From NCBI GenBank assembly GCA_048938385.1, contig JBHLMG010000018.1, positions 1 to 45,975 of the forward strand: 45,975 nucleotides of DNA, read 5' to 3'. The notes beneath the pieces are model-generated. The model searched no databases. It was not told the origin of the DNA and saw nothing but the letters and a program-made list of their open reading frames with translations. Source of the DNA: Promethearchaeota archaeon (GTDB taxonomy: Archaea; Asgardarchaeota; Hermodarchaeia; Hermodarchaeales; Hermodarchaeaceae). The translations under genes and the position numbers were made by a program. Shown here piece after piece: positions 1-45,975 of this stretch (positions are counted from its first letter, which is position 1; each line of letters starts with the position of its first letter).

Positions 1-608
1 CCGCGTTGGCGGAGGAGGCGGCGGAGGTATTCGGTGATGTCGCGGCCGGCGAGGTCGACGCGGCTGATGGCGTGGGTGAGGGCGAAGCCTTCGTAGATGG
101 GGACGATGTGGGTGACGCCGTCGCCGGAGTCGATGACGAGGCCGGTGGTCCGCCCTGACGCGTACAAGCTCAAGACGGCTTGCATGGCGACGTAGATGGC
201 GGGGATGTTGAAGGTTTCGAACATGATTTCCGCCATTTTCTCGCGGTTGGCGCGTGGGTTGAGGGGGGCCTCCGTCAAGAGGATAGGGTGTTCGGTGGGG
301 TCGACGCGGAGGTCGTTGTAGAAGGTGTAGTGCCAGATCTTTTCCATGGCGGGCCAGTCGGTGATTTGGCCGTGGGCGATGGGGTAGACGAGCTTTAGGA
401 CACCTCGGAGTTGGAGGGCCTCTTCGCCGATGTAGTACTCGCGGGTGTAGTGTTCGACATCGGTCATGTAGGCCGGGTACTTGGGGTAGCCGATGAGCGT
501 GGGGAACACGCTGCGTGGCTGGTCTTCACCGGCGTAGCCGTTTTTGCTTAAGCCGGTGCCGTTGTCAACCACCAAGGGTTTGGCGGTGACCATTTCTTCT
601 TCTGCCAT
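1..608 (-). CDS. Actin (Asgard/Lokiactin type), 3'-truncated by window edge
   Basis: Hand translation from ATG at 608: [44 protein letters not shown]...[135 protein letters not shown]. Contains classic actin motifs (DNGx[18 protein letters not shown]). Confidence 0.98.
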
Positions 609-701
609 AAGGTTAATTCAGCTCCTTCGAAGGGTGTTTTTTGTGAAAAGGGGAGGAGTCAGCTGGAAATCTATACCAGGCTGGTCTTCGTATTCCCATA
701 G

Positions 702-718
702 AAAATTCGGCGAATTTT
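702..718. promoter_or_regulatory. Perfect inverted repeat AAAATTCG-G-CGAATTTT, candidate operator
   Basis: 8-bp arms with a 1-nt spacer, 1 nt from the putative actin TATA box on its downstream side. Confidence 0.5.
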
Positions 719-719
719 G

Positions 720-728
720 TTTATAAAA
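720..728 (-). promoter_or_regulatory. Putative TATA box of actin gene
   Basis: TTTTATAAA on minus strand about 110 nt upstream of the actin ATG. Confidence 0.55.
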
Positions 729-862
729 CTTCAGGCGGGTTTTCGGGTCATCCCTATCAACGTTATGGTTCATAGCGATGTTGAATCAAATCGCAAAGCC
801 CTAATCTGGCTGGTGGGTGGGACGAGCCATTTATATGCGGGTCTTCGCTAGACTTTTTTGAT

Positions 863-1588
863 GTGTACCTGGTTCTGGGAGAGTTTGTCTGCCGAGTGAA
901 CCAAACATCGTGGTGGCACGGAGTGTCAGTGGGCAAAGTAAAACGAGTCATTGGCGGCGTTGAAGCACGCGAAATTATCCTCCACCAACTCCTCGACGGC
1001 CCACAGACGGGGATCGTGTTGCGCGCCGCGATTGGGCGACGCGTGTCGAAATCCGTGGATGAAGTCTCCGATGCCATGCTGTATTTTAACCTCCAGCACC
1101 TCGAAAACAACGGGCTCATTGAACGCTTCCGGGACGGCAAAGAGAAAGCCGCACGAATCGTTCCGGCGCAAATCCAAAGCGTCCGCCGCGTTTTAGGCGT
1201 CAAGGCCCCCATAGCCTATTTGGGCGCGATCGGTGAAGATCCGGGCGTGTTGCACGCGGTGCCTAAACGGATTCGGGCCGAAACCACCTATCGTCCCGAA
1301 AAATACCACTACTTCGTGGAGGAGGCGACGCAGCGTCGGCTCAGTGGTCTGACGGCGGAACGGGTGCTCCATGAAGTGCCCACCGACATCTTCTACCACG
1401 ATTTGGGGAGAATGTATGAACTCGTCTACCACCTGTCCCAAGAACTCATCCGGGAATATGCGATTCTCATCGATGTCACCGGGGGCGGAAAGGTCTGTGC
1501 CCTCGCCCTCTTTCAGCTTGCCATCGAATTTGATTTGCCTTGTATTTTCGTCAACGAACTGGGCAGCGTGACCTGGATGCGCCGCTAG
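863..1588 (+). CDS. Winged-helix + CARF-like domain protein, putative nucleotide-sensing transcription regulator
   Basis: N-terminal half resembles an ArsR/PadR-type wHTH (REIILHQLLDGP...LYFNLQHLENNGLIERFRDGKEK). C-terminal half is Rossmann-like with the CARF motif ILIDVTGGGKVCALAL..LA...PCIFV. TATA-like TTTATATG at 830-837. True start may be GTG at 929 (GGAG upstream). Confidence 0.75.
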   Translation: MYLVLGEFVCRVNQTSWWHGVSVGKVKRVIGGVEAREIILHQLLDGPQTGIVLRAAIGRRVSKSVDEVSDAMLYFNLQHLENNGLIERFRDGKEKAARIVPAQIQSVRRVLGVKAPIAYLGAIGEDPGVLHAVPKRIRAETTYRPEKYHYFVEEATQRRLSGLTAERVLHEVPTDIFYHDLGRMYELVYHLSQELIREYAILIDVTGGGKVCALALFQLAIEFDLPCIFVNELGSVTWMRR

Positions 1589-1630
1589 TTCCGTTCAACT
1601 CCTAGTGTGGTGAAGGATTTAGTACGGGTT

Positions 1631-3835
1631 TTAGGGTCCCGTATGGTTGTGATCTACCAGCGTGTAGGGAATATGGGTTTGTAAGGGTCCAATGAGCTGC
1701 TTTTGCCGCAAACTGAAAATGGCTTCAAACACCTCAAGGGACTCAGCGTCAGAGTCGCTGGTGTACCGGTCAAGGAGGTCTCGAATTAAAAAGGAGTCCT
1801 GTTCAGCGTTGAGCGCCTTTGCTAGGCTAAAGAGGCGCCGTTCCGCAGAGGTGAGGGACACCTCATCGCTTTTCTCGGTGCGAACAGCATGGGGTAGTCG
1901 GAAACTAATGAAGAAATATTTGTCCACCAGATCGATGGCTTCCCCGAAGATGTTCAGTCGCCCGGCCCAATTTTCGAGCACATCAGCGTATTCTTCTTCG
2001 AAGGCGAGGGTAAACTGTTCTAATCGTGCGTGGAGTTGGTCACTGGGTGGTTGTTTGAAAATGATGGCGTTGCGCATGTAGGTTCCATCGTGCACAACGA
2101 TGTGGAAGTCGCGGTATTTGATTTCACGTAGGGGCGTATCGTGATCTTCGATGGGAACATAGGAATCCTCGTTCTCGGTTTCGGTTAAGGAAATGCCGAA
2201 GGTCGTGATGGCTTGAATCAACGCCGTCACTAAGTTCGCGTTCATGGTGCGATCCATGATGGGATCCAGGAGGCAGAGCCCGGTTTCTTTATGGATGAGC
2301 AAAATCCGTTTGATTTTTTCAATGTCGGCGAACGAGTCGGCCAGCGTTTGGAGGAGGCGCCGGCGTGTTCGTTGTTTGGGAAGAAGAAATTGCTGACGGT
2401 AGAACACGAATAGTACGAGGAACACGGCGACGAGGATCACGACGACCCAGAGGATGAGCCCTCCATAGAGGGTGAACGGGGACATGGGCACGGTACAATA
2501 AATTGCCCAGAGACCATCTTCGGCATGATCGATAAACACCGTGGTCCCCATTATAGTCCAGTCCTCGTAGAGGAGGGTGTTTCGCGTGATGAAGCGTACG
2601 ATCCATTCGGGATCCAGCTCGATGAGAACAGTTTGATTTTTGACATTCTGCGGAAAATCGATGATGATTGTGACCGCCCAATTCACCTCTAAATGCCCGG
2701 AGGTAAAATCAAAACCTGCCAGGATGGAGGTACTTTCGATGAATGCACCAGTCCACTCAACATCGAACTCAACAGGCCACTGGTAGAATTCCAACCAATT
2801 CACCGTAACCTGAAAATTGCGACCTGCCCCGTTTAAGGCCAGGGGTGGTTGAAACGCGCCGCTATCCCACCATCCTTTTGAGGGCGTTAAAACATTGGTG
2901 ACTGCGATTCCGTTAACCTGCATGTTGATATCGGTAGGGAAGACTTCGAGGGACTCGGGAAGGATTGAGATATTGAGAAAAAGATCGCGGCGTCGGTAGA
3001 AAAAGGAGCTGTAGTAGTCGTAGCAGTCACCTTCGTCCTCTTCATCAGGATTGGCATCATCTCGACAATAGACCCAGTTTACTCGAGTATCGTCATCGTA
3101 GGCGCGGGCGAGGGCGAAATAGTAGGTGTTGAGAAACGTGGTCAGGGGATTGAGGATGAGGGTACTCTCGTTGGTATCGATCCACACCCAACGCTCCTGG
3201 CCTGGCGGAATGAGCGGCGAGATCGGCTCTTCTCTCCAGTCAGTGAGTACTGCAGAAGTATTAGGGATCGTAGCGGCACTAGTTCCGGGTTGTGCACCGT
3301 ACACACGATAGCGAAAAATGCCTTTAGATTCACCGCGAAGGTAGATCCAAAAGCCATCCACACGCACCGGGTCAGTGCCATTGATAGTGAAGCTCATAAA
3401 TGATGTTTCTGTCTCCCAGATTAGATTTTCAAATGCGCTGTTGCGTGGGTTATAATCTTCAACCACAAGTTGGATGGGTTCGGGTTCAATTCGGGTGAAA
3501 TTAAGCGTTTCCCGGCTCAGCATTCCTTGCAACGCCTCAGCAGAGAACGCCGTGTGGCTATTCCAAGATTGCCAGTGAACTTGCTGATTCCATCGTAACT
3601 GAGCCTGGAGGGTATTTTCAGTGCCTGGAAGCTGTAAATACCTCAACGGAATAGGAAAAGAGGTTCCAACACATGAATGCCTTGGTGAGTAGGAGTAAAC
3701 ATCATGTTGAGGGACATCGGATGGAACGCAGTGTGAAAAGGTGAGCAGATTAGCACAGGCCATTAGAATCAGGCTAAGAGTCAGACCTATCATATGAAGG
3801 CCCGACGAAGCCCGGGGTCCCTTCATACCTTCCAC
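1631..3835 (-). CDS. Single-pass membrane protein: signal peptide, large extracellular region, TM helix, cytoplasmic longin-like domain and C-terminal helix-turn-helix-like domain
   Basis: Hydrophobic N-terminus; TM segment GGLILWVVVILVAVFLVLFVFY followed by basic residues. Cytoplasmic ILLIHKETGLCL...LVTALIQAITTFG...LREIKYRDFHIVVHDG...PSDQL..RLEQF...FEEEY...LENWAG matches the pattern of Asgard longin-like domains. Confidence 0.75.
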   Translation of the reverse strand: MEGMKGPRASSGLHMIGLTLSLILMACANLLTFSHCVPSDVPQHDVYSYSPRHSCVGTSFPIPLRYLQLPGTENTLQAQLRWNQQVHWQSWNSHTAFSAEALQGMLSRETLNFTRIEPEPIQLVVEDYNPRNSAFENLIWETETSFMSFTINGTDPVRVDGFWIYLRGESKGIFRYRVYGAQPGTSAATIPNTSAVLTDWREEPISPLIPPGQERWVWIDTNESTLILNPLTTFLNTYYFALARAYDDDTRVNWVYCRDDANPDEEDEGDCYDYYSSFFYRRRDLFLNISILPESLEVFPTDINMQVNGIAVTNVLTPSKGWWDSGAFQPPLALNGAGRNFQVTVNWLEFYQWPVEFDVEWTGAFIESTSILAGFDFTSGHLEVNWAVTIIIDFPQNVKNQTVLIELDPEWIVRFITRNTLLYEDWTIMGTTVFIDHAEDGLWAIYCTVPMSPFTLYGGLILWVVVILVAVFLVLFVFYRQQFLLPKQRTRRRLLQTLADSFADIEKIKRILLIHKETGLCLLDPIMDRTMNANLVTALIQAITTFGISLTETENEDSYVPIEDHDTPLREIKYRDFHIVVHDGTYMRNAIIFKQPPSDQLHARLEQFTLAFEEEYADVLENWAGRLNIFGEAIDLVDKYFFISFRLPHAVRTEKSDEVSLTSAERRLFSLAKALNAEQDSFLIRDLLDRYTSDSDAESLEVFEAIFSLRQKQLIGPLQTHIPYTLVDHNHTGP

Positions 3836-4058
3836 TACTTCCCTTTTTCAGATGCACCACGAACACAATGATACACTTATCACATTGGTTGGTGCGGCAA
3901 CTCTGGAAATCTGTAGCATTTGAGAACCGCCCTCAACACGATAAATACTTTTGTTCACAACGATTGGGGAAGAGAAACGGTTGGAGTTTTCGAAATTTTG
4001 GTTTGAAACGCAACCGACAAAAACCTGAAATTTTTGCTGAAAAACTGAATGGATTGCA

Positions 4059-4775
4059 CTAGTCGCTGTGAGGAGCGAATGGAACAAACGCGGCGTCGCG
4101 AAGGATTGGGGTCAAACTGAATCGGTTTGGTTGGGCGCAAAAGTAGATGTCGTCTTCATAACCTGCCTGGACGAGGATGCTACCATGCCGACTGACGAGG
4201 AGTTCACGGGCAATGTCTCCCGTATCGGCGTAGCTGCGGGGATCGTTGGGTCGTTCAATCCGGCTGATGATATGGTAGGAGGTAAAGTCATCCTCTAAGG
4301 CAGGACCATGCATGCTTCCCGCGGATATTACCGAAATTTGTCGTTGCGATTGGTGAGAGAGGGTGCGGGCTGTCGCGGCGACATGTTCGATGTTTAAGAA
4401 CGCCCCCACGAGGATAGTAGCGGTCTTTGGGGGTTTGCCTAAGGTACGAGTGAAATTACTCGTCGTTAAGATGATGGGACGCCCATGGATTCGCTGGGTG
4501 AAAAAGCTTCGGGGGGAATTTCCGTAATCAAACCCTGCCGGGGCATGGGCGGCTCGTTCGCCTGCGAGAAACCCATCAGGATAGTAATAAATTAGGTCAC
4601 GGGCTTCCTCAACAGTGGGAACGGGGATGATTTTCGATGCGCCGTTGGCGAGAGCAGTGATAATTGTACTACTGGCACGTAAGACATCGACGAGGATCAC
4701 GATGTGGTTGGCGGTCACAGCGTTGGCGAGCGCGTCGGGTCCGACCCCATGGTTCACTGTACGCAGAGACGACAT
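4059..4775 (-). CDS. comB: 2-phosphosulfolactate phosphatase (ComB) family protein
   Basis: VDVLRASSTI, LAGER, FDYGNSP, ILTTSNFT, GAFLN, LEDD motifs. Confidence 0.88.
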   Translation of the reverse strand: MSSLRTVNHGVGPDALANAVTANHIVILVDVLRASSTIITALANGASKIIPVPTVEEARDLIYYYPDGFLAGERAAHAPAGFDYGNSPRSFFTQRIHGRPIILTTSNFTRTLGKPPKTATILVGAFLNIEHVAATARTLSHQSQRQISVISAGSMHGPALEDDFTSYHIISRIERPNDPRSYADTGDIARELLVSRHGSILVQAGYEDDIYFCAQPNRFSLTPILRDAAFVPFAPHSD

Positions 4776-4804
4776 GATATAGAAGGCTCTGGCGTTGTCG
4801 AGGT

Positions 4805-5431
4805 TTAAGGTTTCGGAGTCACCATGAGGTGTAGCTGTCGGCGATAGTAGAGAATTCGGTAAAGGACGGTGAGATGGCTGAGGATGGCTACTAGTATGAC
4901 GCCTAGATAGGGGAATCCTGGGTGTAGCACTGAGAGCAGGCTCGTCACGACCAAGATGAACAGGCGTTCGGATCGCGCAGCCAATCCCACATCAGTATCC
5001 AAAACACCAGCCGCTTGCGCGCGACTACGCGCATAGCTCACTAAGAGGCTTCCAGTCATAGCCGCTGTAACCCACCACCAGGTGGGACCTAACTGGGGCC
5101 AGGGATTGACCGTCCAAAGGAAGGGAGCGAGCACCACTAAGTCAGAGATTCGATCCAGCATCGAATCGACAAACCCTCCGCGAAGGGATGTTCGTTCGGT
5201 TCGGCGTGCGACCTCTCCATCAACGCCATCTAAGACGCCGGCAAGGAAGACCAACCCTCCATAAGCGAGGTACCACTGCCACAGATGGAGGACTAGGGCA
5301 GCTCCCAGCGCTACAAGGAAGGCAAGACCACTAATAGAATTGGGACCTAGACCAAGTTTTACGAATCCCCCAGCCAACCATTTGACTAAAGGTCCGAAGA
5401 CCCGACGGAGACGCCAGCGTGACGGCACCAT
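4805..5431 (-). CDS. CDP-alcohol phosphatidyltransferase (archaetidylinositol phosphate synthase-like)
   Basis: Signature DGVDGEVARR...GGFVDSMLDRISD; SYARSRA; RSER; multiple TM segments. Confidence 0.93.
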   Translation of the reverse strand: MVPSRWRLRRVFGPLVKWLAGGFVKLGLGPNSISGLAFLVALGAALVLHLWQWYLAYGGLVFLAGVLDGVDGEVARRTERTSLRGGFVDSMLDRISDLVVLAPFLWTVNPWPQLGPTWWWVTAAMTGSLLVSYARSRAQAAGVLDTDVGLAARSERLFILVVTSLLSVLHPGFPYLGVILVAILSHLTVLYRILYYRRQLHLMVTPKP

Positions 5432-5448
5432 AACTCACTTCCCAGTGC

Positions 5449-6456
5449 TTAGTAGACTACATTCCCCCTCGCATCAAGGATCGCAGCCTGGAGTTCTACA
5501 TTTGTCGGGACATGCGTATGTGCCAAGGTGATACACCGGGTCAACGAGGCGTTCGCATTTACTCGTGTGGATGCACCCAAACTCGTGGAATCTTTCACTT
5601 CACATCCTTCATCAATGTACACTCCTGGCCCCAATAACACCGGCCCTTCGACAACTGAATCCCTTCCTAATGTCAGCGAAGCACTCTGCACTGGGCCGGT
5701 CATCGATGTACTAGGAGGAAGGTAGGTTCCAGGAGGACGCGGTGTGGGGGGCCATGCGGTTGTAAGAAGATGGTGATTCAACGCCACCAAACTAGCGGGG
5801 GTATCTACATCGTACCATCCCTCCGCTTGAACGGGAACCCCGCGAATAGGATACCCCTCGGCAAGCCAGCGTTGTAGCAGATCAAAGACCGTGGTTGGAG
5901 AAGAGGGGTGAAGAGCAAGAGCATCGATGAAAAAGCGTACGCTCGCACGAAGGATTGGAAGCGCAGAGTGAAAAGCCGGAAGGTGGACGGGAGACTGAAT
6001 GAGCTCCGAGATGGAGTGATTGGCGTCTACCCGAAGAAGGGTCCCTGGGCGTTTAGTGCTGGAATCATAGAGCAGAACCGGCTCTGTAGCAGTTGGTGTG
6101 ATTAGGTGGAGGATCTGTGGAGTCAGGTACAAATCCCCGGGTAGGAGAACGCAAGGTGTATCCGGGTTAAGATGGGGTAAAACAGCTTGGAAGGAGGCGA
6201 GGGGTCCCTGTGCCCAATTCGGCGCAACTATGGGAACGACTCGATGTTGCCGGGCTACTTGCTCGAGGAATTGTTGCAGGTGGTCACCGGCGTAACCTAC
6301 CGTTACATAGATGGGGGAAAACCCCACCAGGCTCACGGTAGTGAGCAGGTAATCGAGGAGTGGCCAGTTGGCCGCGGGGAGAAGCGGTTTTGGCAGATGG
6401 TCTGTGAGAGGCGCGAACCGCTTTCCACGACCACTTGCTAAAATCACAGCTTGCAA
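5449..6456 (-). CDS. Sugar/polyol-phosphate nucleotidyltransferase with C-terminal left-handed beta-helix
   Basis: VILASGRGKRFAPLTDHLPKPLLP; WYDVDTP; hexapeptide repeats (VEGPVLLGPGVYIDEGCEV). Confidence 0.88.
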   Translation of the reverse strand: MQAVILASGRGKRFAPLTDHLPKPLLPAANWPLLDYLLTTVSLVGFSPIYVTVGYAGDHLQQFLEQVARQHRVVPIVAPNWAQGPLASFQAVLPHLNPDTPCVLLPGDLYLTPQILHLITPTATEPVLLYDSSTKRPGTLLRVDANHSISELIQSPVHLPAFHSALPILRASVRFFIDALALHPSSPTTVFDLLQRWLAEGYPIRGVPVQAEGWYDVDTPASLVALNHHLLTTAWPPTPRPPGTYLPPSTSMTGPVQSASLTLGRDSVVEGPVLLGPGVYIDEGCEVKDSTSLGASTRVNANASLTRCITLAHTHVPTNVELQAAILDARGNVVY

Positions 6457-6520
6457 AGTGCGAGCCTCGAACAGGTTTTAATTGAGGAATGCATTCTTCT
6501 TAGGTGGTGGCAACTCAAAA

Positions 6521-7159
6521 ATGACTAGGCGTCAGGCCGTTGATCCCCAGAACCCCGATCAACGAGTCATCAACGAAGTAGCGGCTCTGATCCAGCAGGG
6601 CGGTCTGGTGGTGCTCCCAACGGACACGGCCTACGGGCTCGCTGGAGACCCCCAGAACCCCACTGTAGTAAACCGGGTTCTCACTGTAAAACGCCGCGTT
6701 GGGAAACCGGGTATGCCTCTACTCGTTGCTAGCCTAGCCCAAGCGCGTCGCTTCGGAAACTTTTCAAAACTTGCTGAAGCCTTAGCCACCCGGTTTTGGC
6801 CAGGAGCGTTAACCCTCGTGGTCCCAACGCATCACACCTTTCCTACTGGCATCCTAGGTCCCCAGAACTCTCTTGCCTTGCGAATACCCAACCACCCAGT
6901 CGCCCTGGCTGTAATCCAGACCCTAAAGGCCCCGGTGATTGGCACTAGCGCTAACAAATCCACGGCACCGAGCCCCCGCAGTGCAGAAGCCGCTATTGCT
7001 CAAATGGGAGATGCAGTCGACTTGGTTCTGGATGCAGGTCCTACACCACTATCAAAGGATTCTACCATCATTAACTGCACCATCACCCCGCCAGAAATCT
7101 TGCGGCGTGGAGCTCTTCCCGTGGCTACTTTGCGCCCCCTATTGGATTTTCAGGAATAG
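6521..7159 (+). CDS. tsaC: L-threonylcarbamoyladenylate synthase (TsaC/Sua5, YrdC domain only)
   Basis: PTDTAYGL, KRR, FWPGALT, RIPNH, SANKS, ILRRGA; ATG at 6521 chosen. Confidence 0.93.
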   Translation: MTRRQAVDPQNPDQRVINEVAALIQQGGLVVLPTDTAYGLAGDPQNPTVVNRVLTVKRRVGKPGMPLLVASLAQARRFGNFSKLAEALATRFWPGALTLVVPTHHTFPTGILGPQNSLALRIPNHPVALAVIQTLKAPVIGTSANKSTAPSPRSAEAAIAQMGDAVDLVLDAGPTPLSKDSTIINCTITPPEILRRGALPVATLRPLLDFQE

Positions 7160-7230
7160 GAGAAATCTGGAGATGGATGGAGCGCACTTCCTGAAGACTT
7201 AAAAAAGGTAGCGCGCACCCTTTGAATCAT

Positions 7231-7761
7231 ATGCTATCCGTCGATGACAAATTCAATCTGCTCCTCTCGTGCCGTCGATTCCAAGAAGCAGAAAGCTGTC
7301 AAGAACTCAGTCGACTCCTCGATGAGGAAACCAACTTTGGATCTCTCGGGTGGTGCAAACTCACTGGAATCACCTGCTTGGTCGTGGCGAACATTGACGG
7401 AGATGCCCATCAGTTTGTTATCCGAGTGGGAGAATTAGTCAAAAAGATGCCTTGGATCGTCCAAGACCTTTTGAAAATTCACCCTATTGACCTCGTCGTT
7501 GAAAGCACCGTGGACGCTATTCGGGCAGGTAGTAAAGAACTCGCCAAGCGAATGAAAAAGACCGAAAAATTTCGGGTGAACCTAAATCGTCGCGATACTG
7601 ATTTAGACCGGGATAAACTGTTACACCTTGTAGCAACCCAGTTTCCAGGTCAAGTCGATTTAGAAGAGTATGACTGGATTGTCGCCGTAGAGATATTGGG
7701 ACCCATTACTGGACTGGCTCTGCTTCGAGAAGAGGAGATCGTAACTCTCCGCCGTCCTTAA
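7231..7761 (+). CDS. Stand-alone THUMP domain RNA-binding protein
   Basis: FNLLLSC.RFQE.E, KFRVNLNRR, VDLEEYDWIVAVEILG..TGLALL. Confidence 0.85.
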   Translation: MLSVDDKFNLLLSCRRFQEAESCQELSRLLDEETNFGSLGWCKLTGITCLVVANIDGDAHQFVIRVGELVKKMPWIVQDLLKIHPIDLVVESTVDAIRAGSKELAKRMKKTEKFRVNLNRRDTDLDRDKLLHLVATQFPGQVDLEEYDWIVAVEILGPITGLALLREEEIVTLRRP

Positions 7762-8357
7762 TGGGAAATTGCGAGAAGAGCGCAGCGGTCATAAATCAAC
7801 TTTTGCACAGCTTGCGTGCGTTCCGTGAAACTGTCAGTTGAAGAGATAGCTTCTAGTTCCAGGTCAGTAATTTGAAACAGCTTCTGAATCCTCGCCAGCT
7901 TCTCGTTCGATGCGATTTCGAGCACCGAGGGGGTATCCGTGGCAGGAGCTAGGCGAAGAAACTCCTGATACACGCCTTTTAGATGTGCAGCATCGGTGTG
8001 AATGAGGACACCGCCCACATGTTGTGTGGATGCATCCAGCCCAATTGTGTCGAGAGCTTTGGAAATCTGGCGTTGTGCGGCAGCGAAGCGTAGGATCTCT
8101 GTTGCTAAAGTGGACGCTCGATTCGTACCACGATGAAAGGCCGTTAAAGCATGCATCGCAGCGAAGAGCAGGTGGTCGGGACTCGCAATGAAAGCAGCGT
8201 TTACCGCCTGGAATGTCACCTGAGCTGAATTCGTCACAGGTTGCATTCGTTCTAACAGGGTCATGGGTGGGATAGACTGACTGAGCGTGGACCCAAAGAT
8301 ACCCACGATGTGTTTAGTGGGACCGATACGGACTTCGTGAAGTTGGAGAGGAGCCAT
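7758..8357 (-). CDS. cgi121: KEOPS complex subunit Cgi121
   Basis: HLLFAAMHAL.AF.RG.NRASTLATEILRFAAAQRQISKAL..IG; F.I...EL; DRCALL. Confidence 0.92.
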   Translation of the reverse strand: MAPLQLHEVRIGPTKHIVGIFGSTLSQSIPPMTLLERMQPVTNSAQVTFQAVNAAFIASPDHLLFAAMHALTAFHRGTNRASTLATEILRFAAAQRQISKALDTIGLDASTQHVGGVLIHTDAAHLKGVYQEFLRLAPATDTPSVLEIASNEKLARIQKLFQITDLELEAISSTDSFTERTQAVQKLIYDRCALLAISH

Positions 8358-8401
8358 GTCGCGTTTCCACCTCAATTAGTGGAGATAAAGTGGTTGATAA
8401 A

Positions 8402-9181
8402 TTAAAAGGGGAAGTGCCAGAAAAACCAATCTGGTAGGAGTGCAGGGGCATAAACCCGTACATAGAAGGTGATGAAGAGGGCGAAAAGGAGGAAACACAA
8501 TGTGAGACTGATCATTACATAATCGCTTCGGCGTAAGTTCAAATCGTAGAGACTGGTACGAGTTGCTGTGGATCCGAACGCACGGGATTCGAGGCTTTCG
8601 GCGACTTGAAGGGCACGCCGAATAGAACTAACGATAATAGGAATTAAGATGGGAATGTAATTGCGAACTTTCTGAAGAAGGTTACCCCGTTCCAGTTCTA
8701 GCCCCCGAGACATTTGAGCGTCACGAATAGTTTCGGTTTCCGTTGCAATGGTTGGCACATAGCGAACAGCCATTGAAAAGGCGAACGCGAATTCGTAGGG
8801 GATGTGGAGTTTGATGAGAGCAAGGGCAAAGTCATCTGGGTGGACAGTGAGAAAGAACAGAGAAAAAGCCGTCATCAAAACGACAAGGCGAAGCACGGTG
8901 GACAAAGCAAAGGAGAAGGTGATAAAGAAGGTGTTGATAATGAGAATGAACCCTGCAAGGATACCTAATCCCCGCAAGCTTTTGGACCATTGCCTACCAG
9001 ATCGGGCTAAGAGTATGAAGGGCAGCATTGTAGCGAGAATGAGCAGGAGAGGCACAATTTCGAGGAAAAGCATTCCAATAATAGAGAAAGTGATAGCCAT
9101 GAAGAAGGTGGTACGAGGATCGAGGCGGTGCATTAGGGTGTCTTTTTGCTTGAACCGAAAAGCCTCAAAAATCGCGGCCAT
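8402..9181 (-). CDS. ecfT: ECF transporter transmembrane component T
   Basis: MHRLDPRT, AVRYVPT, AQMSRG, ESLESRAF. Confidence 0.93.
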   Translation of the reverse strand: MAAIFEAFRFKQKDTLMHRLDPRTTFFMAITFSIIGMLFLEIVPLLLILATMLPFILLARSGRQWSKSLRGLGILAGFILIINTFFITFSFALSTVLRLVVLMTAFSLFFLTVHPDDFALALIKLHIPYEFAFAFSMAVRYVPTIATETETIRDAQMSRGLELERGNLLQKVRNYIPILIPIIVSSIRRALQVAESLESRAFGSTATRTSLYDLNLRRSDYVMISLTLCFLLFALFITFYVRVYAPALLPDWFFWHFPF

Positions 9182-9182
9182 G

Positions 9183-10010
9183 TCAGGAAGGCCTCCTTAC
9201 CACGGTATTGACGGCTTTTACGGCTTCAGGTAATGTGAGGATGTCGGTAGGAAAGGTGTTGACCTCTTTGGCGAGGCGGTGGGCAAATTGGGTTAATTGT
9301 GGTGGTAACAACCGTGCGCGTTCTAAGATTGCAGGATTGCTCAAGATTTGGCGCGGAGACCCATCGGCGAGAATTTGTCCTTGGGAGAGGATGATGAGAC
9401 GATCTACCGCTTTCACGGCGAATTCAACATCATGAGTAACCAACAGGAGAATGTGTTCAGGACTTCTGAAAGACGCTATGAAGTCTAGGAGCTTTTGCTT
9501 TTGCAGGGCATCTTGAGCCTGAGTCGGTTCGTCGAGTATGAGAATATTGGGTTCTACGCACAGCACTGACGCCAAGGCTAGTCGCTTTCGTTCACCGCCA
9601 CTGAGCAGGAAGGGAGATTGGTCTTGATAGGGGGTTAATTCGACCAGATCAATAAATTGGGTGACTCGTTTACGGATTTCATCTTCGGGAAAACCGAGAT
9701 TCCGTAAGGCAAAGGACACCTCGTCGGTAAGGGTGTCTGCGAAGAGTTGATGGTCTGCATTTTGGAACACGAAACCCACTTTCCGCGCTAGCAAAGCCGT
9801 TGTCGTATCGCGCGTATCAACGCCATCAACTGTGACGGTTCCTGAAGAGGGTTTGAGTAACCCATTGATGTGCTTAACTAAGGTGGTCTTTCCCGCGCCA
9901 TTTTCACCCATTAGGCCAATGACTTCACCTGGTTGTATATGCACACAGACATCACGAAGAACCGGATAGCCGGGATCGTAATGGAAGTGGACTCCATCAA
10001 AGTGAATCAC
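9183..10010 (-). CDS. ecfA2: ECF transporter ATPase
   Basis: GENGAGKTT, FQNADHQLF, LSGGERKR, LDEPT. Confidence 0.93.
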   Translation of the reverse strand: MIHFDGVHFHYDPGYPVLRDVCVHIQPGEVIGLMGENGAGKTTLVKHINGLLKPSSGTVTVDGVDTRDTTTALLARKVGFVFQNADHQLFADTLTDEVSFALRNLGFPEDEIRKRVTQFIDLVELTPYQDQSPFLLSGGERKRLALASVLCVEPNILILDEPTQAQDALQKQKLLDFIASFRSPEHILLLVTHDVEFAVKAVDRLIILSQGQILADGSPRQILSNPAILERARLLPPQLTQFAHRLAKEVNTFPTDILTLPEAVKAVNTVVRRPS

Positions 10011-10852
10011 TGGCGCACCTCCTTTACAAGTGCTTTCACGGCAGCTTCAACGGAGAGCGGAACGGTGCCACGAAGATGTGGTTGCGGCATTTGCTGAAAG
10101 AGCTGGATTATTGGAGGAACCGCAACGCCAACCTGAGACACGATAGGATCCTGAATCACTTGTGCTGGTGAACCCGTTGCAACCAAGCGTCCTTGACTCA
10201 ACACGAAGAGTTCTTGGATATGAGGAAGGACGAGTTCTAAGCGGTGTTCGATGAGCAAGATTGTCAGGCGCATCGTCTTATTAAGCGTGGCAAGCAGCTG
10301 TAGGGTTTCATACGCAGAAAGGGGATCGAGGTTCGCAGTGGGTTCATCTAGCACTAAAATATCTGGTTCCAGTGCTAATACAGCTGCAATCGCCACTCGT
10401 TGTTGTTCACCCCCTGAAAGCTCATAGGGCGCCTTATCACGGAGAAGTTCAAGGTGAAGATGGTGAATAAGGGTTTCAATCCGATCACGGATTTGCTCTC
10501 GAGGTACGCCGAGGTTTTCTGGGCCAAAGGCTAGTTCCCGTTCGACCGTAGGAGCCACGAGTTGGTTCTCAGGATTTTGAAAAACCAGACCCACCTTTTC
10601 GGCGAGTTCATGGGCAGGATGTTCTTGAGTATTCAATCCTTGAACTTGCACTTGGCCTTCGAGTTCACCAGGATGAAAGTGAGGAATCAACCCATTTAGA
10701 CAGCGAGCAAGGGTCGTTTTCCCACATCCGCTTGGACCCACTAGTCCAACGAAGGCGCCTTGAGGAATCGCGAGTGTGATGTCGTCTAATACCTTCTTTT
10801 TAGAGCCCGCATAGCGAAAAGACAGCTTGGAGATTTCAACACTCACACTCAA
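10007..10852 (-). CDS. ecfA1: ECF transporter ATPase
   Basis: GPSGCGKTT, FQNPENQL, LSGGEQQR, LDEPTANLD. Confidence 0.93.
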   Translation of the reverse strand: MSVSVEISKLSFRYAGSKKKVLDDITLAIPQGAFVGLVGPSGCGKTTLARCLNGLIPHFHPGELEGQVQVQGLNTQEHPAHELAEKVGLVFQNPENQLVAPTVERELAFGPENLGVPREQIRDRIETLIHHLHLELLRDKAPYELSGGEQQRVAIAAVLALEPDILVLDEPTANLDPLSAYETLQLLATLNKTMRLTILLIEHRLELVLPHIQELFVLSQGRLVATGSPAQVIQDPIVSQVGVAVPPIIQLFQQMPQPHLRGTVPLSVEAAVKALVKEVRQ

Positions 10853-11892
10853 TCACCCACGGGTTGGGAACCACCGGGTTGCTTGGATGTGTTGTGATGA
10901 GCCTTTAGAGCTTTTCGTAGTAATTGAAGGGCAAGTCCAAGGGCATGATCACCGGAAGCAGGTCCGTTCGCTCCTGCGGCTGAAGGGTGTCCACCGCCTG
11001 CGCCACCAATTAATTCCCCTAAGGGTTCCATGACATCCTTAGCTAGATCAAGGCCGCAATTGCGGACGACAGCCATCGTCGCCCGCGCACTAAGACGCAC
11101 CTCGTCTTTCTTTGCGGCGCAAGCAATCGCAATGTCGGCACCAGCGCTGATGAGGGAACGACACACACTAGCTTCGTAGGATCGAATCGTAGTAACCACA
11201 ATCAGGAGGTCGTTTTCATCATAAACAACAGCGCGTTTAGCAGCTTTCAACCGCGCCACCCGTTCGGATTTATCGAGGGGTGTGAATAACAGGGAGAGGA
11301 CCTGCTCGTACTCGGCGCCATAATTTAGCAGAGTGTTAAAATGCTCAAAGGTACTGTTCACGGCTATGTGGAAATGGCGCGAATCATAGACTAGCCCTGT
11401 GGCAAGTAGTGTCGCTGCAGCTGGGGTGGGCGCCTGGTCACTGGCTTCCCATAACTGTAAAACCAATTCGGCCGTTGATCGAATTTGCTCATCGTACAGT
11501 AGGTAATCAGCAAGCTTAGGCAGGTCCTTATGCGGAATATGATGGTCGATACAAAAAGAAATGGTTTGGTCGCGTGGTAGATGGTTTATAAGCTCCCCAA
11601 ACTGCTCCTCATTATTCAAATCCACCAACACAATCACCGAATGTTCGCTTAGGGTGTCTGGTGGAGCAATTGTGAGGTTGAACGCGTTGAGTACATTGGT
11701 GGCGCTTCGATTGAGGCCTTCTGCATAGATATGGGATTCGATGCCTCCCTGGCGCTCGAGTAGAATGGCAAGCGCTGCTGCGCTGCCCAGAGCGTCAGGA
11801 TCTGCACTCTGGTGCAACACTAAGGCAACAGGAGTCTTTGTTGCCTTAGCTAAAAGAGTAGAAAGGAATTGAGAGGGATTTAGCTGTTTCAA
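10849..11892 (-). CDS. DHH/DHHA1 phosphoesterase (NrnA-like)
   Basis: HQSADPDALGS, VD, IDHH, YDS, GGGHPSAAG; usual position downstream of prefoldin beta. Confidence 0.92.
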   Translation of the reverse strand: MKQLNPSQFLSTLLAKATKTPVALVLHQSADPDALGSAAALAILLERQGGIESHIYAEGLNRSATNVLNAFNLTIAPPDTLSEHSVIVLVDLNNEEQFGELINHLPRDQTISFCIDHHIPHKDLPKLADYLLYDEQIRSTAELVLQLWEASDQAPTPAAATLLATGLVYDSRHFHIAVNSTFEHFNTLLNYGAEYEQVLSLLFTPLDKSERVARLKAAKRAVVYDENDLLIVVTTIRSYEASVCRSLISAGADIAIACAAKKDEVRLSARATMAVVRNCGLDLAKDVMEPLGELIGGAGGGHPSAAGANGPASGDHALGLALQLLRKALKAHHNTSKQPGGSQPVGD

Positions 11893-11947
11893 AGACTAGT
11901 CCCGCCGTCTGAATGGGGTTTTCAGCCAGAATGCACAAGAGTTCAGA

Positions 11948-12313
11948 CTAACCTGCAGGAGCAGAGCCGGGTTGCCCAAGCATACCGCGGAGTGTTTCTT
12001 GAAGCGTGTCGTACTGTTTGCGTAATTGAGCCTCTTGCTTCTCCAAGGATTTGAGTCGAACATCTAATGCATCACTTTGTTCCTGTAATGTTGTTGTGGC
12101 TTTTGGTTTCGTCGTCTTGAAAAGGAGAGGCCCTGCAGCCTGGTAGATGATGCTTTTGGCTGTCAATCCTTTGACCTGTTCAAGGGCGTTTTTGGTTTCT
12201 GCTACTTGTTGTTTCACCTGGAGCAGGAGAGCTGTGACATACTGTAGACTATCACGGGTCTGTTGAACGCGTACCAGTTGCTGACGAACACGAGGAGGAA
12301 GCTCTTCACCCAT
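11948..12313 (-). CDS. pfdB: Prefoldin beta subunit
   Basis: ELPPRVRQQL; coiled coils flanking IYQAAGPLLFK; exosome-operon context. Confidence 0.92.
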   Translation of the reverse strand: MGEELPPRVRQQLVRVQQTRDSLQYVTALLLQVKQQVAETKNALEQVKGLTAKSIIYQAAGPLLFKTTKPKATTTLQEQSDALDVRLKSLEKQEAQLRKQYDTLQETLRGMLGQPGSAPAG

Positions 12314-12596
12314 TGTTCTTCACCGTAAATTGCCGTACACCATCGGCCACCAGGTACAAGCGCAGGAGCGATGTTGCAGCGGCGCGTAGAGCAGTTACAT
12401 CCTTAGCGACGAGGTGAACCGTGATGAGATTTTGGCTGGAGGTACTGTGCAGCTTGAGTCTTTTTGAATCTATCGACGCTAGCTCTGGTTGCAAGGCTGC
12501 GAGTATCGTATCACGGGATTTGACTGAGTCAACTTGTATCTGGATTGTAAGGGTGTAGGGTGCTGGCGGGGTCTTTGAGGACTTACGCTTTACCAT
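12306..12596 (-). CDS. pcc1: KEOPS complex subunit Pcc1
   Basis: ILAALQPE...AKDVTALRAAATSLLRL; lies between Brix and prefoldin. Confidence 0.9.
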   Translation of the reverse strand: MVKRKSSKTPPAPYTLTIQIQVDSVKSRDTILAALQPELASIDSKRLKLHSTSSQNLITVHLVAKDVTALRAAATSLLRLYLVADGVRQFTVKNNG

Positions 12597-13150
12597 CGTT
12601 TTCGCTCTCCCATGGGACGGGATAAGAAATGTTTGACACCGAGTCTGGGACCTAAGGGTTGTTGTTCGTCTCGTGTCATAAATGCCAGTGTTTTGGGGTG
12701 ACTTAGCTTAACCAGTAATAGGGCGCTCTCTCCGGGAAGCTCCGTGAGCTTAGCGCGTTGTATACAGGGAATTTCGAGGGCTTGAGCGAGGAGCTCCGCC
12801 CGCGTTTGATCCTGAGGAGTATCTGGAAGTACATACAATTGGGTCGGCTTACGAGGAGAAGGAGCTGGATTTTCACGAAGAAGCTGGACAGACTTCAGAA
12901 TGATTGTAGGGGGTGCAAATTTCCAGTTTTCTTCGGTGTACTCTAAGAAACCGAAGCGACCGGGGTTCCCGTGGAACGCACCCACAAGAAGTATTCGGGT
13001 TGCACCTAGATCTTGTGCGGCTTCACAGTAGTCCATGAACCCTTGTTTTCCACGCGTTATTCGGATGGATCCTGGGATGACCCAATTTAGTTCCTTGATG
13101 AAACTTCGGATTCGTTGCGTGGGTTTACGCGTAGCTCCAATGGCAATCAC
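12590..13150 (-). CDS. Brix/Imp4-like ribosome biogenesis protein
   Basis: [34 protein letters not shown]. Confidence 0.9.
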
Positions 13151-13422
13151 GTGTCTCGCCGGCTAGCTGATCGTTCACGGAAAGACCGGAGAATCTTTTG
13201 AGCGTCGGTGGCAGGGACATAGGCTCCACCAGTGAAAGTGTGCCCGCATTTACGGCAGTTCCAGATGCCTGTGGATACGCGACGAACCGCTTTAGTTTGA
13301 CAGCTTGGGCATTTATGTCGAGCCTTCATATTGGCTTCAATTTTTTGGACTTGTTGGCGAAGCGTTACGCCATAGCGTGGGCCAAAGCGTCCGGCGCGTC
13401 CAACCTTTTTTGTGCGTCCCAT
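13147..13422 (-). CDS. rpl37ae: 50S ribosomal protein L37Ae (eL43)
   Basis: [22 protein letters not shown]...[15 protein letters not shown]; start at ATG 13422. Confidence 0.97.
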
Positions 13423-13429
13423 GGAATTC

Positions 13430-14224
13430 TCACCTTGAGGGAAGCTGTTTTCGCATCTTTTTAACGATTTTGCTTCCTCGTTCAACGATTTCAGTGACTT
13501 CTTGGTAGGTGAAAGGGGCGGTGCCATACTTTTGCATAGAGCAGAGAGTGTCATCTCCGTCAAACGCGATCGAGAGGCGAGCATCCATCACTTCCTCTTC
13601 CTTTAGGGATGGGTCGGCAATTAGATAATCGCCTATTTTTGCAAATGTTAGCGTTAACGGTGGTGCGCCCATTTCAAACGAGGCTGTTTCTTCTAAGAGC
13701 TCAGCCTCACCGTCGTCAAGGACTTTGACCTTGGGGAGCTTGGTATCCATCAGAGCAGCAATGGCAGCAAGAGAGGCCGTGTCGATGAGGTTGCCATGAT
13801 CAGCGAGAACATAGATGTCGACTAAGACCATGTAGACATGTTCGCCAGGCTTGATGCATAGAGAAGTTCGTTTGATAGCATCAGAATGGCGAATGCCGCG
13901 GTCAACGACCCGGGCTAATTCGATGGCTTGTTCACCCGGTGGACCTAACTCGAATTTTGGTGAAGCGAGAGGAAGTAACTCCGCTGTGGTAATAACAACC
14001 CCTTCATCGGGAGTGTCAGGGAATGGTCGTCCCACCTGGATCTTCACGCCTGCAACGATCCGGCTATCACCTAACCAGGCTTCGGCTGATCCTTCAGCTT
14101 TCGATACGACATTTTGGGTAATTTGTATTGGACGAAGATCGTCAAAACCTCGACCATCCTCTCGTTTTCCTTCACGGAGTAAGGAGATAATTCGTTCACG
14201 ATCGATTTCTGTAACAATATTCAT
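13430..14224 (-). CDS. rrp42: Exosome subunit Rrp42
   Basis: [41 protein letters not shown]. Confidence 0.97.
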
Positions 14225-14245
14225 TAATTTCGTCCTCCTTTAGAT

Positions 14246-15199
14246 CTAGCTTGAATTTTCTTCATTCGGATTTGCCGGTTTTCGTGTTTTCGAACTTTTC
14301 GGTTTTTCTTCGCCAGAATCGGTTGTAGCGGTTTTTTTAGTTTTGGTGGCTCGCTTCGTTTTCGACCTTTTTGGCTTCTCGGGTTCAACCTTTTCTAACG
14401 GTGCCTCGTCGGTGTCGTTATCCGGGAAGTCTTCATCCAAATCTTCTGATACTTCACCAACTTCTTCACGAACTTTGGCGTATTTTTCTAGAAGTACAGC
14501 TTTCTGCATTTCAAGAATCCGATGAATCCCATCTTCAGCCATTTGTAGGGCTTTTGCGAGTTCCTTTTCGGTGAGCTTCCCGTCCATTTGCAGCAGGGTA
14601 ATTTCCCCACGTTCAGGGTTCATTACAACCGGAAGATCTGCGTCTCCGACCTTATCTTCAATATCGTTCATGTCCACGGCTATTTTGCCCTCAATTTTTC
14701 CGGCAGCACATCCAGCAACTAATCCGCGCATGGGAATCCCTGCATCTGCAAGCGCTAAGGAGGCCACCGTGGCACTGGCACAGCGCGATCCACCGTCAGC
14801 TTCTAACACAGTTATGAAGACATCAACAACTGCTCGTGGATACAATTCTAAGAAAAGCATTGGTTCTAGGGCTTGACGAAGAACCATAGAAATTTCATAC
14901 TCGCGTCGACTGGGAGCCGGGCGTTTACGATCGGAGACTGAGAAGGTGGCCATCCGGTAAGTTACCCTCAGTAAGGCTCGATCTGAAATGGATAGATGAC
15001 GTGGATGTAGTTCTCGTGGGCCATATACGGCCGCAAAGATCTTGTTACGACCATGTTCAATGTAGGCAGACCCATCTGGTCGACTTAGACTGCCCACTTC
15101 TAACCGGACGGGTCGGAGTTCATCTAGTTTTCGTCCATCCGTTCGTAGTCCCTTGCTATCAATCAACGGTGTTTTTTCTTCAGGCGTTTTTTCACTCAT
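14246..15199 (-). CDS. rrp41: Exosome exonuclease Rrp41 with low-complexity C-terminal tail
   Basis: GLRTDGRK, VYGPRE.HPRH, RKRPAPSRRE.EIS, ADGGSRCA, LLQMDG. Confidence 0.97.
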   Translation of the reverse strand: MSEKTPEEKTPLIDSKGLRTDGRKLDELRPVRLEVGSLSRPDGSAYIEHGRNKIFAAVYGPRELHPRHLSISDRALLRVTYRMATFSVSDRKRPAPSRREYEISMVLRQALEPMLFLELYPRAVVDVFITVLEADGGSRCASATVASLALADAGIPMRGLVAGCAAGKIEGKIAVDMNDIEDKVGDADLPVVMNPERGEITLLQMDGKLTEKELAKALQMAEDGIHRILEMQKAVLLEKYAKVREEVGEVSEDLDEDFPDNDTDEAPLEKVEPEKPKRSKTKRATKTKKTATTDSGEEKPKSSKTRKPANPNEENSS

Positions 15200-15902
15200 T
15201 GGTTTCACCTTTTGTTTCTGAAAGCTTTGCGCTAATGGTTTCGCGAATACGGTCAGTTAATCCGCTAGTGTGTGCTTCGCGTTGGATTTGGTGGATGGCG
15301 TCAATTGCTATTGCCACCCGTTCGGGTCGTCCTTTCAACCACACTACGCCGTTTTGTCCCACAACGATGTCGGTTTGTAACTCGGTTTTAAGCATATTTA
15401 TCATCGAACCTTTACGACCGATTAATCGAGGGACACGAGTCGGAATGACATGGATGAGAACACCTCCTCGGATTTTTCCAAGTCCTCGACCGCGGGTGGT
15501 GATAAGAGGATCCCGTGTTCGATCCGAAGCGATGATTTCAGCTACAACGGTTTCGCCGATATCATACCATCTTCGGAGGTCGTCTTTGGCTTGTGTGGCA
15601 TCACGGCGTGAGAGTGCATGCATCACAGGAAGCATAGCGGGATAGGGGCTGTGAATGTCTACTAGCCAACCATTCAAGGTGATTTCTGTGATGATGCCGA
15701 TGATAATATCACGGATTTTTGGGATGTATTGTCCTTGGAGAGGAACAACATAGACCGTTTTGCCTTTCATCTTAACCAGACCAATTACTGCTGCAAAGAT
15801 TTTCTCTTGTTCCTTATAGGCACCACTTCCGTGGCGGTAATCGCCTTCGGCAAGTAACTGTCCTGGAACAACGATATCTTGCTGTTGAAAATGAATTGAC
15901 AC
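15192..15902 (-). CDS. rrp4: Exosome cap subunit Rrp4
   Basis: VVPGQLL; S1 domain; KH motif PRLIGRKGSMI; AHTSGLTD. Confidence 0.97.
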   Translation of the reverse strand: MSIHFQQQDIVVPGQLLAEGDYRHGSGAYKEQEKIFAAVIGLVKMKGKTVYVVPLQGQYIPKIRDIIIGIITEITLNGWLVDIHSPYPAMLPVMHALSRRDATQAKDDLRRWYDIGETVVAEIIASDRTRDPLITTRGRGLGKIRGGVLIHVIPTRVPRLIGRKGSMINMLKTELQTDIVVGQNGVVWLKGRPERVAIAIDAIHQIQREAHTSGLTDRIRETISAKLSETKGETNE

Positions 15903-15916
15903 AGTTGTTTGTTCTC

Positions 15917-16657
15917 CTATACTGTTTCTTTCTTCAGGATTTTAATTTCGGCTCGTCCCCGGGTGAGGTTATTAAGCGCATCGATGAGTTCGCCGCGTAG
16001 ACCCCCAGGTACTTCAACGATAGCAATCCAAGAGCCATCGGTTTGCCATTCATCTTTAGCAATGGTGCCTAACCGTTCAACGATGCCGTAGGCTTTGGGA
16101 GCAAAGTCAGGAGGAATTTTCACAGCAATTTGCTGAATTTCCATGCGAATAGGGATGATTGGCTGAAGGGCTTTGACCACATCTCGAGCTTGTTCTTCAG
16201 CAGTACGAGTGGAATCAATAGTGACATTCGCTTCTTCCATTGCTGATTCAATGCGGTTTGGGGGATGAGGAAGCCCGGTTTTGGGATTGATTGAGTTTCG
16301 AACAATGATATCAATAATTTGGCGTCGACGTTTCGCCATCATCTCACGGCGTTGCTCAGCAGTAAGTTGGAGCGAGCCTTTTTCAAGGATTTGTCGTGCG
16401 ACTTCAAGTTCATCGATAGTTCCAAAAACCTCTTCTAAGTCTTCATCTGGAGATTTTTTACTCCTCAGAGCGTCTTCAAAGATCATGTCGCCTCGGATGA
16501 CCTCGCGGAGATCGATGGCTTCACCCTGTTTATAACTCCAGGCAAGCTTGGGATCCACAATGATTTCAAAGCGTTTGCCATGGGTTTCTAAACGTGCGAG
16601 TGCTCTATCACCTAGGTCAACGCGTTTGTCTCCTCGCATTCCACCCATACCTGACAT
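15917..16657 (-). CDS. sbds: Ribosome maturation factor SBDS/Sdo1
   Basis: ARL..HGKRFEIIVDP, FGT, LQLTAEQRR, INPKTGLPHPP.RIE.AMEEA; ATG 16657 follows GGTGA. Confidence 0.97.
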   Translation of the reverse strand: MSGMGGMRGDKRVDLGDRALARLETHGKRFEIIVDPKLAWSYKQGEAIDLREVIRGDMIFEDALRSKKSPDEDLEEVFGTIDELEVARQILEKGSLQLTAEQRREMMAKRRRQIIDIIVRNSINPKTGLPHPPNRIESAMEEANVTIDSTRTAEEQARDVVKALQPIIPIRMEIQQIAVKIPPDFAPKAYGIVERLGTIAKDEWQTDGSWIAIVEVPGGLRGELIDALNNLTRGRAEIKILKKETV

Positions 16658-16662
16658 GATTC

Positions 16663-16811
16663 TCACCATTCTTGTTGGTAAGTTGCAAAGAGTGCTTCAA
16701 CGGGCTTCTCATCTAGTTGATGGAACAGGTTTCTCTGTTTTTGTGAGTCAAATCGCTGTGAACCCATGGGGATATCAGAGCGACATCATAACTCTGCGAA
16801 TTGCTGAGCAA
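16663..16811 (-). pseudogene. Possible decayed remnant of proteasome alpha subunit gene (psmA)
   Basis: Located at the conserved psmA slot. GGAGG then TTG gives MLSNSQSYDVALISP (compare YDRAITxFSPDG). A second frame gives ...NLFHQLDEKPVEALF...EW* whose stop overlaps the SBDS RBS. Similarity is weak. Confidence 0.35.
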
Positions 16812-16958
16812 TGAGGGTTCCTCCAAGTCAGATAAGAAGGGGACGGGGTTAAAGCCCTCTTACTACATGTTACCTCTTGCAGAATTGCCGAATAGCACTA
16901 GCGCCTTTAAAATATTGTTGTTGAAAGAGAGCAACCGACTGAAGGCTTGTTTGTGTAG

Positions 16959-17339
16959 TTAATCTTGTGCTGAATGAATATAGTAGACAACACCAATACA
17001 CAGCAAACCGGTGAGTAAAGCGTGAAGGGGACCAAACCCGGTAAGCGCTACAACCACGATGATGATAAAGAGAACGATCACTTCAAACCATCCTGCAGAT
17101 TCACCGTACCATTCACGGAGATTGCCAAACAAGATGACAAGCCCGATAAAGGTCATGGTTAGAAGGAAAATTTCTATTACGCCAGTAACCACTGGTCCAA
17201 TAAAGTCTAAGAAGGGACCTATTGGACCATAACGAGTGAACAGCAACGCAAGGAGAATACTAAAACAAATAATCGCCAGCGCGCTCAAAAGCATGGTGCG
17301 ACTCATGAATTGTCGGTCACGAGTTTTACCTGCAGACAT
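16959..17339 (-). CDS. Small hypothetical integral membrane protein (about 4 TM)
   Basis: Four hydrophobic segments; no recognised family. Confidence 0.75.
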   Translation of the reverse strand: MSAGKTRDRQFMSRTMLLSALAIICFSILLALLFTRYGPIGPFLDFIGPVVTGVIEIFLLTMTFIGLVILFGNLREWYGESAGWFEVIVLFIIIVVVALTGFGPLHALLTGLLCIGVVYYIHSAQD

Positions 17340-17422
17340 TATCGAAGCAGCCTCACGAGTAGCTTGGGATGCGAAGACTCAAAAGGTGAGAGGCTTTTAA
17401 GTCTTTGGCTGTGGAATACTCA

Positions 17423-17866
17423 ATGGCTATTCCTCGCATAACCCGAATTCAATTAACCTCAGCACATCGACGGCAATTATATGGAATTCGTCGTCGAGCC
17501 TTGCCCTACGAAGGCTGTGGGCTGCTGTTAGGAACCTACACACAAAAAGGGTTAGTTGCCCAAGTTGTTCGTATAGCTGAAACGGAAAACGCGGCGAAGT
17601 CTTCGTCAACCTTTGCTATTGATCCTGAACACCAATATTGCATCTTGACGGCCGCATCGAAGGATGGGCTTGAACAGGTAGGAATCTACCACTCGCATCC
17701 AGCACCACCCACACCTTCAGCTTGGGACCTAGAATTTATGGAATACAACCCTTGCGTCTGGGTCATTGACGGGATTCAGGGTGACCGATTCCGAATGAAG
17801 GCATACCAACTCTGGCAGGGCGTCCTTGTAGGCGTTCAAATCAAAATTACACCTACTAATTTGTGA
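17423..17866 (+). CDS. JAMM/MPN+ (M67 family) zinc metalloprotease
   Basis: PYEGCGLLLG, FAIDP, VGIYHSHPAPPTPSAWD. TATA-like CTTTTAAG about 25 nt upstream of ATG 17423. Confidence 0.92.
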   Translation: MAIPRITRIQLTSAHRRQLYGIRRRALPYEGCGLLLGTYTQKGLVAQVVRIAETENAAKSSSTFAIDPEHQYCILTAASKDGLEQVGIYHSHPAPPTPSAWDLEFMEYNPCVWVIDGIQGDRFRMKAYQLWQGVLVGVQIKITPTNL

Positions 17867-17876
17867 AAGGAAAAGG

Positions 17877-17951
17877 CGGGGCTCTCGGCTCGTCGCGAGG
17901 TCGTCATTGCACAAGGCTCAGCTTGGAGCGGCGGGGCTTCACCGAGCCCCG
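17877..17951 (-). ncRNA. Box C/D guide sRNA (putative)
   Basis: Minus strand: stem CGGGGCUC, G, C box GUGAAGC, 14-nt guide, D' CUGA, short hairpin, C' AUGACGA, 12-nt guide, D CCGA, stem GAGCCCCG, then a pyrimidine run. Confidence 0.75.
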
Positions 17952-18015
17952 TAGAGCATGACGATACTATTCGTTTTATCTGTTTTGGCACTCCAAAATT
18001 AACGACGCAAGGACC

Positions 18016-18372
18016 CTAGCGATGTTTTCTGGGCTTAATTACCTCAGAGGGGGTTAGCTCGGGAAGTAGAGTGGTGACCTTGCGAAGAGTCCCACTGATA
18101 CCCACTACTTCAACAATTAGCGGGATCGAATTGATGTGAGTAAGGCTGGCGAGGGCTGCTCGAAGCGGGCGAACTTGATCATGTTGACAGCGAAGGATAG
18201 CCACAGATTCAGTGGGATGGTAGGCAATCACCCAAAACCCTACGCGGCTCACTCCGAATTCACCATAGAGTTCTTGGAGTTGTTGCCAAATAGCATTACG
18301 AAAACTGGCTTCGGAAGGCAGTTTTTCACCAGCGTGTAGGTGGACAGCGAGGTAGCGTCGTCGGGGTTGCAT
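18016..18372 (-). CDS. rnp2: RNase P protein Pop5/Rpp14
   Basis: RRRYLA, LYGEFG, ILRCQH, VVGISGTLRK. Confidence 0.93.
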   Translation of the reverse strand: MQPRRRYLAVHLHAGEKLPSEASFRNAIWQQLQELYGEFGVSRVGFWVIAYHPTESVAILRCQHDQVRPLRAALASLTHINSIPLIVEVVGISGTLRKVTTLLPELTPSEVIKPRKHR

Positions 18373-18374
18373 TA

Positions 18375-19019
18375 CTATGGTTTCCTCCTGGTGAAGAATT
18401 CGATAGAAGTTTCAAGGACGGCCCTGTTAGCAGTGGCTTCAGGAATATTCGCAAGGTAAGCTAGCGCTCCGAGATCCCGAGGTGTTCGCAACTGCCACAA
18501 GTTTTCAGCGCCACTTGTAAGAACGAGCGGACTTTGTGCGCGGAGAAGAGATTCCATTGCTTGAGCCATTACCCGCATTAACCGAGAGCGTGCAGAGCCT
18601 TTGAGAGCCAACAGACCATGGAGGCAGAGTTCTACTGGTTTATTGTGTTTAGTCATTGCTCGAGCTACCTGCGAGTCCACAATAGTATAGTCTTCAACAG
18701 TTTTCATCAGCACCATGTCGACTTCGGGTATCTTTGCAGCGGACAACGCGATCGGCTTGGTTCGACCTTGCACCACAACTAGATCGGTTTGTTGCTTCTG
18801 TTTTTCAACGCGATGTCGAAGGCGTGCGGCACTGTGAGGATTAAGGGTGATGCGATAGAGGAGTTCCATGTTCCTGGGAATTAATCGAGCCGGAAGAGGT
18901 TGGGGGGATTCAATGCCCAGACCGGTTAGTCCTAACCGGCGAGCTTGCTCGAGAATTGCGGAACTCTCTGCGTCGTTGTTAGGGTGACTGAGGCGAACAT
19001 GAAGATCGACCGGGCTCAT
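18375..19019 (-). CDS. rnp3: RNase P protein Rpp30
   Basis: DLHV, RLG, LVLTSGA..LWQLRTPRDL; operon context. Confidence 0.9.
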   Translation of the reverse strand: MSPVDLHVRLSHPNNDAESSAILEQARRLGLTGLGIESPQPLPARLIPRNMELLYRITLNPHSAARLRHRVEKQKQQTDLVVVQGRTKPIALSAAKIPEVDMVLMKTVEDYTIVDSQVARAMTKHNKPVELCLHGLLALKGSARSRLMRVMAQAMESLLRAQSPLVLTSGAENLWQLRTPRDLGALAYLANIPEATANRAVLETSIEFFTRRKP

Positions 19020-19031
19020 CCTATTCCATTC

Positions 19032-19490
19032 CTAAAAGAGGTTGAGGTGCTGGCATTGGTTCTGTAGTTCATTGAGCGACATTTTTCGCCCTGTAAATTG
19101 GATTACAAGACGAAGTGAATCACCTTGGTTTATTATTCGTAACCGTCCTTGATAAGAATCCTGCTTATCAAATCGGAGGAACAGATGACCTTTCTGGTTT
19201 GTTCTAGTAGCCAAGGTTGCTTTCACCAGTTCACGCTCTGTTGTAGAGAGTCGTTCCCCAATAGAGTTTACGGAATGGGTTACAAGAAGTCCATCTGTCA
19301 GCTCAGCCTCAAGGCGTATAATCGGATTGTGATGGTGTCCTCGAAGCTGAGTTCTTTTGTATTTCAGGGCAGTTTGAGCAGTTTGTGGAAATAAATTTTC
19401 AATGGCCATTCGGACCTTATTTTCATCTTCTGTAGCATGTACCAGGGCATGCACTACTATTCGTGACAGCCCCTTTTGTGGTGAGGACAT
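19032..19490 (-). CDS. Archaeal RNA-binding protein of the exosome/RNase P superoperon (HATED family)
   Basis: VHATEDENKV, GHHHNPI, LFLRFDKQ. Confidence 0.9.
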   Translation of the reverse strand: MSSPQKGLSRIVVHALVHATEDENKVRMAIENLFPQTAQTALKYKRTQLRGHHHNPIIRLEAELTDGLLVTHSVNSIGERLSTTERELVKATLATRTNQKGHLFLRFDKQDSYQGRLRIINQGDSLRLVIQFTGRKMSLNELQNQCQHLNLF

Positions 19491-19525
19491 TAACTAGTCA
19501 CTCTCCAAAAGAGTAAGCGAGTGAA

Positions 19526-20101
19526 TTATTTTCCGCGTCGATCATGTTTTCCGATACTCGGACGGAGTTTTTCAGCACCGGACCCTCGTTGGCGCAACCC
19601 ACGAGAGGTTTTTCCAGCGGGAGTTAGTCCTCGGAAGACCCGTCCTTTGTGAACGGGATTACAAACCCAGTTAATTCGGGGATCAGCTTTGATGACAGGA
19701 TGTTCAGGATCTACCAAGATAATTTCATACCAGAGATTCTTACCATCCTCAGCAATGTAATACGAACCCAATACTCGAAGGTTAGGGAATTTTCGTGCTG
19801 TGCGTTCCTCCGCCATCCACTGACGACTTCGACCCGGGGTGATTTTCACAGTGCCCATCTTTTTAGGCTTGCGACCCATAGTCGGCCGAGGCTTACGACG
19901 CGATCCGCGGGTTATCCTCTGGCGTACAACAACATAACCTTGCTTGGCCCGATATCCGAGTTGTCGAGCACGATCTAATCGAGTGGGTTTATCAATGCGA
20001 TGAGTAGCTGGTTCTTTCCGCCACTCGATGAGACGGGTCCGGATCAGGGCTTTCAAGTCTTTATCATGGCTAGCATAGAGCTGGCCAATGTGTTTGTACA
20101 T
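19526..20101 (-). CDS. rpl15e: 50S ribosomal protein L15e
   Basis: PTRLDRARQLGYRAKQG, AEER..RKFPNL.VL.SY, RVFRGLT.AG. Confidence 0.98.
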   Translation of the reverse strand: MYKHIGQLYASHDKDLKALIRTRLIEWRKEPATHRIDKPTRLDRARQLGYRAKQGYVVVRQRITRGSRRKPRPTMGRKPKKMGTVKITPGRSRQWMAEERTARKFPNLRVLGSYYIAEDGKNLWYEIILVDPEHPVIKADPRINWVCNPVHKGRVFRGLTPAGKTSRGLRQRGSGAEKLRPSIGKHDRRGK

Positions 20102-20164
20102 TGCTGTAGACGCCTCCGCGTATTGGCATAGCGAACCGCTATTGCCTATAAAAATGCTGTGCTA

Positions 20165-21109
20165 CTACTTGAGAAGTTTTTGGAGTTTCTCAGCTATCAC
20201 CATGGAATTCGCCCGTGACGCTTCCGTCGTCTGGGCACCGATATGTGGCGTTGAGACGACATTCGGAAGGGCTATGAGCTTTTTGAGCAGCTCGTTCTCA
20301 AAGGGAGGTTCTTCTGAAAAGACATCCACCCCAGCGCCCCCGAGGTGCCCATCAATTAATCCTTGATACAGGGCTTGTTCATCGACTATTCCACCACGAG
20401 CGGTGTTGATCACAATCGCTCCATCAGGCATTGCCGCAATCTCCTTTTCACCAATTAACCCCTTTGTTTTGGGAGTCAAGGGAACATGCACAGTTAGGAT
20501 CTCCACTGAAGAACATAACTGGTCTACTGGAAGGTATTCCACCCCCTGCAGCTTCATGGCTTCAATGCGTTCAGGTAATATGTCAAAGCCATAGACTTTC
20601 ATTTCAAAAGCCTTAGCACGTTTGGCGACCTCTTCACCAATAAACCCAAAACCCCAGATGCCTAGCCGACGACCACGGAGTTCTCCTCCTTTACTAGCGT
20701 TCTTTAGCCATTCACCTCGACGAAGACCCTGATCCCCAAATGACACCTTTCGAATGACGCTAAGTGTTAAGGCAAAGACTAATTCTGCAACCGAGACGGA
20801 TGGCCCTTCTGGTGAGTTGATAACTTGGAGGTTCTTTTCTTTTGCAGCGTTGAGATCAACATTATCCAATCCAACCCCAGCTCGAGCAATTACTTGGAGC
20901 GAGGTGCCTGCTGAAATCACGGCTTGAGTTACTTTCGTTCTGCTGCGTACGATTAACGCATCATAGCCATCAATGATTTTCAGTAATTGGTCGGGAGTTA
21001 CATCTGTTTGTAGACTAAGTTCAAATCCAGCCTGTTGTAATTGCTTAACTGCATCCTCATGAATCGAATCAGCAACAAGAATTCTTGCTTTCGCCACTAT
21101 CTTCACCAT
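20165..21109 (-). CDS. D-isomer 2-hydroxyacid dehydrogenase (SerA-like, no ACT domain)
   Basis: VRSRTKV, RAGVGLDNVD, GFGFIG, NTARGG, DVFSEEP, TPHIGAQT. Confidence 0.92.
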   Translation of the reverse strand: MVKIVAKARILVADSIHEDAVKQLQQAGFELSLQTDVTPDQLLKIIDGYDALIVRSRTKVTQAVISAGTSLQVIARAGVGLDNVDLNAAKEKNLQVINSPEGPSVSVAELVFALTLSVIRKVSFGDQGLRRGEWLKNASKGGELRGRRLGIWGFGFIGEEVAKRAKAFEMKVYGFDILPERIEAMKLQGVEYLPVDQLCSSVEILTVHVPLTPKTKGLIGEKEIAAMPDGAIVINTARGGIVDEQALYQGLIDGHLGGAGVDVFSEEPPFENELLKKLIALPNVVSTPHIGAQTTEASRANSMVIAEKLQKLLK

Positions 21110-21224
21110 GTATGATTTCGAAGAATTCGCTTTCGCACCGAAAGCGGCTTATCTTTGCCCCCAATGCTGGAACCGCTGTGATTTATTTGTTATCGTTAGT
21201 ATTAGTGAACAGAGGTCACCCACC

Positions 21225-22433
21225 ATGTTGGTAGGAATTGTTGGTAAACCATCATCCGGAAAGAGTACCTTCCTAAATGCAGCCTGTCGGACCTCGGCGA
21301 AGGTCGGAGCCTACCCCTTCACCACGATTGAACCGAATCCGGGAACCGCTTATGTGCGAGTGGACTGCGTTTGCCAGGAGTTTGGAGTTGAGTGCAACGC
21401 AAAGAATTCAGTGTGCCGAGATGGGGTTCGCTTGATTCCAATAGATATGCTAGATGTAGCTGGTCTCGTTCCGGATGCCTACTTGGGTCGTGGGCGAGGA
21501 AACCAGTTTCTTGATGACCTTCGACGGGCTGATGCGTTTATTCATGTTGTTGATGTTTCAGGATCCCTGGACGCGGAAGGACGTGAAGTAGAGCCGGGAA
21601 CCTGGGACCCCCAACAGGATGTCGAATTTCTTGACCGTGAACTCACCATGTGGCTCGTACAAATTTTACACCGTGATTGGAGGAAGCTTTCTCGCCGTGC
21701 TGAAACTGAAAAACAAAAAATCAGTACACTCCTCGCAGAAAAAGTCTCTGGCTTACAAATTACTGAAGCTACTATTCGCTCAGCGATCCGAGTAAGTGAG
21801 CTGCCACCAGAGAAGCCTTCAGAGTGGACCGATGAAGACCTTGAAAAACTGGTTCGAATTCTGAGGCGTCAGGCTAAACCAATGGTCATTGCTGCCAACA
21901 AAATTGACCGCCCTCAAGCAAGCCAATACCTAGAGGGGCTCCGTGAACACAACGAAGAGAAAGTCATTCCTTGCAGTGCAGCTGGAGAATTAGCTCTTCG
22001 TGATCTAAGTGAAAAAGGGGTCATTGATTACCTTCCTGGTGCTCCGAATTTCGGTATTTTGCAGCTGGACGCACTTGGTGACCGGGAACAAACCCAGCTC
22101 CAGCGGCTCCAAGAAGAAATTTTAGATAAATATGGATCAACGGGTGTGCAACAGGTGTTGAATACCGTCGTTTTTGATGTTTTGAAGTTAATACCGGTAT
22201 ATCCTGTTGAAGATGCCGGAAAATTCAGTGATCACGACGGAAACATTCTTCCTGATGTCTATCTGGTCCCCCAAGGGACGACAGCTCGTCAACTCGCTTT
22301 CAAAATCCATACCGACCTGGGTGAAACCTTCATCCATGCGGTGGACGCAAGAACGAAGAAACGGTTATCGGAGAGCTATGAACTAAAAGCCCATGATGTC
22401 ATCCGCATTGTTGCCGCAGGAGCGACCCACTGA
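21225..22433 (+). CDS. ychF: Obg-family YchF/OLA1-like NTPase with TGS domain
   Basis: [37 protein letters not shown]; start ATG 21225. Confidence 0.95.
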
Positions 22434-22436
22434 CTG

Positions 22437-22877
22437 CTAGCTTTCGCGTTCATAATGGCCCCAGATTTTCTTCGAACCAAAACTACGAATCCCTTTGCTT
22501 TGAAGCTGCTTGCGTAGTTCCTTAGCATGGACTGGTTTAATTTCACCGCGTTCTTCTAAGAACGCAATGATTTCCATGGCTTCTTCATTTGTCGAACAGC
22601 GTCGTAGAAAATCAATTACATCAGGAGAATAGCCCGAATACCGTGGTTTCCCGGTGTTAATGACTTGGCCAGTTCGATTCGTTTCCTCCCAGCGGACGCC
22701 ATCGATTGTGACATTGGCTTTAGCAGTTTTAATCTCCGCAGCGAGGTGTGGAAGTCGCTCTAATACCTTCTCACTGAGATCCTCGCATTCTGCATCGGGA
22801 ACTGTATGGGGTACTTCTGTGGGCTTCACTGTTTCGCCTACTGGTTTCTTCTTGCTTGTGGTTTTTTTCGGGCTCAT
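22437..22877 (-). CDS. DUF2095-like conserved archaeal protein
   Basis: PHLAAEI, YSPDVIDFLRRC.T.EEA.EII.FLE.RGEI, GIRSFG.KK. Confidence 0.85.
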   Translation of the reverse strand: MSPKKTTSKKKPVGETVKPTEVPHTVPDAECEDLSEKVLERLPHLAAEIKTAKANVTIDGVRWEETNRTGQVINTGKPRYSGYSPDVIDFLRRCSTNEEAMEIIAFLEERGEIKPVHAKELRKQLQSKGIRSFGSKKIWGHYERES

Positions 22878-22909
22878 CGATCTTAATTCCCTAGATCTTT
22901 TCTAACAAT

Positions 22910-24469
22910 CTAGTGATCTAGCCTGGCATACCGGCGCAATAAAATATTCCGCTTTATTCCTACATCAATGCGATCCCAGGGGAAGTGGGCTTCAGAGGAA
23001 TAATCTGCTGTGGCCAAAGCTTCTAAGCTGATACCTTGATCCTTGGCAACTTTAAACCAGGTTCCAGCCGTCGCCTTGGGTTGTTGAGCAACTCCTGCTA
23101 GGACGGGAGCTAGCTCGGTTGTCCCTCGCGAGAGTGCCCCTTGAATTATGGCCCATCGAGGATTCGGAATATCAACCTGAATACGCGCCAGGCGTTGAAG
23201 GCCTTGTAAAAGGCGGATCCGTTTTTTCAAAGCGGCAAGAGATGGTGATCCGACCCATTGATAGGGAGTATGGGGTTTGGGAATGAACGGGGCAATGGTG
23301 ACATGTAATCGATGACGCTGGGGTGGTAGCTCAAGGAGAGTGCGACAGAAGGTTTCAATGGCGAGGATGTCTTCTGGCGTCTCTGTAGGTAGTCCTATCA
23401 TGAAGTAGAGCTTAATTTGGGAAAAGCCTCCAGCTAACGCCGTATTAAGTGTGGCATGAAACACATCGTCTGGAATCCCTTTTCCGATGGTTGTCCGTAG
23501 CCGTTCCGAGCCAGCTTCAGGTGCGAAAGTCAGAGTACGCTGTCCCCCTTGATAGATGAGTGAGAGAATCTGGGGGTCCGGCAAATCGGCGCGGAGAGAA
23601 GGTACTGATAAACTCCGATTCCGGCTTACAATGGACGCAAGTAATGCAGAGAGATCGGAGTGATCGGTGAAGCCGGAGGCGAGTAAGGCAACCTTATCGA
23701 CGCCAGTACACTGGAGACCGCCTTCGATGATCGCGTCTAGGGTTGCTAAAGAGCGTTCACGGCGCGGGCTACATTGGTAGGTTGTAAGGCAGAAATCACA
23801 TCGTCGGTCACACCCGCGGGAAATCTCTACTAGAAGACTTTCTCCGAAGGTCGGTTCTAACTCCGCCGGGTATGGAGAGACTGGCAAGATTTGGCAGGTA
23901 GGATGAAACGCCGTATCCAAATCCGTTATCCAAACCCTTTGAGCTTTGGTTCGTCCAGCCAGGAGAAAATGATCGTCTAATAATGTGTCAAGGTCGGAGG
24001 GCTTTTGAGTCGCTATGAGCGCATCGAGTAGTTGATCGAGAACTGGTTCAACATCACCTAATTGAAACACATTCACAAAGGGAAGGAGGGGAAACGGATT
24101 AGATAAAGCACAGGGACCGCCTGCAATTACCCAAGGGCGTTTTCGAGCATCAGTTCGTAGAGGAATTCCCGAGTTATACAGCATCTCCAATGCATGGACG
24201 AAGTCTGTTTCGAATTGAAGAGAAAAGGCGATTACATCAAACTTAGAGAGTGGTTGTCCTGACTCCAAGGATCGTGGAGGTTCTCCAGGAACATAGAATA
24301 CTCGTTCACATACGACATCTGCACGCGCGTTAAAGAGGTGATAGAGCAGATGGATGGCAAGACTTGTCATTCCGACTCGGTAAGCATTTGGGTAACACAG
24401 AGCGACTCGAAGATGGACTTTTCGCCAGTCCTTTTTAACCACATTGCGTTCCCGTAATTGCTCCGGCAT
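22910..24469 (-). CDS. B12-binding-like radical SAM protein
   Basis: YPNAYRVGMTSL, GGPC, EISRGCDRRCDFC, APEAGSERLR, KLYFMIGLP, FIPKPHTP. Confidence 0.93.
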   Translation of the reverse strand: MPEQLRERNVVKKDWRKVHLRVALCYPNAYRVGMTSLAIHLLYHLFNARADVVCERVFYVPGEPPRSLESGQPLSKFDVIAFSLQFETDFVHALEMLYNSGIPLRTDARKRPWVIAGGPCALSNPFPLLPFVNVFQLGDVEPVLDQLLDALIATQKPSDLDTLLDDHFLLAGRTKAQRVWITDLDTAFHPTCQILPVSPYPAELEPTFGESLLVEISRGCDRRCDFCLTTYQCSPRRERSLATLDAIIEGGLQCTGVDKVALLASGFTDHSDLSALLASIVSRNRSLSVPSLRADLPDPQILSLIYQGGQRTLTFAPEAGSERLRTTIGKGIPDDVFHATLNTALAGGFSQIKLYFMIGLPTETPEDILAIETFCRTLLELPPQRHRLHVTIAPFIPKPHTPYQWVGSPSLAALKKRIRLLQGLQRLARIQVDIPNPRWAIIQGALSRGTTELAPVLAGVAQQPKATAGTWFKVAKDQGISLEALATADYSSEAHFPWDRIDVGIKRNILLRRYARLDH

Positions 24470-24629
24470 TTGAACACGCCATTACCACACATCATTATTC
24501 GCAATTAAAAAGACTGCAAGATCCATGGATAGCCCTGCTTCGCAGTTACAAAAGTTTGCCGTCTTGATCGAAGTTCCGAGGTGAATTGTTCCTGAAAGGC
24601 ACCAAACTGTGCAGAGCGTGCTTCAACGA

Positions 24630-24914
24630 TTAATCGCTACTGAGCTGAACCAGAGAACGAAGGGAAGGAGATTCGACCGCAATGCGTCCTTTCATTGCTT
24701 CAAGTTCTGCAAGAAAATCCAGTAAGGCCTTTGCACGCTTGAAGACCCGGACAATGCCAAGTTCTGTGATACGAAGCACAGCAACACGATTCATAACCTC
24801 GACATAAATACCGCCTAAATACAAATCGTGTTTGAGAAATATCCGACGTCCTGATTCATTCTCTGCATTTCGGGCTTTCCAGAAACCCTGCCGCTGGAGT
24901 GTTCGAGTAAACAT
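24630..24914 (-). CDS. Hypothetical protein (94 aa)
   Basis: ATG-initiated ORF filling an intergenic gap, with TATA-like CTTATTAA upstream; no recognised family. Confidence 0.6.
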   Translation of the reverse strand: MFTRTLQRQGFWKARNAENESGRRIFLKHDLYLGGIYVEVMNRVAVLRITELGIVRVFKRAKALLDFLAELEAMKGRIAVESPSLRSLVQLSSD

Positions 24915-25209
24915 ACTAGCCAGACCCGCAATTAAAAGCGCATTGAGCGTTAATAAGGCTTACCGCTACGCTTTGGCATAAAACCGTTTTAAGTCGGTTT
25001 CATTTTGCACGAAAACCCCTCGTCTAAAGAAGGCTTTCAAACCCCGTTTAATAAAGGAGTTGCTGAATTTAAGGTCATATAAAAACCCACTATTATCTGG
25101 ATGATATGCGCGCGCTTAAAGGGAGTAATACCAGTTACTTGAAAGCTGAGCTTCAAGGACACTGCGAGGAGAAAACCCTCCATCACGCAGTAAAAAACCC
25201 CGAGTAGAG

Positions 25210-25800
25210 CTAGGTCGATGCGGAGGGGGAGGCAAGTAGTTTGCTCTTACGAATCTCGCTTTTTCGTAGAGGAAAAATCGCCTTAGCTTTGTTGTAGATA
25301 TCGCTACCAATCTTGCCCAAGACACATTCTTGGATAAAGGCGTCAAAGTTCAGTCGCTTTGCTCGTCGCGTAACAACGGTTCCCATGATGTCGCGAATTG
25401 CAGCTTGTTGGGTTGTTTTCGCTCGCCGCATGGGAAAGGCGATGGCATAGACCCGGATCTTGTAGTTGTCTTTGGTGGTGACATCAAAAATTCCATCGAT
25501 ACGACTGCTTCCCCGCCGTACTAAGCTCCGGAGATAATCGCGGGTGAAATCGTGACCTGCAAAATGGGTATAGGCTTTGTCTCCTTTCACATCGTTTATC
25601 TGGAAGTAGAGCTTGATATGAATTTGGTTGAAATCCCCTGAAATCGCATAAAGAGTGGTTTCGACTCTTCGGCCTACGAGGGTTTTAGGGTTCCCTGTTG
25701 GCGTTTCTCCGATCTCAACATTACCAAAGGTGCTAGGAGCAACCATCATATACCAGCGTTTTTCACGCCATTTGTCACGAACTCGAGAAGCACGACTCAT
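25210..25800 (-). CDS. rps3ae: 30S ribosomal protein S3Ae (eS1)
   Basis: RDKWREKRWY, GRRVETTL, DYLRSLVRRGSSRID, IFPLRKSEIRK. Confidence 0.98.
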   Translation of the reverse strand: MSRASRVRDKWREKRWYMMVAPSTFGNVEIGETPTGNPKTLVGRRVETTLYAISGDFNQIHIKLYFQINDVKGDKAYTHFAGHDFTRDYLRSLVRRGSSRIDGIFDVTTKDNYKIRVYAIAFPMRRAKTTQQAAIRDIMGTVVTRRAKRLNFDAFIQECVLGKIGSDIYNKAKAIFPLRKSEIRKSKLLASPSAST

Positions 25801-25858
25801 TTTTTGCTACCTTGAACTTTCACTCTTTGTCAGGCGTGAAGGGCAAGACCAGCCGCGG

Positions 25859-27355
25859 CTATTTAATTGTTTCCTCATTCGCATTCTCGTCATCAGGAAG
25901 TTCTACCTTTTTCATTCGTCCCAGTTGCTTACGAAGAACTCGCTCCACGATTTCGAGGAAGCGTTGTTCTTGGCCTCGCGGAATTGTAGCCCCGGCTGCT
26001 ATGTTATGACCGCCACCTTCAGAACCGCTCCCAATTTCTGCTGCGGCTTGTTTCATGGCTTCTCCTAGATCGGCACCCGCCTCCACAATCAGCTGGGTTG
26101 TTCGCGCAGAAACCTTTACTCGCCCATCACGAGAATAGACAAAGGCTATTACAGGTTTAGACCAATCTAGCATACGGGCGTTAAGCGCCATGCCTGCAAT
26201 GTTACCAACTATTGTATCGGGAACTCGATCTTGGGCATGAAAAGTTTGGAGGAATTTTCGAGCGGTAACAGCATCCTTATCTTCAATGAGCCATTGTAAA
26301 CCTAAGGCGAGTTGTTCCCGATATTCTTTCAAAATGCTCTCTGCTTTTCGGTAAAGATCACCACGGTCGCCCATACACACCGCTACACCAATACCACCTT
26401 GGTTGGTGCGCCCTGTAGCATTGAGAAGTGTGGAAAACATACGAGCGTCACGGAGGTAGCTCCCTTTCTCCTCTTGAGTCAGAGTGAATACAACACCGAT
26501 AAGCGCCTGGGCTTCACGGGGAGGAATGTTCTTTTGGAGCATATAGGTGATGAGAGACGAGTTCATTTGACGCTTCTCTTCCTTGGACAGGGATGCAATA
26601 GTCCGCCATTTATCCCCATCGCGTAATTCAATGCCAAGTTCGGCAAGGAAATTCAATGCGCCCTCCGGATCATTACTAATGCCAGGAATGTACGGGTCAC
26701 TGGTATATTGCAGAGCTACATGAATTGGGCGAGTTTCACGACCGAAGATCCGTATGTCGATGGATCGTTCAAGCACTCCCGCAGCCTGAGCGTCTTCGAC
26801 GATGATGTTCTTGTTCAGCCCCACGAGATCGTGCTGCTTTCCCCGGTCTTGCATATCTCCAAGGGCTCCGACTACAGCTAATGCCGCTAAATCGTCATTA
26901 GAGCCACCCAGGTGACGTGCAATGAGATACGCGGCACCTGCGCCTGAAATCTCGTAGGTGGCATCAAATCCGCATTCATTAGGATTGAATTGGTAGATGT
27001 TAGATGGGAGAGGAGCATCATCTAGTGGATGGTGGTCTAGAATGACCGTTTCTGCGTCTTTTAACGATTCTTTGATGAGGGGGATTTGGCCACTACCAAG
27101 ATCGCAGAAAATTTGGTACCCAGAACCATGGGTGGCTAACTCTGTGAGATAGAGCTGATCGAGTTGGCGGGTTATTCGTAAATGAAAGGCTGCGTTTCGT
27201 CGAGCTAATGCTGACCCCATAATTCCTGCAGCTGAAAGACCGTCAGCATCCAAGTGTGAAGTAACGAAAATTGTTTCGTTTGCTTCAATCCAGTCATTGA
27301 TACGACCAGCTGTTCTGTCAGCAAGTTCGAGAAGCCGATCTAAGTTCTTTGTCAA
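25859..27355 (-). CDS. RecJ/Cdc45-like DHH nuclease (GAN type)
   Basis: SHLDADGLSA, CDLGSG, LDHH, GDMQ, GGGHNIAAG; conserved uS15-RecJ-eS1 context. Confidence 0.92.
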   Translation of the reverse strand: MTKNLDRLLELADRTAGRINDWIEANETIFVTSHLDADGLSAAGIMGSALARRNAAFHLRITRQLDQLYLTELATHGSGYQIFCDLGSGQIPLIKESLKDAETVILDHHPLDDAPLPSNIYQFNPNECGFDATYEISGAGAAYLIARHLGGSNDDLAALAVVGALGDMQDRGKQHDLVGLNKNIIVEDAQAAGVLERSIDIRIFGRETRPIHVALQYTSDPYIPGISNDPEGALNFLAELGIELRDGDKWRTIASLSKEEKRQMNSSLITYMLQKNIPPREAQALIGVVFTLTQEEKGSYLRDARMFSTLLNATGRTNQGGIGVAVCMGDRGDLYRKAESILKEYREQLALGLQWLIEDKDAVTARKFLQTFHAQDRVPDTIVGNIAGMALNARMLDWSKPVIAFVYSRDGRVKVSARTTQLIVEAGADLGEAMKQAAAEIGSGSEGGGHNIAAGATIPRGQEQRFLEIVERVLRKQLGRMKKVELPDDENANEETIK

Positions 27356-27381
27356 GGAAATCAGCCGACAATCTTCTGCAC

Positions 27382-27837
27382 CTAGCGAATAAGCAGCGCT
27401 GCTTGTTCAGGCGTATATTTCCAATCTTCAGGGAGAATACCGCGACGGCGATAATACTTCACTAGGCGACGAATTTTGCTTTCAATTAGACGAAGCCCAT
27501 ATCCAGAATGAAGGTCTTTCCCCGAACCTTCAATGTGCCGTCGAAGTGTAACGGCTCGACTAATCAAATGGAAGAGATCTTCTGGAACTTTCAGTGATTG
27601 CTCGTTTTCGTTGAGAATTTGAGTGATAGTTTTTCCTGTGATTGCTTTAGTGAGTGGAACTCCATGTTGATCCCGGAGAATGAGACCGATCATTGATGGT
27701 TGGTGTCCTTCTTTTGCCAACTTCACAATAAGTTCTTCGACTTCCTCAGGCGTGCGTTGACACCAATCAGGATTTTCAAGCCGAATTGGTCGTTTTGAAT
27801 GGGATCGTCCTTTGCGTTGAGAATGCATTCGAGCCAT
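27382..27837 (-). CDS. rps15: 30S ribosomal protein S15 (uS15)
   Basis: [42 protein letters not shown]. Confidence 0.98.
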
Positions 27838-27951
27838 TTGGATTCATCCTAGTGGCAATATGGTTTCAATGTCTAACATGTTGTATCAGATAGAACCATC
27901 GCACAGCGGTTAGAGTCACGCTATTTAAGACTATCTGTATTTTGTGTTGTT

Positions 27952-28518
27952 TCAACAGGTGTGCAGAAGCCATTGGGCAAATTTTGCCAAGGCTTTCGCA
28001 CGGTGGGAAATTTGATTCTTCATATCCGTTGGCATTTCTGAATAGGTTGAACCGTCTCCTTCTTTAGGGATGAAGATGGGATCAAATCCCCAACGAGTGC
28101 CACGAATGCGGTGAGCAATGGTTCCTTCGGTTCGTCCCTCAAAACATTGGATCTCTTGGTCAGGGACACCATAAGCTATGACAGAGCGAAATTCCGCTGA
28201 GCGGTTTTTAACACCTTCCATGAGCTTAATGATTCCAGGATTACCAATTGAGTGTAAGACATATGAAGAATAGGGTCCGGGGAATCCGTTATAATGGTAG
28301 ATGAACATACCTGCGTCCTCAATGAAGAGGGGACGATTGACTTGTTGCAAAGCTTGTTCACACCCATGTTGGGCAATGGCTTTCAGCGAGGTCGACTGAA
28401 TCTCAATTGGACGGTCAGGATACTGCTCAATAGCGAATCCAACCCGTTTTAGGATGTTTTTGGCCTCAGCGAATTTGTCTTTATTTCCGGTCACGAAGAG
28501 AAGGGGGGAGGGCTTCAT
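27952..28518 (-). CDS. rdgB: dITP/XTP pyrophosphatase (Ham1/RdgB)
   Basis: VTGNKDK, EIQ, EDAG, GFPGPYS, GFDPIF, KNQISHR. Confidence 0.96.
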   Translation of the reverse strand: MKPSPLLFVTGNKDKFAEAKNILKRVGFAIEQYPDRPIEIQSTSLKAIAQHGCEQALQQVNRPLFIEDAGMFIYHYNGFPGPYSSYVLHSIGNPGIIKLMEGVKNRSAEFRSVIAYGVPDQEIQCFEGRTEGTIAHRIRGTRWGFDPIFIPKEGDGSTYSEMPTDMKNQISHRAKALAKFAQWLLHTC

Positions 28519-28524
28519 TAGAAT

Positions 28525-29166
28525 TCACCGTATTCGTTCTGATATGTATCGACCTCGGCTTTCAATGGCTTTTACTTTTCGAAAAACCGCCGAAGCCTTC
28601 GCGCCATAAGATGCACTATAACCTTCAACGAACGCTAAGTAACAATCTTCCCAAACGGGATAGTGAGCACTGAGCAAGGCGCGTCGCAGAAGATGTAAAT
28701 CCGTTCCGTAATCTTCAACATTTCGGGTGATAGTAGCCAACCCAAAGTCAATGAAGTATACACGATTCTGTGGAGCGAGCAGCAAATTTGAAGTGGTTAA
28801 ATCACCGTGAGCGACTTGGTGATGGTGAAGCCGACCTACTGCTTCACCAATTTGTCGGAAGAGTTGATGAAGCTTCGCGGCTGCAAGGTTAGGAATCAAC
28901 TCTTTAAGCCGTTGCCCCTTGATAAATTCCATTAGGATGGTTGCGGTGTCTGGATTGATATTGTAAATAATAGGAGTGGGAACTCCGGCACTCCGAGCCA
29001 CGGCCAGTAAACGCGCTTCACGCAAGGTTCGTTCATTACGAATTGTTTGATCTAGGTGAGGAACACGGTAGGTTTTAGGAAGCCGGTGCTTTCGGATCAC
29101 CTGATATCCGTACCAATCTTCCAGGAAGAGTGAAGCTTCGGCTCCTTTAGCAATACACCGCGACAT
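28525..29166 (-). CDS. bud32: KEOPS kinase/ATPase Bud32
   Basis: KGAEA, RTLREAR, HGDLTTSN, IDFGL, RGRY. Confidence 0.97.
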   Translation of the reverse strand: MSRCIAKGAEASLFLEDWYGYQVIRKHRLPKTYRVPHLDQTIRNERTLREARLLAVARSAGVPTPIIYNINPDTATILMEFIKGQRLKELIPNLAAAKLHQLFRQIGEAVGRLHHHQVAHGDLTTSNLLLAPQNRVYFIDFGLATITRNVEDYGTDLHLLRRALLSAHYPVWEDCYLAFVEGYSASYGAKASAVFRKVKAIESRGRYISERIR

Positions 29167-29172
29167 TGAATG

Positions 29173-30159
29173 TCAAACCTCCCAGGGAATTTTGACCTGA
29201 TCCAGACGCCATTTTGGTCGGATGCTGCTTCGGGGAAAGGGAGTAGTAGTTCCAGTTTTTAGTAGTTGTAGACCATTGTAGGCAATCATTGCCCCATTGT
29301 CACCTGCATATTGTACAGGAACAGCCGCAAATCGAGCGGATTGTTCATTAGCTACCACCTGAAGCATCTCTTTTAGTCGGTTGTTAGCAGCCACACCACC
29401 AGTAATCAGTAGCTCTTTGCGTTGCGTATGCGCCAGAGCCCGTTCAGTAACTTCAGCGACCATAGCAAATGCAGTTTCTTGCAGGCTATAACACACCGTT
29501 TCAAGGGCTGTACCTTTGGCGAGTAATCGCTTTGCAGCTGTAAGCAATCCGGAGAAGGCCAAGTCCATTCCCTTGACAGTGTATGGCAGAGGAACATAAT
29601 GACCATTAGCCTTTTTTGCTAATGCTTCGATTTTCGGACCTCCAGGATGTGGAAGTTCAGCGCTCCGAGCGAACATATCTAACATGTTACCTAAGGCGAT
29701 ATCGAGAGTTTCGCCGAATATTCTGTACCGTTGGGTTTCCAAGGTTGTGATTTGGGTATTTCCCCCTGAGAGAAAAACGACGAGGGGGGTTTTAGTTTTA
29801 CAGAAAAATCGCGCTTGCTCAATATGAGCCACACAATGATTGACTCCGAGCAATGGAACATCTAAGGCATGAGCTAAACTTCGTGCGATGACTGCTCCGA
29901 CTCGGAGTGCGGGGGGGAGACCGGGACCTTGTGAAAAAGCGATTCCTTGGACTTGATGTGCTGATAAGTGAGCGTCTTCAAATGCCTTCCGAAGAAGGGG
30001 TAGTGCCTGGGCTTGGTGATGTTCTGCAGCCTCCCGTGGATGAATTCCACCTTCTACAGGAGCGTACATAGATTTACGACTAGCTAGGATTTTCCCTTTT
30101 GAATCCACTATTCCGAATCCTAGGGTGTGAGCAGTGCTTTCAATACCTAAAACAATCAT
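29173..30159 (-). CDS. kae1: tRNA N6-threonylcarbamoyltransferase Kae1
   Basis: LGIESTAHT, GIHPREAAEHH, VNHCVAH, SGGNTQ, GGVAAN, DNGAMIA. Confidence 0.98.
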   Translation of the reverse strand: MIVLGIESTAHTLGFGIVDSKGKILASRKSMYAPVEGGIHPREAAEHHQAQALPLLRKAFEDAHLSAHQVQGIAFSQGPGLPPALRVGAVIARSLAHALDVPLLGVNHCVAHIEQARFFCKTKTPLVVFLSGGNTQITTLETQRYRIFGETLDIALGNMLDMFARSAELPHPGGPKIEALAKKANGHYVPLPYTVKGMDLAFSGLLTAAKRLLAKGTALETVCYSLQETAFAMVAEVTERALAHTQRKELLITGGVAANNRLKEMLQVVANEQSARFAAVPVQYAGDNGAMIAYNGLQLLKTGTTTPFPRSSIRPKWRLDQVKIPWEV

Positions 30160-30245
30160 CTACATCGGCCTAAGGTGAGCACATATTAGAAAGATGCTTC
30201 TGCAGACCCAGACATGGTGTGCGAGTTCGCTAGGGGATGCACATG

Positions 30246-30434
30246 CTATTTTTCTTTCTCTTCGTCCTTTTTTGCGGTTTTAAATTCCGTGAACCCACAG
30301 TTGCCACAATGGAAGCGATCGGAATGTTCAGCCATGAAAGTTCCTTCTCCGCATCGTGGACAAGAACGGCGCAAGCGATCAAGTTTGCCTTCTTTTCCTT
30401 GTTTGTAAAACTGATGAGGTTTTGACATTGACAT
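30246..30434 (-). CDS. rps27ae: 30S ribosomal protein S27ae (eS31), no ubiquitin fusion
   Basis: [22 protein letters not shown]. Confidence 0.96.
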
Positions 30435-30453
30435 CTACCTTTCCTACAATGTG

Positions 30454-30885
30454 TTAATCTGCCTTAGCTGGTGCCTTCTCCTTGGCCGGCTCCTTCTCCT
30501 TGGCCGGCTCCTTCTCCTTGGCCGGCTCCTTCTCCTTCGCCGGGGCCTTTTCCTTCGCCGGTTCTTTAGGTGGTGGTGAAGGAGCAGGTGTAGCAGCTAC
30601 AACTTCTTCCTTCTTATGGCGTTTGATGATATACTTTGGTTCATGTTCGAGGGCGTCTTCTTTAGAAGGATACAGGCGTGCATAACCTTTTGCGGTTGGC
30701 TGACCGTATAATCCGTTGAGCTTTAAGATGTATAACTCATCTTCTTTGCAATTGAGCATAGCAGCAAGCTTTGCACGAACATCTAGTCTTTGCGGGGTTG
30801 CTGTTCCTTGGTGCTCAACCATGAATGTGATGTCCTGACGGTTAAGTAAGGGATTGTCCGATTTTTCTTCGATTTTAATTTTCAT
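30454..30885 (-). CDS. rps24e: 30S ribosomal protein S24e with repetitive C-terminal tail
   Basis: NPLLNR, TPQR, GYARLY, EPKYIIKRH; ATG 30885. Confidence 0.95.
   Translation of the reverse strand: MKIKIEEKSDNPLLNRQDITFMVEHQGTATPQRLDVRAKLAAMLNCKEDELYILKLNGLYGQPTAKGYARLYPSKEDALEHEPKYIIKRHKKEEVVAATPAPSPPPKEPAKEKAPAKEKEPAKEKEPAKEKEPAKEKAPAKAD
30474..30563. repeat. 18-bp coding tandem repeat (3 exact + 2 degenerate copies)
   Basis: CCTTCTCCTTGGCCGGCT x3 at 30474-30527, then two variants; encodes (E/A)PAKEK in eS24. Confidence 0.95.
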
Positions 30886-31441
30886 TTCTTTGCACCATTT
30901 GTGCAAGTATTTCGTTTACCGTTTGTTTATGAGCGGTAGTTACTGTAATGACTACAATGCCCTGATCAGGGAGACCATAAACTACGGCAGACCCATTAGG
31001 TGCAAGCACCACCGCAGGGAGTGCCGTTAGGTCCTCTTCACCCTCTATTAAGATTTTGGCTATCTTGCCGGATTCCCCAACTTTCAAAGCCAATTCGATG
31101 GCAACCCACACTTCGGGACGGATTTCAGTAGCTGCGTTCTTGACTTCAAGAGTTACATCTGCAGTGAGGCTTCGGTCCAATTTATCATGGCGTTTTGTCT
31201 TTCCATCAAGGATAGATAGCTGGGCTTGACAATTTACCTTTGCTAAATTGATTGATACTAGGTCCCCAACTGCAATGACAGGATGTAGGTTATTCTTTTG
31301 TATATAAGCGCAGGCATCCTTAGCGGCCCCGAGTTTTGGTCGAGAAAATAATTTCCCTTTAGATTCTTTCAAGGATTGCCTTAAATGAGTGGGGAGGACT
31401 AGGGTGAATTCCCGTAGCGGCTTGTTAGCCAACTCGGTCAC
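30875..31441 (-). CDS. GTP-dependent dephospho-CoA kinase (DUF359)
   Basis: AVGDLVS, DGKTKR, EGEEDLTALP, VVYGLPDQG; Spt4-eS24 context. Confidence 0.92.
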   Translation of the reverse strand: MTELANKPLREFTLVLPTHLRQSLKESKGKLFSRPKLGAAKDACAYIQKNNLHPVIAVGDLVSINLAKVNCQAQLSILDGKTKRHDKLDRSLTADVTLEVKNAATEIRPEVWVAIELALKVGESGKIAKILIEGEEDLTALPAVVLAPNGSAVVYGLPDQGIVVITVTTAHKQTVNEILAQMVQRNEN

Positions 31442-31626
31442 CTAACTTGGAGTGCATATTCTCCTGGTTTGGAGATATTAAGTTTCTGAGCAATGATTGA
31501 TGTTTCCGGGTCAAAAATGAGAACTAGCCCTGAGTAGCTTTCAGAAAGATTGGTGCTTTTACAAATTGGACAATGCGATTTTGTCGTCATTTTATGACAA
31601 ATTTTACATGCCTTGCTCTTTGCCAT
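31438..31626 (-). CDS. spt4: Transcription elongation factor Spt4 (RpoE'')
   Basis: KACKIC...CPIC, GLVLIFDPE.S.IA.KL.I..PGEYAL.VR. Confidence 0.96.
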   Translation of the reverse strand: MAKSKACKICHKMTTKSHCPICKSTNLSESYSGLVLIFDPETSIIAQKLNISKPGEYALQVR

Positions 31627-31671
31627 TTTTTTCACTCCGATGAAGATATTTCGCGAACCGCAATACCAGGC

Positions 31672-32274
31672 TTAAGTGTTATTGGTTTTCGCCTTTGCGC
31701 TTTTCTCAGCTTTTCGCTTGGATTCTTTGAGCTTCGCTAGCTCTTCCTTTATCCACTCAAATTTGCCTAGATAAGGCTGTCGCATTGTCAGTCCAAGTTT
31801 CCCGCTTCGTGCACCACCATCAATACTCACTGCAACGATCCGGGTACGGACCAGGTCACCCTCTGTGATAATCCTTCCAGTCTCTTTGCCAACAAGGGCA
31901 GCGCTCCGAGGGTCATAGGAGAAGAAGTCGTCAGTGATTTGGCTGACATGGCACAGTCCATCTAAGGGACCTAATCGGATAAACGCCCCGAAATCAACGA
32001 CTTCAACGACTTCACCTTGCATTAAATAGTTCACTTTGGGTTCGAAGGTGAGAATTTGAAGGGTGGCGTTATGGTATGTAGCACCATCACCAGGGATGAT
32101 CTTGCCTACGCCGATATCGAGGACTTCGATAACTGCAATAATGAACCCGAAGTCGATGTCAATGATGCCTTCATATTGTTCGCGAAGAATCTCTTCTGCT
32201 ACTTCGTACAAGTCTTCACTGAATCGATTCGGCGGAATGCGGACATGCCCTTTTATAGTAACTGCTTGGTAGAT
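31672..32274 (-). CDS. rpo7: RNA polymerase subunit Rpo7 (RpoE'); probable AUC start
   Basis: GKIIPGDGATYH, GEVVEVVDFGAF..LGPLDGL.HVSQI, GLTMRQPYLGK. Homology extends upstream of the ORF-track start to (I)YQAVTIKGHVRIPPNRF at ATC 32274. Confidence 0.96.
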   Translation of the reverse strand: MYQAVTIKGHVRIPPNRFSEDLYEVAEEILREQYEGIIDIDFGFIIAVIEVLDIGVGKIIPGDGATYHNATLQILTFEPKVNYLMQGEVVEVVDFGAFIRLGPLDGLCHVSQITDDFFSYDPRSAALVGKETGRIITEGDLVRTRIVAVSIDGGARSGKLGLTMRQPYLGKFEWIKEELAKLKESKRKAEKSAKAKTNNT

Positions 32275-32362
32275 GGTTCTGCCTCCGATTTCCGAACGGT
32301 TACAAATTGGGCTGATAAGCTTTTCTATTCCATTGGAAAATTAAGGAGTTCTAACATCGCAT

Positions 32363-32785
32363 CTACTCGGTTATGGCTAGAATTGCCAGTTTGCGTAAAT
32401 AGATGACCCGAGAACCATGTTTTACGAGTTTCAACCGAAGTTCGCGGTCATTTGTCGCTACAACGGCGTTAACTTTTTGCGCATATTGTAGTAAAGCGCT
32501 GTCGCCATCAAGTCCTTGTATTGAATCTGGCAGGTCCGTGACTATTGCGCCAAATTGGTCCAAGGCCTCGATGGCAGATTGAGCGGCCCGGGCTTCTTTG
32601 CTGCTCCCTTGATTCACTAGTCTGTGCAGCTCATCGAGTATTTGAGGAAGGATGAGAAGTCTAACTTGCCTTTGAAGGAGTTTAGGGATTTCTTCGAAGA
32701 TATCGATTCGTCGTTGAAAAGGCAGGAGAAGAAAATTCGTATCTAAAAGCACTGGTTGCCCTTGAAGTGTAGAATCAGTTTTCAA
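32363..32785 (-). CDS. PIN-domain nuclease (Fcf1/Utp24-like)
   Basis: LLDTNFL, ILDEL, D, VATNDRELR, YLRK; aIF2-gamma/Rpo7 context. Confidence 0.92.
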   Translation of the reverse strand: MKTDSTLQGQPVLLDTNFLLLPFQRRIDIFEEIPKLLQRQVRLLILPQILDELHRLVNQGSSKEARAAQSAIEALDQFGAIVTDLPDSIQGLDGDSALLQYAQKVNAVVATNDRELRLKLVKHGSRVIYLRKLAILAITE

Positions 32786-34034
32786 TTACGGTGCCCCATC
32801 CAATCAATCGCCATCTCATTTCTATTTGGCGGCTTACGGCAACTCGTTGACCAGGAATGATGGCAATGGGTTTGCGCAAATCAAAGGTGGCATCGGACTT
32901 TCCTTCAAGTTTGGATACTTGCCCCACGGTTGCTGAAGATCCTGCGATTAGCATCAACATTTCGTTGAGTTTGATATCATGCACGGCCACTTGATCAATA
33001 GCTCCAACAACGCGTTTGAGTAGGTGAGTGTCCAGTTTCAATTGTTGCACAATCGGGGGCAGCTGATCGGATGGTCCTGAAAGGTTCCCAATCAAAGCAT
33101 CAGCACGAGTTAAAGCCGGATCCAAGTTAGTCCCTAAGCCGATGAGTCCACTAGGATGTGCGGTTTTCAAGGCTTTTCCTGTACCGGTTTGAATGCTAGT
33201 TATCTTGGTGTGAAGTGGTTCGTAATTAATTGCGCCTTTATCCTTCCGGATAGGCGTACCAGGACGGATTTCAATTTCGTCGCCTACGGATAGTTTGCCT
33301 TGAATGATGGTACCTCCAATGACGCCGCCCTTCAAATCTTTAGGACGAGTACCCGGTTTGTTAATGTCAAAAGAACGGGCCACATAGAAGAGCCCTGGTT
33401 TTTGGAGATCGCGTTTGGGGGTCGGAATGACCTCTTCGATTGTTTGAATGAGGTAATCGATGTTAGTTCCAAACATCGCTGAAATTGGGATAATCGGAGC
33501 GTTTTCGGCAATTGATCCTGCTATAAATCGCGTAATTTCTTTGTAGTTTTCTTGGGCTTTTTTCTCTGAGACGAGTTCCACCTTATTTTGTACAATGATA
33601 ATTTTGTCGACACCAATGATTTCTAATGCAGCAAGGTGTTCTCGTGTTTGAGGTTGGGGGCATTTTTCGTCTGCCGCAATAAGAAGAAGTGCTCCATCCA
33701 TCAATGCAGCACCTGAAATCATAGTCGCCATCAATACTTCGTGACCTGGTGCATCAACAAGGGATATGCGGCGTAAGGGTTCGGCTTTTCCGCCACATTT
33801 CGGGCATTTCGAATCTGTTGTGTAAGCAGCAGGACCTTTACAATTTAGGCATTTGTAGAAGGCTACATCGGCGTAGCCTAACTTAATAGATATGCCTCGA
33901 CGAATTTCCTCAGAATGACGATCAGTCCATTCCCCCGATAACGCTTTGGCTAATGTTGTCTTTCCATGGTCGACATGACCAGTGAGACCGATATTGACCT
34001 CCGCTTGTGTAGGCATAGTTTGTTGGGGGGGCAT
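32775..34034 (-). CDS. eif2g: Translation initiation factor 2 gamma subunit
   Basis: GHVDHGKTT, RGISIKLGYA, DAPGHE, PQPQTREH, QNK, WRLIGWG. Confidence 0.98.
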   Translation of the reverse strand: MPPQQTMPTQAEVNIGLTGHVDHGKTTLAKALSGEWTDRHSEEIRRGISIKLGYADVAFYKCLNCKGPAAYTTDSKCPKCGGKAEPLRRISLVDAPGHEVLMATMISGAALMDGALLLIAADEKCPQPQTREHLAALEIIGVDKIIIVQNKVELVSEKKAQENYKEITRFIAGSIAENAPIIPISAMFGTNIDYLIQTIEEVIPTPKRDLQKPGLFYVARSFDINKPGTRPKDLKGGVIGGTIIQGKLSVGDEIEIRPGTPIRKDKGAINYEPLHTKITSIQTGTGKALKTAHPSGLIGLGTNLDPALTRADALIGNLSGPSDQLPPIVQQLKLDTHLLKRVVGAIDQVAVHDIKLNEMLMLIAGSSATVGQVSKLEGKSDATFDLRKPIAIIPGQRVAVSRQIEMRWRLIGWGTVIEN

Positions 34035-34082
34035 AGCTTTTCTTCATTCCTTTTAGTGTTCTTGGATTTATTCTTTTAACGC

Positions 34083-34466
34083 TCAGCTTTTTTCAATAAG
34101 TTCAAGGAGTGGTTTGCTCCCGTGGGTAACGATTTTTGCATTGACTTGGATGATTTCATCGGTTATTTCGTTCCCCCGAACACGGCGACGACGGCGTTCA
34201 CCCTTCGTCCGTGGTTTGTAGCCAATCCCTCCACTGAGAAGCGGTCGTTTTCGGACTGCTCCATGGACATCGGGTCGCATAGGCATTCCATCCTTATCGC
34301 TTCCGCCAGTGATTTTGAATTGATAGCCACCCAACCCAATGGAATTACCTTCCACGATTTCGCCAACGAGTTTTCCGTAGAGCGCGCGACTTCGTTGTTC
34401 GCTGAGTTCGATTTGGATTGTCTGGCCACTGTCGGGGTCACCGATGACTATTCGAATTCTTGCCAT
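34083..34466 (-). CDS. rps6e: 30S ribosomal protein S6e
   Basis: IGDP.SG, ITGGSDKDG.PMR, GERRRRRVRGN. Confidence 0.97.
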   Translation of the reverse strand: MARIRIVIGDPDSGQTIQIELSEQRSRALYGKLVGEIVEGNSIGLGGYQFKITGGSDKDGMPMRPDVHGAVRKRPLLSGGIGYKPRTKGERRRRRVRGNEITDEIIQVNAKIVTHGSKPLLELIEKS

Positions 34467-34606
34467 TTTCTGTATCCTCTATATAGGAAGAATTTTCACC
34501 CTTAAATGAAAGGCGGATTGATAGCTTCGTAGCATAGGATAAGCGCTTATCAATCTTACCATCAATTGAGAAGAACACATTCGGTAATATTGCGTTAAGT
34601 TGGTGC

Positions 34607-36388
34607 TTAAACTCCCCAGAAGGGTTGTACATGTTTGCGTTTTATCTCTAAGAACTCTTGGAGTACTTCTAGTTCATCGGCTGTTAGTTTATCCTTGAAG
34701 TCTTGGTGGAGCCGTATTGCCATGCCTTCTGGTAAATCAATGTAGAGTAAATCACCTTCCTCGATTTGCCGGCCAACAGTTGCACCTTTGATGGAAACAG
34801 CTACTTCCGCACCAATTCGTGCTTCAGGGATGGTGTCGCCTTTATCTTGAATCTGTTGGATGCTTCCTACGCGTTTATTATCCGATTTTACCAAGAAGTT
34901 TTTAGCACGAATCCGTCCAGCGAGAACACGGACACCAACGACTGCAGGATTGCTTTGACGAAACACATAACCTGGTAACAATTCGATCTTTCCAGGGAAT
35001 GTTAGTTCTTGGAGCATTGCCTCTTCGAGTTTCTTGCGTTTATCCGCAACCCAGGTTTCGTATTGATCAACAAGATCGTAGATGATCTTGCTTTGAAAAA
35101 CAGGTACCCTTAGTGAATCTGCTTCAGTTATAGCATCAGGTAAAGGTCGAATGTTAAAGGCTAATACAACACCAAGAAATGGGTCTGCGTCACCAACGGT
35201 CGACGCTTCGATGATGTCCTTCTTTGAGATATCGCCAATATCAGCCCGACGAATAGGAATATCTCTTTCCCGTAGATAGCCGATGAGGGCTTCTAAGGAA
35301 CCCAAGGTGTCAGCCTTCACAAAGATTCCAATTTTATCTGTTTCAATCCGAACTGCCTCCATATCCTGAACAATTCGCTCTACGGCGGCTGACACTTCTT
35401 TTGGCGAATCCGCAGCATACAATCCTGCGCCAGCAACAGCATCATCAAGATCAGGAGCAGCAATTTTGATGCCAGCGGCGGCAACTACATCATCAACTGG
35501 CGAAAAGCGTTCGCGTGGATCACGAATTTCGTCTAGTGGTTTGGGCATGAGAAGAGCACGAACATGTGTAGTGATGGGATTAGGGATGCCTCCAACAACA
35601 ATTGTGTCGCCTTTATGGAGGACACCATCATAAATGATCGAATCGATGGTCACTCCTAAACCGGGTTCTTCTTTGACTTCGAGAACGACACCCTTTGCTG
35701 GTCCCTCAGTGGTTTGTAATTTCTCTTCTAGGTACTGTTGAGCCAGTCCGACTAATACCAATAACAAATCGGAAATTCCCTCGGCGGTTTTAGCGCTGGT
35801 AGGTACTATTGCAATTGTCTTAGCAAAATTAGTAATGCGATCATATCGGTCTGATTGGAAATTTTCTCGAGAAAGGTCCCCCATTACTTCGTAAATTTTC
35901 TCATCCAATTGACTTTGTACAAATTCAGATTGCTTAACTATTGATTCAGAAAGAACCCAGGTGTCTTGGGGTTTCCATCCAGGTAGGCGATCTACCTTGT
36001 TCAGGGCAATTAGAAAGGGCGTTTTTCGGGTCCTGAGAATACGAAGAGATTCATAAGTTTGGGGTTGAAGCCCATCAACGATGTCGACAACTAAGATGGC
36101 GATATCTGCAACCGCGCCTCCGCGTTTTCGGAGGTTGAAAAAAGCTGCGTGTCCAGGTGTATCGATGATGAGGAGGCCGGGTAAAGTGAGTTGGCGTTTA
36201 AAACCTTTCATTAATGGTCCGACTAGTTCTTTTACAGTCTCAAGAGGAAAGTAGCTTGCTCCAATCTGTTGGGTGATTCCACCTGCTTCTCGTGCTTGAA
36301 CCTTAGTGCCACGTATCATGTCTAAAAGACTAGTTTTACCTGAGTCAATGTGGCCAAGAATGGTGACGATGGGTTGGCGAGTGGGCAT
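34607..36388 (-). CDS. infB: Translation initiation factor aIF5B (IF-2)
   Basis: RQPIVTILGHIDSGKT, EAGGITQQIGA, DTPGH, NKVD, DTLGSLEAL; no intein evident; ATG 36388. Confidence 0.98.
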   Translation of the reverse strand: MPTRQPIVTILGHIDSGKTSLLDMIRGTKVQAREAGGITQQIGASYFPLETVKELVGPLMKGFKRQLTLPGLLIIDTPGHAAFFNLRKRGGAVADIAILVVDIVDGLQPQTYESLRILRTRKTPFLIALNKVDRLPGWKPQDTWVLSESIVKQSEFVQSQLDEKIYEVMGDLSRENFQSDRYDRITNFAKTIAIVPTSAKTAEGISDLLLVLVGLAQQYLEEKLQTTEGPAKGVVLEVKEEPGLGVTIDSIIYDGVLHKGDTIVVGGIPNPITTHVRALLMPKPLDEIRDPRERFSPVDDVVAAAGIKIAAPDLDDAVAGAGLYAADSPKEVSAAVERIVQDMEAVRIETDKIGIFVKADTLGSLEALIGYLRERDIPIRRADIGDISKKDIIEASTVGDADPFLGVVLAFNIRPLPDAITEADSLRVPVFQSKIIYDLVDQYETWVADKRKKLEEAMLQELTFPGKIELLPGYVFRQSNPAVVGVRVLAGRIRAKNFLVKSDNKRVGSIQQIQDKGDTIPEARIGAEVAVSIKGATVGRQIEEGDLLYIDLPEGMAIRLHQDFKDKLTADELEVLQEFLEIKRKHVQPFWGV

Positions 36389-36553
36389 TCGTGACACCTC
36401 TTTGGGGAACAGCACAGGTGTGTATGCTTAATTGGCATCGACAAGATTGCGCTATTTAAGGCTTATGGGGTTTTTTAGACTCTCAACGAATTTCTTCAAG
36501 GAGAGAAGGTTTTTTGTGAAGGAAACTGATTGTGCCTTCAAAAGGTGGTTCAC

Positions 36554-37228
36554 ATGGAGCAAACCTTACTTGTTTTGAAACCCGATGCAACGATGCGGCG
36601 TGGTGTAGGAGCGACCGTCTTTGAGCAGCTAACGATCTCGCTTTCTGATGTTAGATTCAGAGGGTTTTTGGAATTAGCAGTCTCTCGGCATTTAGCAGAG
36701 AAACACTATGCTATTCATGAGGGGAAGTTTTTCTATCCTTGGTTAGTGCGCTTTATTCAAGTGGGGAATGTAACTGCTACAGTGTTAGAAGGTGAAGATA
36801 TAGTTAGGCGTTTGCGCGAAATACTTGGATCTACCTTTGTTGAAAAGGCGAGTCCCGAAAGCCTTCGTGGGAAATACGGTCTCGTTGGTGGCGTGAATGT
36901 TGCCCATGCTTCTGATGAGCCGGCGAATGCACAGAAGGAGATCTCCCTTTGGAAGAAAGAAACCGAGTTAGACCTTGAGCTAGATGGACTCGAATCAATC
37001 AATGCGTATATTGCAATCTGGCAGGATACACCAGTAACAGCGACTGACAACATTCGACGAGCTTGTGAGGCTTATGCCCAAGAATTTTCAGATCGAGAAG
37101 AATACCAACAACAAATAGTAGAATACCTCATCGAAGAATGCCCAGATTGGACAACCTACGACTTGCAAAATCTTGCAGATGCAATTTTAGGTAATATGGA
37201 TTTGGATCGTGATAGACCTTCAGACTGA
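36554..37228 (+). CDS. ndk: Nucleoside diphosphate kinase with C-terminal extension
   Basis: TLLVLKPDA, HYAIHEGKFFY, SLRGKYG, catalytic NVAHASDE...E. Confidence 0.9.
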   Translation: MEQTLLVLKPDATMRRGVGATVFEQLTISLSDVRFRGFLELAVSRHLAEKHYAIHEGKFFYPWLVRFIQVGNVTATVLEGEDIVRRLREILGSTFVEKASPESLRGKYGLVGGVNVAHASDEPANAQKEISLWKKETELDLELDGLESINAYIAIWQDTPVTATDNIRRACEAYAQEFSDREEYQQQIVEYLIEECPDWTTYDLQNLADAILGNMDLDRDRPSD

Positions 37229-37267
37229 AGGGAACCAGATTAGCAAAAATCGTCGTGAAGCTAGCCC

Positions 37268-37690
37268 TCAATTCTTCTTTTTTGAAGTCTTTGCCGTTTT
37301 TGATCGATCTTTCTTCGTTTTAGTTTTCCCTTTGGGGGGAGATTTGGTCTTCTCCTTCGGCTTTGGTTTAGCTTTAGGCTTAGATTTCGGTGTAGGTTTC
37401 ACCTTCTCGGCCTTGGGCTTAGGTTTCGGTTCCTCCTTCGGCTTCACCTTGGCTTTAGGCTTGGGTTTGAGTTTTTTCTTCGCTCTCGCAGCTTGAGCGC
37501 GGCGGCGTGTTCTTTCTTCATAAACCTCAGTCCATTTGAGTCGCCGAGGGCGTCTGTTCAAGTAAATCTGGTTTCGACGACATTTGCTCGAACAAAGGTA
37601 TAGGAGGCTTCCATCGTTTTTGACATAGACGGATCCCGCACCAGGTTCAATGTCCGTGCCACAGAAAGAACAAGCGTATTTCTTAACCAT
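37268..37690 (-). CDS. rpl24e: 50S ribosomal protein L24e with long Lys/Pro-rich tail
   Basis: CSFCG.DIEPG.G.VYVKNDG...LCSSKC...PRRLKWT. Confidence 0.96.
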   Translation of the reverse strand: MVKKYACSFCGTDIEPGAGSVYVKNDGSLLYLCSSKCRRNQIYLNRRPRRLKWTEVYEERTRRRAQAARAKKKLKPKPKAKVKPKEEPKPKPKAEKVKPTPKSKPKAKPKPKEKTKSPPKGKTKTKKDRSKTAKTSKKKN

Positions 37691-37714
37691 ATAAAACCCC
37701 ACTTATACCACAGA

Positions 37715-37930
37715 TTACGGAGTTCGAATTTTGCGAGCCTCTCGTTCAGTCTCTCGCAATACTAGAATATCACCTTCACGGATAGGACCCTTCACATTTC
37801 GAGTAAGGATGCGCCCTTGATCACGACCCTCAAGTACACGGACTCGTACTTGGATAATCTCTCCAGTAAGTCCGGTTCGTCCAACGACTTGAACAACTTC
37901 TGCAGGAATGCTCACATCTTCTGAGCTCAT
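37715..37930 (-). CDS. rps28e: 30S ribosomal protein S28e
   Basis: [12 protein letters not shown]...QVRVRVLEG...RNVKGP.REGDIL.L.ETEREA. Confidence 0.98.
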
Positions 37931-37956
37931 TTTGTGTGCCACCTATTCAAGGGGTA

Positions 37957-38325
37957 TTATTTTTGTAAATCCTTTAATTTCTTCACAAGATCATCAATTA
38001 GCCGCTGTGCGTCACCAGTTTCAGTAATGGCTGCGGAGGCAGAGGGAACATCAATGCCCAGTGCTCTACCCAACTGGTTCTTACTGGCGACATAGATGAA
38101 AGGGATGTTTTTTTCTTGGCACATAATGGGTAGGTGAAAGATGATTTCGGGGGGATCCACATCTTCAGCAACGACTACAAATTTTGCGATTGCACGTTCA
38201 ACCGCTTTGGTCGTCTCATTTGTACCTTTTCGGACTTTACCTGTATCTCGAGCGACTTCAACAATCTCATAGGCTATATCCTGTAGCTCTTTTGGTGCAG
38301 TAAATTTGACATGTGGTTTTGACAA
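37957..38325 (-). CDS. rpl7ae: 50S ribosomal protein L7Ae (eL8)
   Basis: GKVRKGTNETTKAVER, AEDVDPPEI..HLP; TTG start 38325 after GAGGTG. Confidence 0.98.
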   Translation of the reverse strand: MSKPHVKFTAPKELQDIAYEIVEVARDTGKVRKGTNETTKAVERAIAKFVVVAEDVDPPEIIFHLPIMCQEKNIPFIYVASKNQLGRALGIDVPSASAAITETGDAQRLIDDLVKKLKDLQK

Positions 38326-38455
38326 CAAGAACACCTCTAGGTATGTTCATCGGGTCTTGTGCGACCAACAACCAGTACTTCTTTGACCCGTGGTTATGGC
38401 GCCTGTGTAGCAACAAGCCCAGCCTTTAAAGCTTTTTCTTCGCACGTGCCCTAAT

Positions 38456-39592
38456 CTAGCGAGGAGGACGCGTAGCGAGGTGCTCCAAGTCGTACCCTCG
38501 GAGTTCAAGCCAGTTCCGTGTAGCCCCGTTTATGATGAGAGGAGTTTTTGCTAATTCATCAAGGGTTGATGCCCCGACAAGGAACATGGCGGCTTTCAGT
38601 CCCCGAATAACTGTTTCCAGATATTGTTGTACGGTCTGAGCATTTACCGTGGCTGGTAAAAGAACAGGAAGAGCGACCCCCCCAATATTAGCGCCTAATG
38701 CAATCGCTTTGGCAACATCAATTCCTGTTCGAAGGCCACCAGATGCAATAATTGGTGTTGTTCCAGCGATCTGGGCAACTTCAAAGGTGGCTACAGCAGT
38801 GGGTATGCCCCAGTTAGTAAACCAGCGTCCAAGTGTGGCCTTCATCACATCCTTCTCTTTAGCCCGTTCAGCTTCAACAGCCGGCCAACTGGTCCCTCCA
38901 AGTCCGGCTACATCTAGCGCCTTAACTCCAGTATTGATTATTTTTCGGGCAGAATCTCGGTTAAGACCGGCTCCGGTTTCTTTCGCGATTAGTGGAGTGG
39001 AAATTTTTTTAGTCAATTGATGAAGAGCTTGGAGCACCCCTGAAAAGGTACTTTCACCTTCGGGCTGAACTGCTTCCTGAGCTGCATTGAAGTGAACAGC
39101 CAAGGCGTTGGCCCTAATCATCTCAATGGCAGTCTCGACTTCTTCATAACCATAACCAAGGGCAATTTGAGGTGCTCCTATGTTACCAACAAGAAATGCG
39201 GTAGGAGCCATTTCCCGAGTGATGCTAAAGGAGTCTGCGAGTTTGGAGTCTTCTATTGCTGCTCGTTGACTTCCCACACCCATAGCAAGTCCTAAGGTTT
39301 CAACAGCTTGAGCAATGTGCTTGTTAATGGGAAAGGCCTCTGGGTGACCACCCGTCATTGCAGTGACTATTATCGGAGCCTGCATTTTGTGTCCTAAAAA
39401 GGTACACCGGACATCAATCTCGTCTAGATTAAGTTCAGGTGCGGCATCATGAATAAGCGTGATGTCATCGAATCCGGTTGGAATAGTTGATTCCACTTGA
39501 CGATCTAGACAAATACGAATGTGTTCGAGTTTTCGGTTTTCTGTTGCTTGCCCCTTTTCTGTCGAACTAGGTTTTGTCCGAGAAGTGACCAT
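38456..39592 (-). CDS. fni: Type 2 isopentenyl-diphosphate isomerase (IDI-2)
   Basis: RKLEHI, AMTGG, GVGSQR, QEAVQPEG, KETGAG, GGTSW, WGIPT. Confidence 0.97.
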   Translation of the reverse strand: MVTSRTKPSSTEKGQATENRKLEHIRICLDRQVESTIPTGFDDITLIHDAAPELNLDEIDVRCTFLGHKMQAPIIVTAMTGGHPEAFPINKHIAQAVETLGLAMGVGSQRAAIEDSKLADSFSITREMAPTAFLVGNIGAPQIALGYGYEEVETAIEMIRANALAVHFNAAQEAVQPEGESTFSGVLQALHQLTKKISTPLIAKETGAGLNRDSARKIINTGVKALDVAGLGGTSWPAVEAERAKEKDVMKATLGRWFTNWGIPTAVATFEVAQIAGTTPIIASGGLRTGIDVAKAIALGANIGGVALPVLLPATVNAQTVQQYLETVIRGLKAAMFLVGASTLDELAKTPLIINGATRNWLELRGYDLEHLATRPPR

Positions 39593-39624
39593 TGCATGAC
39601 CCCTTTTTTGATTGCCTTCGTTCG

Positions 39625-40020
39625 CTAGAGGAACTCTACTAGCCCTTTTGTCGCGTCAACACGAAGTTGTTGACCAGTTTGAATTTCCTCGGTGGGGATT
39701 TTATCGATTGCTGGAATTTCTCCGATGATACATCCTACAGCAACGATGGTTTCTGTTTCTTTGTTGATTATAGCGACAGGTCCTTTTCCAGTTTTTGCGA
39801 GCTGATACAGGACATATGAACCCACCGTGGACCCCTTACCACTTGGAAAAACTAGAACTTTTCCTGTGATAGATTGCCCTTCTAGTTCATGATCTTTTTC
39901 GACGACCACACCTGTTTCCGGATCGACTCCGCCATAAAAAGAGACGCTTTGACTGGTAACCAATGCCTTCCCTGTTGCTTCACCAGGTGCGATTTTTCGA
40001 CCTTTTAGTTGCTTTGTCAT
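39625..40020 (-). CDS. Aconitase X swivel subunit (phosphomevalonate dehydratase small subunit, DUF126)
   Basis: G.ATGKALV, SFYGGVDP.TG, GKGSTVGSYV. Confidence 0.92.
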   Translation of the reverse strand: MTKQLKGRKIAPGEATGKALVTSQSVSFYGGVDPETGVVVEKDHELEGQSITGKVLVFPSGKGSTVGSYVLYQLAKTGKGPVAIINKETETIVAVGCIIGEIPAIDKIPTEEIQTGQQLRVDATKGLVEFL

Positions 40021-41207
40021 TCTTTTAAGGCCTCCTCGATGCATTCTTCTAATGAGCAGTGTTTAATTTGGAATTGATTACGCCCACGCCCGTAATAGCA
40101 GCCCTTAGCAGAATCGGTACAAAGACCTGTAAATCGACCTTTGATGGGGGCAACGACGCAGCAGGTATCACAAGCAAATTTGATGCCTGTGGCTTCGATG
40201 ATTTCTGTATAGCCCATCCGGTCAGCAACTTGCTTGGTGGGGCGAGCTGTTGTTATCCAAGTTTCTTTCAGAACCTGTTTATCTTTGACTAATTCAGCGA
40301 TTTGCCGAATTTCTCGTAGTGACGCATGAGGGCAACCGATGCTTACAAAGTCAATGGTTGCGCCTTTCTCGTTGAGTTCCTCTTCAGCTTTTTTAAGGTC
40401 TGTTTCAGTAACCGTATGAGTTGCTTTAGGAATGCGGGTGGGGTTCGGGGTGATACCCTTCATATGAAAAAGTGCTGTTCCTCCGTATGTGGCAATAGAT
40501 GCGCAAAAGGCTTTGAGCTCATCAGTGTTCGCTATGGGTATCCCACTAATGTGAGGAATTGTCCACTCAGGCTTTGAATCAAGAAGATCGCCTATGACTT
40601 TTCCAAGGGTGCCAAATCGGGCTGTTCCGGTTACTGAGGCTTTGACTGTTATTGCTACATTGGCTTGACGGTTCGTATCTAAGTGGTACCCGTATTTAGG
40701 GGTGAACCCGGTCAAGGCAGCGGCAAGGGCGCTGGGACCACCTTCTCGATTAGTTTTTGCACCAATAACTGAATTAGCAAAACAGACAGCACTACTTTCT
40801 GCCCAAGCAATGTGTTCACCAAAATGGGGTAAATTCCCTACGAGATATGGCGTGCAAGTACAAGTGGTGATGATTTCCATCTTAGCAAAGGCATCAATCA
40901 CTCGTTCTTGATTCTTGGCAAAATCAGGATCAATACCTAAAGCTTGCCAGTTTTCCAAATCCATTCCAGCTGGATTTAAAGTCGTTAAGACGCGTACGCG
41001 TCCATCCTTTGCCATCTCTGCCAGCCACTCTAACCCTGGTTCCCCAAGATTCGCGTAACTAACTCCAGCGATTTGTACTGAGGTGACGGGGACCATTTCC
41101 TGGGCGTCGTATATTTCTCCAAGTGCATAGAGGATTTCCATGCTTTTTTGAGTGGCGTACCCGTGTTTTCCTTCCAGCATCTCTTGTTGCAGTGATGTTA
41201 ATTTCAT
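40017..41207 (-). CDS. Aconitase X catalytic subunit (phosphomevalonate dehydratase large subunit, DUF521)
   Basis: GVSY, TTLNP, CTCTPY, AWAESSAV..ANS..GAKTNREG, IGCPH, DTC.VV, DSAK. Confidence 0.93.
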   Translation of the reverse strand: MKLTSLQQEMLEGKHGYATQKSMEILYALGEIYDAQEMVPVTSVQIAGVSYANLGEPGLEWLAEMAKDGRVRVLTTLNPAGMDLENWQALGIDPDFAKNQERVIDAFAKMEIITTCTCTPYLVGNLPHFGEHIAWAESSAVCFANSVIGAKTNREGGPSALAAALTGFTPKYGYHLDTNRQANVAITVKASVTGTARFGTLGKVIGDLLDSKPEWTIPHISGIPIANTDELKAFCASIATYGGTALFHMKGITPNPTRIPKATHTVTETDLKKAEEELNEKGATIDFVSIGCPHASLREIRQIAELVKDKQVLKETWITTARPTKQVADRMGYTEIIEATGIKFACDTCCVVAPIKGRFTGLCTDSAKGCYYGRGRNQFQIKHCSLEECIEEALKE

Positions 41208-41214
41208 TGGGAAT

Positions 41215-42525
41215 CTACTCCTCTAGAAATTGTCTCCAATCGACTTTGGGAAATGATGCTTTAGCGAAGGTTTTGCCTTCAGAAATTTGTAATGGTGCCG
41301 TTAAGTCAAAGCCCATCTTGGTTGTCAGGTAGGTTCCAGGTTCTGAGCTCGGATCTAGGCTGCTACCCCGTTCTTTATCTCGAATAATCAAGTCCAAATC
41401 ACCTTGGAAGCGAGTAGCCATTGCCCATTCAACATCGTAAGGATTGTAGATGTCGATGTCTTTGTCGACAATGAACGCGTGTTTCAGGCTTCCATGACCT
41501 TCAAAGGCACCTTCGATGGCTAATTTGCCATCCTCTTCTTTACGCTTATCAATTTGCACAACAGCATGCAACCAACTACAACCACCAGGATTAATATTGA
41601 CATCTAAGCAGCGAACTCCCTTCTCAGTGACCTTACGAAAAATCGTAGGTTCACGAGGCATACCCATTAATAATTTATGTTCAAAGGCACCTGGAAGCAA
41701 AGCTTGCCAAATTGCGTCCTTTCGATGAGTGATGCATGTCACTTCAAAGACTGGTTCATTTCGGATAACGTCATAAGTTTCAGTGAGGTCGATGAAAGGG
41801 CCTTCATCACCGCGCGTGTCTCGATATACTTTCCCTTCAAGTACCCATTCGCAGTCGGCGGGAATGAGCAAATCAGAGGTCTTAGCTTTGACGACACTAG
41901 TTGGTTCTAAGGCATTGGCAATTTCTAACTCGTTGACCCCAATCTCTACACTAGTGGCAGCAGCGACTAGGATGTTGGGAGAGTTACCGATACAAAAGGC
42001 TACATCTACTTCGCCTAGATCCTCCAAAAAAGTGTGGAAATTCCTCTTGGCAACCACTCGGGTTGTCATCTTGTTCTTCTCATATTGCATAGCTCGGTGA
42101 AAGTCAAGGTTTTGTCCAAATTTGGGATGCCCCGCGACGACGACTGCGGAGGAAATATAGGGTCCGCCATCACGCTCATTGTGGAAGAGGATAGGAATGA
42201 TGTCAAGATCCACAGATGGTTCTACGACCTCTTGGCATGGTGCTGATTTGACCTCTGTGGGAGGTGATCGGTCTTCGATTGCTTTACTAAGTGTTGGAAT
42301 TATTTGATCCGTTGTAATCCCGAGATAGGAAGCGATGCTGTCTTTGCTGCAAAAGAGGTTCCCCATAATACGGTAATCTGAGTCTTTGACATTTTCAAAG
42401 AGCACGGGTTTAGGTTCGACGGCTTTCAGGATGCCAGCGGCTTCCAGTCGTTTGGAGACTGGTTTTGTGATTTTCAGAAGAATATCTTCTTTTTCTAATT
42501 TTTGTAGATATTCACGCAATCCCAT
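41215..42525 (-). CDS. UbiD-family decarboxylase (probable anhydromevalonate phosphate decarboxylase)
   Basis: DGGPYI, FHR, EGPFIDLTETYD, EHKLLMGMPRE, VDKDIDI, WAMATRFQ, SSLDPS; lies between mvk and AcnX. Confidence 0.9.
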   Translation of the reverse strand: MGLREYLQKLEKEDILLKITKPVSKRLEAAGILKAVEPKPVLFENVKDSDYRIMGNLFCSKDSIASYLGITTDQIIPTLSKAIEDRSPPTEVKSAPCQEVVEPSVDLDIIPILFHNERDGGPYISSAVVVAGHPKFGQNLDFHRAMQYEKNKMTTRVVAKRNFHTFLEDLGEVDVAFCIGNSPNILVAAATSVEIGVNELEIANALEPTSVVKAKTSDLLIPADCEWVLEGKVYRDTRGDEGPFIDLTETYDVIRNEPVFEVTCITHRKDAIWQALLPGAFEHKLLMGMPREPTIFRKVTEKGVRCLDVNINPGGCSWLHAVVQIDKRKEEDGKLAIEGAFEGHGSLKHAFIVDKDIDIYNPYDVEWAMATRFQGDLDLIIRDKERGSSLDPSSEPGTYLTTKMGFDLTAPLQISEGKTFAKASFPKVDWRQFLEE

Positions 42526-42543
42526 CAATTATCACCACTTTAG

Positions 42544-43482
42544 TTATACTCCAATTTTATATCGCCAAGCTGAAAATCCTCGTTGCTTGATTGCCCCGAA
42601 TACATCGTTTTGAAGCTCGCGCTCGGGAGTTAGCGCCACCATATTACCCCCGCGTCCTGTTCCGGTTAGTTTGGCGCCCCATGCCCCAGCTTGTCGGGCA
42701 ACGCCCACTAGCTCTTCGAGTTCGACGCAGGAGACACCGATTTCGATTAGAAGTTTGTGATTCTGATTCATTAGCAATCCAATTAGTTGAAGATCCATGT
42801 CATCAAACCCTTTGCGAGCAGTAGTGACGATGTCAGAATAGTCTTCCACGATTTGGTCCCACCATTTAGTCTTCTCTTCCTTTATTTTCCGGACATCTGC
42901 GACGACTTCCTTGGTGCTAGCGGTGATTCCGGTGCTGGCAATCACGATTTCAGTTGGTTCTTTCAACTTGATTGTTTCAATAGTTGGAGGACCACCGGAA
43001 GGATCTCGTTGGTACCAAACGATTCCCCCAAAAGTTGCAGCCGTGTTATCAATACCGCTTGGTGTTCCATGGTATCCTTTTTCGCCTTCAAAGGCACAGG
43101 CATTAATTTGATTGTCATCCCAACCTAGGGTGAACTCGTCATTTAACGCTCGTGCAATCGCAGTGCAACTTGCAGCACTTGCCCCGATTCCACTAGCACA
43201 CACGAGTTTTCCAGCTAAAGTGATATGAATTCCTCTCTCACTCAAATCGAAATCTGCGAAGCGAAGGATGTTGTTGATGGAAACTTTTTGTTCGTCAAGC
43301 TTCTTTTTCTTATAACCTGCGACGGCAGGACGGTTGTCGTCAAGTGTCCATCCAGGTTCTTGAGTTCGCCGGATCGTTGCAGTGGTAGTGGCGCTGATTG
43401 CTGCCGCGATGGCGGGTAACCCGTACACTACAAAATGTTCACCAAAAAGGATAGTTTTGCCATAACCTGAGCCTTTACCCAA
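42544..43482 (-). CDS. mvk: Mevalonate kinase
   Basis: GKTILFGEHFVVYG, GIGASAA, HGTPSGID, KLTGTGRGG; TTG 43482 after AGGAGG. Confidence 0.95.
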   Translation of the reverse strand: MGKGSGYGKTILFGEHFVVYGLPAIAAAISATTTATIRRTQEPGWTLDDNRPAVAGYKKKKLDEQKVSINNILRFADFDLSERGIHITLAGKLVCASGIGASAASCTAIARALNDEFTLGWDDNQINACAFEGEKGYHGTPSGIDNTAATFGGIVWYQRDPSGGPPTIETIKLKEPTEIVIASTGITASTKEVVADVRKIKEEKTKWWDQIVEDYSDIVTTARKGFDDMDLQLIGLLMNQNHKLLIEIGVSCVELEELVGVARQAGAWGAKLTGTGRGGNMVALTPERELQNDVFGAIKQRGFSAWRYKIGV

Positions 43483-43649
43483 GATTGTTAACCTCCTAGA
43501 TTGCACCTCTTTACGAGGTACAATTGTTGTTATTCAATCCAGGATGGGGGGAATTCTGGGTCGATTCCGAGTTAGGCGCTTAATAGCCTTTCCATGATAT
43601 TGGAAAAGCAGAGTTACTGGCGAAAGGCAAAAGGAGTAGGGTGAAAGGA

Positions 43650-44264
43650 CTATGTTTCGGTGCGACGCAAAGTGGCCTCAAAGTCTTCAACTTTGAATGG
43701 GAATTCAGCATCAGGCGCTAGCTGTCCGCGCTCACGGATTACTTGTCTGGCAAGTAACCAGTAGGCTAATGAAAGCGATTTTCGTCCTTTGTTATTACAA
43801 GGCACTGCAAGATCAATGTACTGCAAGGAGTTATCGGTATCGACAAGGGCGAGAATCGGTACACGGATTTTCGCGGCTTCATTGACCGCCTGAACATCTG
43901 CTCGTGGGTCTGTGATGAATACGATTGTTGGTTCTGTGTATTGGGGTAATCGAGGATTGGTGAATGTCCCTGGAATGAATCGACCTGCGAGAGCTTTAGC
44001 GCCAATTACTGTGCAGAAGGTTTGGATGGGTTTCTGAGCATACTGTCGAGCACCTACTACAGCGATGGAGGAGGGGTGAGCGCGTGCGAGCATCCGTGAT
44101 GCGACACGAATGCGCTCATCGAATTTGCGAATGTCCAGAACATACAAGCCATCTTGACGAACGCGGTAAATATACGGCTCCATCGTGACGGTTTTAACCT
44201 GAGTACCGATGTGGATACCCGCCGCCAGATATTGGTCCAGTTCGATAAGAAGATCTTCAGTCAT
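43650..44264 (-). CDS. rps2: 30S ribosomal protein S2 (uS2)
   Basis: YLAAGIHIGT, RQDGLYVLD, GRFIPGTFTNP, PCNNKGRKSL. Confidence 0.98.
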   Translation of the reverse strand: MTEDLLIELDQYLAAGIHIGTQVKTVTMEPYIYRVRQDGLYVLDIRKFDERIRVASRMLARAHPSSIAVVGARQYAQKPIQTFCTVIGAKALAGRFIPGTFTNPRLPQYTEPTIVFITDPRADVQAVNEAAKIRVPILALVDTDNSLQYIDLAVPCNNKGRKSLSLAYWLLARQVIRERGQLAPDAEFPFKVEDFEATLRRTET

Positions 44265-44266
44265 GA

Positions 44267-44467
44267 TTAGGTTGGCTCCGTAAATTGTAGAATGTCGTCG
44301 ATTATGTCCACATGGCTGAGAAGCATTCGGCGGCAACAGTATCGCTTTAGCCCCATCGAATCAAGAACTTCGGCTGGGTCTTCGCCCTGACGAATTCTTC
44401 GACTATATTCTTCCCATTTATCAGCAATCAAACGACCACAAGTAAAGCATCGAATTGGGATAATCAT
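44267..44467 (-). CDS. rpo10: RNA polymerase subunit Rpo10 (RpoN)
   Basis: [11 protein letters not shown]...[11 protein letters not shown]. Confidence 0.98.
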
Positions 44468-44483
44468 CTCATCTTCCTCCACA

Positions 44484-44885
44484 CTATCGGTAACTCTTCT
44501 GTTTCTTCGCCCGTGCGCCAGGACCACCAAATTTCTTCTTCTCTTTACGACGCGAGTCCCCAGCCATTAGGGTTCGGTCGTATTCAACAAACTGCCTTCG
44601 AAGATCAGCGCTCTTTGTAAAATCAACAAGCCCTCGGGCTATAGCCATTCGTGAAGCTTGAGCTTGACCCATAACGCCGCCTCCACGGACATTAACACGA
44701 ATATCAACTTTTGAGGTCACTTCATTACTTGCAATAAGAAGTGGCTCTTCGATGATTTGTCGAGCCATCAGAGGAAGGTAGGTCTCAAGCGGGGTTTTAT
44801 TAATGTAAACTTGCCCAGAACCTTCCCGTACTGTAGCCCGAGCAATGGCCGTTTTGCGTTTACCGGAACTGACGACGATTTTCAT
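44484..44885 (-). CDS. rps9: 30S ribosomal protein S9 (uS9)
   Basis: [36 protein letters not shown]. Confidence 0.98.
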
Positions 44886-45361
44886 GATAATCCCTTCCAT
44901 CCAAGTTCGCGAGCAATATCACCAAGATACACGGTGTTTCTACCTTTTCGGAGGTTTTCCGTTAGGTCAAGATGCCGTTTAGACTTAACCCCCTCAGGCA
45001 AGCCCGTGTATACACGAAGACGCCTCATCGCCTTGCGACCACGATCTTTCTTCCAAGGAACCATTCCACGGATAATTCGGCGCAGTATGCGATCAGGCTG
45101 TCGGGGGTGAAATGGACCTTTCCAGGGAGCCGACCGCGTTCGAATTCCTAAGCTTTCTTTGTATTCTTGAACCAAACTGGCACGGTTCCCTGATAGCACT
45201 GCTTTTTCTGCGTTGATTACTATGACATGTTCGCCTTGGAGGAGTTGTTTGGCTACGACGCTAGCTAAACGCCCAGCAACTGTGTTGTTAGCATCAACTA
45301 ATAATGGTTCTATCGGCGCGGGTTCTTCCTTTTTGGGCGATTGTGATTTCGATTTTGCCAT
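44882..45361 (-). CDS. rpl13: 50S ribosomal protein L13 (uL13)
   Basis: [38 protein letters not shown]. Confidence 0.97.
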
Positions 45362-45373
45362 ATACGGTCCTCC

Positions 45374-45733
45374 TTAGCTGACTAACCTCACTTTCGTACC
45401 CGTTGGATTTTGCTCCATGAGTTCCTCTAGCGATAAACAATTCCCGCCTTTAGCCTCAATTTTTACGCGAGCCTGAGAGGAGAAGGAAAACGCAGCAACT
45501 TGTAGTTTATCTTCAACGACTCCCTCAGAGAGGACCTTTCCAGGAACCACTAGTATTTGACCCCTCAAATAGTGACGCTGCAGGTCACCAAGATTGACTG
45601 CAACACGCTTTCGTCGGGATGTTTGGAGTTCTTCATAGAGTCGACGCCAAACTCTTCCACCCGGATTCCGTGATTGCCGTTTAAGTTTGATGAGAAGTTG
45701 ACGACGAATCTCGTCTGTTGATTTCGTTTTCAT
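45374..45733 (-). CDS. rpl18e: 50S ribosomal protein L18e
   Basis: VNLG, VVPGKVLS.G, AAFSFS..A..KI...GG, NPTG. Confidence 0.96.
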   Translation of the reverse strand: MKTKSTDEIRRQLLIKLKRQSRNPGGRVWRRLYEELQTSRRKRVAVNLGDLQRHYLRGQILVVPGKVLSEGVVEDKLQVAAFSFSSQARVKIEAKGGNCLSLEELMEQNPTGTKVRLVS

Positions 45734-45744
45734 TGCGTTCACCT

Positions 45745-45975
45745 TCACTTACTCTTTTTCGTCGTCTTTGATTTCTTCTTGGCTGCAGGCTTCTTCGCAG
45801 CCGCCTTCTTCGCTGCAGGCTTCTTCGCAGCCGCCTTCTTCGCTGCAGGCTTCTTCGCAGCCGCCTTCTTCGCAGCCGCCTTCTTCGCTGCAGGCTTCTT
45901 CGCAGGCGTTTTCTTGGCTGAGGGAGCTGCACGCCCAGGTAGGAGCGTAATTAGTTCGTTGTATTTTTTCTGAAA
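45745..45975 (-). CDS. 3' end of a gene, probably RNA polymerase subunit Rpo3 (RpoD), with H1-like Lys/Ala/Pro tail
   Basis: Open frame FQKKYNELITLLPGRAAPSAKKTPAKKPAAKKAAAKK...KKSK*. Identity rests only on its position upstream of rpl18e in the conserved operon. Confidence 0.65.
   Translation of the reverse strand, partial: FQKKYNELITLLPGRAAPSAKKTPAKKPAAKKAAAKKAAAKKPAAKKAAAKKPAAKKAAAKKPAAKKKSKTTKKSK
45773..45916. repeat. 15/30-bp coding tandem repeat
   Basis: GCTGCAGGCTTCTTCGCAGCCGCCTTCTTC x3 at 45782-45871 plus further 15-bp units; encodes (P/A)AAKK. Confidence 0.95.

Follow-up and report, generated by a model that had tools for sequence, protein, structure and literature searches.

In Sulfolobales, the Csa3 proteins (Csa3a and Csa3b) carry a CARF domain and a winged-helix transcription factor in one polypeptide; they are CRISPR-associated, bind cA4 and recognise palindromic promoter boxes. 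A CARF regulator working outside CRISPR immunity is the bacterial activator RtcR, in which CARF, AAA+ and HTH domains are combined and which turns on the rtcBA RNA-repair operon via sigma-54; it controls housekeeping or stress genes and answers an RNA-derived signal that is not a cyclic oligoadenylate (cOA). In Can2, Card1 and VC1899 the CARF domain is instead fused to nucleases, giving effectors activated by cA4. Closest in sequence to the protein studied here is the minor family CARF_m5, reportedly described by Makarova et al. 2020, whose members with a canonical TGGTK loop stand beside type III CRISPR and defence genes, and whose profile was drawn from a defence-system library (PADLOC-DB).

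The window analysed here, the whole stretch of 45,975 nucleotides, corresponds to positions 1-45975 of contig JBHLMG010000018.1 from an Asgard archaeon. Because it begins at the contig end, its first gene (3..608, minus strand) is incomplete and only the 5' part, 202 codons, is present. The encoded N-terminal 202 aa were matched by Pfam Actin across their length (2.3e-71, 241 bits) and are 96% identical to the full-length orthologue in L003. In the PDB the closest match was the archaeal 'HC1 actin' (1.5e-104), followed by eukaryotic actins (about 1e-85), and MamK/BeeR were matched only weakly. Judged by sequence, the truncated gene is a eukaryote-like (Lokiactin-type) actin, nearer to eukaryotic and Asgard actins than to MreB or crenactin. 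Divergent from it lies the gene for a 221-aa protein (923-1588, plus strand), referred to below as the regulator. The head-to-head arrangement, with two TATA boxes and inverted repeats between the genes, was as originally predicted, but the 254-bp gap given for it was not: the GTG at 923 is the start in all regulator orthologues and the DNA 5' of it lacks coding conservation, so that the spacer measures 314 bp (609-922). A literature search found no paper describing an actin/wHTH-CARF pair, in line with the original statement that no such system had been described, and no described regulator or promoter element for Asgard actin.

Fold and family of the regulator

The AF2 model of the regulator (pLDDT 94.6) comprises two halves. 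Residues 1-94 (923..1204, plus strand) were modelled as an ArsR/SmtB/PadR-type wHTH, with Z scores of 10-12 to CzrA, SmtB, HlyU, BigR and a PadR protein in structure comparison and a recognition helix, SDAMLYFNLQHLE, at about 1067-1105 (plus strand). The match of this half to Pfam PadR (18.8-19.1 bits) lay under the cut-off of 27, and Pfam HTH_20/HTH_5 matches were confined to distant regulator relatives. Residues 95-221, encoded together with the stop codon at 1205..1588 (plus strand), matched CARF domains with a Foldseek probability of 1.00. The best structural matches were the CARF domains of Can2, Card1 and VC1899 (Z 14-15.6), headed by Can2 8bao (Z 15.6, rmsd 1.8 A, 116 aa), and Cdn1, Csm6, Cad1 and Csx1 were also matched, these CARF domains spanning Z 12-15.6 and rmsd 1.8-2.7 A; Csa3 was matched as well. 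With Can2, Card1 and VC1899 the regulator shares a V-T-G-G-T/G-K loop, which here is D184-V-T-G-G-G-K190 (1472-1492), is conserved within the class, aligns to NVTGGTK of Can2 and comes near the canonical DxTGGTK of the CRISPR-linked CARF_m5 members; it differs from those nuclease fusions in that its CARF domain is joined to a DNA-binding wHTH. The CARF half is conserved as well as the wHTH half, and D184, G187, A193-L196 and D204 are invariant. Across Asgard families the loop motif is degenerate, and in family f31 it reads DLSxGPP, with the Lys/Arg replaced, so ligand sensing may not be family-wide.

The PADLOC profile CARF_m5 (PDLC01987) matched the regulator with 1.1e-41 and 141 bits, residues 9-218 aligning to profile positions 9-194 of 195, and it also matched 63 of the 63 aligned regulator relatives, 14 of which were matched by Pfam CARF_Card1. 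Full-length profile match, wHTH-then-CARF order and similar length (about 210-270 aa) are all shared with CARF_m5, and the wHTH-CARF identity of the original prediction is upheld by model and profile alike, which place the protein in this minor family. Its context is what sets it apart, since the canonical-TGGTK members neighbour type III CRISPR or defence genes, whereas the Asgard branch stands beside actin in CRISPR-less genomes. The CARF domain of Csa3 (6wxq) aligned to that of the regulator with Z 11.2 and an rmsd of 2.6 A over 115 aa, and PADLOC Csa3 profiles gave weak matches to 8-10 of the 63 relatives. Identity with Csa3 was rejected: the domain order is reversed (CARF N-terminal and wHTH C-terminal in Csa3), the regulator has no CRISPR-Cas association, its genome yielding no matches to Cas1, Cas10 or RAMP, and its presumed target is a cytoskeletal gene. 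RtcR, compared by description, is alike in being a CARF regulator outside CRISPR and differs in its AAA+ domain and use of sigma-54.

As a homodimer, the regulator was predicted with an ipSAE of 0.50 (best control, 0.00), although the prediction may be recall of solved CARF dimers; among proteins of solved structure, 20 of 30 one-chain pairs and 1 of 23 single chains reach this mark. The runs shared at least 96% of contacts, with a partner pLDDT of at least 87. The predicted interface is two-fold symmetric and consists of residues 159-162 and 185-219, including the helix after the TGGGK loop; the loop itself would face the two-fold axis, with a K190-K190 distance of 4.4 A.

Linkage of the pair and its divergent promoter region

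A survey of Asgard actin neighbourhoods gave 67 assessable loci, and 58 of them had the wHTH-CARF orthologue adjacent to actin; these represent 11 of 14 families, with regulator identities down to about 25% across linked families. The orientation was divergent in 56 of these 58 pairs and co-directional in two (f15). The far side of actin, taken as control, was not conserved (22 unrelated neighbours in 26 loci), and the downstream neighbour of the regulator varied between ComB, a membrane protein, RNase III and a Ras GTPase. The pairing therefore goes beyond chance adjacency, which the original prediction, made from one genome, had left as a possible explanation. Within the genus, identity was 93-96% for actin, 84-88% for the regulator, 71-76% for ComB and 52-59% for the membrane protein. 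The regulator behaves as a single-copy, vertically conserved, core-like gene across Asgard families, and the surroundings of the locus are housekeeping genes (exosome, aIF2-gamma, aIF5B). The regulator and actin genes lie at separate places in f13, in f16 and in a single genome of f17. Large actin-bearing families were mostly devoid of the regulator (weak matches in 3/135 for f20; 1/31 for f7 and 1/22 for f10), and it is therefore not generally required for actin expression.

Each gene of the pair has its own TATA box, present in 13 of 13 spacers of the class: TTTTATAAA in actin sense (720..728, minus strand), about 116 nt 5' of the actin ATG, and ATTTATATG (829..837, plus strand), about 90 nt 5' of the regulator GTG. 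Upstream of both, conservation in the class delimits a candidate operator that, with its conserved flank, covers 753..798. It contains TATCAACGTTA (755-765), found in 13/13 actin loci of the class and not enriched elsewhere (29 matches vs 22 control matches in 19 genomes), and a conserved TCAAC...GTTGA pair (757-784) whose GTTGA partner is at 780-784. In related families the position of TATCAACGTTA is taken by a TAGATGATA/GATATC palindrome, and all 15 loci examined in f26, f5, f14 and f27 carried YGATATCR at the corresponding position, against an expectation of at most 0.16 per family. The core of the box varies by lineage (AACGTT here, GATATC or TCGA-type elsewhere), and site homology is thus positional only. 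Families f13 and f17 have regulator genes away from actin, yet a TAGWYGAYA box still stands 5' of actin there (4/4); upstream of the regulator gene there was no GATATC and no box was seen by eye. In these two families, whose regulator gene moved away, the TAGATGATA-type palindrome has stayed with actin. In f20, which is without the regulator, the box was present in 1 of 11 actin loci. From these patterns we infer that the conserved boxes would be the operator of the regulator, although another factor could bind them instead.

Three further elements lie between the actin TATA box and the actin gene. A perfect inverted repeat, AAAATTCG-g-CGAATTTT (8+8; 702..718), sits between this TATA box and the predicted start site, seemingly a repressor-type position; its right arm and TTCGAA core alone are conserved in relatives. 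A block revealed by phylogenetic footprinting, GCTGGAA..CCAGGCTGGTC..GTATTCCCA (660..698), lies around the predicted start of actin transcription and the early part of the leader; a PWM search of the genome matched this site only, and the block gave no RNA structure signal (z +0.59). Finally, a CCTTCGAAGG palindrome in the actin leader (624..633), conserved in the spacers of genus g1 and present in three copies in the genome, overlaps the GGAG ribosome-binding site.

Proposed role of the regulator and alternatives

The explanation that we favour, and consider reasonably probable, is that a CARF_m5 dimer binds the divergent promoter boxes and controls actin, a defence-type sensor regulator having been recruited to this cytoskeletal housekeeping gene ahead of the divergence of the Asgard classes. 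The regulator would work as a homodimer that contacts DNA through its N-terminal winged helix, and the CARF domain at its C-terminus would supply both the dimer interface and the sensor pocket. Its most likely binding sites would be the conserved box or boxes in the spacer, from which it would control transcription of the neighbouring actin gene and probably also of itself. CARF_m5 relatives outside this group occur at loci of type III CRISPR and defence. The Asgard branch looks recruited from defence, and its head-to-head position with actin in most Asgard lineages carrying it makes the regulator the best candidate for a dedicated actin-expression switch. A fuller version, to which we hold only tentatively, adds that an intracellular nucleotide- or RNA-derived signal, made by no known cOA synthase, sets actin expression through the CARF regulator so recruited to the actin promoter. 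If true, a eukaryote-like cytoskeleton would receive second-messenger input independently of CRISPR, and there would be a recognisable operator co-evolving with the wing of the regulator.

Sources of the nucleotide messenger envisaged in the original prediction were looked for in this genome (89.8% complete), and searches for Cas10, SMODS/CD-NTase, DAC, class III cyclase, RAMP and Cas1 were all negative; none of the 19 genomes of the class gave a match to the Cas10 palm. If the regulator has a ligand, its source would not be a known cOA synthase, and in this class it is not a cOA made by Cas10. These absences would also suit a regulator that controls actin while its CARF domain senses nothing and is a dimerisation scaffold only, acting as a constitutive or concentration-dependent (auto)regulator without second messenger; the same can be said of the degenerate loop across Asgard families, of the basic residue lost in f31 and of a predicted dimer interface that is the CARF domain itself. 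We nevertheless consider it unlikely that the domain is a mere scaffold, given that the DVTGGGK loop of this class is nearly canonical, that the CARF half, with its invariant residues, is as conserved as the wHTH, and that dimerisation needs no Thr-Gly-Gly-x-Lys loop placed at the two-fold axis.

Many divergent regulators are primarily autoregulators, and this one might likewise regulate only itself or serve another neighbour, the actin adjacency being an unbroken inherited order. One such neighbour is a ComB-family (2-phosphosulfolactate phosphatase) gene (4059..4775, minus strand; Pfam 2-ph_phosp 1.4e-47), which adjoins the regulator in f1, f14, f13, f16 and f3 and is one gene away in f2, a conservation over six families; it keeps its place even where actin is gone from beside the regulator (f13 and f16). 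ComB is, however, convergent with the regulator and therefore shares no promoter with it, and it is missing in seven families (f26, f5, f27, f4, f15, f17 and f31). Moreover, the actin pair persists where other flanks are scrambled, and the conserved box of f13 and f17 follows actin and not the regulator gene, all of which makes a target other than actin improbable.

The original prediction had also joined to the pair a third gene, encoding a longin-bearing receptor that would sense an outside signal and, through a nucleotide messenger, have the CARF regulator set actin expression. The regulator gene does converge on that of a single-pass membrane protein, a 734-aa protein of predicted type I topology (1631..3835, minus strand) with a signal-like segment at about residues 12-34, one strong TM at about 458-479 and a KQRTRRR cluster C-terminal to it. 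The topology is receptor-like, and most g1 relatives share the unbroken row of three genes seen here. The gene is nevertheless confined to part of genus g1, being found neither at this position in L002, L003, L012, L016 and L017, of the same class, nor at the locus in any other family examined, and its product evolves fast, as the within-genus identities given above indicate in comparison with the regulator. The longin-like domain was not confirmed: there was no Pfam match (12 homologues searched) and no PDB sequence match, the Robl_LC7 profile, with matches at 14 other sites of the genome, did not match this protein, hhalign against the Roadblock domains of the genome gave a probability of 0.45%, and the ESM Atlas neighbours were V4R (TM 0.52) and HTH_47-bearing clusters. 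Searches of the protein, like those of the genome, turned up no cyclase or synthase domain. It is a lineage-specific insertion outside the conserved pair, and, with its limitation to part of one genus and the longin domain unconfirmed, the three-gene module is not supported; largely refuted by distribution, it strikes us as very improbable. Hardly to be credited, too, is an antiviral CARF effector or regulator answering cyclic oligoadenylates during infection like its CRISPR-linked relatives, for although its structural neighbours are all cOA-binding proteins and distant CARF_m5 members adjoin RAMP and Cas10 genes (P0053), Cas6/Cas4 (P0056) or a PLD/kinase-helicase island (P0072), the genome gave no match to type III CRISPR, Cas1 or CD-NTase and the 19 genomes of the class gave none to Cas10, and housekeeping surroundings and single-copy, vertical, core-gene behaviour speak against it.

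The favoured reading, control of actin by the CARF_m5 regulator, offers three things to test: a protein that is small and soluble, about 300 bp of defined promoter DNA holding the candidate operators, and a sensor pocket open to ligand screening. Should the link with actin fail, the pair would still be among the most persistent non-operonic gene pairs of Asgard archaea and would want an explanation. If the link is true, it would show clearly how CARF, a sensor domain of the defence type, has been put to new use in core cell biology, and would offer a route to the physiological signal that turns cytoskeleton production on or off in the archaea most closely related to eukaryotes.

The gene divergent from actin and its product

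The window covers bases 1 to 45,975 of contig C15 of an Asgard MAG (2.48 Mb, 89.8% complete), and its first gene (3-608, minus strand) encodes an actin (Pfam Actin, 2.3e-71) up to residue 202, the remainder being lost at the contig end. Among solved structures the archaeal 'HC1 actin' came closest to it (1.5e-104), ahead of eukaryotic actins (about 1e-85), and the only other actin-family matches in the genome were two tandem paralogues (C47, 1130-3266), much more distant at 27-31% identity. Contigs from the class of the window organism were repeatedly broken inside actin: besides the window, this was seen in seven of the loci fetched from relatives (L001, L007, L009, L011, L012, L013 and L015), with breakpoints at about codons 32 to 354. 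Near-identical actin DNA of co-occurring populations probably tangles the assembly and often leaves actin half-missing from these MAGs. One related MAG, G012, carried the whole actin/regulator/membrane-protein locus twice (L011 on contig C24 and L019 on C30), which could reflect a mixture of strains, contamination or a genuine duplication.

On the plus strand, divergent from actin, lies the gene of a 221-aa protein (923-1588), hereafter the regulator, with a GTG start at 923 (VSVGKVKR...). The original prediction had placed this start at 863. The orthologues all begin at the GTG at 923, and further upstream the DNA shows no coding conservation; the gene was therefore redefined as 923-1588 and the spacer separating it from actin as 314 bp. 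Pfam returned a PadR match only, below threshold, and an AlphaFold2 model from the single sequence had a pLDDT of 33.5; it was replaced by a model based on a 63-sequence alignment, gathered by an exhaustive profile search and by six-frame searches of Asgard genomes, which reached a pLDDT of 94.6 and a pTM of 0.88. In structure superpositions, residues 95-221 of this model matched Can2 8bao (Z 15.6, rmsd 1.8 Å, 116 aa), VC1899 (14.8), Can2 7bdv (14.1), Card1 (14.0), Cdn1 (13.9), and also Csm6 and Csa3 (11.2), and Foldseek concurred, while residues 1-94 superposed on winged helices of the ArsR/SmtB/PadR type (Z 10-12). Strand 4 is followed by a D-V-T-G-G-G-K loop, which a profile search of PDB aligned to NVTGGTK of Can2. 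The PADLOC profile of the minor CARF family CARF_m5 covered the whole protein (1.1e-41) and matched 63 of 63 relatives. With both halves superposing on known folds and a CARF_m5 match along the entire chain, the wHTH-CARF architecture first read from the sequence was confirmed.

The regulator was also predicted to form a homodimer (ipSAE 0.50, as against 0.00 for the best control), with contacts agreeing by at least 96% between runs, a pLDDT of at least 87, and a symmetric interface made by the helix that follows the TGGGK loop. Of 30 proteins solved as pairs of one chain, 20 reached the ipSAE mark used, compared with 1 of 23 proteins solved as single chains. Since solved structures include many CARF dimers, the predicted dimer indicates likeness, not proof.

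Pairing of the regulator with actin across Asgard archaea

A word-based search, which retrieved 18 close relatives, had suggested a clade-restricted family; the six-frame and exhaustive profile searches showed it to be phylum-wide, and the family profile matched 126 of 400 Asgard genomes. We surveyed the neighbourhoods of hits in 14 GTDB families (designated by f numbers), placing actin by tblastn. Actin was the immediate upstream neighbour of the regulator in 58 of the 67 loci with a long enough flank. The pair was present on all 13 contigs of the class, and it was divergent at every locus sampled from f26 (2), f5 (3), f14 (6), f27 (4), f4 (1), f3 (3), f2 (1), f30 (1) and f31 (22, from about 16 genera). 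At two f15 loci both genes point the same way, the regulator preceding actin, and the exceptions to pairing came from f13 (0 of 5), f16 (0 of 2) and f17 (0 of 2), one f17 genome having the two genes 3.3 kb apart. Across the surveyed families, identity to the window protein fell to about 25% for the regulator, with actin still at 73-87%. Within the genus of the window organism, g1, identities were 93-96% for actin, 84-88% for the regulator, 71-76% for the ComB-family protein and 52-59% for the membrane protein, so that at this locus only actin is more constrained than the regulator.

To control for inherited gene order, we clustered the genes that flank actin on the side away from the regulator in 26 loci, which gave 22 unrelated singletons, even within f31; the downstream neighbour of the regulator varied too (ComB or the membrane protein; in f31 an RNase III-domain gene; in f17 and f2 a Ras-family GTPase). 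The chance adjacency that a single genome had left conceivable is therefore not supported by the survey, and the actin/wHTH-CARF pair, together with its promoter elements, is real, far beyond chance. Near the actin genes of f20 (12 genera), even a search at E 10 detected no relative of the regulator. At 3 of the 12 f20 actin loci, a related-looking protein of about 180-210 aa adjoins actin (L107:452-1078, plus; L114:3115-3651, plus; L116:474-1019, minus); it had no match in Pfam or PADLOC and could be an analogous regulator.

Other neighbours recurred as well. A ComB-family (2-phosphosulfolactate phosphatase) gene, located in the window at 4059-4775 (minus), next after the 734-aa ORF described below, recurs as a convergent neighbour of the regulator (window and loci of f14, f13, f16, f3 and f2) and remains with it where actin is unlinked, in hosts not known to make coenzyme M. 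In f31, the regulator is followed, with an overlap or a few bases away, by the gene of a 225-234-aa RNase III-domain protein (PF00636, 1.7e-13; L053:3747-4436, plus; L075:2001-2675, minus; and other f31 loci), itself adjoined by an HD-domain gene. A Ras-family small GTPase (PF00071, 1e-54 to 1e-57) adjoins the regulator in f17 and f2 (L058:3685-4188, minus; L059:3672-4187, minus; L047:3753-4310, plus).

The original prediction had joined actin and the regulator to a longin-bearing, receptor-like protein in a three-gene signalling module. The protein in question, encoded by a 734-aa ORF convergent with the regulator (1631-3835, minus), does fit the single-pass topology proposed: after a signal-like segment come an ectodomain of about 420 aa, in which there are six N-x-S/T sites, a single TM, and a KQRTRRR cluster that precedes 255 cytoplasmic residues. 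A longin/Roadblock domain found no support in Pfam, PDB sequences, a Roadblock profile or profile-profile comparison, and neighbours in the ESM Atlas were, loosely, V4R and winged-helix-bearing clusters. Elsewhere the genome has 14 Roadblock/LC7 hits, and a 2.4-kb stretch of contig C23 (129850-132174) holds a cluster of four of these. At the locus, the 734-aa protein occurs only in part of genus g1, the regulator converging directly on ComB in L002, L003, L012, L016 and L017, and it was found at the locus in none of the other families. This distribution does not support a three-gene module, and we treat the membrane protein as a lineage-specific insertion.

Promoter elements between actin and the regulator

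Alignment of 13 orthologous spacers from the class revealed conserved TATA boxes for actin (720-728) and the regulator (829-837), a conserved block around the predicted actin start site (660-698) and, between both TATA boxes, a conserved box (753-798) that holds the 11-mer TATCAACGTTA (755-765) and a partner GTTGA (780-784). A perfect 8+8 palindrome (702-718), which in this genome separates the actin TATA from the start site, was conserved only in part. The 11-mer was present at every actin locus of the class; beyond these loci it gave 29 hits in 19 genomes, compared to 22 for the reversed control, which is no enrichment, and a regulon search with PWMs of three conserved blocks likewise found none outside the actin locus. 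If TATCAACGTTA is an operator, the regulator would be local and dedicated. The sole other copy of CCTATCAACGTTA in the genome (C40:3251-3266, with the TATCAACGTTA copy at 3254) has a TATA-like box on one side and, on the other, the start of an AbrB-like 374-aa gene (C40:2099-3223, minus); as this copy is not conserved in relatives, it is probably due to chance. An RNA element in the actin leader was not supported either, there being no RNA structure signal (z +0.59) and no Rfam match in window 1-4200.

No k-mer was common to the spacers of all families, and boxes were found only by family group. In f26, f5, f14 and f27, 15 of 15 loci carry a palindrome centred on YGATATCR, of the TATAGATGATATCGTCTATA type, immediately upstream of the actin TATA, against an expectation of no more than 0.16 per family; the GATATC variant of f4 falls outside the strict pattern, and f31, f3, f2 and f15 have other boxes. 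In f13 and f17, where the regulator gene is gone from the actin locus, the half-site TAGWYGAYA was found upstream of actin in 4 of 4 loci, 103-151 nt from the ATG, and upstream of their regulator genes GATATC was absent and no box was seen by eye. In f20, with actin and no detectable regulator, the half-site occurred in 1 of 11 loci. Read in the actin sense, the box of the class is ACGTTGATA and lies at 147-155 nt from the ATG. Only the first two positions distinguish it from TAGTTGATA of one f13 genome, and we read it as a putative local form of the same element. Along with the box, the wing of the wHTH has changed: DGKEKAARI accompanies ACGTTGATA in this class, and EWKxKYAEI, found elsewhere, accompanies TAGATGATA/GATATC. 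Being a single event, the coincidence of box and wing proves nothing, but its direction is the expected one. A further candidate pairing is that of ESxxRIY with the TCGA-type box of f31.

Origin of the family and its possible ligand

Distant CARF_m5 members with a canonical TGGTK loop were found directly upstream of RAMP and Cas10 genes, and others beside Cas6/Cas4 or in a PLD/kinase-helicase island. Within Asgard archaea, the CARF loop is nearly canonical in the class and has lost its basic residue in f31. The original prediction had suggested a search of the genome for Cas10, CD-NTase or other nucleotide cyclases; the genome yielded no Cas10 palm, SMODS, DAC, class III cyclase, RAMP, Cas1 or second CARF_Card1 protein, and a Cas10 palm was found in 0 of 19 genomes of the class. 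Given the 89.8% completeness of the genome, the absence of these genes is probable, not proven. Genes around the window locus are housekeeping ones, namely exosome RNase PH, aIF2-gamma, aIF5B, an Obg-like GTPase and a RecJ/GAN-like DHH protein. Two DHH/DHHA1 phosphoesterases are encoded in the window, at 10849-11892 (minus) and, with a DHH-CID domain and RecJ/GAN-like, at 25859-27355 (minus); nanoRNA and cyclic dinucleotides can be degraded by DHH enzymes. With no CRISPR or synthase genes found, and amid such surroundings, the Asgard branch of CARF_m5 therefore behaves as a core gene, not as a defence gene.

CARF_m5 is already catalogued as a protein family; its link to actin was found in no paper by our literature search, in agreement with the original prediction, which knew of no such described system. 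We consider it moderately probable that the regulator is a transcription factor dedicated to actin, with an origin in CRISPR-linked sensors, that is, a dimeric wHTH-CARF protein that would control actin transcription, possibly in a ligand-dependent manner.

Follow-up and report, generated by a model that had tools for sequence, protein, structure and literature searches.

Our study concerns a divergent gene pair at the start of a 45,975-nucleotide stretch of DNA (the window) from a Promethearchaeota archaeon of the family Hermodarchaeaceae, referred to below as Hermod. The minus strand at positions 3-608 carries the N-terminal 202 codons of a eukaryote-like actin of the lokiactin type, whose gene runs off the contig end, while positions 923-1588 on the plus strand carry a regulator of 221 amino acids plus stop. 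The regulator has an N-terminal winged helix-turn-helix (wHTH) domain of the PadR/ArsR-SmtB type (residues 1-93, positions 923-1201) followed by a C-terminal CARF domain (residues 94-221, positions 1202-1585). The open reading frame marked at 863-1588 on the plus strand by the initial annotation is real, but its likely start is the GTG at 923 and not the frame's first GTG at 863. Seventeen close homologues, all from Promethearchaeota/Hermodarchaeota metagenome-assembled genomes (MAGs), are about 221 residues long, with conservation from residue 2 of the GTG-923 product. A TGGTGG ribosome-binding motif (911-916, plus strand) lies 6 nt upstream of this GTG; eight related genomes conserve both, but not the DNA that separates the motif from the TATA box. 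On these grounds we place the gene at 923-1588. The codons of the DVTGGGK motif fall exactly at 1472-1492, as annotated, D184 of the 221-residue product being located at 923 + 183 × 3 = 1472. Downstream, a convergent gene (1631-3835, minus strand) encodes a 734-residue single-pass membrane protein with no Pfam match; it is confined to close Hermod relatives (726 residues in locus L002) and lies outside the conserved actin-regulator unit.

The intergenic region

The spacer between the two genes holds a TATA-like box for each of them: ATTTATATGC at 829-838 on the plus strand for the regulator, which is invariant in eight Hermod genomes, and TTTTATAAA at 720-728 on the minus strand for the actin, which is semi-conserved in the same set. 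Alignment of these eight genomes reveals two invariant blocks between the TATA boxes, CTATCAACGTTAT (754-766) and TGTTGAAT (779-786), amid otherwise diverged DNA. They belong to a conserved element at 747-786, a candidate operator, which is built from the inverted 11-mers CATCCCTATCA (749-759) and TCATAGCGATG (770-780) with the core TATCAACGTTAT. In the Hermod relatives the two blocks form inverted 11-mers of the arrangement CATCTCTATCA-N10-TGATAGAGATG; in the window copy 9 of the 11 positions pair between 749-759 and 770-780.

Matches to the Hermod half-site with up to three mismatches number 41 in the actin-regulator spacers of other lineages, which are not independent of one another, against 18.6 ± 4.2 in shuffled spacers, and none of 200 shuffles reached this count. 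The site is also present in three Jordarchaeales genomes in which the regulator lies elsewhere: GTCATtTtTATCAAC...GTTGA stands about 110 nt upstream of the actin gene, at a comparable position, and agrees with the Hermod site at 13 of 15 positions. An unbiased count of 6- to 8-mers across the actin-regulator spacers of the different lineages gave nothing above shuffles, so that the case for the cis-element rests on footprinting within the genus and on the Hermod-derived half-site. The arrangement of half-sites also varies between lineages, from the N10 spacing of Hermod to near-abutting copies in Hod and Baldr. Because of the null k-mer count and this difference in spacing, the sequence comparisons are suggestive of 747-786 as the operator of the regulator and go no further than that.

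Two other candidates in this region were rejected. A perfect palindrome at 702-718 (AAAATTCGgCGAATTTT) was discarded as an operator, its right arm alone being conserved in eight close relatives, and a hairpin in the 5' leader of the actin gene (609-700, minus strand) does not exceed shuffled sequences in stability in this genome (z 0.60). Within this leader, the blocks 622-633 and 662-697 are invariant in the eight Hermod genomes. The presumed leader includes CTCCTTCGAAGG, with a 10-bp palindrome beside the ribosome-binding site; the second block reads GCTGGAA...CCAGGCTGGTCTT.GTATTCCC, and relatives can form a GGAATAC/GTATTCC hairpin here.

Fold, family and predicted dimer of the regulator

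Searches with the single sequence against Pfam, NCBIfam and the PDB returned sub-threshold matches only (PadR at 18.8 bits, the HTH of Csa3 at 13 bits and Can2 at E = 1), and the assignment of the CARF domain required a family profile, structure prediction and the PADLOC database. An exhaustive homologue search yielded 27 representatives, down to about 22% identity, and the resulting 28-row alignment was the input for AlphaFold2. The model has two domains and is of high confidence (pLDDT 94.5, pTM 0.87). Its C-terminal half is a β-α-β sandwich with β1 at 97-103, β2 at 125-133, β3 at 147-152, β4 at 180-184 and α4 at 190-202, closed by a hairpin at 207-220 (β5 207-210, β6 216-220). As modelled, residues 94-221 display the sheet topology that defines the CARF superfamily, a Rossmann-like sheet of the order β3-β2-β1-β4-β5 with an antiparallel β6 that follows a reverse turn between β5 and β6 and has no covering helix (PMC8699464).

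Structure searches with residues 94-221 point in the same direction. Foldseek against the PDB placed Can2, Csm6, Cdn1, Cam1 and Card1 on top. A PDB search independent of Foldseek (VIA-align, 48,161 chains) returned Can2 (8bao, Z 15.7 over residues 95-221), VC1899 (14.8), a second Can2 structure (7bdv, 14.1), Card1 (14.1), Cdn1 (13.9), Csm6 (13.3) and Csa3 (6wxq, 11.2), with no Rossmann-type fold outside the CARF group among the best 50 matches listed. The similarity seen to a CARF ring nuclease of the Crn1/Sso2081 type (7ygh, Z 11.7) is one of fold. The identification of this domain as CARF by the initial annotation is thus borne out by Foldseek on the AlphaFold model, and the competing possibility of a non-CARF Rossmann fold did not materialize. 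The family profile matched the CARF domain of Cdn1 in the PDB (E 4.6e-5), and 8 of the 28 family members matched the Pfam family CARF_Card1. The strongest sequence match was to the PADLOC-DB family PDLC01987 ('CARF_m5--CARF'), with E 1.1e-41 and 141 bits; it covers residues 9-218 on positions 9-194 of a 195-position profile, the next PADLOC family following at E 4e-5. At the level of sequence, this full-length match, which takes in the N-terminal wHTH, identifies the protein as a member of CARF_m5. The PadR family itself (PF03551) scores 18.8-19.1 bits, below its gathering cut-off of 27, while in structure searches the fold of the N-terminal domain resembles PadR/ArsR/SmtB wHTH proteins.

The architecture had been described as reversed, and the order is indeed wHTH first and CARF second; it is not an unknown form, however, but that of the catalogued minor clade CARF_m5. 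Residues 96-220 of the model, its CARF domain, align with the CARF domain of Csa3 at residues 1-132, so that the domain order is opposite to that of Csa3, and a survey published in 2014 found CARF to be typically N-terminal with the wHTH downstream (PMC4012209). We found nothing on CARF_m5 in the searchable literature.

The protein is predicted to form a homodimer (ipSAE 0.52, against 0.00 for the best control); of 30 solved homodimers, 20 reach the mark applied to this score, as does 1 of 23 single chains. At least 96% of contacts are common to the runs, and the partner pLDDT is at least 87. The predicted interface comprises residues 159-162, 185, 188-190, 193-201 and 209-219, which correspond to the β4-α4 loop, helix α4 and β5/β6, and places K190 near the dyad with a K190-K190 contact error of 4.0 Å. 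Packing through α4 is also how the CARF domains of Csa3 dimerize (PMC8699464). The CARF dimer that had been expected for this protein is therefore recovered in prediction with the canonical α4 interface, and the prediction may in part echo solved CARF dimers remembered by the predictor.

The DVTGGGK motif (D184-K190, positions 1472-1492) occupies the β4-α4 loop, aligns with NVTGGTK of Can2 and fits the motif II pattern [DN]-x-[ST]-x-x-x-[RK]. The β1-α1 loop, where motif I of CARF domains provides a small or polar residue for ligand contact, reads YLGAIGEDP; it contains a glycine, differs from the T-h-G-F-(N/D)-E of Csa3 and varies between orthologues. Conservation is unevenly distributed over the two domains, with a mean pairwise identity among orthologues of 48% in the wHTH against 28% in the CARF domain. 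Nine residues (R16, L20, L23, G26, G30, Y54, N56, L60 and R88) do not vary among 25 orthologues, and conservation within the protein is highest in the recognition region S49-E61 (SDAMLYFNLQHLE). The stronger conservation of the wHTH fits a DNA target that is shared between orthologues. Conservation of the CARF pocket across orthologues is weak, with recurrence limited to D184, G188 and a basic residue at position 190 (16 of 18 non-Thor lineages).

The lower conservation of the CARF half would equally be expected of a transcription factor that needs no ligand, in which the CARF domain has decayed to a dimerization scaffold and which acts constitutively or under some other control, possibly still on actin. 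The motif II basic residue is missing from all seven Thor sequences examined, which have Pro, Thr or Leu in its place, and from f5 and f26. Moreover, searches of the regulator's own genome, a 2.48-Mb MAG of 89.8% completeness, for SMODS CD-NTases and DAC gave no match, and no cyclic-nucleotide synthase of a known type was thus found there. On the other hand, the motif D-x-[TS]-x-G-x-[KR] is kept in Hermod and in 16 of 18 non-Thor lineages, and the actin-linked non-Thor proteins conserve a clade-specific basic β2-α2 loop of the form [RK]-x-[RK]-h-x-G (residues 137-142, here QRRLSG). The residues of this loop lie outside the predicted interface, so that dimerization does not require their conservation. 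We regard a purely structural CARF domain as a serious rival, above all for Thor, yet as an unlikely account of this protein.

Pairing with actin and the CRISPR context

The most informative feature of this locus, the Asgard-wide head-to-head pairing of the regulator with an actin gene, was missed in the initial annotation. The fragment in the window matches the Pfam Actin family with E 2e-71, and a full-length relative of it matches the Asgard HC1 actin with E 2e-195 and eukaryotic actins with about 1e-163. In 40 loci fetched from representative genomes and scored for the actin arrangement, the pair is divergent in 31 and tandem in 1, and 1 is cut by a contig end; 3 hold orthologues away from actin (two from a single Jordarchaeales family, f7, and one from Helarchaeota), and the remaining 4 hold distant paralogues without actin. 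Named records with the pair come from Hermod-, Hod-, Baldr- and Jord/Freyarchaeia, Thorarchaeota and Ranarchaeia, and include a closed 1.42-Mb genome that we take to be Odinarchaeum. The divergent actin partner recurs beside homologues of 25-42% identity whose other flanks differ, and in 20 lineages the genes on the other side of the regulator belong to 13 unrelated clusters; the linkage to actin is thus not one of general synteny. A maximum-likelihood tree places the actin-linked and separated orthologues (42 rows) on one side of a branch with 95/92 support and the Cas10-adjacent paralogues on the other, and since the tree is unrooted we claim no direction of descent. These observations are best explained by an orthologous group that has been passed down in many Asgard classes and has stayed head-to-head with the lokiactin gene. 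The searchable literature yielded nothing on the control of actin expression in Asgard archaea, nor on a pairing of actin with a CARF regulator.

Some loci depart from the common arrangement or are imperfectly assembled. In the f30 lineage (L038, L082 and L083) regulator and actin are co-directional, with the regulator first and a gap of about 250-350 bp; one of these records bears the label Deferrimicrobium, which is probably wrong for this MAG. In many independent assemblies the contig breaks off within the actin gene (the window at 1-608, L003, L011, L012, L052, L053, L057, L058 and L065). The probable cause is that near-identical actins of co-occurring strains interrupt the assembly, which would leave the actin locus systematically truncated in these MAGs. 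In L013 (~3081-4245, from a second Hermod genus) and L015 (~4881-6051, from the closed 1.42-Mb genome) the actin matches the query as two segments in different frames, which a frameshift, an error of sequencing or a short insertion close to the N- or C-terminus could explain.

Adjacency to actin is a correlative link to regulation, and it could represent inherited synteny devoid of regulatory meaning, in which case the protein would regulate itself or other genes, for example those of a ComB-like block. This block, which encodes a ComB-like phosphatase, a CDP-alcohol phosphatidyltransferase, a nucleotidyltransferase, Sua5, THUMP and CGI-121 (4059-8375 in the window, also in L004 and L010), lies downstream in Hermod, Jord/Frey and Helarchaeota, and in Helarchaeota it stays adjacent to the regulator where actin does not. 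In Hod, Baldr and Thor, where actin is still divergent, the locus nevertheless lacks this block, and the block, being convergent, shares no promoter with the regulator; furthermore, the conserved intergenic element remains with actin when the regulator moves away. We accordingly consider it improbable that the pairing lacks regulatory meaning. The ComB block of L004 contains insertions of ComA and a split TPP enzyme, which suggest a sulfolactate/coenzyme-M-like or headgroup pathway.

The description of this protein as lacking CRISPR context holds for the window and for the whole MAG, in neither of which a cas gene or array was found, but not for the CARF_m5 family elsewhere. Searches of the 2.48-Mb, 89.8%-complete assembly for Cas1, Csm1, Cmr2, the Cas10 palm and RAMPs gave no match, and a crude scan of it for CRISPR arrays returned only a coding repeat, a beta-helix-type repeat of 69 nt on contig C41 that was rejected as an array. 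The tandem repeats of the window at 30462-30569 and 45745-45935 were likewise rejected; they are coding runs of 15-18-nt units on the minus strand, corresponding to Lys/Ala-rich low-complexity tails of the AAKK type. The distribution of the regulator and of the Cas10 palm was followed over 300 genomes of the phylum. A profile scan of genome contigs used 8 rows, the full 28-row alignment being without a conserved stretch. The regulator is present in 11 of 18 genomes of its own family and the Cas10 palm in none of these; in the Thor family (f6) the figures are 72 and 11 of 76, and in f12 they are 3 and 0 of 3, the latter including two single-contig genomes that are 96-97% complete.

The CARF_m5 family taken as a whole is linked to CRISPR, because paralogues and distant members adjoin Cas6 or the cas genes of type III-D systems. 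At least six genomes have lower-scoring paralogues at distances of 1.6-7.5 kb from Cas10, and a distant member of 23% identity is divergent from Cas6. The closed Freyarchaeia chromosome CP147778 carries a paralogue 0.9 Mb away from its actin-linked copy; a Csx1-Cas10-Cas5-Cas7 type III-D operon diverges from this paralogue, and Cas6 flanks it. The type III-D module at this site (L088, 2.686-2.698 Mb) appears complete, with Cas7, Cas5/Csx10, Cas10, a Csx1 CARF-HEPN protein and Cas6. That the window protein is itself an ordinary type III accessory regulator, sensing cyclic oligoadenylate made by a Cas10 whose locus is missing from an incomplete MAG, could be argued from these CARF_m5 paralogues beside Cas10, Csx1, Cas7 and Cas6, from the completeness of 89.8% and from the frequent failure of CRISPR arrays to assemble, but is very improbable given the absence of the Cas10 palm from all 18 family genomes, the failure to find Cas1, RAMPs or an array, the 95/92 branch that sets the orthologues apart from the Cas10-adjacent paralogues, and the regulator-bearing f12 single-contig genomes without Cas10.

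A proposed model for the control of actin and its relation to known CARF systems

Our structural predictions, coupled with the gene pairing and the conservation of the intergenic element, suggest a model in which the protein is a homodimeric one-component transcription factor of the CARF_m5 clade that exerts ligand-tuned control of actin through the element at 747-786. The CARF domains would dimerize via helix α4 and form a two-fold pocket lined by the β4-α4 loop with its DVTGGGK motif, while the two wHTH domains would bind the inverted-repeat element, upstream of both divergent TATA boxes. A nucleotide-like ligand in the CARF pocket would then alter DNA binding and thereby tune transcription of the actin gene and of the regulator itself. 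In archaeal promoters a site upstream of the TATA box favours activation over steric repression, and the position of 747-786 upstream of both TATA boxes favours activation rather than repression as the direction of control. Within this model, the fold, the clade membership, the geometry of the predicted dimer, the gene pairing, the conserved cis-element and the lack of CRISPR are shown by the analysis, whereas binding to the element, actin as the target, gating by a ligand and the direction of regulation are inferences. We judge the chances of this model as a whole to be about even.

Since searches of the genome turned up neither Cas10 nor a cyclic-nucleotide synthase of a known type, a ligand, if one exists, would not be a Cas10 product in this lineage. 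The earlier suggestion of a housekeeping role with a different, non-Cas10 ligand is plausible for a CARF regulator without CRISPR. A more specific proposal, which we put forward tentatively and with less confidence than the model above, is that of a CRISPR-independent nucleotide signal, in which an exapted CARF domain reads a small ligand from some enzyme and switches lokiactin transcription in Asgard archaea. If true, this would represent signal-controlled expression of a cytoskeleton in a prokaryote, built on a sensor module of antiviral origin. CARF sensors are otherwise tied to cyclic-oligoadenylate signalling in antiviral defence; here one would have been recruited to a core cell-biology gene without CRISPR, and its presence at such a gene in CRISPR-less genomes would imply that CARF domains have a new ligand or that a known ligand comes from a new source. 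The regulator is small and easy to express, and together with the DNA element of about 40 bp it offers a direct experimental handle on the control of Asgard actin.

A comparison with known CARF proteins highlights both the kinship and the distinctness of the actin-linked regulator. Other CARF_m5 proteins (PDLC01987), including the type III-D-linked members of Asgard genomes, have the same architecture and size. The Cas10-adjacent paralogues carry a canonical (S/G)xTK motif II and fall outside the actin-linked group of the tree; they lack the basic β2-α2 loop that is present here, and the actin-linked gene has no cas neighbour and lies in a genome without CRISPR-Cas. The nearest structures, those of the CARF4-type proteins Can2, Card1 and VC1899 (PDB 8bao, 7bdv, 6wxw and 1xmx; Z 14-15.7, rmsd 1.8-2.7 Å over 115-121 residues), are N-terminal CARF domains fused to cA4-activated nuclease effectors, whereas the protein described here has a DNA-binding domain and no nuclease.

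Csa3 (Sso1445; PDB 6wxq) is a cA4-binding CARF-wHTH transcription factor of type I-A systems. The two proteins resemble each other as one-component regulators that combine a wHTH with a CARF domain, predicted to be dimeric in our case, and their CARF folds align with Z 11.2. The β1-α1 and β4-α4 loops of Csa3 form its ligand pocket at the dyad (PMC8699464). The window protein belongs to a different family, scoring 13.3 bits against the Csa3 model TIGR01884 (cut-off 60.2) in the HTH part only and lacking the Csa3 domain order, and its genome yielded neither Cas1 nor an array that would link it to type I-A or CRISPR adaptation genes in the manner of Csa3. While Csa3 controls cas and CRISPR promoters, the gene described here adjoins an actin promoter. 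A precedent for a CARF sensor that controls the transcription of non-CRISPR genes exists in RtcR (PMC4012209), which is bacterial, sigma-54-dependent and of another architecture, with no sequence match to this protein seen. Set against these systems, the wHTH-CARF architecture is one already catalogued as CARF_m5, and what stands out is the pairing with actin across Asgard lineages, together with the conserved element in the promoter region.
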